DNA from: a virus
Taxonomy: Duplodnaviria; Caudoviricetes
Reading direction: 5' to 3' (one strand)
DNA length: 64,000 nucleotides
Virus record (IMG/VR): IMGVR_UViG_3300033463_000027
Coordinates: 32,001 to 96,000 of that record
Shown here: one piece after another, positions 1 to 64,000 of the stretch
Layout: each line of letters begins with the position of its first letter
Numbering within the stretch: the first letter of the stretch is position 1
Notes under the pieces: model-generated
Database searches by the model: none
Told to the model about the DNA's origin: nothing
What the model saw: the letters and a program-made list of their open reading frames with translations, nothing else
Program-made: the position numbers and the translations under genes

Positions 1-302
1 ATGGCGGTTAATGTATTTTGAGCTTCTGCAAAAGTAAGATTTTTATTCGTTACAATCAAACCAGCGGTTGCCATAGCTTGTGCTATTTCTGATTCGGTAG
101 CGCCATTAGCGGCTAATGTTTGTGCGATTAATTCATTATTCAAATTTTGAGAAGATAAAACTGCGGCTTGTTGCACTGTAGATAATTTGGACACCGACAC
201 AGCCATAGCTTTTATATCACTTGCTTCCCACGTACCTGTCCATGTGCTAACATTCAAAAAGCCCTTCAACATTTCCGTAGCTTTACCAATTTCTTTAAAC
301 AT
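1..302 (-). CDS. Tape measure protein, exon 2 (continues beyond window start)
   Basis: Open frame ATG TTT AAA GAA ATT GGT... (MFKEIGKATEMLKGFLNV...AQAMATAGL...), Ala/Gln-rich and helical. In frame with exon 1 after removing intron 303-2176. Confidence 0.8.
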   Translation of the reverse strand, partial: MFKEIGKATEMLKGFLNVSTWTGTWEASDIKAMAVSVSKLSTVQQAAVLSSQNLNNELIAQTLAANGATESEIAQAMATAGLIVTNKNLTFAEAQNTLTA

Positions 303-334
303 CAAACAATATTTAGGTTTTGTGGATAAACCTC

Positions 335-363
335 TTGACAAAAGCTACAAAAAATGATATAAT
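335..363 (+). promoter_or_regulatory. Consensus sigma-A promoter for intron cargo gene
   Basis: TTGACA-17bp-TATAAT with extended -10 TG. Confidence 0.8.
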
Positions 364-385
364 AGTCTAAAAGATTTTTGCGATA

Positions 386-817
386 TTGGGAGACAATAAA
401 AATATCATGTGGATTATAATTATTATCTTTTTTTTATTAGTGTTCCCCTCATTATGTGATTCTGACAAAAAGTCTTGTTTGTCAGGGATTGCAAGCATTG
501 TAATCATAGGAACTATACTATATGGATTATCAATACTAAATAATATATGGGATTCTACCATTGCAACTATTACTTATATTATTCTTGCCTTAATTACCAT
601 AACAATTATTTGGATTGCAATTCAAGCGTGTATTAGTATTTCCAAAAGAAATAAAGAAGAAGAGCTTATAAAAAAAATTCTATCAAATACAAAATGTCCT
701 TATTGTCAAAGCAATAAAACTGTTTTTTTAGAATATTATAGAATTAATCGTGACATGAATCAATTACAACTATATTGTCAAGACTGCGGAGAGACTTGGA
801 TTTATAAAGAAGAATAA
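386..817 (+). CDS. Membrane protein with C-terminal zinc ribbon (moron-like)
   Basis: About 3 hydrophobic segments followed by CPYC...CQDC; own promoter; start uncertain. Confidence 0.7.
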   Translation: MGDNKNIMWIIIIIFFLLVFPSLCDSDKKSCLSGIASIVIIGTILYGLSILNNIWDSTIATITYIILALITITIIWIAIQACISISKRNKEEELIKKILSNTKCPYCQSNKTVFLEYYRINRDMNQLQLYCQDCGETWIYKEE

Positions 818-853
818 GATGGATTGATTTATGCGGTCAATCAATCATAAAAA

Positions 854-982
854 TCACTTAAACTCAATCCCCAACTCTTGATAAGGTTCTTTCTCGCCAG
901 TTTCTTCATCAACCATGTACTTTATACCCACCTTATCAAATAACTCTTTCCATTCTTGTTCCCGGTTTTTTATTCTCTTCAT
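854..982 (-). CDS. Possible 42-aa peptide
   Basis: MKRIKNREQEWKELFDKVGIKYMVDEETGEKEPYQELGIEFK; weak RBS. Confidence 0.3.
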   Translation of the reverse strand: MKRIKNREQEWKELFDKVGIKYMVDEETGEKEPYQELGIEFK

Positions 983-1050
983 CAAACAAAGAGAGGAAAT
1001 CTCCAACAGAAGTAATATCTAACAATTTTGTTACAAGGAGTGTGACCACT

Positions 1051-1182
1051 ATGCGCGGCAAACAAAATCTCCCTCTTGGTTTTTCTATTGGTATGATTAT
1101 TGCGGGGTTATGCTTGGGTGTCCCCGGTATAATCGTATACCTTATAGGGTTCTTTATTATTGCAAGTATATTTAAACTATAA
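1051..1182 (+). CDS. 43-aa hydrophobic peptide
   Basis: AAGGAG RBS then MRGKQNLPLGFSIGMIIAGLCLGVPGIIVYLIGFFIIASIFKL. Confidence 0.55.
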   Translation: MRGKQNLPLGFSIGMIIAGLCLGVPGIIVYLIGFFIIASIFKL

Positions 1183-1210
1183 ATATTCTGTAAAAATTCA
1201 CAATGGCTAA

Positions 1211-1239
1211 TTGACAATCACAATACCATGTGTTATAAT
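1211..1239 (+). promoter_or_regulatory. Consensus sigma-A promoter
   Basis: TTGACA-17bp-TATAAT with TG extension. Confidence 0.8.
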
Positions 1240-1274
1240 TTATAAGCTAAAATATAACGGTGTTAATGGAGTGA

Positions 1275-1697
1275 TTGTTCGTGCTAAATCTTGACTATAA
1301 GTGTTTCCGTGATGTTCTGAATTATATTCACAAACACCTTGAAATGCCTACGTTTGTAGATTATCCTAACTCAATTTCAATACTTGAAATTTGTAACGCT
1401 CCTGAATTATCTGATTACAGCAAAGTACAAATCAAATATACAATCATGAAATTAATCGAAGCTGATTTTGTTTGCTGTCATGGTTTAGACAATAAAAGTA
1501 AGTCACCCAAATATATTTACATAGACGATATAACCATAAAGGGCTATAGTTTTCTTGCAAATTCAATGAACAAAATAGTTTGGAATAAAGCTCTATCATC
1601 AATTAAGTCAACAGGAATAGTTTCACTGAACGCATTTTGTATGTTAATGGACAAAATAGCCTTGAAAATTTCTATTGACTCACTACGTAAAATATGA
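1275..1697 (+). CDS. DUF2513/YjcQ-like winged-helix protein
   Basis: LDYKCFRDVL...IKYTIMKLIEADFV...IDDITIKGYSFL...VWNK pattern. Confidence 0.7.
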   Translation: MFVLNLDYKCFRDVLNYIHKHLEMPTFVDYPNSISILEICNAPELSDYSKVQIKYTIMKLIEADFVCCHGLDNKSKSPKYIYIDDITIKGYSFLANSMNKIVWNKALSSIKSTGIVSLNAFCMLMDKIALKISIDSLRKI

Positions 1698-1703
1698 ATC
1701 CAA

Positions 1704-1733
1704 GACACTATCGCAAGATAGTGTTATTATTTT
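1704..1733 (+). terminator. Hairpin terminator after cargo gene
   Basis: GACACTATC-GCAA-GATAGTGTT followed by a T-rich tract. Confidence 0.55.
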
Positions 1734-2176
1734 GCTGTAATCTTACCAACTCTTACAGCGAGAGTACCACATACATGAAAGTACAAGGTAAGTTTATACT
1801 ATAAATCAAAGTGCCATGCTCACTTGTTCCGAGCGCATCTTAGTACGATCAGCGTTTCATCTAAATCGTACCCACCTGTTGTCGCTACTGTGAGGGCTTA
1901 ACTTGTATAACAAGTTCTATCCCTGCGAATCCACCGAGCGCAACATTTTTACAATCCTAAACTGTCACCAGAGTAGGGGAGTAGTCACGTTGTACAGTGT
2001 TCCTCGCATATTGAGGTATAGCCTGTATAGATAGGATTTATACTATATTCTATACAGACATAGGATTTCTCCGTTTTACATTAGTGTATTTCACTAACGT
2101 CTGAAATAAAACTGCCTATCGACAAGAAACTTTTCAGATGGCGGCATATTCTGTTGAGGGTAAACAATTTAACCCT

Positions 2177-5100
2177 ACCGCCGTTTTTGAGAAGTGCTGT
2201 TGCACCTATTGTGCCAAGTATTGTTGGGATTGCGCCAAGTGTATCTACAAGATCAGTTGCAAGTTGCACTAACTGAGTAAATGCTTTTAAGAAACCAGTT
2301 ACTTTATCGGTGTCAAAGAATTTGCTGAAAAATTCTTGTCCTGATGTTTTAAGATTCTGTAAGGAACTGGCGAGGGTATTTACGGTCTTATTCGCTTCCC
2401 GCATAGCTGAACCAGCACCGCGCTCATAAGTTTCCATAATACCTTGCATGGAATCCCAATCTTGAAGAATTGCAGCAAGGGTATTAGCCCTATACTTGCC
2501 GCCCAGATCACTAAGCACCACAGCGCGTCTATCATCGCCTTGTGGTAACTCGTTAAATACTTTAGCCAATTCTCCAAGTAATTCAATAGGTGTTTTAAGC
2601 TGTTCAGCCCCATCAACTATTTTGTGCATTGAAATACCAACAGTATCAAATGCCTTAACGACTTGTTGATTCGTCACATCCGAAATTTGGAGCATGATTG
2701 ATTTGATCGCGTTACCAACGACGTTTCCACCCTGTTTGGTTCTTGCTTCTGCAATAGCAATCAAGGCAGACAATTCCTCAATACTCATTCCATACTGATG
2801 AGCAACAGATGCGGCTTCTTTGGTACCTTCGGTCATATCTTGCATTGACACTGCATATCGGTTTGTGATAAGGTTCTGTCCGTCGAGTATTTTTGTTAAT
2901 TTTTCAATGCTACCACCTAATTGATAAGCGGCATCAGTAGCAATCAAATAGTCTCTTGCGGTGCTATCGCTCACATCACCCGCTGCCTGAACCAATAGTG
3001 CGAGATCAGCCATCTTCTCCGACTGACCCTCGCCCAACGTTTCATAACCAGCTCTCGCCATTTCCTGAACGCCAGTCAGATAATTCTGAACACTAACACC
3101 ATACTTGCTTGCGGCATCAAATGCAGTCTCACCCAACTTCTCCAAACTCTCAACACTACGCTCAGAGGTCTTAGAGATTTCAGTCAAGATACTATCAACA
3201 TCTTTAAGAGTAACAAGGGCTTGCTTGCCTTCGTTTGTTATCATCATGAAAGCATTAGCAAGATTGAACCACCCTGCAAATTTCAAAGCCTTTTCTTTGA
3301 AGGTGTCCATAAAACTCTTACCAATCTGCCCTGTCTGCTGTGCAGTCCTATTCAGTTCGTTAAACTGTTGTGTCAGATGAGTAAGCGTTTGTTTATCTGC
3401 ACTCTGTATCTGTGTCTGCAAAGATTTCATGGACTGTCTCATACTCTCACTTGCACGAGTATTGTTTCTCAGCCATGTTTCGATCTTGTTGTTCAGATTA
3501 CTCTTTCTATCTTCAAGAGCCGCCGCATCTTTTACAGATTTCAAACTTGTTTGAAGTTCTTTGGCGCGTTCAGAAGTAGATTTGATTTGATTATCAAGTT
3601 GGGTAAATCCCGCAATAACCTCTTGTGTAGCACCTTCGCTTTGGAATCGCGCTTGCAACTGAGCATACTGATTAGAAAGATTAGTTATATCTTGTTGAAG
3701 TTGAACTACCTCGCTATTACCTGAGTTTTGTGCAAACAGACCCTTGCTTGTATCGGTCTGTAATTTCTTAATGGCATTATCTGTGGCTTGAATACTTTGC
3801 TCACTGTTTTGGAGAACCTTAGAATACTCTATAAAGGCTTGTATGGCTTGCTCCGCAGACTTTTTACTTTGGTCAAAAGTATCAGTAGTTGCATTTCTTA
3901 CTTCATTGACAGCTACAACAACAGTATCGTACTGATCTCTTAAAAGTTTGATGGTCGCGGGGTCTTGAATAGCTTTACCGTTGGTGTTAGAATTGGTCGC
4001 TTCACCATAAGCCTTATTGATTAAATCAGTAAGTTTTTGCCATTCTTTCTCTTGATTTTGTATTTCCTGTGTTTGTTGTCTCACTTCTTTTGTAGCCTGA
4101 GACAACATTTTATTAAACGTTTGTAAACTATACTTATCGGTTATATTTGCAAAAGCACCAAGTAAATCAGTAGTAGTAAAGGTTAGCTCATTTTCATTTA
4201 CTCCAAGCTCTTGCACTTTCTTAACTATTTCATCTAAAGAAGCGCTTGCTTTAGAATAATCAACATTAAATGAATTTCTTGCCGCATTTGATTGACTTAC
4301 CTTTTGTAAACTATCAAATTCAGCTTCCAACTTGCGTAAATCTTCATAAACAGTCCTAAAACTATTTCTATCGCCTACAGTTTGTAGCGCTTGATTGACA
4401 GCATGAATCCTATCTATAAAGTCTTGCGATGCAAGATTGGAATTTCTAACATCATTTTCAAACTCTTTGATTTCTTCGTTAAGAATAGCTTTTTGATTAA
4501 CTACGCTTTTACTTGACATTTGAGTGTCAGCGTATTGAGCACTTCTTATTACTTCTGCAAGCCGTTTAAATGCCGCTTCACGATCTTGTAAATCTTTAAT
4601 TTCTTGTTGATTTACAGTATGTCCACTCTTTATTGTTTGTTGGATTTCCTCAATTTTTTGTTTGAGTTTAGAATATTCGTCAATGTATGTATCAATTTGA
4701 GTTTTTAGTGTAGAACTCTGTTCGCCATATAAACCATTTTTTGAAATAACACCATTTTGAGTATCAACGCCCAACATTGGTTTGTTTTTTTCATGTGTTG
4801 AAGCAATGATGTTATTATATAAATCATTAATTCTTTGTAATTCTTTCTCTTGATTTTTAAGCTCTTTATTATACTCTTGGGTATCTTTAATAGCAGACTC
4901 ATTAAAAGCACCACCCATAAAATCAAAAGAAAATCCTTTAATTACATTAGCTTCGTCTTTAATTGATTGTAATGAATATCGGAATTTTAATATTTCATTC
5001 TCAGCATTTTTGGCAGAAATAGTAAAAGCATCTATCTTGCCGCTGGCATCAGTAATACCTTGTACATCAACATTCCCTTTGCCAAAAGCATTTTCATAAG

Positions 5101-5590
5101 CTTTTTGGACTTGATTCATAGCTAAAATTAAAGATTGCGCAGATGCTTCGGCGGGTTTGTTATTTATAACTGTAATACCATTGCTATCAATATTTTGACT
5201 GGAAGGTAATTTATTCCCAATCATTGCTTGAACTTGTTCTTTAGCAAGATGTTTATAGGTATCAGCTAACTGCTGTACAGCCTGTTTCGCCTGTTGTGTC
5301 TGTTGTGTAACGCTGCTCGTAGTATTCGCCACTTGTTGCATTTCATTCCGAACACTTTCTAAACCAGCATTATCAAAGCGTACTTCACCAACATTTATAG
5401 TGAGTTTTTGATTGTTTAACTGATCTTGAATACTCTTAACAGATAAAGAACTTGTATCTAAAATTGCTTTAACCTTAATCGCATATTCATCTTTAGTTTC
5501 AACATCTTTCTTAAACGCCGCAAACTGAGCCTTTATACTATCAAGACTTGTATGGTCAAGTTTAGCTCTAACATTAAAAATATAATCCAA
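2177..5590 (-). CDS. Tape measure protein, exon 1 (1138 codons)
   Basis: Long coiled coil plus phage tail tape-measure core (EISKTS...EMARAG...GNAIKSI); ORF tail after NGG is intron read-through. Confidence 0.9.
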
Positions 5591-5615
5591 AAAATCACCT
5601 CCTACTTAAAAAGGA

Positions 5616-6248
5616 TTACTTCTTCTTACCAAATGCAGCTCTTGCTCCTGCGGCAATCCCCGCATCAAAAGCAAGATTAATCATTTCAGAATCACCTATA
5701 TCAGTAAGAGAACCATATACACTTGCATTAGTATCACTTACTTCATCGTTCATTAGATAATAGATTAATTCTCCCCAAATTCCTACACCCTTATCACCCT
5801 GTTTGGGATATGCGGCACCATGCAATCCTGTTTCTGCGTATTCCAATACTTCTGAACCTGAATGACTTGGTGGCTGAGAAGGTGGATAAGTATAACTCAA
5901 ATAATTACTAATAAACACATGACCACCATAACCCGACACATACATATCAGAAGCATTATAGAGAGTTTCAGTTCTGACATATTTTTCGGGCGTATAATCA
6001 TTATACCAATCCTCAATTACATACTCTAAAACATTGAACACATATTTGGTCGCCCAATCAACGCCAAAATGAATACGCTTTTTCATATCTTTAAAAATCG
6101 CTTCTAATGAATCAAATTCAACATCTTCATACTCCCATGTGTCCATGTTAAAATTTGCAATCGTACCACTTCCAAGATTGTTTCTAATTTCCTGCTTTGC
6201 CCTTTTCAGCCGAGGTGATTTTGTTCTCTTTTTAGGATTAAGCGCCAT
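5616..6248 (-). CDS. Putative neck/tail-completion protein
   Basis: WYNDYTPEKYVRT motif; position just upstream of tape measure gene. Confidence 0.5.
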   Translation of the reverse strand: MALNPKKRTKSPRLKRAKQEIRNNLGSGTIANFNMDTWEYEDVEFDSLEAIFKDMKKRIHFGVDWATKYVFNVLEYVIEDWYNDYTPEKYVRTETLYNASDMYVSGYGGHVFISNYLSYTYPPSQPPSHSGSEVLEYAETGLHGAAYPKQGDKGVGIWGELIYYLMNDEVSDTNASVYGSLTDIGDSEMINLAFDAGIAAGARAAFGKKK

Positions 6249-6520
6249 CAGCCATCACCCAAACCCCGAATATACTTAACAGCCCTATAAAGTTCCTCTT
6301 TACCAGTATTATCATCATGTTTGTTTACAACAGCAATTGTAAATTCACTACCCTTATGAAGCCCAAGAGATAATACTCCTATGATAGACTTGGCGTTTAC
6401 CGATCTGTCTGCATTATTAAAATAGACACAACTGCCAAGCCCTTGCATAAAATACACAAGGGCGTGAACCATACGACCATTCACCTCACAGGGGATAATT
6501 ATATTTTCCGAGTAACACAC
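6248..6520 (-). CDS. HPr/Crh-like phosphocarrier-fold protein
   Basis: VNAKSIIGVLSLG matches the HPr Ser46 motif; His15 motif (GLHARP) is absent. Confidence 0.7.
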   Translation of the reverse strand: MCYSENIIIPCEVNGRMVHALVYFMQGLGSCVYFNNADRSVNAKSIIGVLSLGLHKGSEFTIAVVNKHDDNTGKEELYRAVKYIRGLGDG

Positions 6521-6526
6521 AAGATA

Positions 6527-7126
6527 TCACCCTTTCTTCTTCTCTTTTTCTTCTCTTTTCTTCTCATCATGGATAACATGAGCTAACTGTTTTGCAGTCT
6601 CCTTGAAATCACTCTGCTTTATAGCATCTGCATAGGACTGAAACCTTTCGCTCACTTCCTGAATATCAACGTCCTTATACTTCTCTTCAAGAGTATCAAC
6701 AAAATCACCAATCTTATTCAAAAGATTGGCAATTGTTTCTTTGGTAACATCACGATTCTGATAATCATATATCTTATCGTTGATAGTTTCAAGCATTTCC
6801 TCATAAATATACTTAGGGATAGGAAGAATCTCAGGTAACATATCATCATAAGTGTCATTAAGTATCTTATACAAATCAGCACCCTTAAATGCGATCTTGT
6901 CTTTGTCATCTTTAATATCAAAATTCCTTAGTTCATTCCAAATCACACTCTTATCAGAATTACCTAACTCATCCTCGGTAGGTTCATACCCATAGAAGAT
7001 ATTTGCTCCAAAGAGAGCTATATAAAAATTCTTCTGTTCAATGCCTTCCTCAATGGTCTTGTCTACAACAGCCTTGATAAAGGTCAGATAATCAACATAA
7101 GTAAATTCCTTATTAGTTTTCAGCAT
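6527..7126 (-). CDS. Hypothetical, possible tail assembly chaperone
   Basis: Acidic helical protein in tail module. Confidence 0.4.
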   Translation of the reverse strand: MLKTNKEFTYVDYLTFIKAVVDKTIEEGIEQKNFYIALFGANIFYGYEPTEDELGNSDKSVIWNELRNFDIKDDKDKIAFKGADLYKILNDTYDDMLPEILPIPKYIYEEMLETINDKIYDYQNRDVTKETIANLLNKIGDFVDTLEEKYKDVDIQEVSERFQSYADAIKQSDFKETAKQLAHVIHDEKKREEKEKKKG

Positions 7127-7129
7127 AAT

Positions 7130-7657
7130 TTATTCCTCCGTTATATTATTCAAGAACTCGTCCACATTCCATGTATAACGAGTACGTTTTTTCTCACCAT
7201 GTATCTCAATGGCATTATAGGTGATAATATCCTTTTCATTACAACTTGCCTTGTTCAAATTTGCAACCATCGTATTAAAGTCACCTATGTATTGGAAATA
7301 AGTGCGTTCAACCGCATTTTTATCGTCCCTAATATTAAAGATAAATCCTGCAATCACATGGTCGTGTTCTGCAAATTCAGTAAGAGCCTTGATTTGATGT
7401 AATTTAATCATTTTGCTCTTTTCTTCTTTGGTTCTCTGTATAGAAAAACTTGAACTCTTGGTTGACTTCAACTCTAAGGTTAAGAACTTTCTATGTAAAC
7501 TATCAAACGCAATATAATCACATGGGTTCTTATTTGAAAACCTCAACCCCTCACTTTGTCCAAATGATTGCGGCGGGTCTGCAAGGCGTATCACCACACA
7601 ATATTCGGGAAAAGAGGACTTAATTGCGTTCTCAAAAATCTTTCCTGCGTTCTGCAT
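7130..7657 (-). CDS. recU: RecU-like Holliday junction resolvase
   Basis: GKIFE...PCDY...LELKST...HQIKAL PD-(D/E)xK motifs. Confidence 0.8.
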   Translation of the reverse strand: MQNAGKIFENAIKSSFPEYCVVIRLADPPQSFGQSEGLRFSNKNPCDYIAFDSLHRKFLTLELKSTKSSSFSIQRTKEEKSKMIKLHQIKALTEFAEHDHVIAGFIFNIRDDKNAVERTYFQYIGDFNTMVANLNKASCNEKDIITYNAIEIHGEKKRTRYTWNVDEFLNNITEE

Positions 7658-7756
7658 AAATATTAATCACTCCAATAAAACCGCGCTTTCATAGTTAATT
7701 CTGTAAAAAATAAGGGGAACAATAAGCCCATAAACCGACCTACGTTCCCCTTTCTT

Positions 7757-8116
7757 TCAAGAATCCACTTTTGACTTGCGCGTTCGCTTAGTAGTTTTCT
7801 TCTTTGGCTGCTCTTCTACTACCTCAACTTCGGGTTTTTCAAAAACAGCACCTTTAATGTCATTAACAACATCTTTTATATCATCTGCATACTCAATCTC
7901 ACCATACATCTTTTCGGCATTAAGCAAATCAGTCTTTGCCTGTTCCTTACTGATTTGTTTTCTGATATACCTTATAATAGGAATATGGTATACAAAATGC
8001 TCTTGTGTGCAAACAACAGACCTCCACGCCAAGAACTCATTCTGTGAATCACAAAATGCACAGGCGGGATATTCCTTGCCGCAAACAAGACAATTTTTCA
8101 TAATAGTTTTAGCCAC
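7757..8116 (-). CDS. Zn-binding hypothetical protein
   Basis: CLVC...CAFC...C motif; basic C-terminus. Confidence 0.6.
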   Translation of the reverse strand: MAKTIMKNCLVCGKEYPACAFCDSQNEFLAWRSVVCTQEHFVYHIPIIRYIRKQISKEQAKTDLLNAEKMYGEIEYADDIKDVVNDIKGAVFEKPEVEVVEEQPKKKTTKRTRKSKVDS

Positions 8117-8243
8117 AATATCACCTCACTATATTTTTTACTCGCGTACTCAGTACACGATGAACTCATATACTCAATACGCGAGTAAAAGGGCTACAGA
8201 CCGTAGCCCATAGCCCCTTCGCGTACTCTTATGTTTAGCCTTT

Positions 8244-9353
8244 TTACGACTTGGTGGCAGTAATGTAATAGGTTGTAGGATTAGCACCCGCCTTAGAAGC
8301 AGTAACAACAACCTCATTAGCACCAGTAACCCACGTTGCATCTCCACCGCTTGCAATCGAATTGCCATTAACAGTGATAACAACGTTAGTTCCAGCCGCC
8401 GCAGTAGCAGTAATAGCACTTGTAGCCGCAGTTACAGAGGTGGTGTAAGAGGTTACATCAGCATCGAACGTAGGCGACAGAGTAGCATCGGCAACCGTCA
8501 AAGCGGTGAGCTTCGCAGTCTCAGTGGTGGACTCGTCCTTATAAACGATGAACTCCCACAGACCATTGGTCTGAGTAGCAGCACAAGTATCAACAAGAGA
8601 GTTAGCAGTAAAGCTCTGGATGGTCTGATCGCCACCAAGCTCAAAGTCAAACTCGCCGCTGAACTGTGCGCGATAGATAACGAACTGACACTTGTACTCG
8701 TTATCACAGGCATCAACGCCTGTGCAATCTATTACAAGATACAGAGTCTTACCAAATACATCAGACTCATTAACAACTCTTGCACCAGTAGCAAGGAAGT
8801 CGTACATAACAACTATCTTCTGACCCGCGCTAAGAGAAGCGTTAGTAGGCAGAGTAAGTTCCTTAGTAGAGGGATTATAAGCATACTTGTTAGAAGCAGC
8901 ACTATTACCCTGAGTCCACTCATTAGCAATAAGACCACCGTTGTCAGAGAGAACTCTAACGTCAACAATCTCAGCACCCGCAGTGCCAACCGCAGTATAA
9001 GTGGTAGTTACCTTACCCGCACTAACCATAGCAGCAGTAAGGTCTATAATATCAGGATAACGTACCCTGTAGTCACCATAGGTCTGCGAAGAACCAGTCT
9101 GTGCAGCCATAAGATCGCCAGAGATAAGTGCAGAGTCACCAGTTACAGAAACAGCTTTGTTTCTCTTTAACTGTTTGAGCAAACGACCACCCTTACCAGT
9201 AATATCAACAGTATCTTCCGTGTTAGAAATGGTAGTAGACTGTAACTCAGTCAACAGCATTTCGCCCTTTTTGGAAGTTCTGTTATAAGCATGGATTCTA
9301 TCGAGACTTGTTATGGTAAAGTTATCAATAGTAAAAAGTCCAGTAACAGCCAT
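8244..9353 (-). CDS. Major tail tube protein with C-terminal cadherin/Ig-like domain
   Basis: Position, composition, and LSPTFDADVTSY cadherin-like beta-sandwich at C-terminus. Confidence 0.75.
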   Translation of the reverse strand: MAVTGLFTIDNFTITSLDRIHAYNRTSKKGEMLLTELQSTTISNTEDTVDITGKGGRLLKQLKRNKAVSVTGDSALISGDLMAAQTGSSQTYGDYRVRYPDIIDLTAAMVSAGKVTTTYTAVGTAGAEIVDVRVLSDNGGLIANEWTQGNSAASNKYAYNPSTKELTLPTNASLSAGQKIVVMYDFLATGARVVNESDVFGKTLYLVIDCTGVDACDNEYKCQFVIYRAQFSGEFDFELGGDQTIQSFTANSLVDTCAATQTNGLWEFIVYKDESTTETAKLTALTVADATLSPTFDADVTSYTTSVTAATSAITATAAAGTNVVITVNGNSIASGGDATWVTGANEVVVTASKAGANPTTYYITATKS

Positions 9354-9403
9354 ATCTTTTCCTTCCTTTCTATAATAAAATGAAAAGCCGCCTTGACAGC
9401 GAC

Positions 9404-10162
9404 TTACCTAAACGACAGATAATTCAAATCAGATTTCTTAATCTTCTTGACATTGACTGTCCCCATACCCGAATATACTCCGCGCATGATGTTAGTATAA
9501 TTCACCCACTTCATGATCTGTTTCACACAACAGTAAAAGTCATAGATAGTGAGGTTATTGATTGTTTCAAAATCATAGGGAAATCCATCATGACACACAA
9601 GGGCTATAATAAGTTCATCAAACTCATTCACACTCTTGCGTTTAATCCTGTGAGCATTACGTCTATGTTCTTCTTCAAGCTCCAAGAAATACTTATATGC
9701 TGTCTCATTCGCGGGTTTTCTCTTATACTTCTTACAATTAAGAAGCTCACAAAACAACAACCCCACTTGCATATAAACATACTCGTCAATAATAATATTG
9801 TTGTCTTTATCGACTAATACAATCTTTCCATTAGCTTGTTCAATAGGCAACAAATCCCTAAAGTCCAAATCTTTAAAAAGAATAGTAGAGTCAATCTTGA
9901 CCTCTTTACCATTGAGCTTTTCAACTATAAAGAACGCAAAGAAGTTCTCAATAAAGAACTCATACTCAGAAATCTCCCTAAAATCACGCCCCGCCTGATG
10001 TAACTCCAACATATAGTTAGAGGGTGTCATGAGAAAGAAATTCATTAACATCTCATAGTTGGGACGATTTTGTTTATTTCTATATTCACCGAGAGTGGGA
10101 ATATAGACTGTCACTCTATCGGTGATCTTATATTCTCTCTCGTTTAAAAGGCTTATTGCCAA
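9404..10162 (-). CDS. Conserved SPbeta-like tail-region protein
   Basis: NLTIYDFY motif; synteny. Confidence 0.55.
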   Translation of the reverse strand: MAISLLNEREYKITDRVTVYIPTLGEYRNKQNRPNYEMLMNFFLMTPSNYMLELHQAGRDFREISEYEFFIENFFAFFIVEKLNGKEVKIDSTILFKDLDFRDLLPIEQANGKIVLVDKDNNIIIDEYVYMQVGLLFCELLNCKKYKRKPANETAYKYFLELEEEHRRNAHRIKRKSVNEFDELIIALVCHDGFPYDFETINNLTIYDFYCCVKQIMKWVNYTNIMRGVYSGMGTVNVKKIKKSDLNYLSFR

Positions 10163-10701
10163 TCATCATCACCCGTTCCATACCTTATCTTATCAGCAAA
10201 GTCGGTGATTTTAAATGCGACCAATCGCCCTGTATACTTGTAATTTGTCTGCGTAAATATATTATTGTAAAGAAATCTGTTCTTGCTAATGCCAAGATTG
10301 GCTTGTGGAACAAACGTCTTTTTAAGCTCTCGCACAATAATATCATTCCGCAGTCTATTCTTGCTTGTAGCCATATTCCCCTCATACCTTACTATATCTC
10401 TATGAGTCAAGACCCAAAAGAACAGAGTAAGCGTAACATAACCTGTTCCATTACGCCCAACTTGTGAGGACACAGTTTCATTTATATCATAAAAGATATA
10501 ACTTTCTGTCTCAGTAATAGTCTCAGGGTCGAACTCTTGTGGCAAAAGGTTGTGCCAAACCAATTCGTCAGCATCATCAGTAGTTAATGTTCCACGGCTT
10601 AGAACATCTACCAAGACTTCATTATTCAAAATTTCATTGGTGATAACATTTCTGTAATCCTCAATCAAATCCTCGTTGATATTCTTTGCCACATTACACA
10701 C
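10153..10701 (-). CDS. Putative tail terminator
   Basis: Size, position, and RLRND motif. Confidence 0.5.
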   Translation of the reverse strand: MCNVAKNINEDLIEDYRNVITNEILNNEVLVDVLSRGTLTTDDADELVWHNLLPQEFDPETITETESYIFYDINETVSSQVGRNGTGYVTLTLFFWVLTHRDIVRYEGNMATSKNRLRNDIIVRELKKTFVPQANLGISKNRFLYNNIFTQTNYKYTGRLVAFKITDFADKIRYGTGDDDWQ

Positions 10702-11680
10702 CTCCTACCAATTTAACTTCAAGATGGGACTGCTTCTGCCCTACAACAGCATTTAACTTAAACACCGCATTGTCAAACAGAGTTTCGTCATACTTGCAAG
10801 CAATAGTAATCTTATTGCCATTTGTAGTCACAGTCAAGTTACTCAAATCAAAGTTATTGTCACTTATACTCCATGCGACCTCACCTTCTGTATCTGCGGC
10901 AAATGTCTTTTTACCGCCTACGCGCACAGTTGGTTTCCCCGAATAGGTAATATCAAAGTCATTACCCGTAGGAGCAATATAATCACAAATCCATTGTTCA
11001 ATTGAATCTGTCTCTGCGTTATATTGGTGTTCTGTCATCATCAGTTTCAAGTAGCCTTGATCGTAAGAGAACGTGGTAGTATCATTCTGTGTAAGTTTGT
11101 AAACAGTAGGATTAACATTATTGCGGTCTAAGAAGAACCTCTTGTCATGGTCTAACATCAAAGTATTCTCGTCTGCGGTAATCCATATAGAATGTTGTGC
11201 AGAACCTATAGTTACCATCTGTGTACTCTGAACACCTGAGTTGTATTGTGTCGCATTGGTGTCATACACAGGGTATTCATAGATATTTCCCTTTTCGTCT
11301 TGCCATTTTAAGAACTGGTTGCATCTCGTCAATTTACCCGCACCATTTATCTCGTCCCTATCATAAGACTCTATGCAGAGCCAATACGTACCATTCTTAG
11401 TATTGTATAACATTTCTCCTATTGCAATAGGGCTATCATACAATACATTAAAAGACAGGGTGATACCATAGTTATTGCTCAATTTTTCGCCAAACGTCTT
11501 AATAGGTATAGGTACAAGTTTCTCTTGTTCAACGCCAAATTGCCATCTCACAAACGTGTCCTTAAACGAAGGGTCTTTCATTAACTGATCTGCCATAAGA
11601 CGTTGACCATCAATGATTTTAGACTCTCGAATAGTTTCACCATGTACTGTAAGATAGGCTTTCATTTTTGCATAGCTCAT
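10694..11680 (-). CDS. Putative head-closure protein
   Basis: CNQFLKWQD motif; synteny. Confidence 0.55.
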   Translation of the reverse strand: MSYAKMKAYLTVHGETIRESKIIDGQRLMADQLMKDPSFKDTFVRWQFGVEQEKLVPIPIKTFGEKLSNNYGITLSFNVLYDSPIAIGEMLYNTKNGTYWLCIESYDRDEINGAGKLTRCNQFLKWQDEKGNIYEYPVYDTNATQYNSGVQSTQMVTIGSAQHSIWITADENTLMLDHDKRFFLDRNNVNPTVYKLTQNDTTTFSYDQGYLKLMMTEHQYNAETDSIEQWICDYIAPTGNDFDITYSGKPTVRVGGKKTFAADTEGEVAWSISDNNFDLSNLTVTTNGNKITIACKYDETLFDNAVFKLNAVVGQKQSHLEVKLVGGV

Positions 11681-11683
11681 GGG

Positions 11684-12259
11684 TCACACACCCCTTGTAC
11701 CATCAATAGGCGGTTTAAACCTTAACGCAGTATGAGTGGGGCAAGGTTTCTTGGGACAACCACAAAATCCAAATCCCGTAGTTGCATACTTATTGGGAAT
11801 ATAGCCATAGCCACCATTTTCCTCATAGGTATTTGATAATATTTCATCTCGACGAATAGAGTAATTTATCACAAACTGGTGAGCTTCTTGCCAATACATT
11901 TCGCGTACAGCCTGTGCCTTACCTAAAACGTTAGCATTGTCAAATTTATGAAAATCCGTTGTACTCATATGAGCCGCAAGAGCCAACGGGGTTCTGATAT
12001 AAGTTGCATCAAGATAATATACAATCATGAAATCAGTAAGTATTTCAAAATTGATATCATCAAGTTCTATATTAAAGGTCTGATTGACATTATCTCTGTC
12101 ACTCAAATCCTGATTGCAACACTCAAAGGCGACAATAGCAGGGCGAATATAATCGCACAGTATAGCATCGGCTTCTGATTCTTCCATTTGAATGAAATCG
12201 TAATCCTTTATCTTGCTATATACCGAATTGCACAGTTCTTTATAAGTCGTGTTAGCCAC
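11684..12259 (-). CDS. Putative head-tail adaptor
   Basis: TTYKEL...SKIKDY...EILTDFM; follows capsid genes. Confidence 0.6.
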   Translation of the reverse strand: MANTTYKELCNSVYSKIKDYDFIQMEESEADAILCDYIRPAIVAFECCNQDLSDRDNVNQTFNIELDDINFEILTDFMIVYYLDATYIRTPLALAAHMSTTDFHKFDNANVLGKAQAVREMYWQEAHQFVINYSIRRDEILSNTYEENGGYGYIPNKYATTGFGFCGCPKKPCPTHTALRFKPPIDGTRGV

Positions 12260-12284
12260 ATTGTCACCCGCCTTTCATTTAAGG

Positions 12285-12998
12285 TTATGTCAAATCAAAC
12301 TGTAACTTTTCTTCCAACAGCTTGATAACGTTTATATCAGTCAGAGCCTTATTACTGTACATGGCTCTTATCTTGGAAATCAATACATCTCGCATATTAG
12401 CCATCAACGCCCTGTCGATTGCCTTTTCGATAGTTTCTGTATTCTGTTTAAACAATGTTTTCAGATTGTTTATCTGTGCAACATTCTCATAAACAGAATT
12501 AAGTCTGAACATTCTTATAGCATCTTCGTTCAACAGGATAACGTTGGGGTTCATGAGAAAATCAGGACACTGGTTATTCATCTCCGTAAGCTCTGCAATG
12601 GTCATTTGCCGAACCTCTCCAATATTGTTCCATATGAACATAGCATTATTGGTAGGGGACTTGTAAACCAACTTACCAAAAGTTATCGAGCGCACATTTA
12701 TTACTGTGTCTCTCGGCAAATCAACAAATGTCTCATTATAGTCATCGTCCTCATTCTCGTCAAGTTCATCTATCGCAGAAGAAATGGTATCGAGAATAGA
12801 CTTTGAAGTTTCATCTTTAACAATATCCACATGAGTAGGCTCTGCCACTAAATCTTCATCATTTGCCATAACATCAGAAATGTTATCCATCTCGTTTAGC
12901 TTTTCAATCAGCTTTTCTCTGCCAATATTGCCAATTTTCATACCCTTGTCTCTTGCAACATCTTTGAGTTCGTCCATGCTCATTGTGCTGTAATTCAT
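12285..12998 (-). CDS. Conserved capsid-downstream protein with N-terminal Rho-N-like motif
   Basis: MSMDELKDVARDKG...REKLIEKL; synteny. Confidence 0.55.
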   Translation of the reverse strand: MNYSTMSMDELKDVARDKGMKIGNIGREKLIEKLNEMDNISDVMANDEDLVAEPTHVDIVKDETSKSILDTISSAIDELDENEDDDYNETFVDLPRDTVINVRSITFGKLVYKSPTNNAMFIWNNIGEVRQMTIAELTEMNNQCPDFLMNPNVILLNEDAIRMFRLNSVYENVAQINNLKTLFKQNTETIEKAIDRALMANMRDVLISKIRAMYSNKALTDINVIKLLEEKLQFDLT

Positions 12999-13091
12999 AG
13001 AATAAAGTCTCCTTTAAATTAAAATAATATATGGTAAATGGGGGACGAATCCCCCATCATGCCAAATAAAAACACCTCACGGTGTCAACAA

Positions 13092-14111
13092 TTACTGTAT
13101 AGTGTACTTACCAAATACGCTGGAGAAGGCTACACCTACACCAACTTTAGTTTGTACCTGAGAATCAATAGTCTGATCGTGAGTCATTATCTCAGACAAA
13201 TCACGAGCGCGAGTATCACCCTCAAAGTAAACCTTGATGAACTTCTCGTTATCAGGAAGAACATAGATTACGTTATCATTTACCTTGAAGTTGTAAGTTC
13301 CTCTGATAAAGGTCTGAGGAATCTCAACAGCAGGAACACCGAAACCAGTATTTACCATTACGGCACCAGTGGTAGCCATTTCTTCCTTCTGAGAATTGGA
13401 AATCCAGTTTGCACTCATGCCAGTAGCAATGTTACTCAGTGCAGTCTTAGTACCCGCAAGGATAACATTCTTCTGTGCGCCAACCTGAACCTTCTGAATG
13501 AGAGTTCTCATCTGACCAGCATCATAAGAACCAGTTACCTGTAAAGCGGCGGGGAGATAAGTACCAGCACCATTAAATGCGGTATAAACACGGTCATCAA
13601 TAGCTCTCTGCATAGCAGCCTGCATAGCAGCAACAAGCTCTGCAACGGTGATAAGACCTTTCAAGAAACGCTCGAAATCGTCATAAACGTGAATGTAAAT
13701 CCATTCTGTATCGAGCTGGAAGGTCTTACGACCGCCGAGCTTCTTACGGTCAGTGTCCCAATGATTGCCTGCAAATCTCGTAGCAACAAGTACAGAAGCA
13801 TCGTTTACAACGAACTCGTTCTTGTCACCGAGAGCGCCGTTGCGGGTCTCGACAAATTGATTATAGAACGCAGAACCTTCCCAAGCAAGAGGAAGATTGG
13901 TGTTAATAACCTCTTCGATTATAGTAAATATCTCATTCTTGTGGTTTCTCCAAGCTGCATGAGTCAGCTTGTCCTCTCCAAGAATCTCATAGAAAGCCAC
14001 GCGAATAGCTTCATCGGTATATTTAGTAGCTTCGGGAGAAGCAAATACCGCAACTCTGTTAGAGCAAGAATCATTTATAAGATTAACAATCTGTTCAAGT
14101 CTCTTTTCCAT
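13092..14111 (-). CDS. Major capsid protein
   Basis: 339 aa, strong codon bias, follows scaffold and decoration genes; NEIFTIIEE and GTKTALS motifs. Confidence 0.85.
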   Translation of the reverse strand: MEKRLEQIVNLINDSCSNRVAVFASPEATKYTDEAIRVAFYEILGEDKLTHAAWRNHKNEIFTIIEEVINTNLPLAWEGSAFYNQFVETRNGALGDKNEFVVNDASVLVATRFAGNHWDTDRKKLGGRKTFQLDTEWIYIHVYDDFERFLKGLITVAELVAAMQAAMQRAIDDRVYTAFNGAGTYLPAALQVTGSYDAGQMRTLIQKVQVGAQKNVILAGTKTALSNIATGMSANWISNSQKEEMATTGAVMVNTGFGVPAVEIPQTFIRGTYNFKVNDNVIYVLPDNEKFIKVYFEGDTRARDLSEIMTHDQTIDSQVQTKVGVGVAFSSVFGKYTIQ

Positions 14112-14131
14112 TACTTACTTCACTCCTTTCC

Positions 14132-14722
14132 TTAACCCGAAACAACTGTCTCGTTAGTTATAACCTCGATGATAACCCACTGAGAGTCAGCAACGATTAC
14201 GCCGCCACCCGTAGGAGGATTGCCAGCGGGGACAGTGGCGGTAGATACATTTATGCAAGGGAATATACCATCGTCATAAACTTCTACAACCTTACCTACA
14301 AAGCCCTTACCAGAAGGCTCAGAAGTACCGAGGTCTTTCAGCTTCATGGTAGTACCATCAACACCTATGTAATCGCCAACAGCAAGATTGGTATTGCTCG
14401 AAATAGAATACTTCTTGACACCAAACTTGTTGTGCTTATTCAGACCATAGGTTCTAAAAGCCTTGCCCTGTACATTAATAAACTGATCTTCACCCTGCTT
14501 GTTGGGGTCAGAACTATAGCTCCATGCAGGATTAGCAACGAGGAATACCTCGTCAGTGGCGGCGGGAACACCCGCAGCATAAATATTTCTTTCACCAGAT
14601 ATAAGGTCGCCCTTTGCAACTACCCAACCGTTTTCGATATCAGTAGTAGCGTTCTGCATATCATAGCAGAGACCAGTAACCTTAGTAGTTTCAACTACTC
14701 CGTAAACTGCCATAGTAATCAC
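14132..14722 (-). CDS. Capsid decoration/structural protein
   Basis: IENGWVV motif; between scaffold and capsid genes. Confidence 0.65.
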   Translation of the reverse strand: MITMAVYGVVETTKVTGLCYDMQNATTDIENGWVVAKGDLISGERNIYAAGVPAATDEVFLVANPAWSYSSDPNKQGEDQFINVQGKAFRTYGLNKHNKFGVKKYSISSNTNLAVGDYIGVDGTTMKLKDLGTSEPSGKGFVGKVVEVYDDGIFPCINVSTATVPAGNPPTGGGVIVADSQWVIIEVITNETVVSG

Positions 14723-14731
14723 TTTCCTTTC

Positions 14732-16198
14732 TTATTCAAATTTCATAACTTTTGCAAGATAGTCGCCATATCTATCACTGTCAGCATAGACAGTCTTGCC
14801 CGAAGGTGTGTCTACCCCGCCAACAGAGGGCTTATAGCTAAACGACTTGTTCTTCTTCTCCATCTCACCCTTTGCAGCGATTTCACCAAGCATCATAGTA
14901 AGCTCAGTCTTTACGCTATCGGGAGTGACCTTGCTGTAATCAAGATTAGCCTTCCAAATAAGGAACGTAGAATTTCTACCCATTTTATCCTCAAACTCAG
15001 CAACAACTGCATTGACAGCATTCTTGTTTTCAAGAGCCTTCATTTCCTTATCGGCAGCTCTAAACTTGTCAAGTTCCACCTTTGCTTCGTCATAAGACTT
15101 AGAAAGTTCCTCAATCTTTTCGGAAAGTTCCTGAACCTTACTGCCGTAGCTTTCAGCATAAGCCGCAGACAAAGAAGTTTCTACTTCGTCCTTTACTGTC
15201 TTGCTTACATTCTCCTTGATAGAACCAACTACCTCACCAAGATCAAATGTTTCAGACTTTTTATCAAAGTCCATAACGATTTCATCATCAACAATAGCGA
15301 AGTCAACAGAATAAATCTTATTATCCTCTCTGTCAAATACGCTTATGGTAGTTTCGTCAACGCCAAGCAGAGAATACTTGGGAGCATCAGTACTCTCAAT
15401 TTTAAACTCAGACAGCTTTTCCAAGATTTTTGCATTATCCATCGTCAATTCCTCTCCTTCCTTTTTTGAATTTATAGAAACAGACATCATGGGGCTGTCT
15501 GATTCATACTTTTGCAGTCTTTCCAGTAACAAATCAAACTCTTTCATAAGAGCGTTATCATGCAAAGCAAAACCCTTGTATTTCTCCACTCTACAAGAAG
15601 GGAAACAAGGGCGAACGTTCTTCTCAGGGTTATCATCTTTGTTCAGCAGACATAATGCGGAGAACGTAAAATCATCAATAGAATAAATATCATTATCCTT
15701 GTAATGCCCCTCGTTCACGGATAACTCACAGCTTTGACCAAAATAAACGTCATCACTATATGCGGCATCCATGATATTATATCTGCCTGTCCAAAGAAGA
15801 ATATCTGCTACCAGATATGTATTAGTGGTCAATCCATCGGGTTCCATAACAACTTCTTTGCGGATATTTGCAGACTCAGGAATTACACCAAATGGTATAC
15901 ACTCATTGATGATTTCAATTCCCTCTGCCGAAATAACCCACTTGCTGTCATGACCACCAACACGATATTTGCCTGTCTCTTCATCTTTAAAAAGGTGAGC
16001 CACAACAGGCTTATTATAAAACTCCCCTCTTGCGATAGCTTTATCAATGGACTCGTCAGTAATATCAGACCCATTTGCATTATCACCCGAAGCAAGCATA
16101 TAACACTTGCACTTTGTGAACTCCGAATTTACAACTGCAAAATCAGAGAACTTAGAAGTAAAATCCAGCGTTTGTTCTTTCTTCAACGTTATCACCAC
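14732..16198 (-). CDS. Prohead protease-scaffold
   Basis: N-terminal protease-like region (QSCEL, FSALCLL, PCF) plus acidic coiled-coil C-terminus. Confidence 0.75.
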   Translation of the reverse strand: MVITLKKEQTLDFTSKFSDFAVVNSEFTKCKCYMLASGDNANGSDITDESIDKAIARGEFYNKPVVAHLFKDEETGKYRVGGHDSKWVISAEGIEIINECIPFGVIPESANIRKEVVMEPDGLTTNTYLVADILLWTGRYNIMDAAYSDDVYFGQSCELSVNEGHYKDNDIYSIDDFTFSALCLLNKDDNPEKNVRPCFPSCRVEKYKGFALHDNALMKEFDLLLERLQKYESDSPMMSVSINSKKEGEELTMDNAKILEKLSEFKIESTDAPKYSLLGVDETTISVFDREDNKIYSVDFAIVDDEIVMDFDKKSETFDLGEVVGSIKENVSKTVKDEVETSLSAAYAESYGSKVQELSEKIEELSKSYDEAKVELDKFRAADKEMKALENKNAVNAVVAEFEDKMGRNSTFLIWKANLDYSKVTPDSVKTELTMMLGEIAAKGEMEKKNKSFSYKPSVGGVDTPSGKTVYADSDRYGDYLAKVMKFE

Positions 16199-16205
16199 CT
16201 AACTA

Positions 16206-16403
16206 TCAGCTAAAGCACAAATTTTTGGACATAAAAAAATCCAGTTCTTCAAACTGGCTTGCAAGTATATTCATAAGTTCAGGTGAAGATAAGAACTGAT
16301 AAACTATTTGCTCGTCATTCATTTTCTGCTCATGGCAATGAAAGCCGAGTTTTATAAGTTTATCTGCGGTTTCTTTTTCTACGATGTTTACTATGGGTAT
16401 CAT
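16206..16403 (-). CDS. Small hypothetical protein
   Basis: ORF in late operon; start uncertain. Confidence 0.5.
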   Translation of the reverse strand: MIPIVNIVEKETADKLIKLGFHCHEQKMNDEQIVYQFLSSPELMNILASQFEELDFFMSKNLCFS

Positions 16404-16626
16404 AGTCATCTTCCGCCTCACTATCTATATCATCTGCAATCTCTTTAGTCACACTTAATTCAGTGAAATCTTTTTCAGAATAAACAAAACTTCTTCTAAG
16501 ATAATCATGCCCACCATCAACAGAGCATACTTCACAACTGCAAGTCACAAAATCATGTCTGCTTTTGGATTCTATAATGTCACCGCAGCGATTGCATTTA
16601 ATCTTATTTGTTATAATTTGTAGCAT
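16360..16626 (-). CDS. Zn-ribbon protein
   Basis: CNRCGDIIES..RHDFVTCSC..CSVDGG.DYLRR. Confidence 0.75.
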   Translation of the reverse strand: MLQIITNKIKCNRCGDIIESKSRHDFVTCSCEVCSVDGGHDYLRRSFVYSEKDFTELSVTKEIADDIDSEAEDDYDTHSKHRRKRNRR

Positions 16627-16643
16627 TTTATATTCACCTTATG

Positions 16644-18173
16644 TCATACGCGGTTTTCAGGGAGATTAGTGTCATTACTTCGAGCTGCTTCACCCGTAGG
16701 AGACAAGTCGCCATCGTCAATTGTAGGTCTGCCAGTATCTTCGCTATCACCCGATTGCGTGTAGCTCGTTTTAAGAGGTGTCCACCCATCAAACATATCC
16801 TTAAACAGAGTGTTCTCTACAAACGAATTACCCAAGACGTTACATACACTCATTCCATTGACTGCACCCAATGCAAATTTATTAGGTAAACCATTTTGCG
16901 CCTGTTTCAGAACTTGGTCTTGCATATCCTTTTCATTAAAGGTAGTCATGTTCAAGAGCCTATATCTAAATGTATAAGCATTGTTTGCAAAGTACATCTT
17001 GCGTAACTTCATCTGCAAGTCTATCCAGTTCTCAATATGTCTGTATATCCTAAACACATCTCCGCTGTCATTAGTGATAGATAACTTTAACTCACTACCC
17101 GAAGTCGCACCACTCATGAGGGCTTCTGAAACACCTACGTCCTTAAAAGCCCAACTTATAGCGTTAGAAACATTATCTCTGTTATCCGCGTTGCTCGAAG
17201 TAAATTCTTCTGTTTCAGTATCAAATGGGGTCAAGATAACACCTATATGGTTTTTAACAACATTCAAGACCTCTTGCAAGAAAGGTTTAAGTAACCCCGC
17301 ATCGAGAGTGATTTGTCCATCTTTAGTAGGTATTTTCATTGTAAGCAGCTTATAAGCATCATTCACACTCTGAGTTTTAGCCAAATCTTTAAAGTCATCA
17401 ACCAACAGTATGTCAGCTATCATCATAAGGAAAGGAGGATAGGGGAATGGAAAGTCAGTATTATACTTCAAACACAATGAGTTAGACATAGGTATTGGAA
17501 CTCTGCCATCTGTATTTTGGTCTTGGTCTATCAAAACCCTAAGTGCTTCGGGGAATAACTGTATCTTTGCCTTTGGCAACTTTCTCTTATTGATGCAAAA
17601 CTGGAACACAGTACCATCAACTATACTGTTTATCTCACAATACATAGGGTCTAAGAAGTAATACTTTAATCCAAAATCATCTTCCTCAACAAACGCAAAG
17701 CATACATCGTTCTTGTAAAGTCTCTTGAAGATATCATGACCAACCTTTTGTAGATTTATCTTATCAGCTTGATAAGCATACTTTATATAGTTAGTCCGAA
17801 AAGCGTTCTGATTAGAATATGCCTTTGGACTATTAATGTTGGTTTCAACTGTATAATTAAGTATGATCTGATTCACAAAGTAATCTATAAGTCGCTTATA
17901 ATACCCTGACTTTAGATACATATAGTCACTCAGCTTCAAGATTTTATTTCTAAATCTTTCGGGCTGTTCAATCATCTGCAAAATGTCACAGCGCCTAAAT
18001 CCCATAAAGGTAGCATCAAACTTGGGGAATGTCAGCTCATGTAAAACTAATCGTGCAAACGCATCATAGTCAAACACTTGTGTCTTGCCATCAAGAAAGT
18101 CATTTACTATCTGCTCGTCCTGTTCTTTTTGAACAAGACCAATATTATCTTTGTCAGTCAATTTGTCAGCCAA
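16644..18173 (-). CDS. Portal protein
   Basis: About 510 aa directly after terminase; TTG start with GAAAGGTGG RBS; GRP C-terminal motif. Confidence 0.8.
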   Translation of the reverse strand: MADKLTDKDNIGLVQKEQDEQIVNDFLDGKTQVFDYDAFARLVLHELTFPKFDATFMGFRRCDILQMIEQPERFRNKILKLSDYMYLKSGYYKRLIDYFVNQIILNYTVETNINSPKAYSNQNAFRTNYIKYAYQADKINLQKVGHDIFKRLYKNDVCFAFVEEDDFGLKYYFLDPMYCEINSIVDGTVFQFCINKRKLPKAKIQLFPEALRVLIDQDQNTDGRVPIPMSNSLCLKYNTDFPFPYPPFLMMIADILLVDDFKDLAKTQSVNDAYKLLTMKIPTKDGQITLDAGLLKPFLQEVLNVVKNHIGVILTPFDTETEEFTSSNADNRDNVSNAISWAFKDVGVSEALMSGATSGSELKLSITNDSGDVFRIYRHIENWIDLQMKLRKMYFANNAYTFRYRLLNMTTFNEKDMQDQVLKQAQNGLPNKFALGAVNGMSVCNVLGNSFVENTLFKDMFDGWTPLKTSYTQSGDSEDTGRPTIDDGDLSPTGEAARSNDTNLPENRV

Positions 18174-18192
18174 TTTGCCACCACCTTTCCAT

Positions 18193-18342
18193 TTAAGATA
18201 AAGCACTTATAATAGAGGGACTACGCCCTAAAGAGAGAATATCCAAATAAGCATTGTCATTCTGAGGTTTTGTAACTTTTGTATTACGACGTAACTGTGC
18301 GAGATAGAAACACAAGAGTCCCGCAACAAAACATCTATCGTC
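18193..18342 (-). CDS. terL: Terminase large subunit exon 2
   Basis: DDRCFVAGLLCFYLAQLRR...ALS*; restores the MH-DDR nuclease motif. Confidence 0.85.
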   Translation of the reverse strand, partial: DDRCFVAGLLCFYLAQLRRNTKVTKPQNDNAYLDILSLGRSPSIISALS

Positions 18343-18597
18343 CCTATTGTTACCATGACCGAGGTTCTTCCAAGAGTGTCTTTACACTCGACCCCGATTC
18401 TCGCATTTCAATGTTAGATTATAGTGCGAGTTCAGACTGTCGCATCCCTATATAATACCGATAGGGTTCTTTCACTCAGTCGTTCACGCTGTATTTAAAC
18501 TTGCGCCCTGTCACCCATCGCTGGGTTTCCAAGTCAATCAGAAAGAATTTATCCATGTGGGATATGGATTAACCCACAAAATGCACAACGAAATTTT
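18343..18597 (-). ncRNA. Group I intron (255 nt, no ORF) in terminase
   Basis: P1 AUGCAU/GUGCAU with U.G; P10 UCGUU/GACGA; P3 UUCUUUC/GAAAGAA; P7 GACUG/CAGUC; terminal G. Confidence 0.9.
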
Positions 18598-20301
18598 ATG
18601 CATCGTATTTCTTTTATCAGGCGGGAAGTCATACTTGACATTACCACTTGTTACATACTTACACATAGTTACAATCTCAGTTTTCATAAGCTCAATTTGA
18701 GCCAATGCAACCTTTTGGTCAAAGGTCAATTCAGTTTTCATTTCATTACCATCATCATCAATGGTGAATACATATTCCTTACTTGTGTCATACTCCGCAG
18801 GAAATGTTACAACACCCAACTTAATCATCTGTTCCAATGATTCAAAGATAGCATTGCGATTACCCTTTGGGTCAACAAGTTTGATTATATCAACAGCATC
18901 GGGATATTTTGTCTTGGCTGTCTCACTCGATTTATGAGCGCGATCTATAAGACCTTTATGCTCAATCCCATGCTCATCTTTCCAATTTTCAAAGAGATAG
19001 TCAGTGATACCACCAATCATGTTACCACCAGCACCTGAATCGCACACAACAGCCTTAATGTTCTCATAATCGAGTTTCATTTTATCGTTGCCATTATACT
19101 TTAAAAGTAACTTCTTAAATTCTTCAACCTGTTCGGGCATACGCATAGGAGTCTTAGACTTTGTGCTTATATCCACAAGAGATACGAGATTGCTAATATC
19201 CATACGCCAACCTATATTACTATCAAAGGTTAGCTCTGCGATACCGATAACTGAATTATCGTTTAATCGTGCAGAGTCCCACGCAAAAACAAACAGCCTA
19301 TCTCCTGTATCATTTTCAAGTAAAGGCAAACGATTTGTAGTACATTGTCTTAAATCTCGTCTGCTCAATATTTGTTCATCATAAGAGTCTGCTGAGAACT
19401 TATTGTACAACTCACGCAAAGCCTTGTCTCGGTTGTCAGACATAGCATTATCAACCTTGTCCTGCGATATCAGCGGCGGGTAAGGATCACCATTAAATTT
19501 TGCTTTCATAACTGTTTCAACAGTAAGGTTACAAGCAAAGTAATGTTGATTGCCTTTAAGCATTTCTTTACTAAAAGTCTTGAACTTTTTGTAAAACTCA
19601 GAAGAAGTATCACTTGCAGAAGAGGCATAAAGCAATTGACGGGGAAACCCTTTTGGTTCAATTGACAAGTCAATATTACCACCGAGTTTAAAGTTTTCAT
19701 CTTGGTTTACAAAGTTTTCAGCCTGAACGAACAATTCGTCACTAAACCAGCCAGCTTCATCAAAACCTACCATGTTAGCACGTTTACCCTTAATATTTGT
19801 AATATCAGAGTTTAGCGTATTAACCGTAGAGCCATTAAACAATTCACAAGTGAAAGAAGCTGGGCTGTGAACAAAGCCATCACTATTAGTGGATTTTTTT
19901 AATTCTTCCCAAAAAACATCAGTACAACCCGCAAAGGATTCTATCTCTTTCTTGGCAAGTTTCTCAATCTTTTTAAAAGTATCTTTTGCCTGTTCACCAG
20001 TATTACCTAAAAAATATGTAGCATGAAATGGGAAAAGTAAGCTCTTCGCCATAGTATATATAGCTAACAAAGAGGATTTACTTCCGTTTCTTGAAACTAA
20101 CCATAAAGCAAAATCTCTATTCCAAGAGTTTTCTATGATGTACTTCTGAAAGTCAAGCAACTCCACGCCCATAAATCTCGCGGCAAATGCCGAGGGGTGA
20201 GTTCGCCCCCAAACAATGACTTTAGCATACTTCTCATAAGTCTCCATCTTCCTCGCAGAGATTTCTTTATCAGTAGGTTTAGTAATTATAGTTAATGCCA
20301 T
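18598..20301 (-). CDS. terL: Terminase large subunit exon 1
   Basis: SRNGSKS Walker A, GFDEAG Walker B, WDSAR nuclease Asp. Confidence 0.9.
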
Positions 20302-20309
20302 AATACCAC

Positions 20310-21437
20310 CTACTTTTTCTTCTTACGAGCATCGAGTTTGCCTATTTCGTCATTGAGCAACTTAATCTCAATTCTTAGTTTGCGCCTTTCTTCTTCGAGA
20401 ACATCTATTCGTTCTTGTTGCTTGGCTACAAGTTCTGTCTGCTGCGACAACATTTCTGCGTATTCATCACCACTCAAAGCCAACTCTGCAAGGATAGCTC
20501 TAATATTATCAGTCGCTACCTCTTTATAGGAATCACTAAGTTTTGACGATACCACATTAACTTTAGTTTCCTCAAATCCATGCTCGCCCATCTCACGCAT
20601 AATTCTTGTAAGTGAATTTCCTGTCTGAGTTTTCTTACCACTTGTTATAGCAGAGATACCATTCTCCTTTGCCATAGCATTAATTGCGGCAAGCAAGCCT
20701 TTCTTAACACCTGACAATTTATTCAATTGGTCAGCATCTATCTTGCTTTTACGCAACTCCATGTTAAGTATCTTGTCGATCTGTTCAACCTGAACATAGG
20801 TCTTGACCATAGCAATAACAGATTGTATTTTATGAGAATCCTCTAAAACATCATCGGTAAGGTAATCTGCCAAAGTATTGTAAGCAAAACGCCTATCATC
20901 ATCGCTCCATGAGTCATCGTCAAAACAATCATAACCAATAGAAGAAATAACATAGGTCAAGTTCTTCTTATCTTGGTCATTCATCTTCCTTGCTATAGGC
21001 ATATCAGCAGGAGTTGTCAACTCAGTAATGGTATCATTCAGTTCAGCAATTGTATCTCTGAATGTTTTGTTTTTGTACTGTTGTTGACCACTAATGATTC
21101 TACAATACTTACCAAAGCTACAATCAGACTTGTCGGCAATATCATAAAAAGCCTTATCTGTATAATAGAAATCACAAAAAGCGCACAACGCCATGTAGAC
21201 GAGTCTCTTATCCCTAAACTGTTTCTCTAAGTCTTTCTGAATTTCTTCAAGACAATGAGAACAAATAGGTATACGGTTGTCATTCTGCAAAAACAGATCG
21301 CTCTTTGCGTTCTTAAAGAAGTTGCCTTCATATTTGGTAAAGTTCCTGCCACACCTAATACAAGGATTAGGCTCAACAGGGGGTTTCTTTATCTTCTTTG
21401 GGCGACCTCGTTTACGAGGTGTTGTCGTTGTCGCCAT
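20310..21437 (-). CDS. Zn-finger protein upstream of terminase (possible small terminase/packaging factor)
   Basis: AT-hook RGRP, CIRC...CSHC, coiled-coil C-terminus. Confidence 0.5.
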   Translation of the reverse strand: MATTTTPRKRGRPKKIKKPPVEPNPCIRCGRNFTKYEGNFFKNAKSDLFLQNDNRIPICSHCLEEIQKDLEKQFRDKRLVYMALCAFCDFYYTDKAFYDIADKSDCSFGKYCRIISGQQQYKNKTFRDTIAELNDTITELTTPADMPIARKMNDQDKKNLTYVISSIGYDCFDDDSWSDDDRRFAYNTLADYLTDDVLEDSHKIQSVIAMVKTYVQVEQIDKILNMELRKSKIDADQLNKLSGVKKGLLAAINAMAKENGISAITSGKKTQTGNSLTRIMREMGEHGFEETKVNVVSSKLSDSYKEVATDNIRAILAELALSGDEYAEMLSQQTELVAKQQERIDVLEEERRKLRIEIKLLNDEIGKLDARKKKK

Positions 21438-21467
21438 TTAGTTTTCTCCTTTCTTATAATACTGTAA

Positions 21468-21538
21468 TTGCGGGAGCAAGAGTCGAACTTGCAATGCGAA
21501 CTTATGAGGATCGCCTGTTTCCTTTACATTATCCCGCC
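21468..21538 (-). tRNA. tRNA with CAT anticodon (Met-like, non-canonical)
   Basis: GGCGGGA...CTCATAA loop...GCAAGTTCGACTCTTGC T-arm...TCCCGCAA; 1:72 mismatch; no encoded CCA. Confidence 0.7.
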
Positions 21539-21594
21539 ATATAAAAGGGCAGCCACAACTGTTGTCACGACCACCCCAAGAGGAAAATATATGA

Positions 21595-22056
21595 TTAGGT
21601 ATCAAAATCAAAACAAAGAACTCTCTTACCATCAGCCCTATTCAGCCACTTAGCAGTAGAATCCTTATGAATGTAGTAGAAATTCTCCCCACAATCTTCC
21701 TCAAAAATATTGGGGAGCTTATCAAGATTTTCTATAAAGCACACTCTATCACTTGCGATGGTGAACGCAAGAGTTTCAATCGCTTCATTATTAAACAATC
21801 CTACAATCTCATTGAGTGAGTATTCCTCAAACATAGAAAACCTTGTCTGTATCTCAGGCGCACAATGAGGATTGAGAATAAAATAATAAAACAGAGTTTC
21901 TATGAAAGTCCTCGGTGCAATCACCATAAGACAGCCATAGTCGTGTGTCTTTTCCATATCTATCTTCTGTTTAAACAAATCTTCTACGTCAAGCAAGAAA
22001 TCTTCCATGCACTCAAACGTATAGTTTTGCACAAGATCAGTATATTTGTATACCAT
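21595..22056 (-). CDS. Hypothetical protein
   Basis: ORF in operon. Confidence 0.6.
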   Translation of the reverse strand: MVYKYTDLVQNYTFECMEDFLLDVEDLFKQKIDMEKTHDYGCLMVIAPRTFIETLFYYFILNPHCAPEIQTRFSMFEEYSLNEIVGLFNNEAIETLAFTIASDRVCFIENLDKLPNIFEEDCGENFYYIHKDSTAKWLNRADGKRVLCFDFDT

Positions 22057-22071
22057 AGTTTTTACAACCTT

Positions 22072-23292
22072 TCAGTTTAATTTTATATCATACTGGACAG
22101 ACTTACCTAAGCCTTCCTCAAACACTAAGAAAGTGGCACTTGCGTTTGAAGTCTTGTTAAGGGACAGTCCATAAGAGTCCACTCCGATAATTGAGCCAAC
22201 AGAAATAGCTTCACAATCTATACCTGTCTCAACATTTTCTCTATGATGTTTATGTCCACCAATCAGATAATCAATAGGCATTTTATACGATCTACCAAAA
22301 TCATCAATGGCTTTGCCGAGGTCTTTAACCTCTCCATGAATAGCAAGTACATTGTATTCGCCACATATCAACTGGAAGGGATAGCCTGTTGGGTTCTCGA
22401 TTATCTCTATGTTGGGATTGTTTTCAAGACGAGATTTGATTATCTCGGTAATCACCACAGACATATCTTCATCAGGGAAGGCGTTCTTCGGAGCGCCGCA
22501 AATCCTCAATTGACAATGGTTCGACCTCTTAACAATCTGCAACTTTATATTTACTTTCTCGCTTAATCTGTTCAACCATTCAGCTAAAAAGTTCGCATAC
22601 TTCACAGCAGATTCAAGAATGCCATAACGCAATTTCATAAGTTGTGAAGTCAATCTGAGAATGGAATCAATCGAATCCCCACACTCCCATATATGAATAG
22701 TATCAAGCTGTTCCTTTTCAATAATATCACATACCTTATTAAACAGATACCACATTCTCTGTTCAAAGATTTCCGGGGAATAGGCATTAAGCGTTTCTCC
22801 AAACAATCCTTTAATGTCAAACTCAACGCCATAATGACAGTCAGAAAGAACCAAGATACCCTCTTTTGCAGTATTTTCTTTAACAGTTCTTATTTTAGGA
22901 ATGGTTAAAGGTTCAAGTGAACGCACAGCATTAACAATCTGTTCAGTAATCATCTCGTCCCTTGCGTTCTCACGCAACCAACGATTGTATTCTAATTTCT
23001 CAGTTTGGAGCTTCTTGCGTTCCTTTTCAAGTTCGCGCTTCTTTTCATCGAGACTGTTGGCGTAAGAACCACTATCCATCTTATCAAAGACTTTTGCTTT
23101 GTAAGCCTTTGCTGCGTTGATCGCTTTACGATAGCTCGATTCACAACGATGAGGTTCGCCAACAGGATCACGCCAACGTGTATTTATTTCATCGGCAAGA
23201 CCCTTCCATGTAATCTTACCATCTTTTACATATTCGGCAGTTCGCCATATGTATTGAAGTTCGTTTTCACCATCTCGAATGTTTAAATCCAA
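22072..23292 (-). CDS. Calcineurin-like metallophosphoesterase
   Basis: SDCHYG, GDSID, SNH, HG and GHKHH motifs. Confidence 0.8.
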   Translation of the reverse strand: MDLNIRDGENELQYIWRTAEYVKDGKITWKGLADEINTRWRDPVGEPHRCESSYRKAINAAKAYKAKVFDKMDSGSYANSLDEKKRELEKERKKLQTEKLEYNRWLRENARDEMITEQIVNAVRSLEPLTIPKIRTVKENTAKEGILVLSDCHYGVEFDIKGLFGETLNAYSPEIFEQRMWYLFNKVCDIIEKEQLDTIHIWECGDSIDSILRLTSQLMKLRYGILESAVKYANFLAEWLNRLSEKVNIKLQIVKRSNHCQLRICGAPKNAFPDEDMSVVITEIIKSRLENNPNIEIIENPTGYPFQLICGEYNVLAIHGEVKDLGKAIDDFGRSYKMPIDYLIGGHKHHRENVETGIDCEAISVGSIIGVDSYGLSLNKTSNASATFLVFEEGLGKSVQYDIKLN

Positions 23293-23346
23293 AAGGTTAC
23301 ACTCCTTTATCTTATAATTTTCTGCAAAATTTAAATATTGCAGAAT

Positions 23347-23541
23347 TTACATAAGTTCAACAGAACTATTCACGCTAATACTAACGTCTTTCTCAACAAG
23401 TCCATTATCCTCTAACAAAGAAAGCAGAGAGATAGGTTCAGCAACGTCCTCTACCTCAATGAATATCTCATTGTTATCAGTTACAGTTATAATACCCTTT
23501 ATAGACAAAGAGTTCTTAGAAACTATTTTTGCGGCAGCCAT
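23347..23541 (-). CDS. YonK-like small protein
   Basis: SLSIKG...KDVSISV pattern; synteny. Confidence 0.55.
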   Translation of the reverse strand: MAAAKIVSKNSLSIKGIITVTDNNEIFIEVEDVAEPISLLSLLEDNGLVEKDVSISVNSSVELM

Positions 23542-23557
23542 AATATTTTTCCTTTCA

Positions 23558-24346
23558 TTATATAAAATCTTTTCTTAACTTTTCGATTATACCAATCTGC
23601 CCTTTCCCAGTAACATAAGTCTTAGTCCCAATCTGTTCACCATAGGCAGTATTATAAGTATACTCTCTTACAACAAACCACCCATTGTCAACATATTTCT
23701 GATAAGGCTCATTCTTATGTTTGCCATGAGACATGAGGTACTTATTATCACGAAGCCACTCAAACAACCTATTTCTGCCAATTTTGATGTTTTCTTTCTT
23801 AGCAAGTTTTGCAAGAGTGGACATATCAATCAAATCGCTCGTATCAGCAACGTGGTCAGCAAATTCAACTTTGGGTTTATCGGCTTCTATCTTTTGTTCA
23901 AGTGGTTTAATATAATTATTTTCCAAATTATTTAATGCAATCGCTCTACCTACTTCACTATCAGCATGAATTATATTAAGATACAATAAATCCTTCTTAT
24001 CTTTTTCACCAATAATATAAGTTCCTGTTTTTCGTAATGAAGGAAGAACTTTGCTTGTTACCCAACGTTTAAATTCTTTTGCACTCGGAAGCCTGCTTGA
24101 AAGTATAAGACTGTACAAACCACTTTCATTTATTATAGCAAGCTCTTGCAGCCCTCCAAGGGTGTCGAGATTCACGACTCCCTTATCTTCAACGTCAACG
24201 TGTCTTGCAAGTGCATCTCTGGTATTATTATATCCAAGCACCAAAGCTACGTCTTTACCTACGAACCAAGGCTCTCCGTTGATTACCACAGTTCTAACCC
24301 TGCCAAATTCTTCATTCTCAAATACCTTAACAATCTGATTTTCCAT
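23558..24346 (-). CDS. BRO-N / KilAC antirepressor
   Basis: FENEEFGRVR..PWFVGKDVA and KPKVEFAD...TGKGQ. Confidence 0.9.
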   Translation of the reverse strand: MENQIVKVFENEEFGRVRTVVINGEPWFVGKDVALVLGYNNTRDALARHVDVEDKGVVNLDTLGGLQELAIINESGLYSLILSSRLPSAKEFKRWVTSKVLPSLRKTGTYIIGEKDKKDLLYLNIIHADSEVGRAIALNNLENNYIKPLEQKIEADKPKVEFADHVADTSDLIDMSTLAKLAKKENIKIGRNRLFEWLRDNKYLMSHGKHKNEPYQKYVDNGWFVVREYTYNTAYGEQIGTKTYVTGKGQIGIIEKLRKDFI

Positions 24347-24389
24347 AAAGTATCTTTCCTTTCTACTTAATAAAGTATCGTTTGTTTTC

Positions 24390-24605
24390 TTACTCGCTAT
24401 CAACACCAATGATTTCTCTCATTCGCGCCAATGTAAGTAAATCTTCCTTGAATTTATTATCCAACCTAAAAATGAAAACAGTTTTTTCCTTGTTTTCCTT
24501 ATTAGGTTTAATATCTATAATAGTATTCCCCAGTCTTAACAATTGTCTTGCTGTTCTTGCTGAGAAAATTGCCTTTGTATTTTTTATTTCATCCATTTTT
24601 TTCAT
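24390..24605 (-). CDS. Small conserved phage protein
   Basis: ARQLLRLG.IIDIKP..TVFIF. Confidence 0.6.
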   Translation of the reverse strand: MKKMDEIKNTKAIFSARTARQLLRLGNTIIDIKPNKENKEKTVFIFRLDNKFKEDLLTLARMREIIGVDSE

Positions 24606-24623
24606 GACCTTTCTATTGGATTT

Positions 24624-25919
24624 TCAAATCAGGTCTGCCAATTCAGCAATCTCAGACCTATAATTGTTCTTCAACTTAACGCATCCAAAGCTCTTATGAC
24701 CCTTGAATACATCTATAAGCCTAAACAGCCCACACGCTCTGTCAACGTCGCGCTGTTCCAAAATGTCACCCTCTAAAATTATTTTTGCGCCTTCCTTACA
24801 TCTCTGAATTATTGTCTTTAATGTATAAGGATCGAGATTTTGTGCTTCTGTCACATAACAGATAGTATCAGGAGTCATCTCCATACCTCTAATATTCGCT
24901 GTTGGAACTATTTGTAAGGTATCGCCCATCATGCGTTCTACCGCACTAACATCTCCGAGTTTTGACCCCAATATATTACCAATAGCGCCCTGAGTTAAAA
25001 TTTTCTCTTCAAGTGACCCCGGTGTGAAACCGAGCTGCCTTGCTCCACGCAAGGTTTCAAAATCATAAACAATAACACACTTTCTAAAAGTCTGTTTTTC
25101 CAAACCTTGCATTATAAAATTCAAGGGGATAGTAGTCTTACCACTGCCTGAACGCCCAAACAGCACAGTAATGTCATTATTAACAATACTGTCAAAAGCA
25201 CACCGCTGTATCTCGTCAAGAGGTTTTATGTTACCCAATGCTCTTGACTTAAAAGGTTTAGTCCCTACAACAGCATAGTTCTCACCAGTCCACTTGACAA
25301 CATCACAAGTGTTTCCCTCACTGTCTTGAATAACAGCGTACTCATTTATTTCACACTCAAAGATGTTTTCGCAATTATCCTTTGCATAGACCTCCGCAAG
25401 CTGTTCATCGGTACAAGTGATAATTTTATAGCCCTTATAGATTTCTCTACCCTGAATGTTATCAACCAAGACAGTTCTAATTGAGCTGCCGCAATTTGAA
25501 ATTATTTTACGCCATTCGGAAGATAACTCCAAAATCTTAGCAAATAAATAACACAAAACATCTTTGGTATAAAATAGTACATCGCATGGTTCAAAACCTT
25601 GATCTTTTCTCTCAAAGATATACCAATAAACAGAAGATACTATCCTCATATCATTGGTAATTTCAAAACCCAAATGGTCAAATTCAGCAAGAACACCATT
25701 TTGAGGAAAGGCAATAGATAACTTGTCCTCTTTCATGGCTTGTCTTATAGCCCTAACAGCTTGTCTTGCCTTAAACTTAACCTCTCCATCTTTGTGAACG
25801 TTGGTCTTGATATTTTCAAGTTCATCTATGACAGTTGAGGGGACAACCACATCTGTTAAGTCATCAAGTACAGAAGGGCAGTCCAAGAACACGTTGGTGT
25901 CATAAAACTTTTTGGTCAT
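24624..25919 (-). CDS. phoH: PIN-PhoH protein
   Basis: YDTNVFL PIN domain; GRSGSGKT; EAQN...GD. Confidence 0.85.
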   Translation of the reverse strand: MTKKFYDTNVFLDCPSVLDDLTDVVVPSTVIDELENIKTNVHKDGEVKFKARQAVRAIRQAMKEDKLSIAFPQNGVLAEFDHLGFEITNDMRIVSSVYWYIFERKDQGFEPCDVLFYTKDVLCYLFAKILELSSEWRKIISNCGSSIRTVLVDNIQGREIYKGYKIITCTDEQLAEVYAKDNCENIFECEINEYAVIQDSEGNTCDVVKWTGENYAVVGTKPFKSRALGNIKPLDEIQRCAFDSIVNNDITVLFGRSGSGKTTIPLNFIMQGLEKQTFRKCVIVYDFETLRGARQLGFTPGSLEEKILTQGAIGNILGSKLGDVSAVERMMGDTLQIVPTANIRGMEMTPDTICYVTEAQNLDPYTLKTIIQRCKEGAKIILEGDILEQRDVDRACGLFRLIDVFKGHKSFGCVKLKNNYRSEIAELADLI

Positions 25920-25928
25920 ATCTCCACC

Positions 25929-26558
25929 TCAAAGAATATCATCAATATCAGTAAGCTCACAATCAGCACAACCAAGATTTATCTGTTCTTCATCAGTCAA
26001 GTACCAATCACTCTTAGAGTGCTTCATAAGTAGGCTGCGCTCGATCTTAGACTTCTCTATAATGTAAGTTCTCATATCCTCGACAATCTTCTTATAAGCC
26101 TTAGTTGATTCCTGAATATCCTCATAGTTACCCGATATACCGCTGGCACTACCACTATGAATAAGCATTTGTGACCTTGGCATACAGTAACGCTTGTGAC
26201 CCGCAAGAAGAATAAGTCCTGCCGCAGAATGAGCCATACTCATATTAACAGTTATAACAGGTGTCTTAGACCTCTCAATGATTGCGATAGTAGCATAAGT
26301 GCTATCAAGAACACCACCACCAGAATTAATCAGAATTACAATTTTCTTACGTTCTTCAACAGAAATACCTTTATCCTGTCTGTTATATTCCAAAATTCGA
26401 CCACCTACGTCTTGCAAAAGACACTCATCAATATCTCCATCAATCCATATAAGGCGATTCTCAATATCCTTATAGTGTCCAAGCAGATCGGGATCAGGGA
26501 GTTTAATATCCGCAATGTCTTTGGGAATAACAATATTCAGCATTGTGTTTTCATCCAT
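25929..26558 (-). CDS. clpP: ClpP-like protease
   Basis: INSGGG, AHSAAG, MLIH, DWYL. Confidence 0.85.
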   Translation of the reverse strand: MDENTMLNIVIPKDIADIKLPDPDLLGHYKDIENRLIWIDGDIDECLLQDVGGRILEYNRQDKGISVEERKKIVILINSGGGVLDSTYATIAIIERSKTPVITVNMSMAHSAAGLILLAGHKRYCMPRSQMLIHSGSASGISGNYEDIQESTKAYKKIVEDMRTYIIEKSKIERSLLMKHSKSDWYLTDEEQINLGCADCELTDIDDIL

Positions 26559-26623
26559 AATCTTAATTCCTTTTCAAAATAAGTTAGCTGTTTATACAGC
26601 CCCTACGCACTGGACGTAGGATA

Positions 26624-26803
26624 TTAGTCAACACACTTCACTTCTTCACCGCGCAGCTCTGACAACACTTTCAGTACCTTTGGGGTTTCCTCAGTACAAT
26701 AATGATGACGTTTGCTTTTCTTAGCACAGAACCTTACAATGTGACAGTTATTCTTGAAGCGTTTCCGAAGTTCTTCTGCTTCGGTCTTAGTAATAGATAC
26801 CAA
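26624..26803 (-). CDS. 59-aa conserved phage protein (not in ORF track)
   Basis: GAAAGG RBS, TTG start, MVSITKTEAEELRKRF...KRHHYCTEE. Confidence 0.6.
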   Translation of the reverse strand: MVSITKTEAEELRKRFKNNCHIVRFCAKKSKRHHYCTEETPKVLKVLSELRGEEVKCVD

Positions 26804-27077
26804 TGTGATACAACCTTTCTCAAATGTAAATTTATTATTAACAATGATTTTACATCATTGCAATTATACTATTGGCATGATATAATTATAATGAGATATT
26901 ATATTCTCTCATTAATAAAAAATCAAAGAAAAAAGCACACCCCTCAAAAACCGTTGATTTATCGGCGTTAGAGAGGTGTTATATAACAAGGCAAATTTTA
27001 ATAAAAATGTGGTAAATATATTTGGCTATTAACTGTTTATTATGTATATCTATTCATATATAGCTATTTATTGATGA

Positions 27078-27947
27078 TTATGCGCGTTTCTGATTATATG
27101 CTTGATATTGAATTAAACGTTTTTGCTTTTGACATTTTTCACATCTGCATGACCTTTTATTTATTCCATTGACCACAAATTCTTCTCCACAATCAACACA
27201 AGTCAGGGTCTTAATCTTAATAGGTTGATAACCACGACAATCGGGGCAATACTTAGTTGCTCCATTTTTTTTGCGTATGAGAATACCACACTCTGCACAT
27301 TCAATAAACTGGTCTGTCTTATCACCTCGCCAACGAAGATACTGATATCCCAATTCTCTTAAATCAGAAACCTTTAGAGCCACCTCGTCGGTGTCATTAA
27401 CAAACAAAACCTTGTAATTGGTTTTTCTAAATCTTTTAGATCGTTCCAATAACCCTTGCTCTTTAAGTTCATGCAATAACATAGGTTGTTCATATACCGA
27501 AGCTGACACTCTCGCTGATGTAAAAACTGTATTGTAATCCACGTTGACAAAATTGTTGTTCTTAGTATTTCTCAGATTAAAAAGTTTACAATAAACCAAA
27601 GACACAAAAGCAATCTTTTCTAACTTCTTATTCCTTAAATCCCTAATGGTATTCAATTCTTGCAAGGTAACAGGCACATATTCAATACGATGAAGGGGAG
27701 TATGCCCAAACTTATTTATGTACTTGCTTATTCTTATACGCCAATCGTTTATCTCATAATCTTTAATAACTCCATTCAGAAAACTTAAAACACGTTCAAC
27801 AATACGAGTTCTTTGCAAACGCCCTTTGGAGGACTTATAGATTTGACAATAATACTTTACCAACAATACAACGTCCTCGGCAGCATTATCTCCTACCACT
27901 CCATTTTCAATTATTTGTTCTACTATTGCTACTTCATTAAGTACCAT
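27078..27947 (-). CDS. Protein with C-terminal double zinc ribbon, coupled to RNAP gene
   Basis: CAECG, CPDC, CVDCG, CEKC; abuts 27948. Confidence 0.7.
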   Translation of the reverse strand: MVLNEVAIVEQIIENGVVGDNAAEDVVLLVKYYCQIYKSSKGRLQRTRIVERVLSFLNGVIKDYEINDWRIRISKYINKFGHTPLHRIEYVPVTLQELNTIRDLRNKKLEKIAFVSLVYCKLFNLRNTKNNNFVNVDYNTVFTSARVSASVYEQPMLLHELKEQGLLERSKRFRKTNYKVLFVNDTDEVALKVSDLRELGYQYLRWRGDKTDQFIECAECGILIRKKNGATKYCPDCRGYQPIKIKTLTCVDCGEEFVVNGINKRSCRCEKCQKQKRLIQYQAYNQKRA

Positions 27948-30692
27948 TTAATCTTCCTTTCTCATAAGCATAGTTTGTTTACTAAATCTAAGCCCCCTGT
28001 AAATAATATCACCAAATTCATTTTTTACAAGATAAGTAAGCTGATAATCATTTATCGCAAGTAAATGGTCAATAATAATGTCCCCGCAAAGTCTCCATAC
28101 AAAACTCTTAGCTGCATTTGATGAATAACACAAGTCCACCATAATATTACACATAGAATCTTGATTTGGACAAACAAGTATACACTCTTTAAGAAACTCT
28201 TTAGATAACGCTTCAATAGAATCCTCATAATCCTGAGTTTCTTCCTTGCTACTTTTCTTATACTTGGTTTTCAATTGCTGTATCTCATGATTAAATTGCA
28301 AGTATAGTTTCTTAATGGCGTTATAATCCTTGCGACTATACTCAGCCCCACTCTTTAAAATACTACTATTAAAGTCGCTGGTTCTTTTTATTTGAGGGAC
28401 ATAACCATCAAATTCATTCTCAACCATGTGGCACAACCTATTCATAGTACTTTGCTCATCAAAGACAGGAAAGTATTTTGTATAGTTATCTACAAAGGAC
28501 TGCTGTTGCGGCGTGAGCTTAGTTCTTCTTAACAGATCGTCAACAATGGTTTTACCCTTGCCATAATCAAATATTCCACAAACCACACTATCCTTAATAT
28601 AGGACTTATAGTTTGCCATTTGCTCTGCATAAATGTAATTCATAAAATAGGGCTTCTTACAGGCGCAAATAGATTTCTCAAAATCTGTCTTGCAGTCCTC
28701 ATATACATACCATGATTTAGGCATGGGATCTGAAATAATTCCTTTGATCTTATCAATTTCATTTTGCTGATAAAGTTGCCCACACTTTATTCTATCTTCC
28801 AAGACTTGATATTCTTTACTTCTTTTATCAAATTGGGCTTGTACATCATACATTGCGGTAATTCTATTTGTAATTGCACCAATAGAATTACCAAAACCAT
28901 TTGAGTCTGCCCTTGCCAATAACTCTTCGGTAATAACTTTTTTCTCCGCTTTCTTTTGAACACAAACTATTGGAAGTGTATCGCGTGTATTGTTAAGTAA
29001 TATGTGATTATTGGTAGAAAATACCAAATCTCCGTCGTTATCGGCTCCGTTCCACGAATGAGTAAGGGTATCATGTGCGTTAATAATAAATACTTCGCTC
29101 ATATACTGATACCACTTAGCCACATCAGGATTGTTCACAACACTAACAACCTTAATATTTGAATGTGAACTCATAGGCGCACGAAAAGTAACCACCTTAT
29201 CAACAGATTCTTTTACCCAATAATGAGAATACACTTCTCCTGCTTTAAGCAAACCACAATTATTGTAATCTTCTTGTTCCTTTAACAATCCGAACATATG
29301 TTGACATAGTGCATAAGGATCGCCACTAAGTACCTGATAATTGCCATGAACATTAATAACACCAATTTTAGCATCGTTAATCTTCTTCTTAATCATAAGA
29401 TTAATCCTATCTATTACATAGGGGTCATTAATCATTCGTTTATCAATCATAAGGGCTTTAACATAATCGTCATTTAAATCATTTAACACGTTATCATCGG
29501 TAACAGACATTCCCCTTAAAAAAAGAATAGTCTTGTCTATGTCTTCATGCAGAACCGATTTGATCTCATTAACCGTAGGGCTTATCAACTCATAAATTTG
29601 TTCATCGGTCAAGTCATAACTCTGAATAAATTGATAGTTTAAGGTTCTTTCATTATCAAGATACTTGGGTGTAACCTTAGTAGCAGCATAGGTATAGCCA
29701 TAATATTTAAACCACTTTTCATAATCCTCATAGCTTGAATAGCTATCCCATAATTTAGCCATAGATACTGTGAGGATAAGTTCAATATCATTTATATTAT
29801 GTTCGTTGCCCCAAACATCAATGATAATATCAGTCTTAGCTATTTCTTTGGCAAACTCATGAAAGTCAAATGTGTATACCATGCCTTTAACAAAAGCATT
29901 ACGCAAGCAGCACCCTGACATTCTATAAGATAAGTCCAAATCATTACTCCATCTTTCTGACAACGCGGGAGAAATTAAACCAAAACCATCATTGGCATTT
30001 AGTTGGATCAGGGTGTCTTTTTCTTGTATCTTAGGGTCGCCACCAGCAATATCAGAGTCGCTTATCTCTAAAACATGAGACATAAATTCCAACTCCAAAT
30101 CAGAAACCACAACAACACCTTTGGGGTCTGATAAGGGAATAGATGAACTACACACAAGACTTTTATATGCTTCAAACTTAGCAGGAACTATTTCTTTTGT
30201 AGTGTCTCTGCCACAGTTCATACGCTCATTAAGTTGCTCCCATATAGAAGTATATATCACGATGGACTTTTTTACGCCATTAGGTGTTCCCACCAACCTC
30301 TTGAAGTGCTTACCATTAAAACCAAATCCTTGTGATAATACTTCCATATCATCAGGTTTATCTATAATCACACAAAGATATTCGTTGACTATCTGTATCT
30401 TTTCAAGTTCCTTGTAGATGTTATTGATCTTAGTTTTGGTATCAGATTGCCTTTCACCTTTACGGATTAGTTTTAATTCTTTGTGCAATCTTTTATAGGC
30501 AAGATTGTTTTCTTCTCTATTAGTTTTATTAATATCATCAATAAATCGAAGTATCTGACTGTCAGCTAATGTAATAAGTTCTTGCTTTTTTCTTGCATCT
30601 GAAACTGTTAAATTAAATGAGAGTTTGGATTTTATAATTTCCTTACTATGAATTTTATAAACATACCGTTGGTACATTTGCTGTCTTGCCAA
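27948..30692 (-). CDS. yonO: YonO-like single-subunit RNA polymerase (double-psi barrel, RdRP-related)
   Basis: DGFGLIS, FRAP, catalytic GADNDGD, GAITN, IDKIKG motifs. Confidence 0.85.
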   Translation of the reverse strand: MARQQMYQRYVYKIHSKEIIKSKLSFNLTVSDARKKQELITLADSQILRFIDDINKTNREENNLAYKRLHKELKLIRKGERQSDTKTKINNIYKELEKIQIVNEYLCVIIDKPDDMEVLSQGFGFNGKHFKRLVGTPNGVKKSIVIYTSIWEQLNERMNCGRDTTKEIVPAKFEAYKSLVCSSSIPLSDPKGVVVVSDLELEFMSHVLEISDSDIAGGDPKIQEKDTLIQLNANDGFGLISPALSERWSNDLDLSYRMSGCCLRNAFVKGMVYTFDFHEFAKEIAKTDIIIDVWGNEHNINDIELILTVSMAKLWDSYSSYEDYEKWFKYYGYTYAATKVTPKYLDNERTLNYQFIQSYDLTDEQIYELISPTVNEIKSVLHEDIDKTILFLRGMSVTDDNVLNDLNDDYVKALMIDKRMINDPYVIDRINLMIKKKINDAKIGVINVHGNYQVLSGDPYALCQHMFGLLKEQEDYNNCGLLKAGEVYSHYWVKESVDKVVTFRAPMSSHSNIKVVSVVNNPDVAKWYQYMSEVFIINAHDTLTHSWNGADNDGDLVFSTNNHILLNNTRDTLPIVCVQKKAEKKVITEELLARADSNGFGNSIGAITNRITAMYDVQAQFDKRSKEYQVLEDRIKCGQLYQQNEIDKIKGIISDPMPKSWYVYEDCKTDFEKSICACKKPYFMNYIYAEQMANYKSYIKDSVVCGIFDYGKGKTIVDDLLRRTKLTPQQQSFVDNYTKYFPVFDEQSTMNRLCHMVENEFDGYVPQIKRTSDFNSSILKSGAEYSRKDYNAIKKLYLQFNHEIQQLKTKYKKSSKEETQDYEDSIEALSKEFLKECILVCPNQDSMCNIMVDLCYSSNAAKSFVWRLCGDIIIDHLLAINDYQLTYLVKNEFGDIIYRGLRFSKQTMLMRKED

Positions 30693-30705
30693 AATAACAC
30701 TTCCT

Positions 30706-31308
30706 TTACAACAATTCTAATCCTTTGGTTATCTCGTCTGCTACTTCATCAGCGAGAGGTCTGAACCCCACAGCTATGCGTTCATCGTCATACCAGAAGT
30801 CGATCCAGTCCTCTTCATAAGTCATGTCACACATAACCCTTTCACTCATAATCTCTTTCATCTGAAAATGACCCTGTACCTTGTAAATGGTAGGAGCAAG
30901 AGTTCTGTCTGTGTATTGTTCAAACGTATCTTGGTCTAAAGAAAACTTAATATTGCATTGGAGCTTTACTTTTTCTGGGGGTACTTCTATAAAATGAACA
31001 CCATATCCTTCTTCCTTTATTTCCTTAACGTAAAAGTATGCCCTATGCGCTTTATATGCTTTGTCAGCAATTTTAAAAATCTCACTATTCATGTAATGAA
31101 TACGAACCTTCTCCTTCTCTTGCGCTCCACCTCGCCACTTAGAACGATACTGCCAAACAGGAAGTTTTTGATAAGGCGGGGAAATAACCTCATCGGTGTT
31201 TTCAAATATCTTGTGAGTAATCCATGCCCTGCCAGCGAGGGCAATATATTGAACGAGGGTTTGTTTACTGGCGGGGACACCAGTGTTTAGTAAGATTATC
31301 TGTTTCAT
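30706..31308 (-). CDS. Hypothetical protein
   Basis: ORF overlapping the upstream stop codon, with RBS. Confidence 0.6.
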   Translation of the reverse strand: MKQIILLNTGVPASKQTLVQYIALAGRAWITHKIFENTDEVISPPYQKLPVWQYRSKWRGGAQEKEKVRIHYMNSEIFKIADKAYKAHRAYFYVKEIKEEGYGVHFIEVPPEKVKLQCNIKFSLDQDTFEQYTDRTLAPTIYKVQGHFQMKEIMSERVMCDMTYEEDWIDFWYDDERIAVGFRPLADEVADEITKGLELL

Positions 31309-32432
31309 GGTGCGGTTAGCCCTCCTTGTTTTTTGTATTCTTCTACCAACTCATTACAAACTTCAACAAACCTTGCCTTGCAATCAGGAATTGACTTAAT
31401 TGCCAATTTTTTATTTCCACCTAAATTATGTTCTCTGAGCGTTTTGTCCCAAATATACTTAGTGTACATTTTGCTATAAATGCGTTTCTTAATGATTATT
31501 ATAGATGTATCGTCTTTGGCAAGATAACGTATACTATCAAGAATAGTTTCATAATCATCTGTTATAGTAAAGGGTCTATGAACTATTAATGAGATTTCAA
31601 CAGCAACACGATCTTTGATATCAGTAATGGTATTTTCGCTTTCGATAATCTCATTCACGTTCTTTGCCTGTTCCAATAACTCATTAAGACAGGTTATATA
31701 TTCTTCTCTGTAAAGAGGAACATCTGCAATAGCTGTTATAGTAGACACGCCCACATTAGAAGTAAGGTTATATTTGTGCATATATTCTCTCATAGCCACA
31801 CAAGCATTAAATCCATACTTATTAAACATTGCTCTGTAAACAGACTTGTAAGCATCCACAATAGGAATATTAAGATAGCTTGCAAGCTCTATGGTTCGCT
31901 GCTCCACATTTTGTTTCTTCCATACATTATGAGCTTGAATGTCAGGTTGCATAGATTTTAAACTTGCGTGATCCTGCAATTGACATTGCATAATAGATAA
32001 AGTTTTAGTTAGCATATTAATCTTTGCTTGCAGTTCAACAAAGTCTGATTTAGAAGTGACCGCGAGTTCATTCTCTTTAATTGTAAAGTAAAACTCCATA
32101 AGCCCTTCATAGACTTCCCACGCTTTATCGGTATTCAGACTCTTGGCGTGTAATAAGGCACCGCGTTCAGTCCAGAGATAAAGAATTTTAGCGTTTTTCT
32201 GAACAAGGTCGAAATTTTCTACCTTGTCTTTAAAACCCTTTAAAACATCACCTTCAAGGCGAATGTAATGTTTGCCCTCTTCGTAATGGAATTTATTGTT
32301 GTTAAAATTCTGTTTGATGGTTCTTGTATCAGTCTCATAACATTCTGCAAGTTGTGCGGTAGTCAATACTCTCATACCATTTTGTTCAATTTTATCAAGC
32401 TGCTGAATAGTTGTCATGGTAGTGTCGGTCAT
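31305..32432 (-). CDS. ORF6N-domain DNA-binding protein
   Basis: RVLTTAQLAECY...LYLWTERGALLHAKSL. Confidence 0.85.
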   Translation of the reverse strand: MTDTTMTTIQQLDKIEQNGMRVLTTAQLAECYETDTRTIKQNFNNNKFHYEEGKHYIRLEGDVLKGFKDKVENFDLVQKNAKILYLWTERGALLHAKSLNTDKAWEVYEGLMEFYFTIKENELAVTSKSDFVELQAKINMLTKTLSIMQCQLQDHASLKSMQPDIQAHNVWKKQNVEQRTIELASYLNIPIVDAYKSVYRAMFNKYGFNACVAMREYMHKYNLTSNVGVSTITAIADVPLYREEYITCLNELLEQAKNVNEIIESENTITDIKDRVAVEISLIVHRPFTITDDYETILDSIRYLAKDDTSIIIIKKRIYSKMYTKYIWDKTLREHNLGGNKKLAIKSIPDCKARFVEVCNELVEEYKKQGGLTAP

Positions 32433-32445
32433 AATAACATCTCCT

Positions 32446-33306
32446 TTAATAGCGGTTCATGGGATTAGGACTGCCCCAATCACCACCTATATCATCTTCA
32501 TAAATATCCTTGTTAATGGGGTTGGGATTCTTCTTGGTTATAGGCTTGCCAATGTATGTGATTGGCATAAACTCATCCGAGTTACCAAATTTTTTATTGA
32601 GAAGTTCATATTTCAGCCTACTCATAGCACCGCTTATATTATTCTCGGCATTTTCATTATTGAGTACATAAATATTGGGAGCATTTGTAATACCATGATA
32701 GGTATAATAACTTCCAGTTTGGCGACATACCAACAATCCTATTTCACATAAGCTATTTACACATGAATCATATTTGCTTCTGGACATTCCTAAAGTGTTA
32801 GCTGCAATATCTCCTGCAACATAATAAGCTGATATAGATTTTCTACTATCCACATTGTCAACAAACATAAAAGATTTTATATACAAATATACACGTAATA
32901 GGGAAGCTTTGTTTCTGTACTGATAGTTGTTTATAATGGTGTCATACTCTTTTTGAGTTAGTTTCAGAAATCTTTCTTTAGGAATATAAGAATTGGAAAG
33001 CACAACCTCTAAACATTCTGAGGGATTAATTTTTTCACCAACAACAGGATTGGATATTGTGATCCATTTCCTACCCAAGAAAAGATGTATATGTTTCCTA
33101 ATAAATGTATAATAAGAAGCCTTACGCCTATCAGCGGAACTGTACCCCGTATTATCACAAATCATCTTAATTGATAAGTATGCCTTGTTAGGGTCTGATA
33201 AAGTTCTGAAATTTAATATCCCTATATAGGTCATAAGCTCATACTCATCAACTTCATAAATATAGTCTGTGGGAATCTTGTAAAATATTTGATTTTTGTT
33301 ATCCAT
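32446..33306 (-). CDS. Putative HTH DNA-binding/replication protein
   Basis: LLRVYLYIK...LGMSRSK...NIYVL winged-helix-like. Confidence 0.5.
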   Translation of the reverse strand: MDNKNQIFYKIPTDYIYEVDEYELMTYIGILNFRTLSDPNKAYLSIKMICDNTGYSSADRRKASYYTFIRKHIHLFLGRKWITISNPVVGEKINPSECLEVVLSNSYIPKERFLKLTQKEYDTIINNYQYRNKASLLRVYLYIKSFMFVDNVDSRKSISAYYVAGDIAANTLGMSRSKYDSCVNSLCEIGLLVCRQTGSYYTYHGITNAPNIYVLNNENAENNISGAMSRLKYELLNKKFGNSDEFMPITYIGKPITKKNPNPINKDIYEDDIGGDWGSPNPMNRY

Positions 33307-33498
33307 TTTTCGTCCTCCAAACGGGTCACTTTACATTATTGTGCTACATGGGTAGTCATTACTTCTGTAAATTGCGTGTCATTAATGTGTGTAACATTCA
33401 AGATGCAAATTTAGAATAGATAAATAATTAAAAAATAAAAGATAAATTTTCTGAGCGCTCTCGCGCCCCCTTATTTGCTGCTTCGCAGATTTTTCTTT

Positions 33499-34299
33499 TT
33501 ATAAAGTCTTGTGATACATTTCATATTCCTTTTCTTTAGTAACAGTAAACTTTCTTTCATCATGATAATCAACTTTTATAACCTCATCTTTAGTAACATA
33601 GTTTTCAATATTAGAAGCAATGTTATATGCGAAAGCAATGCCTTTAGGAGTCCATAATACTCTATGGTCATCCGGGAGTTCAATTAATAATTCTTCCTGT
33701 TCTGCTAAAGGAGTAGGCAACCACTTATACATTTCTCTATGAGGATCATAGTAAGTATAACCTAATTTATACATCGCATAGTAGATTATCTTGTTACAAC
33801 ATTTCTTTTTAAAAGATTCGGGTAAGGCTGTTCCGATCTTATAAAAGTATAAATAGCCTTCGGCAATAAGAGATTGATTTTTGTGAAGTGATCCGGCGTT
33901 TTGATTATGTGATCCAGCGTTTTGAGATGAACTATCATTATGAGATGAGTTGTTATTCAAGGACTTGTTTTCTATTAGGAACAAGTCTTTGTTCTTGTCT
34001 TTCCATCGACAGTAACTATCATACTTGGTGATTAGTATATTAAGGTCGTAATAAACTCTTGCTACGTCTATAATGTTCTTGCCTTTTTCTATATTCTTGG
34101 CGTTTATTCTATTAAGATAGTTCATCTTTCTTTTCCACATATCAAGCAAGTCTACCGCTGGAATAGGTCTGCTCATGTTTTTGAAATTACCATGATAAAT
34201 CTTACCGAGATAAATATAAACGTGTTTAGGAAGAAATGTTATATTATAGTTCTCAAATATCCATTCTGTTATTTGTCGTTTGATTGAAACCTCTTTCAT
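33499..34299 (-). CDS. Hypothetical protein
   Basis: GGAGG RBS; internal QNAGS repeat. Confidence 0.6.
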   Translation of the reverse strand: MKEVSIKRQITEWIFENYNITFLPKHVYIYLGKIYHGNFKNMSRPIPAVDLLDMWKRKMNYLNRINAKNIEKGKNIIDVARVYYDLNILITKYDSYCRWKDKNKDLFLIENKSLNNNSSHNDSSSQNAGSHNQNAGSLHKNQSLIAEGYLYFYKIGTALPESFKKKCCNKIIYYAMYKLGYTYYDPHREMYKWLPTPLAEQEELLIELPDDHRVLWTPKGIAFAYNIASNIENYVTKDEVIKVDYHDERKFTVTKEKEYEMYHKTL

Positions 34300-34442
34300 T
34301 TATGTTCCTCCATAATTTATTAAAAAAACTGATTATTTTAAGCTTGATGTTCTTAGGGGTATAGTTAGTAGGGGAAGGGTCATTGAAGCGATTTTAGAGT
34401 GATTTTTGCCCTATTTATAGGGAGCATTTTAGTAAAGTCGTT

Positions 34443-34793
34443 TCATGTTTTGTTTTGCTTTAGTCTTTGTATCATTTCTTGTTTTTGTTCTTCTGAATAT
34501 TCTCTTTTCTTGGGAGATTTAAAACTAATTGCGTTCTTGGGAACCTGATAAAATTTTCCTGCAACCTCACCATCAGGATAGTAGTCTATATCGGTGATAG
34601 AATAGTTTAGTTTATCGAATTTGCGTATATGGGATTGGACTGCTGAGTAGATCGTCCAGTAACCATCGGCTTCGTTATAGACACAAGCTGTTTCACGTTC
34701 GTCTTTAGTAAGGCGTTGAATGGGTTCAACGTTGGTTCTCTGAACTTGTTCAGAGGTAGATTGTTGGATTGGTTCGATGTTGGTTTCTTTCAT
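34443..34793 (-). CDS. Conserved phage protein
   Basis: ERET...WTIYS...ISF pattern; AGGAGG RBS. Confidence 0.65.
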   Translation of the reverse strand: MKETNIEPIQQSTSEQVQRTNVEPIQRLTKDERETACVYNEADGYWTIYSAVQSHIRKFDKLNYSITDIDYYPDGEVAGKFYQVPKNAISFKSPKKREYSEEQKQEMIQRLKQNKT

Positions 34794-35059
34794 ATTTGTT
34801 CCTCCTGTAATAATGCAAGTTGATTTGTTATGTAGGTGCGACGATAGATTTCAAGAGAGTAATAGGTTGGGAAGTAAGATAGGATTGATTTGAAATCGTT
34901 GTTGGATTTGGATTCAGAGAACAGGTCTGGTATTGGGAGATGAAATTCTGAAAAGAGTTTAAATGTTTCTCTGATATCTCGTATTGAGGGAGGTTTTTTA
35001 CGGGATTCTTCTTGGGGATAGGAATGGGTGATTAGGATTGATAGGTTTGTATCGTACAT
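34790..35059 (-). CDS. Hypothetical protein, first gene of leftward arm
   Basis: AAGGAG RBS; upstream TTGACA...TATAAT on minus strand. Confidence 0.6.
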   Translation of the reverse strand: MYDTNLSILITHSYPQEESRKKPPSIRDIRETFKLFSEFHLPIPDLFSESKSNNDFKSILSYFPTYYSLEIYRRTYITNQLALLQEEQI

Positions 35060-35099
35060 GATTAGTTTCTCCTTTTTGGTACAGTGTATATTGTTATTA

Positions 35100-37100
35100 G
35101 GATATAGTTATACCCTATTCTATTATACCACGTTTAGTATGGTGGTGTCAAGTGGTTTTGTGGGTACAGCATATAATTTTGTATAGGTGCAATATTGGTT
35201 ATATTATTTAATTTATAGTAGGTTGAAGGGGTGATGATAGGGGTCTGAGATAGGATTTTTGGGGTGTTTGATTAATTATACGTGTTTAATTGTTTCGGTG
35301 AGATTGCGGAAAGGGTTGATTTTCAAGGGTTAGAGAGGGGTTGGGTAGGTTTGATTTATCGTTTTTCGATAAAAAGAAAAAGTAGTAGGAGTGGTGATTC
35401 CTACTACTTGGTGGAGAGATAATTGGGTATTTTGTTTGTATTTACGTGGGGTTTACGTGTTTTTGGGGTAGGGGAGTACGTGGGGGTAAAGAGGTACGGA
35501 AGGTTTGGGAGCGGGGTGAGTTGATTTGGTGGTAACCTAACCACGCCTTGCGGGGTCGGGGTCAGGTCATGAACGTAAAGTCACCCCGGTCTCTGAGCGA
35601 GATCGTCCGGGTATAGTAGTTTGTGCGGTTCAAGTACGCGGGTTTATCCCGCGTTTAGAGCAATTGCAAAAATTCAATAATATCGTCGTTTGCGGCGTGT
35701 TTTGCCGTCGGCGGTGGGTGCTCTTTACATTTCGTTTTTTGCACAAAGTCGAAATGTCAAGGCAAATTAACCCTCATGCAAGCCGAACAAATCAGCGGTT
35801 GACTTTTCAGGGGCTTGAATTTGTAGCAGAATAACAGGTGTTATAGCGTGATATCATTTTGATATCATTTTGATATCGGTATACGTTACGCCTAAACAAA
35901 TATGTTTAGTCTACATTTTCTCCACTCTCGGTGTATAAAATGCAGATTTACAATCACTTACAATTACTTACAATTTGTTTGACAAAATACAAATATCCTC
36001 GATCACTTCCGCAAATTACTAAACAAATATGTTTAAGTTATCAATACTAAACAAATATGTTTAGTATAACTATCATTATTATATTTATTACAAATTGGTT
36101 ACAATATATTACAATATGGTTACAATAATTACAAATCAATTACAATACTAATTATTACAAAACAGTTACAAATAGTTACAAACTAATTACAAATATTACA
36201 ATAAAGTATCAACAAAACTTTCAACACTATTCAACAAACTTTCAACAAAAATAAGTTTACCATAAAAACAAATACATAAAATATCGGTCAAATAAATCAA
36301 TCTGATTTTCTTCGATCGTATAACTATACGATGCACATATACAAATCAGCTACAAATCACCTATACAATATATAGTATATATCAATACAAAAAAGCATAA
36401 AAGACACTACATCTTGTATGCTAACATATTATCATATACAATTATATTATGATTTACACAAAAAATCATTCCGCTATATACAAAAATATATACCTATATG
36501 CAATTATTTCATTACATTCATTTAACTATTAACATCTTATTCACATTCACCAATACCGCATATTATATGCAATATACACAACTTTCAACAATTAAATTTA
36601 TGCACATTTACTTTAATTATCAATCACATACATATTAATAATCTATTCATAAATTGGTGATCTGCCTGAGCAGGCATTATATATAAATCATATATAATAT
36701 AAATCATAACAAATATAAATCAACTATAATCAAATCTGCAAATATTACAAATCAAACATAATATGAATTATACAATATCCGATATATACATAACAAACAT
36801 CAATCATTTTACAAGTAAATTACAATTAAGCTGCGCATTATCAATATTTATTAATTGATAAATATTGCGTTATGTCAAACTATTTGTAAATAACTGTAAA
36901 TGATCTTGGTGCCTGAGCAGGCACTTTATATATATTTTAAACATATTATACTTTAAATATAACTATCCTGATCTCCGATACCTTCCCCCGAAAAATCATA
37001 TATAACACACTTTATCAAACTGTAAGCGATTTAAGGCGGGTTTGTATGTGGGTAGTATAGTTATATAGGGTATACACTAAAAACGTCATACGGGGCTTGT
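35100..37100. other. Long non-coding region with strand-skew switch and repeats (candidate packaging/terminus or origin)
   Basis: G/T-rich plus strand to ~35560, A/C-rich after ~35880; 3x CTAAACAAATATGTTTA, many TTACAA, 2x TGCCTGAGCAGGCA. Confidence 0.5.
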
Positions 37101-37119
37101 TAGGCGGTTTATAGGTATT

Positions 37120-37341
37120 TTATAATTCACCTTTAATTATTTTATTCAAATCTGTCAAGGATATACCAAACATATATTTAAACGATGTTTGGGCGTTTAT
37201 ATTCATTGCTTGCGCTTGCAAAACTAATGTTTTTATTATATAATTTTGTAAATCTTTATCGGATTCAAAAACCATATAACTAATATCATCTGTTATATTA
37301 TTATCTGATTTTTTCAATTCAGATTTCTTTATTGTAAACAT
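37120..37341 (-). CDS. Hypothetical protein
   Basis: GGAG RBS; follows 37348-37557. Confidence 0.55.
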   Translation of the reverse strand: MFTIKKSELKKSDNNITDDISYMVFESDKDLQNYIIKTLVLQAQAMNINAQTSFKYMFGISLTDLNKIIKGEL

Positions 37342-37347
37342 TATTAT

Positions 37348-37557
37348 TTACTCCAAATCTATATTATTATCTATTATATAATTAGTTGCTTTTATTATAT
37401 ATTGTGCTATACTCATATTATATAAAGATGCTGTATTTCGTATCATTTCCGCATCTTCGGGTTTTATCTTTATAGATATATTTTTATAATGGGATTTAGA
37501 ATATTTGGCATTTGCTCGAATTTTCGCATCACTATTCTTTTTTTGTGCATTTTCCAT
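37348..37557 (-). CDS. Ribbon-helix-helix-like DNA-binding protein
   Basis: RANAKY...ISIKIKPE..EMIR..A..NMSIAQYI. Confidence 0.65.
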   Translation of the reverse strand: MENAQKKNSDAKIRANAKYSKSHYKNISIKIKPEDAEMIRNTASLYNMSIAQYIIKATNYIIDNNIDLE

Positions 37558-37615
37558 AAACTTTAGACTCCTTTACTTTGCTAATTTATTTATCTATACA
37601 AATTGATCTTGCTGG

Positions 37616-37754
37616 TTACAATATATTGTGGTGTAAGACTTTGACAAACACAATATATTGTATTACAATTCGTCTATTGTACATAATATACAATTCGTCT
37701 ATTGTAAGTTTGTGCAATTCGTCTATTGTATTCCTGATTGATTCGTGATATAAT
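37616..37754 (+). promoter_or_regulatory. Divergent control region: two sigma-A promoters, tandem NrdR-like boxes, 3 direct repeats
   Basis: TTGACA(37641)-17-TACAAT; TTGTAT(37726)-17-TATAAT; CAATTCGTCTATTGTA at 37666, 37691 and 37715. Confidence 0.65.
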
Positions 37755-37874
37755 AAGTACAACGAAAAGAACAAAACCCGAATCAAGGCGGTTAGCCTTA
37801 ACCCCTTTAAGGGGCGCAAAAAGGGTTGACGTTCTTTGAGTTACCCACTCTTTAACGGGAGGGGGTGAATACAT

Positions 37875-37988
37875 ATGAATCTGCTGATTGATCTTATCTT
37901 TGCGGTTCCGCTTGGCTTCTATCTCTGGCAAGGGTTCAAAAGTCAAGTCGATAAAGCAAGTAAGGGCAAAAAGCACGAAAAGCGGTAA
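37875..37988 (+). CDS. 37-aa membrane peptide, type I toxin-like
   Basis: GGAGGGGGTGA RBS in a stem; MNLLIDLIFAVPLGFYLWQGFKSQVDKASKGKKHEKR. Confidence 0.5.
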   Translation: MNLLIDLIFAVPLGFYLWQGFKSQVDKASKGKKHEKR

Positions 37989-37999
37989 TATTTACCGCT

Positions 38000-38535
38000 G
38001 ATTGACAAAACCCCAAAAGGACCCTACCGCGGGGCTGCTGTATAAGCATAAATGCGGGGCGGTGTGAGCTGAAAAGCCGTTATCCGTCGGGGGAATGTCA
38101 ATTATAAGTCAAGCGGTTTTCGGTGTCTGCTTAAACGCCGGCGGTACAAGTCAATGAACCTGTAAGTCTTGACCGTATGGGGGTATCTTGAAAATTTAGA
38201 TATCATGTAGTTGCGGCGGTAACTGTCGAGGTGGATGACCTTCCATGTGAAAGCTCTCTCCGCTATCAGTACGCCCAAATAAAAAAATGTTGCTCCCTTG
38301 TAACATTTGCGGTAAAACTGCTAAAACTGCATGACGAAACACTAAAGTAAATAGACGTTACAAGATCGCCTAAATTTTGCGGATAATAGGTGGTATGTGC
38401 CGACTGGATTAGAATGTATTCTATGAAGGCGGCAACAGCGTAAAGGGGTTTACGGCTGATGACCTTCCGACGATCTCGGAATAGCGGTCTTGTGAGTATT
38501 GAAACGGTGTAAAATATGAATGTCTGATTACCTAC
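38000..38535 (+). ncRNA. Large structured ncRNA candidate (ROOL-like)
   Basis: ORF-free, GC-elevated ~530 nt with long-range stems (ATTGACA..CCCC/GGGG..TGTCAAT; CATGTAGTT/AACTGCATG). Confidence 0.45.
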
Positions 38536-38748
38536 AATTCCAATTCAAATTTTTAGGCAATAATCGGAATCAAGCTCTGACATTATCCCCATCTTATCAT
38601 ACCACAACGGGGCTAAAAAGTCAAGGGCTGATTCTGATTTGCGCCTGAATTTGTACGAATTAACCATAATTCATGCGGTTAGTTTGTAGAGATTTAGGCA
38701 CAAAATAGGTGTCTATTGGTTTTTTAACTTGAATTGGAGGGATTTTCT

Positions 38749-39048
38749 ATGAAAAAAACAACGTCTATGATCTATACACCTTCGCATGAAGCGCGTGAGC
38801 TTTACGTGTACACTATCAATTGTGGGCGTGTAGGTGACTACATGAATGCAATAGAGGAAAATCTGCGTAAAAAGATAAGAGCAAACAAGTATGATTCCGA
38901 AAAGGCTTTAGGCGCTTTTTATAATCTTGCTTGTGAAGGTTCCAGAATGTACGGGCTTGACTTCGGTTATACTTTCGATGTAACCGCACGTTATACCGCG
39001 GCTGTAGATATGCGTAACGCTTTTGAGCTTGACGAACTGGAGGCGTGA
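38749..39048 (+). CDS. Early hypothetical protein
   Basis: TGAATTGGAGGG leader/RBS then ATG. Confidence 0.7.
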   Translation: MKKTTSMIYTPSHEARELYVYTINCGRVGDYMNAIEENLRKKIRANKYDSEKALGAFYNLACEGSRMYGLDFGYTFDVTARYTAAVDMRNAFELDELEA

Positions 39049-39262
39049 ATCATGATATTCGATCTCATAATCCGCTTGCTCTGCGGAGGTCTCTGTAACT
39101 TCGGGCGGGGTCTGAATGATCTCGCCCGTTAACTGTAACAGTCGTGCAATAGTCGCGGCTGCGCGTGTTTTCTCGTGGTTACTTTTCGCGTGAATGAAAA
39201 ACCACCACCACAAGCGGCGGCATCCGCTTAAACTGTCAAATAATGAATTGGAAGGTGATTGT

Positions 39263-39604
39263 ATGAATATTACAATTAAAGGAAATAAGCGACTGATTTC
39301 TGCTAAAACTCGGTTTATGTTCGCATTCTCTGATTCAATCTCTGAATCAAGGGAAAGTGAATCTGAAAAAATCAAGGCTATGATTGAAAAAATAGCCGAT
39401 GATCACGACGGATTCAGCATTACTTTATACTTAAACGATGGGCGCAAAATGCGTTATATCGGGTTTGTATACGGCGATGAATGGCGGGTTGCTTACTTCT
39501 ATAACGGCGTTCCCTATGGTCATTTCTCGGATACTGAACACTTTTTAGATGAAATTGTATCATTTGTTACAAATGGATACGATCTCTATGTAAAGGCGGT
39601 GTAA
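39263..39604 (+). CDS. Early hypothetical protein
   Basis: TGAATTGGAAGG leader then ATG. Confidence 0.65.
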   Translation: MNITIKGNKRLISAKTRFMFAFSDSISESRESESEKIKAMIEKIADDHDGFSITLYLNDGRKMRYIGFVYGDEWRVAYFYNGVPYGHFSDTEHFLDEIVSFVTNGYDLYVKAV

Positions 39605-39606
39605 CT

Positions 39607-39804
39607 ATGAAATACTATAGCATTTTTCGTCCTGTTGGAATAGGCACGTTCCCTAAATATGCGGATAATAAAGTGATTGAAATAGTCAACTTTGATTATC
39701 GGAAATACGTCCCTGAAATAGGGCGTGAGGCGTGGGGTTATATCGTGTATGAATCGGAAATAGCGGAAACGGATGCAAGGTCTTACGATCTTGTCAAGGA
39801 ATAA
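39607..39804 (+). CDS. DarA C-terminal-like domain protein
   Basis: YYSIFRPVGIGTFPK...NFD.RK...REAWGYIVY...YDL. Confidence 0.65.
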   Translation: MKYYSIFRPVGIGTFPKYADNKVIEIVNFDYRKYVPEIGREAWGYIVYESEIAETDARSYDLVKE

Positions 39805-39811
39805 TCATGAT

Positions 39812-39876
39812 ACTATGCGGCATAGCGGTGTAAACCTGCCTATCTTCGGATATTGGGTGCAAGTCCCTTGCATAGT
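39812..39876 (+). ncRNA. Small structured RNA with GGUGCAAGUCC hairpin (twister-sister/RAGATH-like)
   Basis: Closing stem ACTATGC/GCATAGT; internal GGCA..TGCC, TATC-TTCG-GATA and GGG-TGCAAGT-CCC. Confidence 0.45.
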
Positions 39877-39927
39877 CTTATCCCTTGAATCAAAGGGAAA
39901 TTTTATGAATTGGAAGGGGTTGCTATT

Positions 39928-40266
39928 ATGGCAAGAATGACAAATACTGAAATAGTAGCTTTCGCTTGGGGTCAACTTGTCGGCTCTGGCGTGATCTCTG
40001 CGGAGGAAGAAATTCACACCTTTGCAAAGTGGAAAAGTCTCGGCTATGCCGTAAAGCGTGGTGAAAAGTGCGTGGTAAAGCTGACAATATGGAAGCATAC
40101 CACAAAACAAATTACGCTTGAAAACGGTGAAAATGTGGAAGATACAAGAATGTTCATGAAAACGGCTGCATTTTTCAGCACTTCGCAAGTTGAAAAGATT
40201 CAGCCCGTGAAACGTGTTGACCCGTCGGAATACATCGGAGTAAAGCGCACAATAACATTAAGGTGA
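39928..40266 (+). CDS. ArdC-N-like ssDNA-binding protein
   Basis: HTFAKWKSLGYAVKRGEK...IWK...FFSTSQVE. Confidence 0.7.
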   Translation: MARMTNTEIVAFAWGQLVGSGVISAEEEIHTFAKWKSLGYAVKRGEKCVVKLTIWKHTTKQITLENGENVEDTRMFMKTAAFFSTSQVEKIQPVKRVDPSEYIGVKRTITLR

Positions 40267-40352
40267 TCTGAAAATAGGGCTTGACTGGAATAATTCAAGC
40301 CCTGATTTGAGGTCATTTAATACGATCTCGGAATGAATTGGAGGGTGATACT

Positions 40353-40673
40353 ATGATGTATTCGGAATTTATCGAACGTACTGGCTATGACAAAAATTAC
40401 ATCACTTTTGCAGATTATGCGGATTTTATCGAACCTGCATATATGCGGCTTGACGTGGATAAAGACAAATTCTGCAAGAAATTTCAGCACCTTTACAGAG
40501 AAAAAGTGTTTGGTGCTGTAGAATTAATGATTATCGGTCATACCTTAGCGGAAAAAGAATCTTATATTTGCGGTGAGTTTGATATGTCTGACGTACAAGG
40601 TGCAGAAAAGCTTATGCAACGTGGATTCTTTAAGGAAATAAAGCGGGGACATTATGACAAAAAGCTCGTTTAA
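40353..40673 (+). CDS. Early hypothetical protein
   Basis: MMYSEFIERTG...IEPAYM...DKDKFC. Confidence 0.7.
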   Translation: MMYSEFIERTGYDKNYITFADYADFIEPAYMRLDVDKDKFCKKFQHLYREKVFGAVELMIIGHTLAEKESYICGEFDMSDVQGAEKLMQRGFFKEIKRGHYDKKLV

Positions 40674-40761
40674 ACTCTTGAATAATAGGCATGATCTCGG
40701 AATCATGCCTTGAATTGAGGGGCTTAAACTCTCGGAATTTGAATTGAAAGGTGGAATCTCT

Positions 40762-41085
40762 ATGACTACAAGAGAAAAGAGGTATGCACTTCTTAGCAAT
40801 GCGCGGAATAATCTTGACATTGCTATGCGGGAACTGTCGGAAGCTATCAACACATACAAGCAGACTGCGGAAATATACAAGCAATACCGCATGAATGGTG
40901 ACTATGTGTGCAAGGAATTTTGTGTAAATGGCAAATTCTACACACTGGAAAAAGCACATGACGAAATGGATGCGGCTGATTCTGCGGTAAGGTCTGCGGA
41001 AAATCAAATAACAGATTACAAATTCGGAAGTGATGCGGAAATTGAAGCGTGGTATACTATGCTTGAAATAGCGCACATAATTTGA
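40762..41085 (+). CDS. Early hypothetical protein
   Basis: RBS and ORF. Confidence 0.65.
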   Translation: MTTREKRYALLSNARNNLDIAMRELSEAINTYKQTAEIYKQYRMNGDYVCKEFCVNGKFYTLEKAHDEMDAADSAVRSAENQITDYKFGSDAEIEAWYTMLEIAHII

Positions 41086-41089
41086 TGAA

Positions 41090-41163
41090 AAGCCGAAACA
41101 GGGGACTCAAAATCCTCTGTCGTGCGGAATGGTATTCAGTGCCTGACGATGACAGCTATCATT
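41090..41163 (+). ncRNA. Type II hammerhead ribozyme
   Basis: GAAA(41095), stem III CAGGGG/CCTCTG, UC cleavage site (41121), stem I, CTGACGA(41143); loop AATGGTA pairs with downstream TATCATT. Confidence 0.65.
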
Positions 41164-41192
41164 GAATGTTTATTGAATTGGGAGGAATCACA

Positions 41193-41516
41193 ATGTATAC
41201 AAGCATAAGAAATTATCCGTCAATGTACAATACAGACGGAAAACCGGATATACTTTACTCTATCCGTATGCGTGAAAAGTACGGAATCAACACGGTATTC
41301 AACTATGAGGATATAGAAAACGCTGGTTTTGAAGTCCTCGACTGCGTGGAAGGCTGTCTGTGTGATAGTGTGATCTGTGAAGATGATAACGGAAACGTGG
41401 TTATCTTTGCGGAAACTGCACTGAATGAATGGTGTAGTGCTCTTATCCCTATCAGAAAAAGCAGTAATGCGGAAACGTGGGATTATTGGTACAATGAGTT
41501 TGTACCTGAATCGTAA
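41193..41516 (+). CDS. Early hypothetical protein
   Basis: GGGAGG RBS; EGCLCD...ETALNEWCS. Confidence 0.7.
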   Translation: MYTSIRNYPSMYNTDGKPDILYSIRMREKYGINTVFNYEDIENAGFEVLDCVEGCLCDSVICEDDNGNVVIFAETALNEWCSALIPIRKSSNAETWDYWYNEFVPES

Positions 41517-41708
41517 TAACGATCTCTACTATTTACCTTCAATTCAATTCGATATCAAGCCGCTCGGAATCCGGGCGGTAAGATATCGGAATATGAACGA
41601 ATTGTAAAAGTTTACAGTGTACCTAATTTTCGCTTGACATAAGCGGAAATTGGTAGTATACTATATACAACATTATACGGTGTACCTAAACGGAAGGAGT
41701 GTGTAAAC

Positions 41709-41804
41709 ATGAAAGTCAATCTGCGGAAAACTGGCGTTAAGGTACTGCTGAAAAAGCGGTATGTCAACTTAGTAAAAAACGGCAGACAGTACATATATAG
41801 ATGA
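41709..41804 (+). CDS. 31-aa basic peptide
   Basis: TTGACA(41634)-17-TATACT promoter and GGAAGGAG RBS. Confidence 0.4.
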   Translation: MKVNLRKTGVKVLLKKRYVNLVKNGRQYIYR

Positions 41805-41938
41805 TTTGCCGGAAAAGTCCTATACTATGTGTAGGGCAAAAGAAAAGAGACAACAAAACTATTCGCAAACGGACAGAAAAGCCGATAGAACGCGCTCTGA
41901 TGCGGTTTGCGGCTATGATTGAAATGGAGGTTTTATGT

Positions 41939-42508
41939 ATGGGTAAAAGGAATGAAATATACGACGATTACGCTTTTTTATCGTCGGAATATGAAAAGGA
42001 AACTCGGCAATATCTCTTTGATGAATACGGAGAGTTTGAAGATTGGGAATCTCCGGAAGATATTTCAGATACTCGTGTTTTTGATGAAATAGACGTGCAA
42101 AGAGGATTTATCTTTGAAGATGAAATGGAAATGATTAAATCTTTCTTTGAGGATAAGCAGCTTTTGGTCTGCGGTTCATGCGGCTTATGGTATGGACGTG
42201 TTGACGGAGGAAAAGTTATAACTGTTGATAAACTTTCGGATTTATGGAATGACTGCGGTATGTGTTATATACACCTGTATGACGAAAACGGTCATTTCTT
42301 TGTGGAAGTCGCTCACCATGACGGAACTAACTGCTTTGAAGTCAAGATATTGACGGAAAAAGGATATGAAATTTATTCTGATTGGGAGTATGATTATCGG
42401 TATAGTGAACTTTCGGAGAGAGAAATACATGAAAAGCTCTGGAATGATAGTCACTATACACATATTCCTCATTATGCAAGGGAAGTATTCGGAGTAAAAA
42501 CAAGGTAA
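41939..42508 (+). CDS. Acidic early protein
   Basis: GGAGG RBS; GLWYG...HHDGTN. Confidence 0.7.
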   Translation: MGKRNEIYDDYAFLSSEYEKETRQYLFDEYGEFEDWESPEDISDTRVFDEIDVQRGFIFEDEMEMIKSFFEDKQLLVCGSCGLWYGRVDGGKVITVDKLSDLWNDCGMCYIHLYDENGHFFVEVAHHDGTNCFEVKILTEKGYEIYSDWEYDYRYSELSEREIHEKLWNDSHYTHIPHYAREVFGVKTR

Positions 42509-42521
42509 AGGAGTGTTGAAA

Positions 42522-42842
42522 ATGCCTAAAGCTATTCTTTATCCTTACGGAAGCGCAACGGATAGAAAAATACTTGACAAGATAGAAGCAGATAGAGAAG
42601 CGGCAAAAACTGGTGACTTTCTTCCTGAGTATTGGTTAAGTGGTTGTACAATTTGTACTCGGAATACACATGGAGTTTATCATGTGTACGTACCTGAAAA
42701 ATCACCTTTTGACGGAAAAATTTTAAGAGATTACAGGATAAACAAATACGGTCATATGGTAGATACAAACTTGTTTTACAAAATTTCTACAAAACAGGAT
42801 TTAATTATGTGGTGTGAGGAACGTGGAATCACGTTTGAATGA
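42522..42842 (+). CDS. Early hypothetical protein
   Basis: AAGGAG RBS. Confidence 0.65.
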   Translation: MPKAILYPYGSATDRKILDKIEADREAAKTGDFLPEYWLSGCTICTRNTHGVYHVYVPEKSPFDGKILRDYRINKYGHMVDTNLFYKISTKQDLIMWCEERGITFE

Positions 42843-42848
42843 TCTAAT

Positions 42849-42923
42849 AAGGCTCTGCGGCTTGCCTTTAAAAGTCGCACCTTATCACTCTAAACAGTGC
42901 ATGAACTGTGCGGAGTGAACCAT
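42849..42923 (+). repeat. Dispersed structured-RNA element copy A
   Basis: Pseudoknot (AAGGC/GCCTT, TGCGGC/GTCGCA), GCATGA-loop hairpin, ACCAT. Confidence 0.65.
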
Positions 42924-42975
42924 ATTTACATAAGAAACGGAAATGGTTTTTTGACTTGAAAAGGAGTGTTGAGCA

Positions 42976-43242
42976 ATGGAGAATATAAAGAATACCTGTG
43001 CTATTGACAAGATAATTGCGGAATTATCGTTACAAGATTATCATGCACGAATTGAGCGTTTGACAAGTAATCAGAAAAAAGCTATAAGAAACGGTAAGAA
43101 AAACTTATCTGACTTCGGCGGTTATTCACTCGGACAGAAAACAATGGAAGCCATCAATGTAAAACGTGATTATCTTAACGGAAATATCACAGAAAACGAG
43201 TATAAAGCATGGTGCCTTCGTTATAATTTAGCTTACGCCTAA
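42976..43242 (+). CDS. Early hypothetical protein
   Basis: AAGGAG RBS. Confidence 0.65.
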   Translation: MENIKNTCAIDKIIAELSLQDYHARIERLTSNQKKAIRNGKKNLSDFGGYSLGQKTMEAINVKRDYLNGNITENEYKAWCLRYNLAYA

Positions 43243-43257
43243 CCTTCCAATTCAAAA

Positions 43258-43327
43258 CGGCTTGCGGATTGCCGAAAAATCCGCATATATCGGCACAATA
43301 TCCGCATGAGGATAAAGTGCTGACCAT
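43258..43327 (+). repeat. Dispersed structured-RNA element copy B
   Basis: CGGC/GCCG, TGCGGA/TCCGCA, ATCC-GCATGA-GGAT, ACCAT. Confidence 0.65.
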
Positions 43328-43371
43328 TTAACAAACATACGGAAACGGAATTTGAAAAGGAGCGTTGAACT

Positions 43372-43698
43372 ATGCGAAAAGTCACTTTTGAAATTGACGA
43401 TAAGGCATTTTTCAAAAAGTCGTTCATGAAAGAGAATGGATTGACTGAGGAAAAAGTCAATGAAATTCTTGCGGATATGGATAGTTTTATCTGTACTTAT
43501 TCGCTTATTGGTGGACGTATGCCGGATAGATACGAACTTACAGACAGAAACGGACAGAAGATGAACATTAACGATCTGAACGGATATCAAAAAGGTGTTG
43601 TACTCAATGACTGTTATGCTTACTATGTAGGCGGCAAATATCACGGAGATGCAAAAGAACCTTGTGGAGTTATCCGCATAACTGAAACGGAGGTATAA
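43372..43698 (+). CDS. Early hypothetical protein
   Basis: AAGGAG RBS. Confidence 0.65.
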   Translation: MRKVTFEIDDKAFFKKSFMKENGLTEEKVNEILADMDSFICTYSLIGGRMPDRYELTDRNGQKMNINDLNGYQKGVVLNDCYAYYVGGKYHGDAKEPCGVIRITETEV

Positions 43699-43700
43699 CT

Positions 43701-44618
43701 ATGAATGAACTGAAAAACTTGCTTGCTCTTAGCAGGAACGCATTACAGGTGTGCTATTATCAGCTTAACATGGATTTTGAAAAGCCCTTTACAGTTATAG
43801 AGGGCAATGGTAAATTTACCGCAAACTCTATCGGTAAAAGGATTTTTGAAGTCACTGGAATGACACGGAAAAATTGCAAGGCTGCACTTTATCTGCGGAA
43901 TGATAATAAGTACAGAAGCGATTACACAAAACTGTATTTTGTGAAATACGATTGTGATTTTGAGTCTGTTGATACGCTTAGTAAAGTTATTTTTAAACAT
44001 AAGTACATAGATGATTTTTGGAGAAAATCAGACTTTGAAGCTGAACGCAAGAAAGACACGGCTCATTGGTGGATAGTTGTACAGAATAAACAGTATCTTC
44101 GTGAAAAGAAAGAGTTCCAGCCTATTGACTTCGGAGAAAGATACAATAGAGTTTATTCAGAACATTACGCTATACTAGGCAATGAACGGAAACGTATCAA
44201 GTACAGTCCGTGCTTTTATCCTTCGCGCAGACCAACGGAGAAAGATATTCTTGATAAATCAGGATATATCCGTTGGGAAAATGTTATTACATATCAGAGG
44301 AAAGCAAAAGCCTTGAAAGCAGAAAGAGAAAAGGCTGCGGCAAGTCTCTTTGATTGTTCGGAAGCAACTGAACGAATCGGAAAAGCTCTACTTGACATTC
44401 GTGATGCCTTGTCTAAAGCCCTAAAGAATAATGTTAGGGCAGGAAAAATAAGAAACGTTTTGCACGATCTGGAATGGGTCGAATCCGACTATAACAACCA
44501 TTGTTCAAAAATTGCAAAAGTCACCTATTCTTCGATTGAGGATATCAACACTAATATTGATAACATGATGGCAAGAATCAACAGAATGAACACAGATATT
44601 GCGGAATTTGATAAATGA
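43701..44618 (+). CDS. Early hypothetical protein
   Basis: GGAGG RBS; LDKSGY motif. Confidence 0.7.
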   Translation: MNELKNLLALSRNALQVCYYQLNMDFEKPFTVIEGNGKFTANSIGKRIFEVTGMTRKNCKAALYLRNDNKYRSDYTKLYFVKYDCDFESVDTLSKVIFKHKYIDDFWRKSDFEAERKKDTAHWWIVVQNKQYLREKKEFQPIDFGERYNRVYSEHYAILGNERKRIKYSPCFYPSRRPTEKDILDKSGYIRWENVITYQRKAKALKAEREKAAASLFDCSEATERIGKALLDIRDALSKALKNNVRAGKIRNVLHDLEWVESDYNNHCSKIAKVTYSSIEDINTNIDNMMARINRMNTDIAEFDK

Positions 44619-44736
44619 CATACAATATATAGTGTTTACAGAACAGAAACGGCACAAAATATGGTGTTGGAATCCGAATAAAAGGTAAGTTTTAGCGGCT
44701 GTCCTATCGGCTTGACGGGGAGAAATGGAGTATATC

Positions 44737-45414
44737 ATGAATAAGAACAAATTAGAAATAATACTTGAAAAGCACAATAAATGGTGGAATAATGAGGAAG
44801 GAGGAGAAAGAGCTGACTTGTGCGGAGCTGACTTGCGCGAAGCTGACTTGCGCGGAGCTAACTTGCGCGAAGCTGACTTGCGCGGAGCTAACTTGTGCGG
44901 AGCTAACTTGTGCGGAGCTAACTTGCGCGGAGCTAACTTGCGCGGAGCTAACTTGTGCGGAGCTAACTTGCGCGGAGCTAACTTGTGCGGAGCTAACTTG
45001 CGCGGAGCTAACTTGCGCGGAGCTGACTTGCGCGAAGCTGACTTGCGCGGAGCTAATCTATCTATGGCAGAAAATTTATTGTCTGCTATTGCTTACATTA
45101 AGGACAACTTTGAAACGACCAATGAAGGAATTGTTGTTTATAAAACTTTCGGTGGGTCTTATAATCCTCCTGAAAAATGGGTTATACAGTCTGGCTCGAT
45201 ATTATCGGAGAACTGCAATATGAATCGCACTGATTTATGCGGCTGTGGAATCAATGTTGCACCTATTGAATGGGTAAAAAATAATTATTGTGGTGATATA
45301 TGGAAATGCCTTATCCGTTGGGAGTGGCTTTGTGGAGTTTGTGTACCTTATAATACAGATGGAAAAATAAGGGCTGAAATGGTGGAGCTCATTGAAATAG
45401 TTGATAGAGATTAA
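44737..45414 (+). CDS. Pentapeptide repeat protein
   Basis: A(D/N)L(R/C)(G/E) repeats encoded by 15-bp tandem repeats ~44811-45060. Confidence 0.9.
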
Positions 45415-45419
45415 TAATA

Positions 45420-45522
45420 AAGGCTTTCCGGATTGAACCTTAATCAATCCGCTACAAACAAAGCGGAGTAAATCTCCGCTTACATACACGATCTATCCGC
45501 ATGAGGATTGAAAGTGTACCAT
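45420..45522 (+). repeat. Dispersed structured-RNA element copy C
   Basis: CGGATTG/CAATCCG, an inserted hairpin, ATCC-GCATGA-GGAT, ACCAT. Confidence 0.6.
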
Positions 45523-45565
45523 ATTCAGAAGTAAACGGAAATGTAACACAATAGGAGGAATAACT

Positions 45566-45850
45566 ATGACAGTAATTCAGCGTATCAAACAGGCGGTCAA
45601 TAATCTTGACTGTGAAACGGATAACATTGACAAAATAATAGCTCTTGCCTATATGATTGGCAAGGAAAAAGCAACTCGTGAAGTATCTAACGCATACAAT
45701 AAATTACTTGCTGAACAGCGGGAACGTGCGGAGAAATGCCGTTATCACAATATGGCTACGGAAATAGTTGGTGACAAGGAATACATATACTTCGGAGATT
45801 ATGACGGGGCTATGTGTTATACTTTCGGAAGTGATGAAACGGAGGTGTGA
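45566..45850 (+). CDS. Early hypothetical protein
   Basis: AGGAGG RBS. Confidence 0.7.
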   Translation: MTVIQRIKQAVNNLDCETDNIDKIIALAYMIGKEKATREVSNAYNKLLAEQRERAEKCRYHNMATEIVGDKEYIYFGDYDGAMCYTFGSDETEV

Positions 45851-45856
45851 CCCACA

Positions 45857-46210
45857 ATGACAATAGCAGAATTTAAAAACCACAACAAAGAAAACAATAT
45901 GCCTTACGAATGGATAGGTCAAGGCTATGGCTACAAAGTAACCGATACCGCATGGGACGATCTGAACGATGACGATATTATTTATATCCCCGAGTATGGC
46001 TACGACAAGAAAGATGACGGAACTGTTTTTGTAAGCAGAAATGATGCGTATAGCAAGAGTGATTTCATTCAGCTAATAAGGGAACTGGGCGATAGATACC
46101 TTGATATTGGTAGACAGGTGGAAGTCAAGCGAATGGCTGCGAAACTCTTTGAAGCTGTTGACTGGCAATATCCGGAGAGTTTATTGAATGAGGGATTTTT
46201 TGAGGAATAA
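45857..46210 (+). CDS. Early hypothetical protein
   Basis: IYIPEY...LFEAVDWQYPE. Confidence 0.7.
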   Translation: MTIAEFKNHNKENNMPYEWIGQGYGYKVTDTAWDDLNDDDIIYIPEYGYDKKDDGTVFVSRNDAYSKSDFIQLIRELGDRYLDIGRQVEVKRMAAKLFEAVDWQYPESLLNEGFFEE

Positions 46211-46219
46211 AAGGAGTGA

Positions 46220-46414
46220 GTGAGAATGAATAATTTATTAGTTATACCAAAATGTGAAAATCATGGTGTGCAGCTTGAATATGTCATACCTCGGACTTAT
46301 GAACAGCGTTTTGTAGGTGCTATGTATTGCTGTCCTTACTGTAATAGATCGCGGCTTTATCCTTCAAAGGAAGCGCAAAAACAATTGGAGGATATGATAA
46401 ACAAAAACAAATAA
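46220..46414 (+). CDS. Small Zn-ribbon-like protein
   Basis: CENH...CPYC. Confidence 0.55.
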   Translation: MRMNNLLVIPKCENHGVQLEYVIPRTYEQRFVGAMYCCPYCNRSRLYPSKEAQKQLEDMINKNK

Positions 46415-46445
46415 AACAGTTGTTTTGTGAAAGGAGTATTGGTTT

Positions 46446-46652
46446 ATGAAAGATATTATCAGACGTTTGCTTATCAAAGCAAGCGAAGAAAAGGACTTAG
46501 AACTTGCGGAAATAGCAAGTGATTTGATGGGAGAGCTTGCCAGCACATACAATGCTCCCTCAAATTGGCGTGATATTCTTGACGAACTGCATGAGGAATT
46601 TATAGATAATGAATGGCTCATGAACTCGGTGTATGAGTTTGCAATGTATTGA
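46446..46652 (+). CDS. Early hypothetical protein
   Basis: AAGGAG RBS. Confidence 0.65.
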   Translation: MKDIIRRLLIKASEEKDLELAEIASDLMGELASTYNAPSNWRDILDELHEEFIDNEWLMNSVYEFAMY

Positions 46653-46667
46653 AAGAAGTGTTGATCT

Positions 46668-46880
46668 ATGAAAAGAGTAACATTATGTAGCGCACCTACA
46701 AAGGAGGAACTTGAAAAGGTTATCAATGAATACTTTTGTAGCACCAATTATTTCATAGCTGCGGATAATCAAACTGTTATCAATGTAAAAACAGGTCTGA
46801 CTTGGGGTAAGAATAACGGATTTGAGGTAAGACAGACAAAGCGCAGATGGGCTTTTGTTAGGTATGTGGATAGTGTTTGA
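46668..46880 (+). CDS. Early hypothetical protein
   Basis: ORF in operon. Confidence 0.6.
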   Translation: MKRVTLCSAPTKEELEKVINEYFCSTNYFIAADNQTVINVKTGLTWGKNNGFEVRQTKRRWAFVRYVDSV

Positions 46881-46894
46881 AAGGAGTGCTGACT

Positions 46895-47200
46895 ATGAGT
46901 TACACAAGGCAAATCGGAGAAATGGTTATAACTGTAGTATGCGCTGCAAATCCTGAACAGACATATAACGATCACTATGAGGATATCAAGCGTATGATTG
47001 AAGCTGACGGATATATCCCTGTTACCTCTATGGATAATCTGATTAAGAACATTGTTCTTATGTTTGATTGTGATGACAACTATGGGGAGTATGACAAAGA
47101 AACAGGGTGCGGTGGTTACGGAGAAGCGTTCACTATGACAGAGTGCAGAAACTATGTGCTTGATAGTGGTGGATATGCGGAGTTTGACTATTATTGTTGA
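46895..47200 (+). CDS. Early hypothetical protein
   Basis: AAGGAG RBS. Confidence 0.6.
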   Translation: MSYTRQIGEMVITVVCAANPEQTYNDHYEDIKRMIEADGYIPVTSMDNLIKNIVLMFDCDDNYGEYDKETGCGGYGEAFTMTECRNYVLDSGGYAEFDYYC

Positions 47201-47215
47201 AAGGTGGAATAAGAT

Positions 47216-47440
47216 ATGAAAAACTTTTATTGCGCTATCAGTCAGCAGATCGGAGACTATCGCAATGCTTATGTTGGACAGTTTTCAAGTAGCGATAATC
47301 TCTTGAAATTCTGTGAACGCAGACAGCGGGAAGGCGCACAGGTTGTCATGGTGTGCGAATCCAAAAAGCAAGCAGAACGCATTGTTGAGGAATGGAATGA
47401 AACCTATAAATCCGATGGAACTCATTTACTTACTTCTTAA
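47216..47440 (+). CDS. Early hypothetical protein
   Basis: AAGGTGG RBS. Confidence 0.6.
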   Translation: MKNFYCAISQQIGDYRNAYVGQFSSSDNLLKFCERRQREGAQVVMVCESKKQAERIVEEWNETYKSDGTHLLTS

Positions 47441-47447
47441 CTTACAT

Positions 47448-47517
47448 AAGCCCACTGCGGGGCTTTGTACCGCAGACAACACGGAATGAAGCGCATGAAC
47501 TTCGGACTGTGAACCAT
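47448..47517 (+). repeat. Dispersed structured-RNA element copy D
   Basis: AAGCCC/GGGCTT, TGCGG/CCGCA, GAAG-C-GCATGA-A-CTTC, ACCAT. Confidence 0.6.
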
Positions 47518-47558
47518 TTACATTTAACTGTTTACTTATGAAAGGACGTTGATTACTT

Positions 47559-48791
47559 ATGAAAACAACAATGACTATTACTGCGGAGAACTTTAAGAGG
47601 GCTGTCAAGGCGGCTGTAAGCTGCTGCGTATATGCGACTGTCCCTGCCCTTGGTGATGTGTACATGGATATTGGCAAGAATGGGGTGTTTATAGCTTGCG
47701 ACCTTGAACAGTATGTACGCTGTTCGTTTAATCCAGTGAAATACTCAGATGATACAATCGGAGTAAGTGTAGACTTTTCTATGTTGAAAAAGATTGCAGA
47801 CATAAAAGGAGAAAACATCACGTTTACCTATGACGAAAGCGCAGAGCATGAACTTAAAATCTCCAATGGTAAGAAGTGTATAACTCTTGCTTGTACGCTC
47901 GTGGATAATTCGGCGGGAAGTAACGACTTTAACAGAGAAACTTATTCTATTCCTTTTGAAATGGATAGAAAAGAAATTATGCAACTTGACAGCGAGGAAC
48001 TTCTTATTACTATTAAAAACACATCTGTGTTCACTTGTAAGACAGATATTAAGCCTATTCTGAAAGGCTATCATTTCAATGGACACGATAACGTCATTGA
48101 AACTATTGACGGGTATCATTGTGTACGCAAAGACTGGAAAACAGGTGTGCTTAACAGTGACTACTTCGAGACTGTTGGCGAAAAACTCATAAATATTAAG
48201 AACATTTTTAATAAGAATGACGGAATGATCACTATATATGGTGCTGAAAGTATGGAGAGTAAGCTGGACTTTGGTAAATACAAGTATACCTTGTTCAGTC
48301 TTACGGAAGGTGATATGAAAATAGAGTATGCCGTAAGAAATTTGCAAGGTGAGTTTTGTAACGTCAAGAACTCATATCCTACTACATTCCAAACATACGG
48401 AACTGCTAAAGCTGGCTCTTTGATAGAGCTTTGCAAGGAGTATTCTAAGTTTATCAGTGAAAAAGCTCCTAATCCTATCATTTTTCATCAGGTCGATGAT
48501 GTTGTGTATGCAAGTTTAAGGACAGTATCTATTAAATTCTGTGAACCTACAGAAATAAAAATAGATGGTGCTCCGCTTTCGGCAGGATATAAGAACGCAT
48601 TTCTTATGGAAGGATTGAGCGTTTTTGACAAGAATGAAACGATTAACATGAAAACAAATGGAAATTTATACCCCTTGCTTATTGAGAATAACGAATATCA
48701 TGTACTTGTTCTTCCAATCAGATTAGACAATGACATTATATCTGATGTTGAAAAAGATATTGCATTACTTAATAGCAAGGAGGCGGTCTGA
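47559..48791 (+). CDS. DNA polymerase III beta sliding-clamp-like protein
   Basis: 410 aa; ACDLE, KPILKGYHF, TIDGYH, QGEF, YPLLI...VLVLPIR clamp motifs. Confidence 0.7.
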   Translation: MKTTMTITAENFKRAVKAAVSCCVYATVPALGDVYMDIGKNGVFIACDLEQYVRCSFNPVKYSDDTIGVSVDFSMLKKIADIKGENITFTYDESAEHELKISNGKKCITLACTLVDNSAGSNDFNRETYSIPFEMDRKEIMQLDSEELLITIKNTSVFTCKTDIKPILKGYHFNGHDNVIETIDGYHCVRKDWKTGVLNSDYFETVGEKLINIKNIFNKNDGMITIYGAESMESKLDFGKYKYTLFSLTEGDMKIEYAVRNLQGEFCNVKNSYPTTFQTYGTAKAGSLIELCKEYSKFISEKAPNPIIFHQVDDVVYASLRTVSIKFCEPTEIKIDGAPLSAGYKNAFLMEGLSVFDKNETINMKTNGNLYPLLIENNEYHVLVLPIRLDNDIISDVEKDIALLNSKEAV

Positions 48792-48929
48792 ATGTTAGGA
48801 ATAGCTATTGTAGTTATATACTATATCGGCTGTCTGATTGCAGACACCTTCCGAAAGTACAAGTAAATAGATAGGGGGAACCGAGCGGCAGCGGAATGGT
48901 CTGCCGCATGAATGAGGGAGGAATGATTT

Positions 48930-49280
48930 ATGAATACTGTTATACATTTCGCAGGAAGTTGTGTTGTGCATGACGATACAAAAGCATTACAGGAAACGGA
49001 ATACGCTCTGTATCACACGGGGCTTTTTGAAAATAATAACGTAAGTATTATTGAGGTTACGTGTGGAGAACTTGCACAGAATCGGATTGTAACTCAGACT
49101 CGCCGTGAAGCTGACCTATTGGGAAATGGAATCCTTGCCCTTATCAAACAGACAGATGAAGCTATATGTGCTTTAAATGGAAACTGTGCAAAGGCAGCAA
49201 TTGAGATAGCAGATTATCGGAGAGAGTTAATTGAGTTGCTTGATAAGATTAGGAGTTTGGAAAAGGAAAGTGACGAATAA
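48930..49280 (+). CDS. Early hypothetical protein
   Basis: GGAGG RBS. Confidence 0.6.
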   Translation: MNTVIHFAGSCVVHDDTKALQETEYALYHTGLFENNNVSIIEVTCGELAQNRIVTQTRREADLLGNGILALIKQTDEAICALNGNCAKAAIEIADYRRELIELLDKIRSLEKESDE

Positions 49281-49336
49281 TCCCTTGACAATCAAGGGAT
49301 AATATGTTAAAATTAACATCAAAGGAGTGTTGTTTT

Positions 49337-49642
49337 ATGCGCAAATGGAAATACAAGTTGTTCACAGGCAAGGCTTTGAGAGAAGCTATAAGAGAGGATA
49401 GTAATGAAGCTACTTTAGAAGCGTTAAGGACTTGCTATAGGGAAATTCATAGGGCAATGCCTGATTGGTATGACGAAGATGATCTGGAAAACGACTGTGC
49501 AGAGATTGATAATCAGTTAGATAACTGTAACAATTATGTTGATTATGATATGACTGAGGACGATGTTCAGAATGAAATTAACTATTTACTCAGAGACTTT
49601 TATGACTTCTGTGATTGTAATGGTATTTGGGTAGGACTGTAA
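49337..49642 (+). CDS. Acidic protein (paralog of 59112-59418)
   Basis: MRKWKY...FYDFCD.NGIWVGL. Confidence 0.7.
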   Translation: MRKWKYKLFTGKALREAIREDSNEATLEALRTCYREIHRAMPDWYDEDDLENDCAEIDNQLDNCNNYVDYDMTEDDVQNEINYLLRDFYDFCDCNGIWVGL

Positions 49643-49656
49643 AGGAGTGAATAGAA

Positions 49657-49854
49657 ATGAAAGTTAAAATAGGAACTATTCTTTTTGACGAATGTAGCGG
49701 AAATTATTTCAGAGTTGACAGCGAATATAAAGAGTTGCAGCATGGTTATTGGTGTACTCAGGTAGAGCTTGACGATGATGGAGAAATTATTTCCGAAGAA
49801 TCAAGCGGGTGGAGAACAAAGAAAGAAGTCGAAAGCTGTATTGATAATTCTTAA
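49657..49854 (+). CDS. Early hypothetical protein
   Basis: AAGGAG RBS. Confidence 0.6.
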   Translation: MKVKIGTILFDECSGNYFRVDSEYKELQHGYWCTQVELDDDGEIISEESSGWRTKKEVESCIDNS

Positions 49855-49866
49855 AAGGGTGGTTTT

Positions 49867-50262
49867 ATGAAAACTTATGTAAAGATAGAAAACGTAGACG
49901 AGCGTTTTGATACTATGCAGGACGCTACTCAGTATGCAGAGGACAATTTCGATGACGAGATTGAATCCTTTGAAATGGACGTATACTCGGAAAGCGGAAA
50001 GCATATTGATAATCAGACTGTCGAGCGGAATCCATATAGTAATCAGTTTGTTTACGCTGCTTGGGGTTTTGGCGTGAGTAAATGGAATGATGACGAATAT
50101 GATTGGTATGGAGATGTGTTTGATACTCTGGATCAGCTTCTTGAAAACGAGGATTATCTTTCTGCAAAAGCAAAAGGTTATGGACTGCGCGTGGAGAAGT
50201 ATACTCAGACTGTTGACGAGAATATTGGAGATGTGGTAGACATCTATTCGGAGGACGATTAA
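49867..50262 (+). CDS. Highly acidic protein (possible DNA mimic)
   Basis: D/E-rich, 131 aa. Confidence 0.6.
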   Translation: MKTYVKIENVDERFDTMQDATQYAEDNFDDEIESFEMDVYSESGKHIDNQTVERNPYSNQFVYAAWGFGVSKWNDDEYDWYGDVFDTLDQLLENEDYLSAKAKGYGLRVEKYTQTVDENIGDVVDIYSEDD

Positions 50263-50264
50263 CT

Positions 50265-50672
50265 ATGGCTATATCTCAAATAGAAATTATCTGTGAACAT
50301 TGCGGAAGAACATTCAAGCACAGGCACAAATGTTATAACCGTGATGCTGCGGAATCATACACGGAATGGGCGAAAGAGAATGTAACCATTTGCCCTGATT
50401 GTTACCGAGAAATTCAGAGAGAAATAGAACGCAAACGTATTGAAGAGCTTACAAAAGATATGCCAGTTACCGCAGAGCTTCAAGGCAGTGAAAAACAGGT
50501 AAGATGGGCGAACGATATTCGCAAGAAAGCTCTTAGTTTTGTTGCCGATAGAAAACCTAAACAGGCATTTTGGAATGCTGTAAATTCAAAAACTGATGCT
50601 GTGTGGTGGATAGATCATTGTGATAAGTTAGATAACATTTATGACTTTGCAAGATTATTGGAGGAAAAATAA
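50265..50672 (+). CDS. Zn-ribbon protein with GSEKQ..WA motif
   Basis: CEHC...CPDC; LQGSEKQVRWANDIR...WWID. Confidence 0.7.
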   Translation: MAISQIEIICEHCGRTFKHRHKCYNRDAAESYTEWAKENVTICPDCYREIQREIERKRIEELTKDMPVTAELQGSEKQVRWANDIRKKALSFVADRKPKQAFWNAVNSKTDAVWWIDHCDKLDNIYDFARLLEEK

Positions 50673-51338
50673 ATGGATATTTTAGAACGAATTAAAGAGC
50701 GTGGATATGAAGTAATGAAAGCTGACTATGATGATGTAGACGATCCTTATGCGTTTAATTATGCGAGAGTTGTCATCAAAACCCCTGCCGGAAATATAAA
50801 GCCTATTGTTGGAACGCTCGATAGACTTTTATACATAAAAGATAAAACATTACAGACTTCTCAGAGAGAACTTATTGAAGCTATTTATCACCCCGATAAA
50901 AATGGTTGGTGTCTTTTGGAGAATGGATTTGACCTTAAAAGCAAATCTGTTTTTGAAAAAGCAGAAGAGCAGCTTGGATTGAAAAGTTATAAAACTGAGG
51001 AAGAGGGAGCTTCAATCGAAAATGAAAGCACTGTAAAATTCCTCACTCACTTTGTCAATGGTGAAGCATATCTAACTGTCATTGATGGAGAATATGTAGT
51101 ACAGCTATTTCATCAGGCAGACATTGATTGTTTTATCACAGACACGTTTGTGTTCGATCATGAGCCTACTTTGGAAGAATTTCATGCAGCTTACGATCTT
51201 ATGCAATTTAAGGTTTGCCTTATGTGTAAGAGAATTAAAGAAATTGATGGTGAAATGTATTGGTTTGAACAATTAAGAAGATATAAAGACCTACTCGGAA
51301 ACGCATATTCTATGCTTGTCGAGATAACTAAAAATTAA
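50673..51338 (+). CDS. Early hypothetical protein
   Basis: GGAGG RBS. Confidence 0.65.
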   Translation: MDILERIKERGYEVMKADYDDVDDPYAFNYARVVIKTPAGNIKPIVGTLDRLLYIKDKTLQTSQRELIEAIYHPDKNGWCLLENGFDLKSKSVFEKAEEQLGLKSYKTEEEGASIENESTVKFLTHFVNGEAYLTVIDGEYVVQLFHQADIDCFITDTFVFDHEPTLEEFHAAYDLMQFKVCLMCKRIKEIDGEMYWFEQLRRYKDLLGNAYSMLVEITKN

Positions 51339-51535
51339 ATTGATATATATAACTTTTGACCTTCCACTCAGCGGAAATAAATCTGTTGAGTGGAATTTGT
51401 TCACCCACATTTCAAATGTGAATATTGTGTAAAATTTTGCGCTGTACCCAAAACGCTATTGACAACAAGAGCGAAAGGATATATAATAGATAATAGAAAT
51501 ATACAATGTACCTAATCAGAGAGGTGAAAGCAAAA

Positions 51536-52099
51536 ATGACTTATGAAGTAGTTATACAGGAAACCTTACAGCGTTCAATCTGTGTTGAAGCGGAGACAGA
51601 ACAAGAAGCTGTAGAGAAGGTGGACGAAATGGTATCAAGCGGAGAATTGGTACTTAACGCTGATGACTTTACAGACAGAAAGTATAAGGTCGCTCCCATG
51701 TATGCGGCGAGTGTAGTTTGCCCGAACAGAAAAGATGAATGGGTAAGACGTATTCTCGCTATCGGAACAGGGGAGGATATGACATTGCAATTAAACCGAA
51801 ATACTTTTATGTGGGTGGAGCGATTTATAGAAAATGAAACTGACATACTCTTAGTCGAGATCGACAAGGGGTCTATTGAGAACTGTGACGGAGAAGATAT
51901 AACAGTCTTTAATAAAGTTAAGGAAACGTATAAGCTCGATTTGATGGACATAAGAACGTGTGTAGACACGTTACTTGATTTGTTTGATTATTATGTCAAA
52001 CCCACCACAAGTCCCGCCGATGTGGTCAGGGGAGTTTTTGGAATGGTAGTTGCAATTGGGTTGTTGTCAACATTTTCGGTGCTGATGTCACTATTATGA
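51536..52099 (+). CDS. DpnD/PcfM-like domain protein with C-terminal TM helix
   Basis: YEVVIQETLQRSICVEAE..EAVEKV...VLNADDF; promoter TTGACA(51459)-17-TATAAT. Confidence 0.65.
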   Translation: MTYEVVIQETLQRSICVEAETEQEAVEKVDEMVSSGELVLNADDFTDRKYKVAPMYAASVVCPNRKDEWVRRILAIGTGEDMTLQLNRNTFMWVERFIENETDILLVEIDKGSIENCDGEDITVFNKVKETYKLDLMDIRTCVDTLLDLFDYYVKPTTSPADVVRGVFGMVVAIGLLSTFSVLMSLL

Positions 52100-52317
52100 A
52101 AGAAAGGAGTGAACAAACCATGCAGAATGACATTGATGCTGTTATCAGACAGGTTTTGGTGCAAGCAGTCAATGGCAAGGTATCAGATTTCTATGCTTTG
52201 GTAACTGCGGAGTACGAGCCTGATATGTACACTCGTGAAGATGACTATTTTGTGGCGAGAAAAAGAATACAGCATAAGGCAGAAACCGTAAGGTTTGTTC
52301 ACCTCTATGCGGAGTAA
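52096..52317 (+). CDS. Hypothetical protein
   Basis: ORF in operon; start may be 52120. Confidence 0.5.
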   Translation: MKERSEQTMQNDIDAVIRQVLVQAVNGKVSDFYALVTAEYEPDMYTREDDYFVARKRIQHKAETVRFVHLYAE

Positions 52318-52369
52318 ACAAACGCAAAGTGCGTTTGACATATACTATTATCTAAAGGAGAAATGTCCT

Positions 52370-53593
52370 ATGAACACATTAACAACAGCAAATGTAAGCG
52401 GAATGTCACTTCCCATTATGGAAGTAAACGGAACAAGAGTGTTGACTACAGCACAGTTAGCGGAGTGCTATGGAACAACGGAGCGCAGGATATCTGAAAA
52501 CTTTAATGCCAACAAAGATCGGTATGAAAAAAACAAACATTATGTTGCTCTCGAAGGCGAAGAGAAACGGAATTTTCTCAACCATACGAAAATTCCGTAT
52601 GGTTCAAAAGCCGCAAAATTTTATCTCTGGACAGAACGCGGAGCTTTACTTCATGCAAAGTCTCTTGGAACTAATAAGGCATGGGAAGTATACGATATAT
52701 TGGTGGACAATTATTTTACCTCTGCTAAGATAGTTACCATCACGCCTACCGATGCTGCTCGAATACTTGCAGAGAATAATCTAAACAACAGAAAAATCAA
52801 TCAAGCGAACGTTCGGAAGTACGCCGACGATATGCTACTTGGTAAGTTTGAACTTAACGGAGATACTATTCGCTTCTACGCCGATGGAACCTTGGCAGAT
52901 GGACAGCATAGACTTATGGCTTGTGTGCTTTCAGGAGTTCCTTTTAAAACCTATGTAGTTAAGGGTTTGGAGAAAAAGGTTCTTCCCACTATTGACTGCG
53001 GCAAGCCCCGGAATATGGTTGAAACTCTGAACATGATAGGTTGTGGAGTAAATAAGATGATAGTTCCTGCGATGAACCTTTACTTTAATAATAGAGCGAG
53101 TCTTACTGCTAATCAGGTACAAGTCCTTTGGGATAAGTATTCGGATAAACTTGAAAAACTATGTACTATATTAAAGGGAAGTCACCACGATCACATTCTC
53201 TCACAGAAAGACGTAAGGGCATACTTTATGCACTTACTGTTAGCGGAGAACTGGACAGAAGATGATGTTCAAACCTTTGTCAACGGATTAAAGACCAAAC
53301 CTAATTGCGCAACCAATTTCGATTATACTTGTTATAATTTCAGACGTTGGTACGACCGCAGGATTCATAGAAAGATTACCGATGGCAAGAAGTGTAAGAA
53401 CAATCCCAAGTCTTTGATGACTATTGAAGGATTATGTACTGTTGCGGATTCGTATATACAAGACAAGCAGTATAACAAGTTTGCTGGAACTAAGTTGACA
53501 CGCGCCAATGGAGTTCTTGAAAGAGGACAAGCGTTAGCTCAGATACAGTTTCAGTTAATGGAATCCTCTAACTTAACATTGACCTCTACTTAA
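52370..53593 (+). CDS. ORF6N + ParB-like domain protein
   Basis: ORF6N N-terminus; NNRKIN...DGQHRL. Confidence 0.8.
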   Translation: MNTLTTANVSGMSLPIMEVNGTRVLTTAQLAECYGTTERRISENFNANKDRYEKNKHYVALEGEEKRNFLNHTKIPYGSKAAKFYLWTERGALLHAKSLGTNKAWEVYDILVDNYFTSAKIVTITPTDAARILAENNLNNRKINQANVRKYADDMLLGKFELNGDTIRFYADGTLADGQHRLMACVLSGVPFKTYVVKGLEKKVLPTIDCGKPRNMVETLNMIGCGVNKMIVPAMNLYFNNRASLTANQVQVLWDKYSDKLEKLCTILKGSHHDHILSQKDVRAYFMHLLLAENWTEDDVQTFVNGLKTKPNCATNFDYTCYNFRRWYDRRIHRKITDGKKCKNNPKSLMTIEGLCTVADSYIQDKQYNKFAGTKLTRANGVLERGQALAQIQFQLMESSNLTLTST

Positions 53594-53657
53594 TTGTTCA
53601 TAGGAAGGGCTTTCGCGGCTGTGCCTAACAACCGCGATTTATAATCGCTTAGAGTGC

Positions 53658-53935
53658 GTCAATAACTCACTGCTTATAGAAGCAGGAGCTTGTAAATGCT
53701 CAAATTGACTACCCTAAGTTCTTCAAGAACTACGTTATGCAAGAATTGTATAAGTTCTTTTATACTAAATAGTTACCCGTGAGCGTTATGCCTAACTTGC
53801 GGCTCTAAGGCAAATGGTTAAATAGTTCTGTGGAGTAGGAACAGTGCTGTTCGCAGTAAAACCTTGCAATAACATTGGGGAAGGCATTTAACAGCTTTGT
53901 ATGTGCTGTCTTACAGAGTAGAACATACAATTTGA
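53658..53935 (+). ncRNA. omegaRNA (HEARO-like) scaffold
   Basis: GTCAA...TTGACT...CTACGTT...AACATTGGGGAAGG motifs upstream of iscB. Confidence 0.8.
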
Positions 53936-55237
53936 CTGAAAGGAGTGTTTTTTGGTGGTATATGTGATAAACAAAAACGGACAGCCGCTTATGCCAACCG
54001 AGAGACACGGTAAAGTGAGACGATTGCTTAAAATAGGAAAGGCTAAAGTAATCAAACGCTGTCCGTTTACTATTCAGCTTCTTTATGCTACGACTGATTT
54101 TGTACAAGAAGTCACTTTGGGAGTAGATAGTGGGAGTAAGCATATTGGAGTATCAGCGACAACAAAAGACAAAGTTTTGTATGAAGCTGATATAGAGCTT
54201 AGAAACGATATTGTCAAGCTGTTATCTGCAAGAAGAGAGGCAAGACGTACAAGGCGCAATAGAAAAACTCGTTACAGACAGGCTCGGTTTAACAACCGCA
54301 GTAAGCCCGATGGTTGGCTTGCCCCGTCAGTGCAACACAAGGTCGATGCTCATTTGACTGTCGTTCGTAAAGTGTATGAGATTCTTCCAATTGCAAAAAT
54401 CATAGTCGAGGTTGCTTCTTTTGATATTCAGAAAATCAAAAATCCATATATTAAGGGAGAAGAATATCAGCAAGGTGAACAGCTTGATTTCTGGAACGTA
54501 AGAGAGTATGTGCTTTTCAGAGATAGTCATGTGTGTCAGTGTTGCAAGGGCAAATCAAAAGATAATATTCTCAATGTACATCACATAGAATCACGGCAGA
54601 CAGGCGGGGATGCTCCCAATAACCTTATCACTCTCTGCGAGACCTGCCATTTAGGGTATCATAAAGGGACTGTGAAACTTCCAAAGACCATAAAGCGGGG
54701 GATGTCTTTTAGAGATGCAGCTTTCATGGGAATAATGCGATGGGCGTTTTACAATAAACTTAAATATATATATCCGAACGTTAATCTGACTTACGGATAT
54801 ATCACCAAAAACGCCCGTATTAAAAACACTCTTTCCAAAAGCCACTTTACAGATGCAAGGTGCATAAGCGGAAATCCGAAAGCTGTATCCGATGATGTAG
54901 TTTTCTATCAGAAAAAAGCCAGATGTCATAACAGACAGATACATAAATACAACATACTCAAGGGCGGGTTGAAAAAGAAAAACCAAGCACCGTATGAAAT
55001 GTTCGGTTTTAGGTTGTTTGACAGGGTAAAGTATCTTGGAAAAGAGTACTTTATCTTTGGTAGGAGAGCATCAGGATATTTTGATATAAGAGACTTACAA
55101 GGAAATAAGGTTAACAAAGGGAGTATTTCCTATAAAAAGTTGACCTTTATCGAACGGGCTAAAACTTATTTAACTGAAAGGAGGAAGGAGCATTCCTCCC
55201 CGACTTTTGAAGTTGGGGTATCCTGCTCCTATTTTAG
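53658..55237 (+). mobile_element. Non-autonomous IS200/IS605-family IscB element
   Basis: Starts GTCAA (omegaRNA 5' end); ends with hairpin GGAGCA..CCCCGACTT/AAGTTGGGG..TGCTCC, followed by ATGA; no TnpA. Confidence 0.8.
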
Positions 55238-55241
55238 ATGA
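53952..55241 (+). CDS. iscB: IscB RNA-guided endonuclease
   Basis: PLMP, RuvC-I GVDSG, RRxRR bridge helix, HNH (HHI...NLITLCETCH), SHFTDA. Confidence 0.95.
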   Translation: MVVYVINKNGQPLMPTERHGKVRRLLKIGKAKVIKRCPFTIQLLYATTDFVQEVTLGVDSGSKHIGVSATTKDKVLYEADIELRNDIVKLLSARREARRTRRNRKTRYRQARFNNRSKPDGWLAPSVQHKVDAHLTVVRKVYEILPIAKIIVEVASFDIQKIKNPYIKGEEYQQGEQLDFWNVREYVLFRDSHVCQCCKGKSKDNILNVHHIESRQTGGDAPNNLITLCETCHLGYHKGTVKLPKTIKRGMSFRDAAFMGIMRWAFYNKLKYIYPNVNLTYGYITKNARIKNTLSKSHFTDARCISGNPKAVSDDVVFYQKKARCHNRQIHKYNILKGGLKKKNQAPYEMFGFRLFDRVKYLGKEYFIFGRRASGYFDIRDLQGNKVNKGSISYKKLTFIERAKTYLTERRKEHSSPTFEVGVSCSYFR

Positions 55242-55331
55242 ACTTAAAGTGATTACCATATAGTAAACGTGCGTATTATAGCGGTTCAGCGGAGTTATAA
55301 ATCCGCGCATTGTCTTGAAAGGAGTATAAAT

Positions 55332-56297
55332 ATGGATAACACAGCAAGAAAGCTAACTATCAGCGGAAACAACATTGATATTTCCGTAGTCAAGTCCAAG
55401 AAAAAGGACAGAATACAATCTAAGATTGTAACCGAGGACGAGTTCGCGGAGATTTATCGCTCTGCTGATGCGATAACTTCTGCAAAGGACATAGAAAATA
55501 TGTGTCTTACGCTCTATAAAAGGGGTTATGTAGATAGCATGGTTCTCTTTATCGTTGGAACCAATATTGGCTATCGTCCTGTCGATTTACAAGCGTGGAG
55601 ATGGGAGCAGATTACCGATGAAAACGGAAACATTCTTCGGAGATTTGCTATGAACGAACACAAGACAAGCAAGATGACAGTAGTTAATTTCAATGAGACT
55701 GTTGTTAAACTTCTTACATGGTATAGGGATTATAAAATGTCTCAACCCAAGTTTATGTGGGAGAATTATGTTTTTTCTGTAAGCATAAAAAATGCGGCAA
55801 GAAGTTATGTGTGGTATGATAAAGAAAACGATATTATCTATCACCAAGATAGGAAACATAAACAGTTGGGGCTTGTATATTATCATGAGGGCAAAAATAT
55901 TATTACTTGTCCTGCGTGTGAAGTTATCGGAAACGAGAAGTATCTTAAATTGCAAAAGCCCATTACGACTGAAACTGCCAGTAACAATTTTATTGAAGCT
56001 GCGGAGAAATGCGGAATTGAGGGACATTTTTCGTCATATACAATGCGGCAAACGTTCAGCTTTTGGTTTAGAAAAACCTTAAAAGAGGACGAAACTCTTG
56101 CAAATGTAGCTGATGAATACTTCTCGACCATGCTGCTGAGTGGATATTTTCAGCATAGCAGTTTAAAGGTCACGCAAAAACACTATATGCGAGATCAAGT
56201 TGCGTTATTCAGACAGATTGTAAACAAGATGAACCTTGCTAAAGATTTTGTGGATTGTCTGGTCGAAAAGGATAATGCAGTACAGATGTGTTTATAA
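55332..56297 (+). CDS. Tyrosine recombinase/integrase-family protein
   Basis: GYRPVD (R), EHKT (K), YTMRQTF, QHSS...TQKHY (Y). Confidence 0.75.
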   Translation: MDNTARKLTISGNNIDISVVKSKKKDRIQSKIVTEDEFAEIYRSADAITSAKDIENMCLTLYKRGYVDSMVLFIVGTNIGYRPVDLQAWRWEQITDENGNILRRFAMNEHKTSKMTVVNFNETVVKLLTWYRDYKMSQPKFMWENYVFSVSIKNAARSYVWYDKENDIIYHQDRKHKQLGLVYYHEGKNIITCPACEVIGNEKYLKLQKPITTETASNNFIEAAEKCGIEGHFSSYTMRQTFSFWFRKTLKEDETLANVADEYFSTMLLSGYFQHSSLKVTQKHYMRDQVALFRQIVNKMNLAKDFVDCLVEKDNAVQMCL

Positions 56298-56358
56298 TAA
56301 GGTAGTTACCGAGGAAACTCGGAAAAATATATTAACTAAATTTTAGGAGGAATTTTTT

Positions 56359-56940
56359 ATGAAAACTTTAAAGGTTACTTGGAAAGGCACAAAGACTCTG
56401 ATTATGCACTCTTGCCAGTGCGTTAATCCCCTTAATCCGATTCAAAAGGAATTGAAAAAGTACACTTCAAAAAGAACCAAAACTGATGAAGATTTACAGA
56501 GAATTTCTGATCTTGAATGGGAAGCTGGGGCTTATTGGAAAGAAGGTATGGGACTTTATATCCCCGGAGAAAATGTGATAGCAACCATTATTAATGGTGC
56601 AAAACTCTTCAAGAAGGGTACTGATGTTCAAAAGTATGTTTCTGTTCCTAATGTGCATATTCCGTTTAATTACGGAGAAAATCTCACTAAGGAAGAACTG
56701 ATTGCTGATAAAGATTATCGTGATGTAAGACCTATGGTCGTTGGTAAGGCAAAGGTTATAAGAACAAGACCAAGATTCGATCAGTGGAATATTACTTTTA
56801 ACCTTGAATATGAAGAGGATAAGATTGACCGTGATGTTGTCATTCTTGCATTAGAAAATGCAGGAAAGTATGTGGGGCTTTGCGATAGTCGCAACTATGG
56901 CTATGGGCGATTTGTCGTAAAAGCAGAAGAGTTGGATTGA
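56359..56940 (+). CDS. Solo RAMP/Cas7-like RNA-binding protein
   Basis: N-terminal beta strand LKVTWKG..LIMH, LYIPG, RTRPRF..W, C-terminal Gly-rich loop VGLCDSRNYGYGRF. Confidence 0.7.
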   Translation: MKTLKVTWKGTKTLIMHSCQCVNPLNPIQKELKKYTSKRTKTDEDLQRISDLEWEAGAYWKEGMGLYIPGENVIATIINGAKLFKKGTDVQKYVSVPNVHIPFNYGENLTKEELIADKDYRDVRPMVVGKAKVIRTRPRFDQWNITFNLEYEEDKIDRDVVILALENAGKYVGLCDSRNYGYGRFVVKAEELD

Positions 56941-56945
56941 GATAG

Positions 56946-57378
56946 GGATTATATGTTTGGTTCTGTTCTGTTGTGTTTCGTTAGGTTCCGTTCAGTTCAG
57001 TTGCGCTAAGTTATGTATTGTAGGTTGTGTTTTGTTTCGTTAAGTCGAGTTTCGTTGTGTTGTGTTGCGTTAGGTTGGGTATTATAAGTTAAGCTCCGTT
57101 GCGTTGAGTTTAGTTGTGTTAAGTTCAGTTTGGTTGGGATAGGTATTATAAGTTAAGTTAAGATGTATTATGTTGTGTTTAGTCAGGTTGCGTTAAGCTA
57201 AGTTAAGTATTATAAGTTAGGTTCTGTTTCGTTGTATTGAGTTATGTTGGGGTTCGTTTGGTTCGGTTATGTTTGGTTGAGCTAAGTATTATAAGTTGCG
57301 CTATATTAAGTTATGTTGAGTTAGGTCAAGTTGCGTTGCGTTATGTTAAGTTGCGTTGGGTTAAGTCAAGCATTATAG
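56946..57378 (+). repeat. GTT-NN pentamer array (74 pentamers, six units, 9-nt GTATTATAA delimiters); candidate guide-RNA array
   Basis: Delimiters at 56946, 57015, 57079, 57143, 57207, 57286 and 57370; units of 12, 11, 11, 11, 14 and 15 pentamers. Confidence 0.9.
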
Positions 57379-57413
57379 GCTTTGAAAAAAAATACCAAGA
57401 AAGGAAAATTATT

Positions 57414-57878
57414 ATGAATGAGTTAATCAACAATAAGACAATCGCGGAGGTTCTTGCGGAAGAAATTGATAAACTTCCCTATGAAACTGTAATCGAGCAT
57501 GGACAAATAGAGTCCATCATCGGAGTTCCGAGAGGTCTGAACAAGTATGGTTCTACTATTGCAAAAGCAAAGAAGTTACTTATAGAGAAGCGGAAACATA
57601 TTGAGAGTATACGGGGTGTTGGTTATCGGATAGTCGCGCCTGATAACGTGATAGATCGTTCACTTCATCACATTAAAAGAGGTTGTAATGAAATCAAAAA
57701 AGGGCAGGAAATCTTAGATCATGCACCTGTTAATGATATGAGTGTAGAGGGTCGTGAAGCCTATCGTAGAGTATATGACAGAGCTGTTATCCTTGATGCT
57801 GCTATGAAAGGCGCTGCCGTGGAGCTTAAAGAGCTTGCGGGTAAACGTCCTCATCCGTTTTTGTTTTGTAAGAAATGA
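57414..57878 (+). CDS. Winged-helix-like protein downstream of array
   Basis: GAAAGGA RBS; IESIRGVGYRI wing motif. Confidence 0.65.
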   Translation: MNELINNKTIAEVLAEEIDKLPYETVIEHGQIESIIGVPRGLNKYGSTIAKAKKLLIEKRKHIESIRGVGYRIVAPDNVIDRSLHHIKRGCNEIKKGQEILDHAPVNDMSVEGREAYRRVYDRAVILDAAMKGAAVELKELAGKRPHPFLFCKK

Positions 57879-57887
57879 GGAATTGTT

Positions 57888-58046
57888 ATGATAGTCTATA
57901 CTGTATTTAAAACTCGATGGAATCCCGATAGTAACTATGACGAAACTTTTCTTATAGACATATATTCCAACGAACAAACAGCTATGCAAGAGTGTATTAG
58001 TTATAATAGTAGTCATGATAACAGTGAAAGTTTTTTTGTTTTATGA
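57888..58046 (+). CDS. Small hypothetical protein (possible frameshift in poly-T)
   Basis: GAGG RBS; alternative frame ends YTVKED*. Confidence 0.35.
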   Translation: MIVYTVFKTRWNPDSNYDETFLIDIYSNEQTAMQECISYNSSHDNSESFFVL

Positions 58047-58075
58047 AGATTATACTGTCAAGGAGGACTAAAAAA

Positions 58076-58540
58076 ATGAACGAAGAAAGATATAAGAAGT
58101 GGTTTGCAGAAGCCAAAGAACAGACTATTGAAACTCTCCCTGAGTTTATGAAAAGAATCTTGGACGAGCCACAAAGTTATGATTCTATTGTTGAAGCAAT
58201 TACTGCTTGTGCGCTCGGAGCTGCTTGGGCGGCAGACCATCATGAGAATGGTGGAATCACAGGCTTTCAGGGCAGTTGGGTGATGTGGCAATTCATTAAG
58301 CACTGGATGTGCAAGGGAGATAGTTGTGGATTAAAGCTTGTTGATTATGATGATATGCTTTATCCTCAGTATGACTATAAGTTCTGCGATAAAACAATTG
58401 ATAGGAGTACGTGGAAAGCCTTACAGAAGAAAGCGGCAGAGTATTTAGCCGAGGGTCGCGGAGTTGCGGAAGTAAAAGCGCACTGGCGGTCGATTGTTAA
58501 TGGCGTTGTTCCTTTTGGTTATACAGTAAAGGAGGACTAA
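58076..58540 (+). CDS. Conserved phage protein
   Basis: GGITGFQ...MLYPQY...HWRSIV.GVVPFGY. Confidence 0.75.
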   Translation: MNEERYKKWFAEAKEQTIETLPEFMKRILDEPQSYDSIVEAITACALGAAWAADHHENGGITGFQGSWVMWQFIKHWMCKGDSCGLKLVDYDDMLYPQYDYKFCDKTIDRSTWKALQKKAAEYLAEGRGVAEVKAHWRSIVNGVVPFGYTVKED

Positions 58541-58542
58541 TC

Positions 58543-59115
58543 ATGAACAAAATAGAAAAGCTGAATGAACGTATTGCACAGCTCACAGACCTTGTGAAGT
58601 CCGGCGAAGAAACAATCTCCGCGACTAAGGAAATGTTAAAGTTAGCGGAGCAAGAAAGGGACAGGCTTGCGGATCAGCGGACGGAAATAGAGCCGAAGTT
58701 TGAGAGAATGCATCAAACTAAATCGTATTGGAGATTAGCATTTGACAATGCGTTTGGTTGTGGAGCTTGGGTTCTTAAACAGGTAGAACGCGGATGGTAC
58801 GATTTCAACAACATGACTGATTTTAAGGGCAATAACTATTTTCACACCGAAAAACGAGCGCAGGAAGTCGCTGACAAGATTAACTTCTTATTGAAGTTAG
58901 AAAGATTACATGACATATATTGCCCCGATTATGTGCCTGATTGGAATGATTTTTTTGCTTGCAAATGGTATGTTTGGATGAATACCGATGATAGGTTATA
59001 TTGTTGCACAAGAACAGCAAGTGCTAAAGACCCTTGTGGAGTATATTTCCATTCGGAAGAAATTGCACAGAAAGTCTGTGACATATTGAACGCCGAATTG
59101 GAGGAAAAGAAATGA
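58543..59115 (+). CDS. Conserved phage protein
   Basis: NYFHT...PDWND...YFHSEEIA. Confidence 0.7.
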   Translation: MNKIEKLNERIAQLTDLVKSGEETISATKEMLKLAEQERDRLADQRTEIEPKFERMHQTKSYWRLAFDNAFGCGAWVLKQVERGWYDFNNMTDFKGNNYFHTEKRAQEVADKINFLLKLERLHDIYCPDYVPDWNDFFACKWYVWMNTDDRLYCCTRTASAKDPCGVYFHSEEIAQKVCDILNAELEEKK

Positions 59116-59418
59116 AACGTTGGAAATATTCTTTAGTAACAGGAAAAGGCTCTTCGAGAGTCTATTCAGAACAATGGTAATAAGGAAACCTTAAAGGCTC
59201 TTAGAAAGTGCTATGAAGAAATTCATAGAGCCACGCCCGATTTGTATGATGAAGATAATCTTGAAAATGATGTGGAGGAAATAGAGAATCAGCTTGACAA
59301 CTGTGAGAACTATGAAGATTATGAAATGAGCGAAGATGATATACTGGTTGAAATCAACTATATGCTCAGGAACTTCTATGACTTTTGTGATGCTAACAAT
59401 ATATGGGTGGGGCTGTAA
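59112..59418 (+). pseudogene. Frameshifted paralog of 49337-49642
   Basis: One extra A in GGAAAAGG (59144-59147); remainder aligns to ...FYDFCDANNIWVGL. Confidence 0.75.
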
Positions 59419-59510
59419 TTAATTGACACCATATATAGTGTATGATGTACTAATGCAACACAATATATTGTATATAAAATACGGATAAAACGAGATTTTT
59501 ATTGTAAGGA

Positions 59511-59801
59511 GTGAGCACGTTGAAAGCGGAAGAATTAATTGATTGTTTAGAAGATATCAGCAGAATGGTATATAGACAGTGGTGTGATGAAACATATTGT
59601 CAGGTTATGGATAAAACAATAAAAGCAGTAAGGAAAACCATTCCTCAGAAAGTAAAATATGACCTATTCGGTGCAGAATGTCCTAATTGTGGTGGACGGG
59701 TGACATTACCAAGCACTTATACCTTTAATGGCAAAATGATTTGCATACGTTGTGATTATTGTGATAGTTGTGGACAGGCATTAGATTGGAGTGATGAATA
59801 A
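59511..59801 (+). CDS. Zn-ribbon protein
   Basis: CPNC...YCDSCGQALDW. Confidence 0.75.
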   Translation: MSTLKAEELIDCLEDISRMVYRQWCDETYCQVMDKTIKAVRKTIPQKVKYDLFGAECPNCGGRVTLPSTYTFNGKMICIRCDYCDSCGQALDWSDE

Positions 59802-60037
59802 TGAAATTTAAAATAGCTATCGAAGTAGAACTCGATCTTTCAAATCTCACAATCGAGATGGTTGAGTCAAATCCCGCAGTCTTTTGTAAGGAGTTTGCGG
59901 AAACTTTAGTGGAGAACGCGGCGGTCGAAGTCGCGGAACAAGGAGCGATACTTAGCTACAAGAACTCTGCTTGGATGTCTGATAAGAACAATGATTATGA
60001 TACTGGTATCTTGAACTACTTTATTTGGAGGGATTAA
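59801..60037 (+). CDS. Hypothetical protein
   Basis: Translationally coupled. Confidence 0.6.
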   Translation: MKFKIAIEVELDLSNLTIEMVESNPAVFCKEFAETLVENAAVEVAEQGAILSYKNSAWMSDKNNDYDTGILNYFIWRD

Positions 60038-60041
60038 AGGA

Positions 60042-60314
60042 ATGAAAATTGTATTAGATATTCCTAAAGATTTTGAACGTCATTATAATAATGATAAGTT
60101 CAAGGACAGCTTGGAAAGAATCAAAGCCGATCTTAATGAGGATTTTGTATTTGCGGGAAACTATGAGCGTGAGCTGCTTGATATGTTGGTAGTAGCTTTT
60201 GAGGAAGCAAGGGTTATTTATTCTACTTGTACACTTAAAGGAATCCCCGTTTACAAAATCAATTGTGATGATATTTGGAATGAAGCCTATGATAAAAGAG
60301 ATGGGGTGAAGTAA
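60042..60314 (+). CDS. Hypothetical protein
   Basis: DKFKDSLERI...GNYERE. Confidence 0.65.
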   Translation: MKIVLDIPKDFERHYNNDKFKDSLERIKADLNEDFVFAGNYERELLDMLVVAFEEARVIYSTCTLKGIPVYKINCDDIWNEAYDKRDGVK

Positions 60315-60493
60315 ATAAAAGCGATTGATGCGCCGGCGCAGGAAGGAAAGTGGATTCCCGTTCCTCAAACTGATATTACAAAAGATTGGAAGTGCTCTAA
60401 TTGTCAAGGACTTGTAACTTTAGCGCATTATAGTAAAAAATGTTATTATGATTATTGCCCTACTTGTGGCGCAGATATGAGAGGAAAGTAAAA

Positions 60494-60757
60494 ATGATTG
60501 AGAAACATATATACATCGCTTATGATGGAAAAGAATTTGTAAATCGAGACACTTGTGAAATATATGAAACGATGTTGTATTACAAAAAGACAAAAGAAGA
60601 ATTGGCGGGATTGCCGAATATAAAGAAGGCAATGTCAGTTATTTCGGAATATTGTACATTACACGCTTGTTGTAATGAATGTCCCATGCTTATTGGTTCT
60701 CCTAAAAGATGTTGTTATTTTAGAGATAAAAGTCCCAATAATTGGCTTAATCAGTAA
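60494..60757 (+). CDS. Hypothetical protein
   Basis: YIAYDGKEF...C..YE; Cys-rich C-terminus. Confidence 0.6.
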   Translation: MIEKHIYIAYDGKEFVNRDTCEIYETMLYYKKTKEELAGLPNIKKAMSVISEYCTLHACCNECPMLIGSPKRCCYFRDKSPNNWLNQ

Positions 60758-60777
60758 GAATGAAAGGAATGATTGTA

Positions 60778-60966
60778 ATGCGTGACCTAAATAGAATAGA
60801 CGTAATTTGCGATCTGCTTAGAGAAGTATGGAAAGAAGTTCCTGATTGGAGATTGGGACAGTTAATTTTCAATCTCACCGGTAGGTACGATTGCTTTTAT
60901 GTAGAAGATGATGTATTGGAAGAAGCGTTAAGAATAAATTTGCAAAAAGAAAGTGATAGCAAATGA
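60778..60966 (+). CDS. YihD/DUF1040-like protein
   Basis: MRDLNRID...W..PDWRLGQL...FYVEDD. Confidence 0.65.
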   Translation: MRDLNRIDVICDLLREVWKEVPDWRLGQLIFNLTGRYDCFYVEDDVLEEALRINLQKESDSK

Positions 60967-61117
60967 AAATTTTATGCGTAATAATCACCTTGCTAATAGA
61001 AAAAATATTCGGACTTGTATTAGCGATGTGTGATAAGGAATAACTCATACAGGCTACTTGTAGAAAAATAAACGAGTAGCCTTTTACATATAAACTATAA
61101 GAAAGGAATTATTAGGT

Positions 61118-62113
61118 ATGTCAAACATAATTATCAGACAAGGTAGAAACGCCATTCAACAAAGTGCTGTCAATGACCATACTATGAGCAGAAATGCAAG
61201 GGGTATGCTCATGGACTTACTCTTCATGGACAGTGAAGCAAGTGTGAGATCACTTACAGATATGTCCAGTGATGGACAAGCAAAGGTTACTTCTGCTTTA
61301 AAAGAGTTAGAGGACAAAGGTTATCTTATTCGTGAAAGAACAAGAGTGAATGGTAAGCTATCCAAGTATAATTATGTTTTAACTATGCCTAACAGTTCTG
61401 ATACCACATCTGATTCTGCAAGGGATTTATTCATTGAAAGTCTTGAACAGCCTGTATGTGATACGGTAGAATCTCATATAGCTATATCTGACATAGGTAA
61501 TTCTAATGAAGAAATCCCTTGTGTGATAAACCATGACAAGGCTAAAACCACGGTAAATCAAGGCTTTTCGGAGTGTCAGTATGCTTATTCAAGCTATGAT
61601 CTGATAGATAAGAATATAAATAATAATAATATATATTTATCTAATCAATCATCAAATCCATCTTCTGTTAAATCTCAGATAGGTTATGATACTCTTGTCA
61701 ATGAAGTGGACAAGCAGGATATAGAATTGGTAGATATGATGGTCGCTATCATATCCGAAGTGTATAGCTCTCAGAGCGCATGGACAAGAGTGTCAGGGCA
61801 AAGTATGTCTACTCGGAAGGTTGTAACACAGTTCATAAAACTTGGAAAGGAAGATTTACTCTATGTCGTAGAATGTATGAATAAGACCAACACTTTAATT
61901 AGGTCTATAAAACCCTATCTTGTCACAAGCCTTTACAATGCTGCTATAACGCAGGAGTCTCGCAAGTCAGCAGCCAAATTTAACAGACGCGAGAGAAAAC
62001 GTGACTGTTGTGATAGTTACTATGATAATTACGGAGAACATAGCTCGTTCTCTATCGACAAGTTCTATGAGATAGCAAATGGGTATGACCCTTTGCACAT
62101 TACTTTTTCATGA
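61118..62113 (+). CDS. HTH replication-initiator-like protein
   Basis: SRNARG...LKELEDKGYL.R N-terminus; IKPYLVTSLYNA C-terminus. Confidence 0.7.
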   Translation: MSNIIIRQGRNAIQQSAVNDHTMSRNARGMLMDLLFMDSEASVRSLTDMSSDGQAKVTSALKELEDKGYLIRERTRVNGKLSKYNYVLTMPNSSDTTSDSARDLFIESLEQPVCDTVESHIAISDIGNSNEEIPCVINHDKAKTTVNQGFSECQYAYSSYDLIDKNINNNNIYLSNQSSNPSSVKSQIGYDTLVNEVDKQDIELVDMMVAIISEVYSSQSAWTRVSGQSMSTRKVVTQFIKLGKEDLLYVVECMNKTNTLIRSIKPYLVTSLYNAAITQESRKSAAKFNRRERKRDCCDSYYDNYGEHSSFSIDKFYEIANGYDPLHITFS

Positions 62114-62203
62114 CAAGAAAATAGCAGAAGTATAGAAACTTCTGCTATGATTGTTGGTATTATCTTTGTATTGCAGATTTGAGGGCGAGGGTGTATAATA
62201 TAA

Positions 62204-62707
62204 TCAGATCGGAATTAAGCTATCTTGAATTTCATAAGCACATTGTTCTAATTTTTGGAAATCGCAACATCTGTGAGCCAAAGATGTGTCATTAACATTG
62301 GTAAGCTTATGGTTATAAACAATAATAGCGTTTTGAATAATCTTATTCGATAGTTTACGGATAATTCGATATTCATTTTGTAAAAGGCTATAATAACCTT
62401 TATCTGTTTTATTAATTTCAGAAAAATCAACATAGTGATATACTCCATCAATCACTGGAATCATGTTGTTTAGATTTACCGAACCATAATGTCCTATGTG
62501 AATATGATCCAACATTTCAGGAAGTTGTTTGTGTTCCTTGAAAGATGTAAGATTTACAAAATATTTTAGATCATTTACTTTAAAGAGGATGCCAAGATAT
62601 TTTCGAGGATAAATTCTTGATTTAATTTTGGGGTCAGCGACTTTATTGTCAACAGCTTTGAGTTTGAGAATATAGTCATCATCAATCTCGAACATTTTTA
62701 AGCTCAT
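62204..62707 (-). CDS. toxN: Type III toxin (ToxN/AbiQ family)
   Basis: YILKLK..DNKV...RKYLGI...YFVNLTS...NLNNMIPV...CCDFQKLE. Confidence 0.85.
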   Translation of the reverse strand: MSLKMFEIDDDYILKLKAVDNKVADPKIKSRIYPRKYLGILFKVNDLKYFVNLTSFKEHKQLPEMLDHIHIGHYGSVNLNNMIPVIDGVYHYVDFSEINKTDKGYYSLLQNEYRIIRKLSNKIIQNAIIVYNHKLTNVNDTSLAHRCCDFQKLEQCAYEIQDSLIPI

Positions 62708-62720
62708 GATAACACTTCCT

Positions 62721-62753
62721 AAAAAGAATGGGCTGTATTGCACAGCCCACTTC
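62721..62753 (-). terminator. Terminator between antitoxin repeats and toxin
   Basis: GAAGTGGGCTGT-GCAAT-ACAGCCCATTC-TTTTT. Confidence 0.8.
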
Positions 62754-62756
62754 TAA

Positions 62757-62826
62757 AGTTCTCATTTAAGGGTCGAGATATACCCACTTTATGCAGTTCT
62801 CATTTAAGGGTCGAGATATACCCACT
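62757..62826 (-). ncRNA. toxI: ToxI-like antitoxin RNA, about 2 x 38-nt repeats
   Basis: AGTGGGTATATCTCGACCCTTAAATGAGAACT x2; pseudoknot GGGT/ACCC + TCTC/GAGA; promoter TTGACA(62883)-17-TATAAT. Confidence 0.85.
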
Positions 62827-63057
62827 AAGGATAAAGTTTCCTTTATCCACTATTATTATATCACATTGATTAAAGTTTGTCAATATGTTTTTATAAAGTT
62901 TACAATTTGTTCATATCTGATTTCTTTTACCCTATAAACTAAAAAGCAGAAGCGTAACAACTTCTGCCTTGTTCTTTACCATAATGTTTGTATTGAAAAT
63001 CAGAGTAAGAGAATGTATAATAATATCAAGATAAAGAACATAGGGCAAAGCCCAAAA

Positions 63058-63282
63058 CTATTCTTGATTATTTGCGTTATCGGGTATGTATTCAAGAATG
63101 TCACCGGGTTGACATTCAAGGAGCTTGCATATTGTTTCGATGTTCTCCCATGAAACAGGCAAAACATTTCGGAGTTTTTGCACTGTTGATTCACTTAATA
63201 ACTTTTCTTTTCTGATTGTATAGGTTGAATAACCTTTATTTCGTAATTCGTTTAAAACATCTATTTTGAATTTCATTGACAT
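63058..63282 (-). CDS. Cro/C1-type HTH regulator
   Basis: LSESTVQKLR...IETICKLLECQPGDILEY. Confidence 0.85.
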   Translation of the reverse strand: MSMKFKIDVLNELRNKGYSTYTIRKEKLLSESTVQKLRNVLPVSWENIETICKLLECQPGDILEYIPDNANNQE

Positions 63283-63452
63283 AGAATCACCTTAATTCAA
63301 AGAGAAAAGAGGGTTTCCGAAGAATCCCTCTCGTCCCTTTAACACTACCCTACACACATTGTTAGGGTTTCTCTAAGCATTGTTGTATCATTATCTCTTT
63401 CGTAAAAGAGATTTATCTTGCATCTTTAGTATAACATATAGTTTAAGATTTG

Positions 63453-64000
63453 TCAAGGGGTTTTGGAAATTTTCTTTTTTAATTCTTCAAAGTTGTTGAC
63501 ATTGAAATACTTAAATACACAATTGAGTTGTAAAATTAAATCTGTTTGTCTATTAAACATACGCTTGATTTTTAAATCTTGGTTTTGACATTTAGTATTT
63601 AGATATTGAAACTTAGAAATTAAGCCAGTTTGAAAAAGAAGTTGATTATCAATCTGATCCATCACTGATTTTGGAAGTGGATTAGGAAGGATTTTCTTAT
63701 CTAAACGAACTTTGTCAATGGTTAAAATATTAGATATATTAGCTTTACCATCTAAAATTATATTTCCTTGTTGATTTTTATATATACCAATAGGAATAAG
63801 GCAAGAATAATTTCTACTGCTATGAGTGATTGGGCAAACAATTGTATTAGAAGAACGAATATTAACCTTATCGTTTTGAATTATTACACAAGGTCTTGGG
63901 GTTGTTTTGCGAATTTCTGTTCCAATATTATATCCCAAATGACACCAATATACTTCACCTCGCCTTACAGAACGCTTATGGGCGTGTGTAGTATATGCTT
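63453..64000 (-). CDS. PemK/MazF-family toxin (5' end beyond window)
   Basis: RRGEVYWCHLGYNIGTEIRK..RPCVIIQND...IVCPIT. Confidence 0.8.
   Translation of the reverse strand, partial: AYTTHAHKRSVRRGEVYWCHLGYNIGTEIRKTTPRPCVIIQNDKVNIRSSNTIVCPITHSSRNYSCLIPIGIYKNQQGNIILDGKANISNILTIDKVRLDKKILPNPLPKSVMDQIDNQLLFQTGLISKFQYLNTKCQNQDLKIKRMFNRQTDLILQLNCVFKYFNVNNFEELKKKISKTP

Follow-up and report, generated by a model that had tools for sequence, protein, structure and literature searches.

A very probable group I-type intron in the tape measure gene of an SPbeta-like phage, with exchangeable antisense cargo genes

That tape measure genes can be interrupted by group I introns is known from prophages of the Bacillus cereus group, where TMP-IVS1, TMP-IVS2 and TMP-IVS3a/b are found (Tourasse and Kolsto 2008, PMC2504315). 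Relevant too are the IStrons, represented by CdISt1 of Clostridioides difficile and BcISt1 of Bacillus cereus (PMC4227781, PMC3984707). Phage group I introns are the textbook carriers of homing endonucleases, and the introns of T4 nrdD (sunY) and of other phages loop open reading frames out of P9 or P6. The hallmarks of the group are P-, Q-, R- and S-like sequences, a wobble pair at the 5′ splice site and a terminal G. A quite different class of accessory DNA, the morons of Hendrix and colleagues, consists of promoter-gene-terminator cassettes that sit between late genes and are expressed from the prophage. How does the locus described here compare? The window, i.e., the whole stretch analysed, is 64,000 nucleotides of a 139.5-kb SPbeta-like phage, a temperate siphovirus whose genome encodes tyrosine integrases (positions 32,001 to 96,000 of IMG/VR record IMGVR_UViG_3300033463_000027). 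Positions 2176 to 303 on its minus strand are very likely a group I-type intron of 1,874 nt within the tape measure gene; its splicing is inferred from structure, there being no RNA data. Literature searches on intron-borne morons, antisense cargo and DUF2513 gave nothing relevant.

The two parts of the interrupted gene are as follows.

2177..5590, minus strand: tape measure gene exon 1 (ORF list; PF10145; tblastn to SPbeta-like tape measure proteins)
1..302, minus strand: tape measure gene exon 2, running past the window start to position 28919 of the phage genome (G000); homologues exist

Exon 1 comprises about 1,138 codons, its open reading frame extending into the intron by another 31 codons before the stop at 2083-2081, and exon 2 has 1,127 codons in total, including the part outside the window. 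That the two frames are halves of one gene is shown by the PF10145 (PhageMin_Tail) match in exon 1 (amino acids 825-1031, E 1.3e-18), by long single-ORF tape measure proteins colinear with the exon 1 and exon 2 halves, by two uninterrupted relatives (P0010 and P0006) whose reading frame crosses the junction site (KNGG-VI-KELG versus KNGG-MFKEIG here), and by an empty site in DNA of L022 (AAAAATGGCGGT-GTTATTAAAGAA). The splice junction, spanned by both those proteins and by the empty-site DNA, is exact. All the sequence features named in the original prediction, which proposed a group I intron in this gene with a guide pairing across the ligated junction so as to restore the frame, are present where it had placed them, and on both counts it held. 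The guide, GAAUAUGCCGCC at 2151-2140, pairs with GGCGGU (2182-2177), placing a U.G pair at the splice site, and with AUGUU(U) (302-297); the intron ends in G303, and after joining the frame reads ...LLKNGG-MFKEIGK..., the predicted junction-spanning peptide being …LLKNGGMFKEIGK…. Among all in-frame U/G splice-site combinations scanned this guide is the sole match; a match of the same type arises in 21 of 300 shuffled controls (p ~0.07), so that the guide by itself is weak evidence.

What comparison adds is considerable. About ten homologous introns were found in metagenomes, most of them at the identical codon: introns at the K-N-x-G codon occur in L006, L008, L010, L011, L012 and L014, and 3′ parts are present in L004, L005 and L025. 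The P1 helix, GGCGGU/GCCGCC in the present phage, tracks the exon across seven members (pair 5-53 is GC in three, AU in two, and CG and UA in one each), and the splice-site pair is U.G in five and C.A in two (L008, L011). P10, 5-9 bp long, is AUGUU/AAUAU here, AUAUU/AAUAU in L006 and AUAGUUAAG/CUUAACUAU in L008, where it changes along with exon 2. Splicing as predicted restores the frame in all three complete introns checked (the present one, L006 and L008), and in L005, L004 and L025, whose 5′ exon lies off the contig, the predicted 3′ splice site leads straight into the exon 2 frame; ...GUU(U/C)G at that site is kept in all six.

The structured part of the intron, which had been anticipated between 2176 and about 1730, is 2176-1734, and its helices follow (5′ strand first; all from alignment A2 of eight sequences).

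1734..2176, minus strand: ribozyme part of the intron (also pair counts)
2182-2177/2145-2140, minus strand: P1
2150-2146, minus strand: P10 guide
2098-2092/2086-2080, minus strand: P2.1, with P1a and P2 also present
2017-2014/1877-1874, minus strand: P3
2008-2003/1929-1924, minus strand: P4
1999-1995/1936-1932, minus strand: P5
1989-1984/1944-1939, minus strand: P5a
1977-1969/1964-1956, minus strand: P5b, with GNRA loop GUGA at 1968-1965
within 2176-1734, coordinates not given, minus strand: P6/P6a, P9 and P9.1
1890-1883/1835-1830, minus strand: P7
1871-1865/1849-1843, minus strand: P8
1792-1787/1747-1742, minus strand: PK1 pseudoknot
1759-1754/1739-1734, minus strand: PK2 pseudoknot

The 105 pairs of this model are 93.2% paired, versus 34-44% after sliding, and double changes affect 63 of the 105, a number equalled by none of 500 shuffles; P3, P4, P5, P5a, P5b, P6a and P8 are 94-100% paired with double changes. 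It is this comparative covariation in P1-P9, which the original prediction did not have, that argues for a real group I-type intron. The helix order is P3-P4-P5-P6-P7-P3′-P8-P7′, i.e., two domains with P3 and P7 interleaved as a pseudoknot, and the present phage retains every core position that is invariant in the family. As had also been foreseen, P7 is atypical (CAG-U-AGCG/CGCUCG), with an extra bulged U at 1887. The guanosine-binding site C-(A)-G...C-G is present, and the extra bulged base, U here and C in L025, lies directly 3′ of its G. As P7 and its 3′ strand are invariant in the family, covariation is uninformative about them. The extra helices P7.1/P7.2 of IA1 and IA2 introns are absent, only ACAAC (5 nt) lying between P7 and P3′ and 2 nt between P3′ and P8; in their place is a P5-P5a-P5b arm, P5abc-like, with an A-rich bulge and a GNRA loop. 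Hand-drawn versions of P4 (UUGCG/CGCAG) and P3 (CCUACU/GGUGGG) and of a CCUC...GAGG hairpin were rejected, as they show no covariation in L005 and other homologues.

Is the element recognised by the standard model? The suggested check with Infernal was made with Rfam's RF00028 (Intron_gpI) and was negative: there was no match at E<=10 on the core (1700-2200) or on 1-2600, no group I match with cmscan at the gathering cut-off, and no match at E<=1 on five homologous loci. Within the phage's own genome the highest-scoring match, at 11 bits, is outside the intron, and RF00028 does detect a different intron in L014 with 78.7 bits. The missing match is a result about the library and not a defining structural feature, and it does not overturn the structural tests. 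When 50,697 phage records were searched with the region, the core and exon 2 (megablast, blastn, tblastn), nothing beyond distant tape measure matches to exon 1 was obtained; exon 2 gave no related loci in viral contigs, no paralogue of the core was found in the phage's own genome, and the core pattern TCACAGTAGCG...AAGATGCGCT, which was too strict, had no matches. Bacterial MAGs do contain 5′-truncated copies of the intron.

Could the ribozyme be a decayed relic? In that reading the tape measure is made as two polypeptides, one being exon 1 extended by 31 residues and the other exon 2 started at ATG 302 or TTG 341, and the 1.87 kb amount to an intergenic moron island. In its favour are the failure of the Rfam model, the truncated MAG copies and the fact that gene callers start second halves at or near the junction in many relatives (P0011, P0012, P0013, P0007, P0008). 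Against it, neither candidate start has a ribosome binding site, a Shine-Dalgarno sequence having been sought upstream of both ATG 302 and TTG 341 and found absent. Further, compensatory changes have preserved every helix in divergent hosts, P1 with the exon among them, an indication that a functioning ribozyme is under selection; in each of the three complete members the reading frame is exactly restored, and in three others the 3′ site leads into the exon 2 frame; uninterrupted relatives exist; and no invariant core position has been lost here. We consider the relic reading very unlikely, and a functional intron remains the preferred one.

The 3′ splice site is 1.4 kb away from the core, and what might bring the two together involves the following.

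315..333, minus strand: 3′-terminal hairpin AGGUUU/AAACCU with loop AUCCACA (CCACA = 325-321; alignment A5)
1767..1771, minus strand: UGUGG, single-stranded, between P9.1 and P9.2; the 3′ hairpin loop is proposed to pair with it
303..307, minus strand: GUU, which may form P9.0 with AAC 1828-1826, followed by U and by the terminal G 303 (read from sequence)

In alignment A5 the hairpin is 91.7% paired, with double changes in five of its six pairs and an invariant loop. Such 3′ hairpins are thermodynamically weak and single-sequence folds by themselves are not significant; whole 3′ ends could not be usefully aligned with MAFFT. The match between loop and core covaries by class (UGUGG/CCACA, CUUGA/UCAAG, GUUUG/CAAAC), from which it is inferred as likely that CCACA (325-321) pairs with UGUGG (1771-1767), with the caveat that there are only three sequence classes. 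P9.0 and the terminal G had been placed about 1.4 kb from the core: G303 held, and the GUU/AAC (1828-1826) pairing of P9.0, inferred and without covariation, is no more than possible. What failed was the proposal that a long-range stem, UUGGUAAGAUUACA/UGUAGCUUUUGUCAA, closes the loop. The 14-bp complementarity is real, but its 5′ arm forms two covarying local pseudoknots, GGUAAG (1747-1742) and UACAGC (1739-1734) being assigned by the comparative data to PK1 and PK2, with which the stem clashes, and only 5-7 bp of it recur in L005 and L025. Local pseudoknots together with the inferred loop-to-core pairing probably take its place. The antisense −35 box UGUCAA was also considered as the 3′ anchor and rejected, since in L021 and in introns of the present type anchor and −35 box are separate.

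Between the ribozyme and the 3′ end lie three cargo genes, all antisense to the tape measure gene, with their signals.

335..363, plus strand: first antisense sigma-A-type promoter, TTGACA-17-TATAAT, TG-extended, 12/12 matches, 32 nt inside the 3′ splice site
407..817, plus strand: cargo gene 1, 136 aa, with a hydrophobic N-terminal part and a C-terminal CPxC...CxxCG zinc ribbon (weak zinc-ribbon matches)
818..1034, minus strand: conserved spacer with a frameshifted remnant of a small sense-strand ORF, 91% identity to L004:61-275
1051..1182, plus strand: cargo gene 2, a 43-aa hydrophobic peptide with an AGGAG ribosome binding site and a homologue in L025
1211..1239, plus strand: second antisense sigma-A-type promoter, TTGACA-17-TATAAT, TG-extended, 12/12 matches
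1281..1697, plus strand: cargo gene 3, a DUF2513 protein of 138 aa whose GTG start is preceded by GGAG
1704..1725, plus strand: intrinsic terminator of the antisense cargo unit, adjoining the ribozyme end, with equivalents in L006 and L008

Cargo gene 3 matches PF10711 (E 1.1e-13) and phrog_585 and has a 96% identical homologue, P0156, at the equivalent position in L025, where the homologue of cargo gene 1 has 139 aa. The small ORF of the spacer is intact in L004 (70 aa), and in four members sense-strand ORFs directly follow the core. As the original prediction had it, no homing endonuclease is recognisable: searches with Pfam, PHROGs, NCBIfam and PADLOC gave no LAGLIDADG, GIY-YIG, HNH, His-Cys, PD-(D/E)xK or EDxHD family in the cargo ORFs, nor was one found in any intron ORF. 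No transposase family is present in any intron ORF here or in relatives, no nuclease, maturase or recombinase domain in any cargo protein searched, and the domain and family scans identified no function for the three cargo proteins. Promoter activity and lysogenic expression of intron and cargo are, like splicing, inferred from sequence alone, without RNA data.

Comparison of related phages for variable cargo at the same site, a check that had been proposed, bore out the expectation: the genes between ribozyme and 3′ splice site differ in every relative. Cargo size across the family is 0.5-3.4 kb, mostly antisense, and in a close relative (L025) the ribozyme and DUF2513 gene are 97.8% identical to those here, yet there are three extra genes. 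The inference that the loop is a neutral site for accessory genes held only in part. The cargo is accessory, but it lies in a conserved frame of antisense promoter and terminator, and the slot is thus not merely neutral; neutrality was itself an inference. The first promoter element recurs at the corresponding place in L004, L005, L006 and L008, so that five members have such an antisense promoter just inside the 3′ splice site (11-12 of 12 matches, with TG extension).

An alternative is that the slot is not passive, the antisense cassette, ancestrally a zinc-ribbon gene, being the selfish or selected core that aids intron spread or retention, or antisense transcription regulating the tape measure. 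One zinc-ribbon family, ending ...GLFSKTAKSQFKCxNCGYKW, does occur there in 7 of the roughly 13 members (L006, L008, L010, L011, L019, L020, L021), its gene is retained beside ribozyme remnants in MAG copies without the 5′ exon, and the promoter/terminator frame is conserved. However, the window lacks a gene of that family, the 136-aa protein sharing only the zinc-ribbon pattern (hhalign probability 3.9%), and there is the absence of nuclease, maturase and recombinase domains just mentioned; with a terminator next to the ribozyme, moreover, antisense transcripts are less likely to run on into exon 1. This alternative appears unlikely.

In the preferred reading, that of a self-splicing intron with an expression slot, the first 443 nt would fold during late transcription as a ribozyme comprising P1-P9, in which a GNRA loop caps P5b of a P5abc-like arm and the P9 domain contains two pseudoknots. 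Both exons would be lined up on the guide, first through P1 with its U.G wobble and then through P10; guanosine would attack after U2177, and ligation of the exons after G303 would yield a single tape measure protein of ~2,265 aa (...KNGG-MFKEIG...). The 3′ splice site would probably be returned to the core by the loop pairing with the P9 domain, by P9.0 and by P10. The stretch from ribozyme to 3′ hairpin would be a slot for expression from the opposite strand: two consensus sigma-A promoters would drive the genes for a zinc-ribbon membrane protein, a membrane peptide of 43 aa and the DUF2513 protein, and the terminator would halt antisense transcription just short of the ribozyme. With its own promoters and terminator, the cargo would therefore be expressible from the prophage independently of the late operon, moron-like; its likeliest role, though this is only a guess, would be an envelope or exclusion function exerted from the prophage. 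Slot content may turn over via recombination between conserved flanks. In L025 a near-identical ribozyme has different cargo and also a different exon 2, which suggests the possibility that the intron is in addition a recombination seam for tail-length modules. A bolder reading, which we would not quite back, is that the intron family is a dedicated gene-delivery platform and not a parasite that lost its nuclease, the antisense slot parking prophage-expressed genes in an essential late gene while ribozyme and 3′ element act as homology arms swapping cargo and the distal tape measure half.

In contrast to the textbook picture, the cargo throughout this intron family consists of interchangeable accessory genes, most of them antisense, that bring their own promoters and terminators. 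The sites that temperate phages have for moron-like genes would then include self-splicing introns in essential genes, where any imprecise deletion of the cargo would destroy the tape measure gene. A widespread and structurally distinctive ribozyme goes unrecognised by the standard RNA library, the traits of the ribozyme being the P5abc-like arm, the P9 double pseudoknot, the extra bulge in the guanosine-binding helix and the proposed loop-to-core tether spanning kilobases of cargo. For annotation the rule is that, in gut and rumen phages, tape measure genes that look ‘split’ should be joined.

Like the TMP-IVS introns (PMC2504315), the present one is group I, interrupts the tape measure gene of temperate Firmicutes phages and has P1/P10 adapted to its site, and some of them also have no complete homing endonuclease gene. 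However, those introns are IA1 or IA2 and were described without accessory cargo, while here there are 0.5-3.4 kb of promoter-driven cargo, no P7.1/P7.2, a P5abc-like arm, a pseudoknotted P9 domain and no recognition by Rfam. With IStrons (PMC4227781, PMC3984707) it shares a core at the 5′ end and a large non-endonuclease insert between core and 3′ splice site; there, though, an IS200/IS605 transposon forms the cargo and carries the element to many sites, whereas here no transposase is found, insertion is at a fixed site in one gene, and variable accessory genes with their own antisense promoters make up the cargo. The T4 nrdD (sunY) intron likewise has an ORF-bearing insert 3′ of the catalytic core and a far-away 3′ splice site, but ORFs of that type are sense-strand homing endonucleases, in contrast to three antisense genes with no recognisable nuclease. 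Finally, as with morons, the late region of a temperate phage contains an autonomous unit of promoter, gene and terminator that varies among relatives; but morons lie between genes, and the present cassette is inside an essential one, where it would be tolerated only because the surrounding RNA, as inferred, splices itself out.

The phage to which this tape measure gene belongs (an IMG/VR virus record of 139.5 kb, 97% complete, of which the window is positions 32,001-96,000) encodes tyrosine integrases, so that a temperate lifestyle is plausible, a possibility inferred from sequence alone. Its tape measure gene is read in two parts, with other genes between them.

5590-2081, minus strand: reading frame of 1,169 codons, with PF10145 PhageMin_Tail (E 1.3e-18)
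1704-1725, plus strand (antisense): terminator, 9 nt from the last ribozyme pair
1281-1697, plus strand: gene for a 138-aa DUF2513 protein (PF10711, E 1.1e-13; phrog_585)
1211-1239, plus strand (antisense): predicted sigma-A-type promoter, 12/12, TG-extended
1051-1182, plus strand: gene for a 43-aa hydrophobic peptide, preceded by AGGAG
407-817, plus strand: gene for a 136-aa cargo protein, hydrophobic in its N-terminal part and with a C-terminal zinc ribbon
335-363, plus strand (antisense): predicted sigma-A-type promoter, 12/12, TG-extended
341 downwards, minus strand: second reading frame, continuing for 1,140 codons past the window start (ORF reading)

The C-terminal 314 residues of the 1,169-codon frame are 25-31% identical to tape measure proteins of SPbeta-like phages of Bacillus, Staphylococcus, Mammaliicoccus and Lactococcus. 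Summed, the two frames give ~2,265 residues, a size class shared with the tape measure proteins encoded by one ORF that were retrieved with exon 2 (2,355-3,548 aa). Two longer tape measure proteins, P0003 and P0005, align colinearly with the two gene halves.

Between the halves, P1 pairs GGCGGU (2182-2177) with GCCGCC (2145-2140), with U.G at the final exon base, and P10 pairs AAUAU (2150-2146), adjoining the guide segment, with AUGUU (302-298); G303 is directly 5′ of the 3′ exon. Ligation after U2177 and G303 would preserve the frame (...LLKNGG|MFKEIGK...), and inspection of the sequence upstream of ATG 302 and TTG 341 reveals no Shine-Dalgarno sequence. How much weight can the guide bear? 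It is the sole in-frame solution here, yet 21/300 shuffles also yield one, and by itself the pairing is weak evidence for an intron. Exon 2 residues 1-330, searched exhaustively with phmmer, gave 550 matches; in their alignment the proteins P0010 and P0006 read uninterrupted through the site (...TILGAGGIFALFKNGGVIKELGIAQ...), and the empty site is present in the DNA of contig L022 as TTATTTAAAAATGGCGGT-GTTATTAAAGAACTTGGT. Many other relatives' proteins, among them P0011 (‘MVFKELG’), P0012, P0013, P0007 and P0008, start at or near the junction, which suggests that in those relatives too the site is probably interrupted, an inference from protein starts. Predicted splicing regains the frame in all three complete introns checked (that of the window, L006 and L008), and the predicted 3′ splice site leads straight into the exon-2 frame in L005 (|VFKELG), L004 (|VTLKNLF) and L025 (|IIADFG). 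As an aside, the L022 tape measure frame (L022:1-1264), uninterrupted at the junction site, is broken ~60 codons upstream, where a 396-aa ORF with weak helix-turn-helix matches precedes the break and Rfam has no match; the break is possibly another intron site.

The relatives were reached by different routes. L005, the contig of P0011, begins within sequence 84.6% identical to window 2008-1737; L004, that of P0008, carries a related 3′ end; and L025, reached via the DUF2513 homologue P0156, has 97.8% identity to window 1035-2110. A search with the conserved 20-mer CCTCACAGTAGCGACAACAG returned L006, an IMG/VR contig, together with nine contigs from metagenomes, and three MAG contigs of Ruminococcus/Clostridia also contain the 20-mer; L013 was rejected as a chance match, and L007 and L009 are only fragments. 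The tape measure genes of L006, L008, L010, L011, L012 and L014 are divergent and have the element at the same codon (K-N-x-G). The MAG copies, L019-L021, are 5′-truncated, with L019 and L021 missing the 5′ exon and P1, and L020 everything up to P4, and all three still have the 3′ splice region and the antisense zinc-ribbon gene with its promoter; they look like prophages in decay that have kept their cargo. L015:3527-3952 (+) has the same ribozyme core, nearly identical to that of L008, in a non-tape-measure context, where ectopic copying and chimeric assembly are both possible explanations; the core there follows two unrelated ORFs and its 5′ part is different.

The final structure model, counted on a MAFFT alignment of eight ribozyme sequences (A2), has 105 pairs in 21 helices, the initial hand-drawn P3, P4 and P5 having failed against L005 and been replaced. 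In A2, 93.2% of cells are paired, versus 34-44% with partners slid 1-3 columns, and 63 pairs have both-side changes; 0/500 shuffles match any measure. P1 tracks the exon (GGCGGU/GCCGCC, AUCGGU/GCCGAU, UUCGGU/GCCGAA, GUCGGU/GCCGAC), with C.A in place of U.G at the splice-site wobble of L008 (CUCGGC/ACCGAG) and L011 (GUCGGC/ACCGAC); C.A is isosteric with U.G and substitutes at this wobble. P4 (UGCGAG/UUCGCA) switches GC/UA and AU/GC, and P3 (NCCU/AGGN) has AU, GC, GU and UA variants. P5, P5a, P6a, P8, P2.1 and P1a also covary, as does P5b, which has a GNRA loop (GUGA/GCGA/GAAA) and alongside it an A-rich bulge, UAAAAAU. In the P9 domain the loops of hairpins P9.1 and P9.2 pair with two following segments; its PK1 (CUUACC/GGUAAG) and PK2 (GCUGUA/UACAGC) each show covariation across seven sequences. 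The helices follow the order of a group I core, P3 being interleaved with P7, and we take the junctions CAAUAUGCGAGGAA, UUCGCAGGG, UCACAG... and AAGAU... to resemble the classical P, Q, R and S elements. P7 (CAGUAGCG/CGCUCG) is invariant, its 3′ strand being outside the search pattern. P7.1/P7.2 helices are absent from the model, and the intron is therefore not of type IA, the usual one in phages. The Infernal check with Rfam RF00028 does not detect the intron family, yet scores L014:1-266 (+) at 78.7 bits. That canonical group I intron, cut by the contig end, shares its metagenomic phage contig with the tape measure intron and lies ~8.5 kb upstream of it, and one phage therefore has both an Rfam-type and an Rfam-unrecognised intron.

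What brings the distant 3′ splice site to the core? Eighteen nt upstream of the terminal G is a 6-bp hairpin with an invariant loop, (A/U)UCCACA, whose stems differ per member (AGGUUU/AAACCU in the window, GUAAAU/AUUUAC in L005, AUAGAU/GUCUAU in L025, AUGUAA/UUACAU in L004). Taken singly each is thermodynamically weak; their alignment (A5) has 91.7% of its cells paired, with both-side changes in 5/6 pairs. The CCACA of the loop is complementary to UGUGG (1771-1767), a single-stranded stretch between P9.1 and P9.2. At the UGUGG columns other members have CUUGA(C), and L008, L019 and L020 have UCAAG 18-21 nt upstream of the terminal G; L021 has GUUUG, with CAAAC 27 nt upstream. This class-level covariation suggests a long-range tether of the 3′ hairpin loop to the P9 domain, which we consider likely, the inference being from three classes and not a count. 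L006 lacks the P9 extension, and a perfect 15-bp stem spans its cargo. The GUU upstream of the terminal (U)G, complementary to the AAC after P7, is a candidate P9.0, no more than possible as its invariance precludes a covariation test. The original prediction of an intron at 2176-303 held, as did its restored frame KNGG-MFKEIG at the predicted junction (U2177/G303) and its atypical P7, in which the additional base bulged out 3′ of the G in the G-C pair is U in the window and C in L025, variation expected of an unpaired base. Its long-range stem was rejected as native pairing, since the GGUAAG and UACAGC strands belong to PK1 and PK2 and only 5-7 bp recur in L005 and L025; the pseudoknots and the inferred loop-to-core tether take its place.

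All convincing genes between 1733 and 334 run antisense to the tape measure gene, on the plus strand. L004, L005, L006 and L008 have equivalent predicted antisense promoters (11-12/12, TG) at 30-60 nt inside the 3′ splice site, and antisense terminators adjoin the ribozyme in L006 and L008. The cargo itself differs in every member: one 152-aa zinc-ribbon protein in L006, three unrelated small genes in L005, a zinc-ribbon protein with sense-strand ComF-like and unknown ORFs in L008, and other ORFs in L010, L012 and L014. L025 shares the DUF2513 and 43-aa genes with the window, has a homologue of the gene for the 136-aa protein, and adds three further antisense genes and one sense ORF (~3.4 kb); one extra gene, L025:3627-4487 (+), encodes a 286-aa protein with a HELFH (HExxH-like) motif. 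The window and L004 share only 217 nt of spacer, at 91% identity; of a small sense-strand ORF at window 818-1034 (-) and L004:28-240 (+), the L004 copy is intact, encoding 70 aa (...EQEWKELFDKVGMKYMVDEETGEKEPYQELGIEVK), and that of the window is frameshifted by one additional base in a run of A. Seven members encode a zinc-ribbon protein that ends ...GLFSKTAKSQFKCxNCGYKW; family searches found no known function for it, and its kinship to the window's 136-aa protein is not demonstrable. Scans of the cargo ORFs recognised no family of homing endonucleases, transposases or defence proteins, in agreement, for homing endonucleases, with what had been proposed. The reading as a group I intron acting as a cargo bay is supported, with splicing and promoter activity inferred from sequence and any cargo function only presumed, and the expected variability of cargo was borne out; ‘neutral site’ held in part only, conserved antisense expression slot being the better description.

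Exon 2 begins IIADFGASV... in L025 and MFKEIGKAT... in the window, despite the 97.8% identical ribozyme and adjoining cargo, which suggests recombination inside the intron; this would probably also exchange the tape measure gene's distal half, again judged from sequence alone. Elsewhere in the window, at 53658-53892 (+), is a full-length HEARO RNA (Rfam RF02033, 108.6 bits). HEARO is a guide-type RNA associated with IS200/IS605-family HNH/IscB elements, and its presence makes it likely that the phage has such an element.

In the open full text searched, whose coverage is incomplete, no paper describes phage introns with promoter-driven antisense accessory genes. Group I introns in tape measure genes are known from Bacillus cereus group prophages, where they are IA1/IA2 and some are without complete endonuclease genes (PMC2504315), and in IStrons an IS element is within the 3′ part of the intron (PMC3984707; PMC4227781).

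Follow-up and report, generated by a model that had tools for sequence, protein, structure and literature searches.

The window (the whole 64,000-nt stretch of phage DNA that was analysed) belongs to a gut-type phage genome of 139,524 bp (~139.5 kb) and carries three adjoining elements on the plus strand, in the order vipr-array-vap (Table 1). Their names follow the Viral Interference Programmable Repeat (VIPR), a CRISPR-related system for RNA-guided DNA silencing whose first descriptions are 2026 preprints (10.64898/2026.04.26.720920,.720927). A 20-kb portion of the window had no megablast match among GenBank phages.

Table 1. Features of the VIPR locus in the window
Feature	Position	Strand	Basis
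vipr (193 aa), RAMP protein of the VIPR system	56359..56940	+	phmmer, phrog_4652, AlphaFold2, Foldseek
vrRNA array: seven 9-nt delimiters around six GUU-NN guide units	56946..57378	+	fixed-phase parse, composition
guide unit 1, 12 pentamers, NN string TG CT CT GT TC AG CC CA CA GC AA AT	56955..57014	+	
guide unit 2, 11 pentamers	57024..57078	+	
representative 9-nt delimiter GTATTATAA	57079..57087	+	fixed-phase parse
guide unit 3, 11 pentamers	57088..57142	+	
guide unit 4, 11 pentamers, of which two (GATGT, ATTAT) are irregular; ends rich in AA	57152..57206	+	
guide unit 5, 14 pentamers	57216..57285	+	
guide unit 6, 15 pentamers	57295..57369	+	
vap1-like accessory gene (154 aa), probable winged-helix-like N-terminal domain + long helical hairpin	57414..57878	+	

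The first gene encodes a protein that aligns over residues 1-188 with the same residues of PDB entry 36pp_D, 'SUSP1 Vipr protein' (phmmer against PDB, E=4.8e-28, ~33% identity), and that also matches phrog_4652 (E=3.9e-49), while Pfam holds no family for Vipr or Vap. The original prediction had taken this protein for a RAMP on account of a YIPG motif and a C-terminal glycine loop. Both are present in the translation (LYIPGEN and GLCDSRNYGYGRF), and the assignment was borne out by the 36pp_D match as well as by an AlphaFold2 model (pLDDT 97.3) whose best Foldseek matches are Cas7-family RAMPs (Cmr4/Csm3/type VII Cas7, E ~6e-6 to 1e-4). The predicted fold is confirmed as that of a Cas7/Csm3-type RAMP. 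Relatives of Vipr amount to 2324 representative clusters at E<=1e-3. In a gapless alignment with SUSP1 Vipr, whose residue roles are given in bioRxiv 10.64898/2026.04.26.720927, the residues H17, K33, R39, E71, K82, R137 (=R138), D176 (=D177) and R178 (=R179) are all kept, including the contacts with target DNA and with non-target DNA, K33, R39 and K82. The residue that stacks on G2, which is W178 in SUSP1 and Y176 in P. fulva (10.64898/2026.04.26.720927), is Ser177 in the window protein, so that the aromatic G-loop residue is missing; across the family (n=120) this column holds Y 46, W 17, F 16 and S 13 times.

The array starts at the sixth base past the vipr stop codon (56940), after a gap of 5 nt. 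Parsed from its delimiters at fixed phase, it has delimiter starts at 56946 (GGATTATAT), 57015 (GTATTGTAG), 57079, 57143, 57207 and 57286 (each GTATTATAA) and 57370 (the closing one, GCATTATAG). Their spacings of 69, 64, 64, 64, 79 and 84 nt equal 9 + 5n, with n = 12, 11, 11, 11, 14 and 15, and each delimiter reads as an aberrant pentamer G-Y-A-U-U followed by 4 nt. Our parse returned exactly the layout first described, namely 433 nt, 74 pentamers, six units, the 9+5n spacings and the same triplet variants. G occupies position 1 in 71/74 pentamers (96%); position 2 is T in 66, C in 5, A in 2 and G in 1 (U 89%; U or C in 71/74); position 3 is T in 70 and C in 4, hence a pyrimidine in 74/74 and never a purine; and all four bases are used at positions 4 and 5. 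GTT makes up 59/74 triplets, the others being GCT (5), GTC (4), ATT (3), GAT (2) and GGT (1), and by this composition the array is, as first proposed, a GUU/NN variant of GGY/NN. On both strands of the 139,524-bp genome, six chains of five or more GTT placed 5 nt apart were found, all of them in the array, and no GGY chain at all. Since GTT chains occur nowhere else in the genome, the array is not a product of chance. No Rfam family matches it. Its RNA folds less stably than 100/100 shuffles (z=+2.84), and this low degree of structure agrees with what is expected for a protein-coated single strand. A protein-coding or simple-sequence artefact might be suspected, as automatic ORF calling starts the vap frame as early as a TTG at 57237, within the array, giving an overlapping ORF (57237-57878). 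However, a coding sequence could not keep a 5-nt period, the ATG at 57414 is where alignments with homologues of the 154-aa protein begin, and the array adjoins the Vipr gene in most related loci; the chance that the tract is such an artefact is negligible.

A vap1-like gene stands 3' of the array not only in the window but in 20/20 related loci that reach past the array (35-58% identity, tblastn). Its product shows weak similarity to that of the gene directly after vipr in LittleE (1e-6), Medea1 (6e-6), LESphi2 (4e-4) and the SUSP1-like ESCO56 (0.05), and matches phrog_5926 (E=1.9e-9). Judged from these sequence relationships, the 154-aa gene is a conserved VIPR partner. It had initially been called a wHTH gene, and the structural model (pLDDT 84) fits this description, with an H-E-H-H-E-E topology followed by two long helices. 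Its Foldseek matches, all with E >0.008 and none at E<=0.001, are all wHTH regulators or winged-helix DNA binders. Residues 1-78 score Z 7.5-7.8 (VIA) against winged-helix proteins (NSE1, PurR N-terminus); the helical hairpin scores Z ~8 (VIA), which is not distinctive, and the VIA-wide list consists mostly of generic helical hairpins. Because of this list and of the lack of a Foldseek match at E<=0.001, we consider a winged helix in the modelled N-terminal domain as probable.

With Cas7, Csm3 and Cmr4, its best structural matches, Vipr shares the RRM core, the G-loop and the thumb fold, and these proteins likewise polymerise along guide RNA with periodic base flipping. It differs from them by its low identity (10-15%, TM 0.45-0.58), by a period of 5 nt instead of 6 and by three sequestered guide bases instead of one. 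Class 1 CRISPR-Cas systems are recognized by a repeat-spacer array together with Cas5, Cas6 and a large subunit, usually with cas1-cas2. None of this is present in the window, neither a CRISPR-like tandem repeat nor Cas5, Cas6, a large subunit or the adaptation genes cas1-cas2, in line with the early observation that cas1/2/5/6 and a classical repeat-spacer array are absent; the neighbours of the locus gave no PADLOC or Cas match, and PADLOC has no model covering Vipr or Vap. In contrast, the locus has the sequence features of VIPR in the broad sense: a minimal single-RRM RAMP homologous to published Viprs, an adjacent 5-nt array with three conserved and two hypervariable positions, and a minimal locus that has a vap accessory gene and is devoid of cas genes or CRISPR array. 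The locus very probably represents a phage-encoded VIPR system in which vipr and a vrRNA array of six guides are joined by an accessory gene of the vap1-like, DNA-binding type.

The closest described relative is type II VIPR (SUSP1 and a Pseudomonas fulva prophage; PDB 36pp). Shared with it are the full-length Vipr homology, three constant and two variable bases per repeat, units of 11-15 repeats, a small accessory gene of DNA-binding type (with weak homology), conserved residues for the recognition of G1 and Y3, and a phage-borne location without cas genes or CRISPR array. The window nevertheless departs from type II in several respects. Its triplet is GUU and not GGY (G2 in 1/74 pentamers), Ser stands in place of the G2-stacking aromatic residue, a 9-nt AU-rich delimiter alone separates the units where type II has a structured tail (a pseudoknot of ~40 nt), the order is vipr-array-vap as opposed to vipr-vap-array with a further upstream vrRNA, and the hosts are low-GC gut Clostridia as opposed to Proteobacteria. 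Fixed triplets other than GGY beside a Vipr-fold protein and a 5-nt-periodic array have been reported as a class of non-canonical-repeat VIPR (GAC/NN, CAC/NN, WGT/NN and TGH/NN; 21 clusters) in the available part of bioRxiv 10.64898/2026.10.21.760802, and that of the discovery paper lists NNNGG/YNNNG/NNNNG as 'related consensus' (10.64898/2026.04.26.720920). GTT/NN (or GYY/NN) is not named in the available text of these preprints. Since VIPR is published, in four preprints of 2026, and the available text of 10.64898/2026.10.21.760802 already treats non-canonical triplets as a class, the novelty of the locus is much lower than first assumed: it is a further VIPR of the published kind, distinct in its GUU triplet, 9-nt delimiter and vipr-array-vap order, and as a catalogue entry alone a solid, unsurprising one. 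Our study adds an association, in four separate Vipr lineages, between Ser at the G2-stacking residue and a pyrimidine at repeat position 2, and an NN composition in the clade that resembles sense codon positions 1-2. VIPR itself is presented as ancestral to the backbone proteins of CRISPR and as a new logic for programmable DNA binding.

We compared the window with 22 related loci from IMG/VR and Lachnospiraceae/Clostridia. As the original prediction had anticipated for homologues, 5-nt-periodic arrays lie directly downstream, the GTT-NN type being found 3' of vipr in most of the 22; the constant-triplet statistics of these other loci were motif-filtered and are partly circular, and the unbiased counts are the window's own only. 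Closer inspection of eight loci confirmed the layout with 9-nt delimiters, whose clade consensus is G[CT]ATT[AT]T[AG]N, usually after GTTAG or GTTAA. Units contain 8-19 pentamers. Four loci with near-identical Vipr (L009-L012) have at most one guide in common; therefore, the scaffold is conserved and the NN strings that it carries are hypervariable. The sister Lachnospiraceae-type loci L008, L022 and L033 resemble the window in Vipr (54-56% identical), in vipr-array-vap order and in delimiter type, which in these GGY-repeat sister clades is GGATT + 4 nt, but they have GGU/GGC repeats and Tyr, Cys or Met where the GUU clade has Ser.

According to the available text of the two first preprints, NN pairs with two of every three target bases, with a 1-nt skip (10.64898/2026.04.26.720920,.720927). 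We compared 358 inner NN, taken from 47 guides of the clade, with the sense codon positions 1-2 of the window phage. The frequencies of A/C/G/T are.33/.13/.33/.21 at pentamer position 4 against.35/.14/.31/.20 at codon position 1, and.37/.15/.18/.31 at pentamer position 5 against.39/.19/.15/.28 at codon position 2. The log-likelihood lies 27 units over the genome background and 40-94 units above the five other registers/strands. This signal stems from the clade, since the window's own 56 inner NN give a weak one (+1.5). Thus, the NN composition fits sense codon positions 1-2, in agreement with the published wobble-skipping code. Searches for individual targets gave no candidate. Against the phage's own 139.5-kb genome, the best scores of the six guides at skips of 0, 1 and 2 nt were 15-21 of 22-30, the only perfect matches being the array itself at skip 3. 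Exact NNx patterns had 0 matches in IMG/VR (unit 2, unit 3, the first 10 NN of unit 1, the first 12 NN of unit 6) and 0 in JGI metagenome contigs (unit 3, the first 10 NN of unit 2). With up to 3 mismatches, unit 3 had no match in 5 Lachnospiraceae genomes with related loci and, in 401 family-level genomes, 3 matches where the backward control had 2, a result at chance level. When the 47 guides, which come from the window and 13 related loci, were run against 633 kb of DNA, no skip rule was prominent (mean best match 0.77, 0.77, 0.76).

These searches leave room for a working Vipr-vrRNA complex that pairs by a different rule or has targets of another type, for example RNA or sites with a changed skip length: the skip rule has been demonstrated in GGY systems only, exact 1-nt-skip patterns of four guides had no match in IMG/VR or JGI metagenomes, and SUSP1 Vipr can pair with ssRNA in vitro. 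This seems very unlikely, however, as the NN composition fits sense codon positions 1-2 far better than other registers, a guide that has the sense of an mRNA is able to pair with the template strand of the DNA and not with the mRNA itself, and the DNA contacts K33, R39 and K82 are conserved. The failure to find targets in the own genome, IMG/VR, JGI and Lachnospiraceae would also be expected of a decaying VIPR remnant whose array, having drifted away from GGY towards GUU, has ceased to load onto Vipr. Indeed, perturbation of GGY abolished silencing in SUSP1, according to the available text of 10.64898/2026.04.26.720920, and an in-frame TAA interrupts vipr in the related phages L005 and L012. 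Yet the window vipr is intact and its key RNA- and DNA-contact residues are all kept bar W178. The GUU motif is uniform (89-100% per position) rather than a scatter of mutations, with its position-3 pyrimidine unbroken, and it is common to most related loci examined and to a Ser/GUU protein clade with >1000 database relatives (clusters at ~70% identity), in which guides turn over and the scaffold persists. Decay of the system is accordingly highly improbable. Stop-codon recoding was considered for L005 and L012 and rejected, because TAA also terminates those genes.

For the functional VIPR system that we favor, a course of action can be proposed. The shared strand, the 5-nt gap and the lack of a predicted terminator suggest that vipr, array and vap are transcribed rightward as one unit; a scan for promoters and terminators yielded nothing convincing, with promoter-like sites at shuffle level. 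The VIPR reports on which the first interpretation leaned do exist, and in their available text (10.64898/2026.04.26.720920,.720927) one protomer covers each pentamer, sequesters the constant triplet and presents NN. By homology to the solved SUSP1 filament, Vipr protomers would coat the transcript in this way, with H17 and D176 reading G1, and E71 and R178 forming the pocket for the pyrimidine at position 3, residues that are all conserved here. The covariation described below suggests that U is accommodated at position 2 because the G2-stacking aromatic residue is replaced by Ser177. NN would then base-pair with a dsDNA target at two positions out of three, and the bound complex, assisted by Vap, would repress genes that belong to a rival phage or mobile element. 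This last step is drawn from analogy with published experiments, its one support in our data being the NN codon-position signature.

Between units, the 5-nt register is displaced by 4 nt at each 9-nt delimiter, which also brings a purine to position 3. It might be speculated that this purine is barred by the pyrimidine pocket and that the delimiter would therefore end the filament; the AU-rich linker, left open to host RNases, could then be cut to yield six vrRNAs of 11-15 NN. Alternatively, the array might stay uncut, as one long coated RNA or a store of units, the 9-nt elements being register breaks or recombination scars. A ribozyme, hairpin or Cas6-like gene is indeed absent, the delimiter is too short to fold, and staggered or overlapping arrays exist among the published types. 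Still, within the clade no part of the array is as well conserved as the delimiters, which border every unit, first and last included, and the clade's unit lengths agree with the 9-16 repeats published for vrRNAs (10.64898/2026.04.26.720920, available text). An uncut array is therefore unlikely. The short delimiter would make this array the most compact multi-guide format known for the VIPR family.

Ser at the G2-stacking residue accompanies a pyrimidine at repeat position 2 across 4-5 Vipr lineages, a correlation in sequence data whose tree is poorly resolved and whose starred branches force only 2 origins. Ser-type Viprs go with GUU in the window clade, GCC/GUC in P0154, GCC in P0235 and P0248 and GCA in P0158, and aromatic-type Viprs with GGY in L008 (Y), L026 and L028-L031 (W/Y), SUSP1 (W) and P. 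fulva (Y); L027 (Y) shows GG-type periodicity only. The Ser/GUU clade sits inside a larger clade (support 99%) that also has aromatic members; of these, the L008 type carries GGY arrays. Met, Cys, Lys or Gly at this position retain GGY; therefore, the residue is not the sole determinant. In the available text of 10.64898/2026.10.21.760802 and.04.26.720920, the change of motif is not tied to a change of residue. A large clade of gut-Clostridia phages very probably runs the VIPR machine on a different scaffold letter code, and the locus points to a protein position that appears to set this code. If the Ser/aromatic swap switches between G-Y-Y and G-G-Y, it would explain private guide sets of co-infecting phages and provide mutually orthogonal Vipr-guide pairs for multiplexed repression. 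It is conceivable, if somewhat doubtful as a whole, that a single aromatic-to-Ser change in the G-loop, which arose several times, re-specified GGY to G-Y-Y and created orthogonal pairs, with the delimiter acting as a built-in filament terminator. The G-Y-Y pairs would then be shielded both from the Viprs of rivals and from their solo or decoy vrRNAs, and host RNases would cut the tail-less array into guides without a dedicated processing element. Transcription of the minus strand, giving NN-AAC, was also considered and rejected, since the flanking genes lie on the plus strand, conservation extends to G1, Y3 and the residues that contact them, and the codon signature is specific to the sense strand.

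As judged from its sequence, the system in the window is a member of the published Viral Interference Programmable Repeat (VIPR) family in the broad sense, and since it lacks three traits of the characterised type II systems (a GGY triplet, an aromatic residue stacked on G2 and a structured tail), it is filed as a variant. The original prediction had proposed an RNA-guided GUU/NN variant of VIPR; the observation was confirmed and its interpretation is supported. The published reports it referred to do exist. One preprint describes the RAMP protein Vipr with guide RNAs (vrRNAs) of 9-16 GGY/NN repeats, NN being the two variable bases of each pentamer, which address double-stranded DNA by an NNx code (1-nt skip); it further reports that the systems repress rival phages and satellites, and describes seven VIPR types, accessory (vap) genes and "related" repeat consensuses (10.64898/2026.04.26.720920). 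Non-canonical triplets (GAC, CAC, WGT, TGH) are given in another, in 21 clusters of Vipr-linked arrays (10.64898/2026.10.21.760802), and SUSP1-satellite conflict and solo vrRNAs have been shown (10.64898/2026.10.15.759431).

A Pfam search found no family for the 193-aa protein encoded before the array. It matches phrog_4652 (E=3.9e-49) and the SUSP1 Vipr protein (PDB 36pp chain D, E=4.8e-28, residues 1-188 in both). Its AlphaFold2 model, with 120 relatives as input, has a mean pLDDT of 97.3, and the best PDB matches of this model in Foldseek are Cas7-family backbone RAMPs (Cmr4, Csm3 and type VII Cas7; E about 6e-6 to 1e-4, TM 0.45-0.58). The SUSP1 and Foldseek matches bear out the RAMP/Cas7-like character first read from the sequence. 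The family comprises 2324 representative clusters (50% identity) at E<=1e-3, and a word search with Vipr gave 1115 clusters (90% identity). Among the top matches listed, most are 192-aa metagenome proteins 68-73% identical to the window Vipr; relatives with context come from phage contigs in IMG/VR (20-169 kb) and from Lachnospiraceae, Dorea and Clostridia genomes.

Reading of positions 56000-58400 and parsing from the delimiters, the 9-nt elements between guide units, agree exactly with the array as initially described. The elements begin at 56946, 57015, 57079, 57143, 57207, 57286 and 57370, and units 1-6 hold 12, 11, 11, 11, 14 and 15 pentamers (74 in total). With the phase fixed in this way, G stands at position 1 in 71 of the 74 pentamers, position 2 is T in 66, C in 5, A in 2 and G in 1, and position 3 is T in 70 and C in 4, never a purine; all four bases occur at positions 4 and 5. 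Throughout the genome, a single virus record of 139,524 bp in which the window covers bases 32001-96000, the array locus is the only place where five or more GTT follow one another at 5-nt spacing, and no GGY chain was found. The array starts at the sixth base past the stop codon of the 193-aa gene; its end lies 35 nt short of the ATG at 57414, where a 154-aa gene begins on the same strand. Its RNA is less stable than 100 of 100 dinucleotide shuffles (-74 vs -86.9 kcal/mol, z=+2.84); this low structure is consistent with a single strand coated by protein and sets the array apart from SUSP1 with its pseudoknot tails.

Published structures have one protomer per pentamer, with G1 read by H17 and D177, G2 gripped by R138 and stacking against W178 (Y176 in P. 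fulva), a purine-excluding Y3 pocket on the next protomer (E71, M72, R179 and others) and DNA contacted by K33, R39, K82 and K88 (10.64898/2026.04.26.720927). In the gapless parts of the alignment with SUSP1 Vipr, the window Vipr keeps H17, K33, R39, E71, K82, R137 (=R138), D176 (=D177) and R178 (=R179), with W178 changed to Ser177, M72 to Asn and K88 to Thr. The G1 and position-3 pyrimidine readers are thus intact, which fits the 96% G and 100% pyrimidine at positions 1 and 3. What has changed is the residue stacking on G2 and, in the repeat, the base at position 2.

At the column equivalent to W178, 120 aligned relatives have Y (46), W (17), F (16), S (13), G (7) and others. DNA retrieved for four Ser-type proteins beyond the window clade revealed GCC/GTC-NN pentamers (P0154), GCC-NN (P0235 and P0248) and GCA-NN (P0158); counting the GTT-NN of the window clade, repeat position 2 is a pyrimidine in all Ser-type lineages examined. 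Aromatic-type Viprs with GGY or GG-type repeats are found in the related locus L008 and in phages MakoManhole (weak repeat signal), Medea1 (GG-type periodicity alone detected), LESphi2, LittleE, Trine and ESCO56. Repeats stay GGY-like in Met, Cys, Lys and Gly variants and are NGU in one Ala variant; therefore serine is not the sole route away from an aromatic residue. Serine looks sufficient for a position-2 pyrimidine, the link being a correlation, short of proof. By parsimony on a quick maximum-likelihood tree, six changes are needed for the Ser state, strongly supported branches forcing only two, and the window Ser clade is nested within a 99%-supported clade having aromatic members. In L008-type loci (about 56% identity), arrays of the window clade's architecture are built on GGU.

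A check for adjacent 5-nt-periodic arrays at homologues found GTT-NN units beside vipr in most of the related loci. In this clade, vipr is followed by units of 8-19 GTT-NN pentamers, each mostly ending in GTTAG or GTTAA before a 9-nt G[CT]ATT[AT]T[AG]N element; such a delimiter also stands before the first unit and after the last; constant-triplet percentages at other loci were collected with a motif filter and are not to be over-read. Because the delimiter of GGY sister clades is GGATT + 4 nt, the element is readable as an aberrant pentamer, with a purine as its third base, and a 4-nt phase shift after it. Since position 3 is bound by the purine-excluding pocket of the neighbouring protomer, the delimiter would end the filament and expose an AU-rich linker. 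Four loci (L009-L012) with almost identical Viprs have at most one guide in common, and thus NN strings turn over fast on a fixed scaffold. Another locus (L006) has two arrays, 3628-3692 and 5017-5140, one on each side of vap, with one near-identical guide in common, which suggests unit duplication as a way in which arrays grow.

No protospacers were found in the phage itself, IMG/VR, JGI metagenomes or about 400 Lachnospiraceae-family genomes. We compared the 358 inner NN of 47 clade guides with the six registers of the phage's long ORFs. They fit sense codon positions 1-2 almost base for base (log-likelihood +27 against genome background; the five remaining registers score -13 to -67). With +1.5, the 56 NN of the window are too small a set to give this signal by themselves. 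Indirectly, this fit is what coding targets should give under the published wobble-skipping rule; as the guides have mRNA sense, it also speaks for the template DNA strand, over mRNA, as the pairing partner.

The 154-aa gene lies 3' of the array in 20/20 related loci reaching past it (35-58% identity). Weak similarity links it to the gene immediately 3' of vipr in LittleE (1e-6), Medea1 (6e-6), LESphi2 (4e-4) and SUSP1-like ESCO56 (0.05), whose order is vipr-vap-array, in contrast to vipr-array-vap in the window. Its model (pLDDT 84) has an N-terminal helix-strand-helix-helix-hairpin domain and two long helices. Foldseek matches are weak (E 0.008 or worse) and all winged-helix regulators; in VIA, residues 1-78 match winged-helix proteins at Z 7.5-7.8, the remainder giving non-distinctive hairpin matches. 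The predicted wHTH gene is thus supported as a conserved partner, and is classed as a vap1-like accessory gene with a probable winged helix.

As far as checked, three features are new: a scaffold of GUU, or more generally G-Y-Y, that goes with Ser in the G-loop; an array without tails, delimited by 9-nt elements; and guides with a sense-codon signature. GTT/NN is named nowhere in the available text of the VIPR preprints, and supplementary figures of two of them may list the motif already.

Features in the window
Feature	Position	Strand	Details
15-nt tandem repeat in 229-aa ORF	ORF 44725-45414; repeat 44810-45056		16.5 copies, 92% match
432-aa protein, N-terminal ORF6N (antirepressor-type) domain	52295-53593		weak PADLOC PDC-S05 matches
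HEARO/omega-RNA	53658-53892		Rfam RF02033, 108.6 bits, E=2e-22
429-aa RRXRR + HNH protein, IscB-like	53952-55241		3' of HEARO/omega-RNA
Tyrosine-recombinase-like gene	55269-56297	vipr strand	Phage_integrase E=1.9e-6; phrog_216 integrase
vipr	56359-56940	+	
Array	56946-57378	+	
vap1-like gene	57414-57878	+	
Tandem repeat, 21 nt x 3	36086-36147		
Tandem repeat, 24 nt x 2.7	37664-37730		
Tandem repeat, 38 nt x 2.2	62746-62826		

A second RNA-guided element, HEARO/omega-RNA with the IscB-like protein (53658-55241), lies 1.1 kb upstream of vipr and is adjoined by the ORF6N protein. The tyrosine-recombinase-like gene is directly upstream of vipr, and integrase genes adjoin vipr in two related loci (L033 and L038) too. 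Two others (L005:3001-3576, L012:3001-3582) have one in-frame TAA within vipr, at codon 18 and codon 44 respectively, yet their GTT-NN arrays are full and vap is present; the stops may be sequencing errors, or mark vipr genes inactivated by nonsense mutation whose guides were retained. The 15-nt repeat codes A-D/N-L-x-x pentapeptide repeats, which makes the 229-aa product a phage protein of the Qnr/MfpA-like DNA-mimic type.
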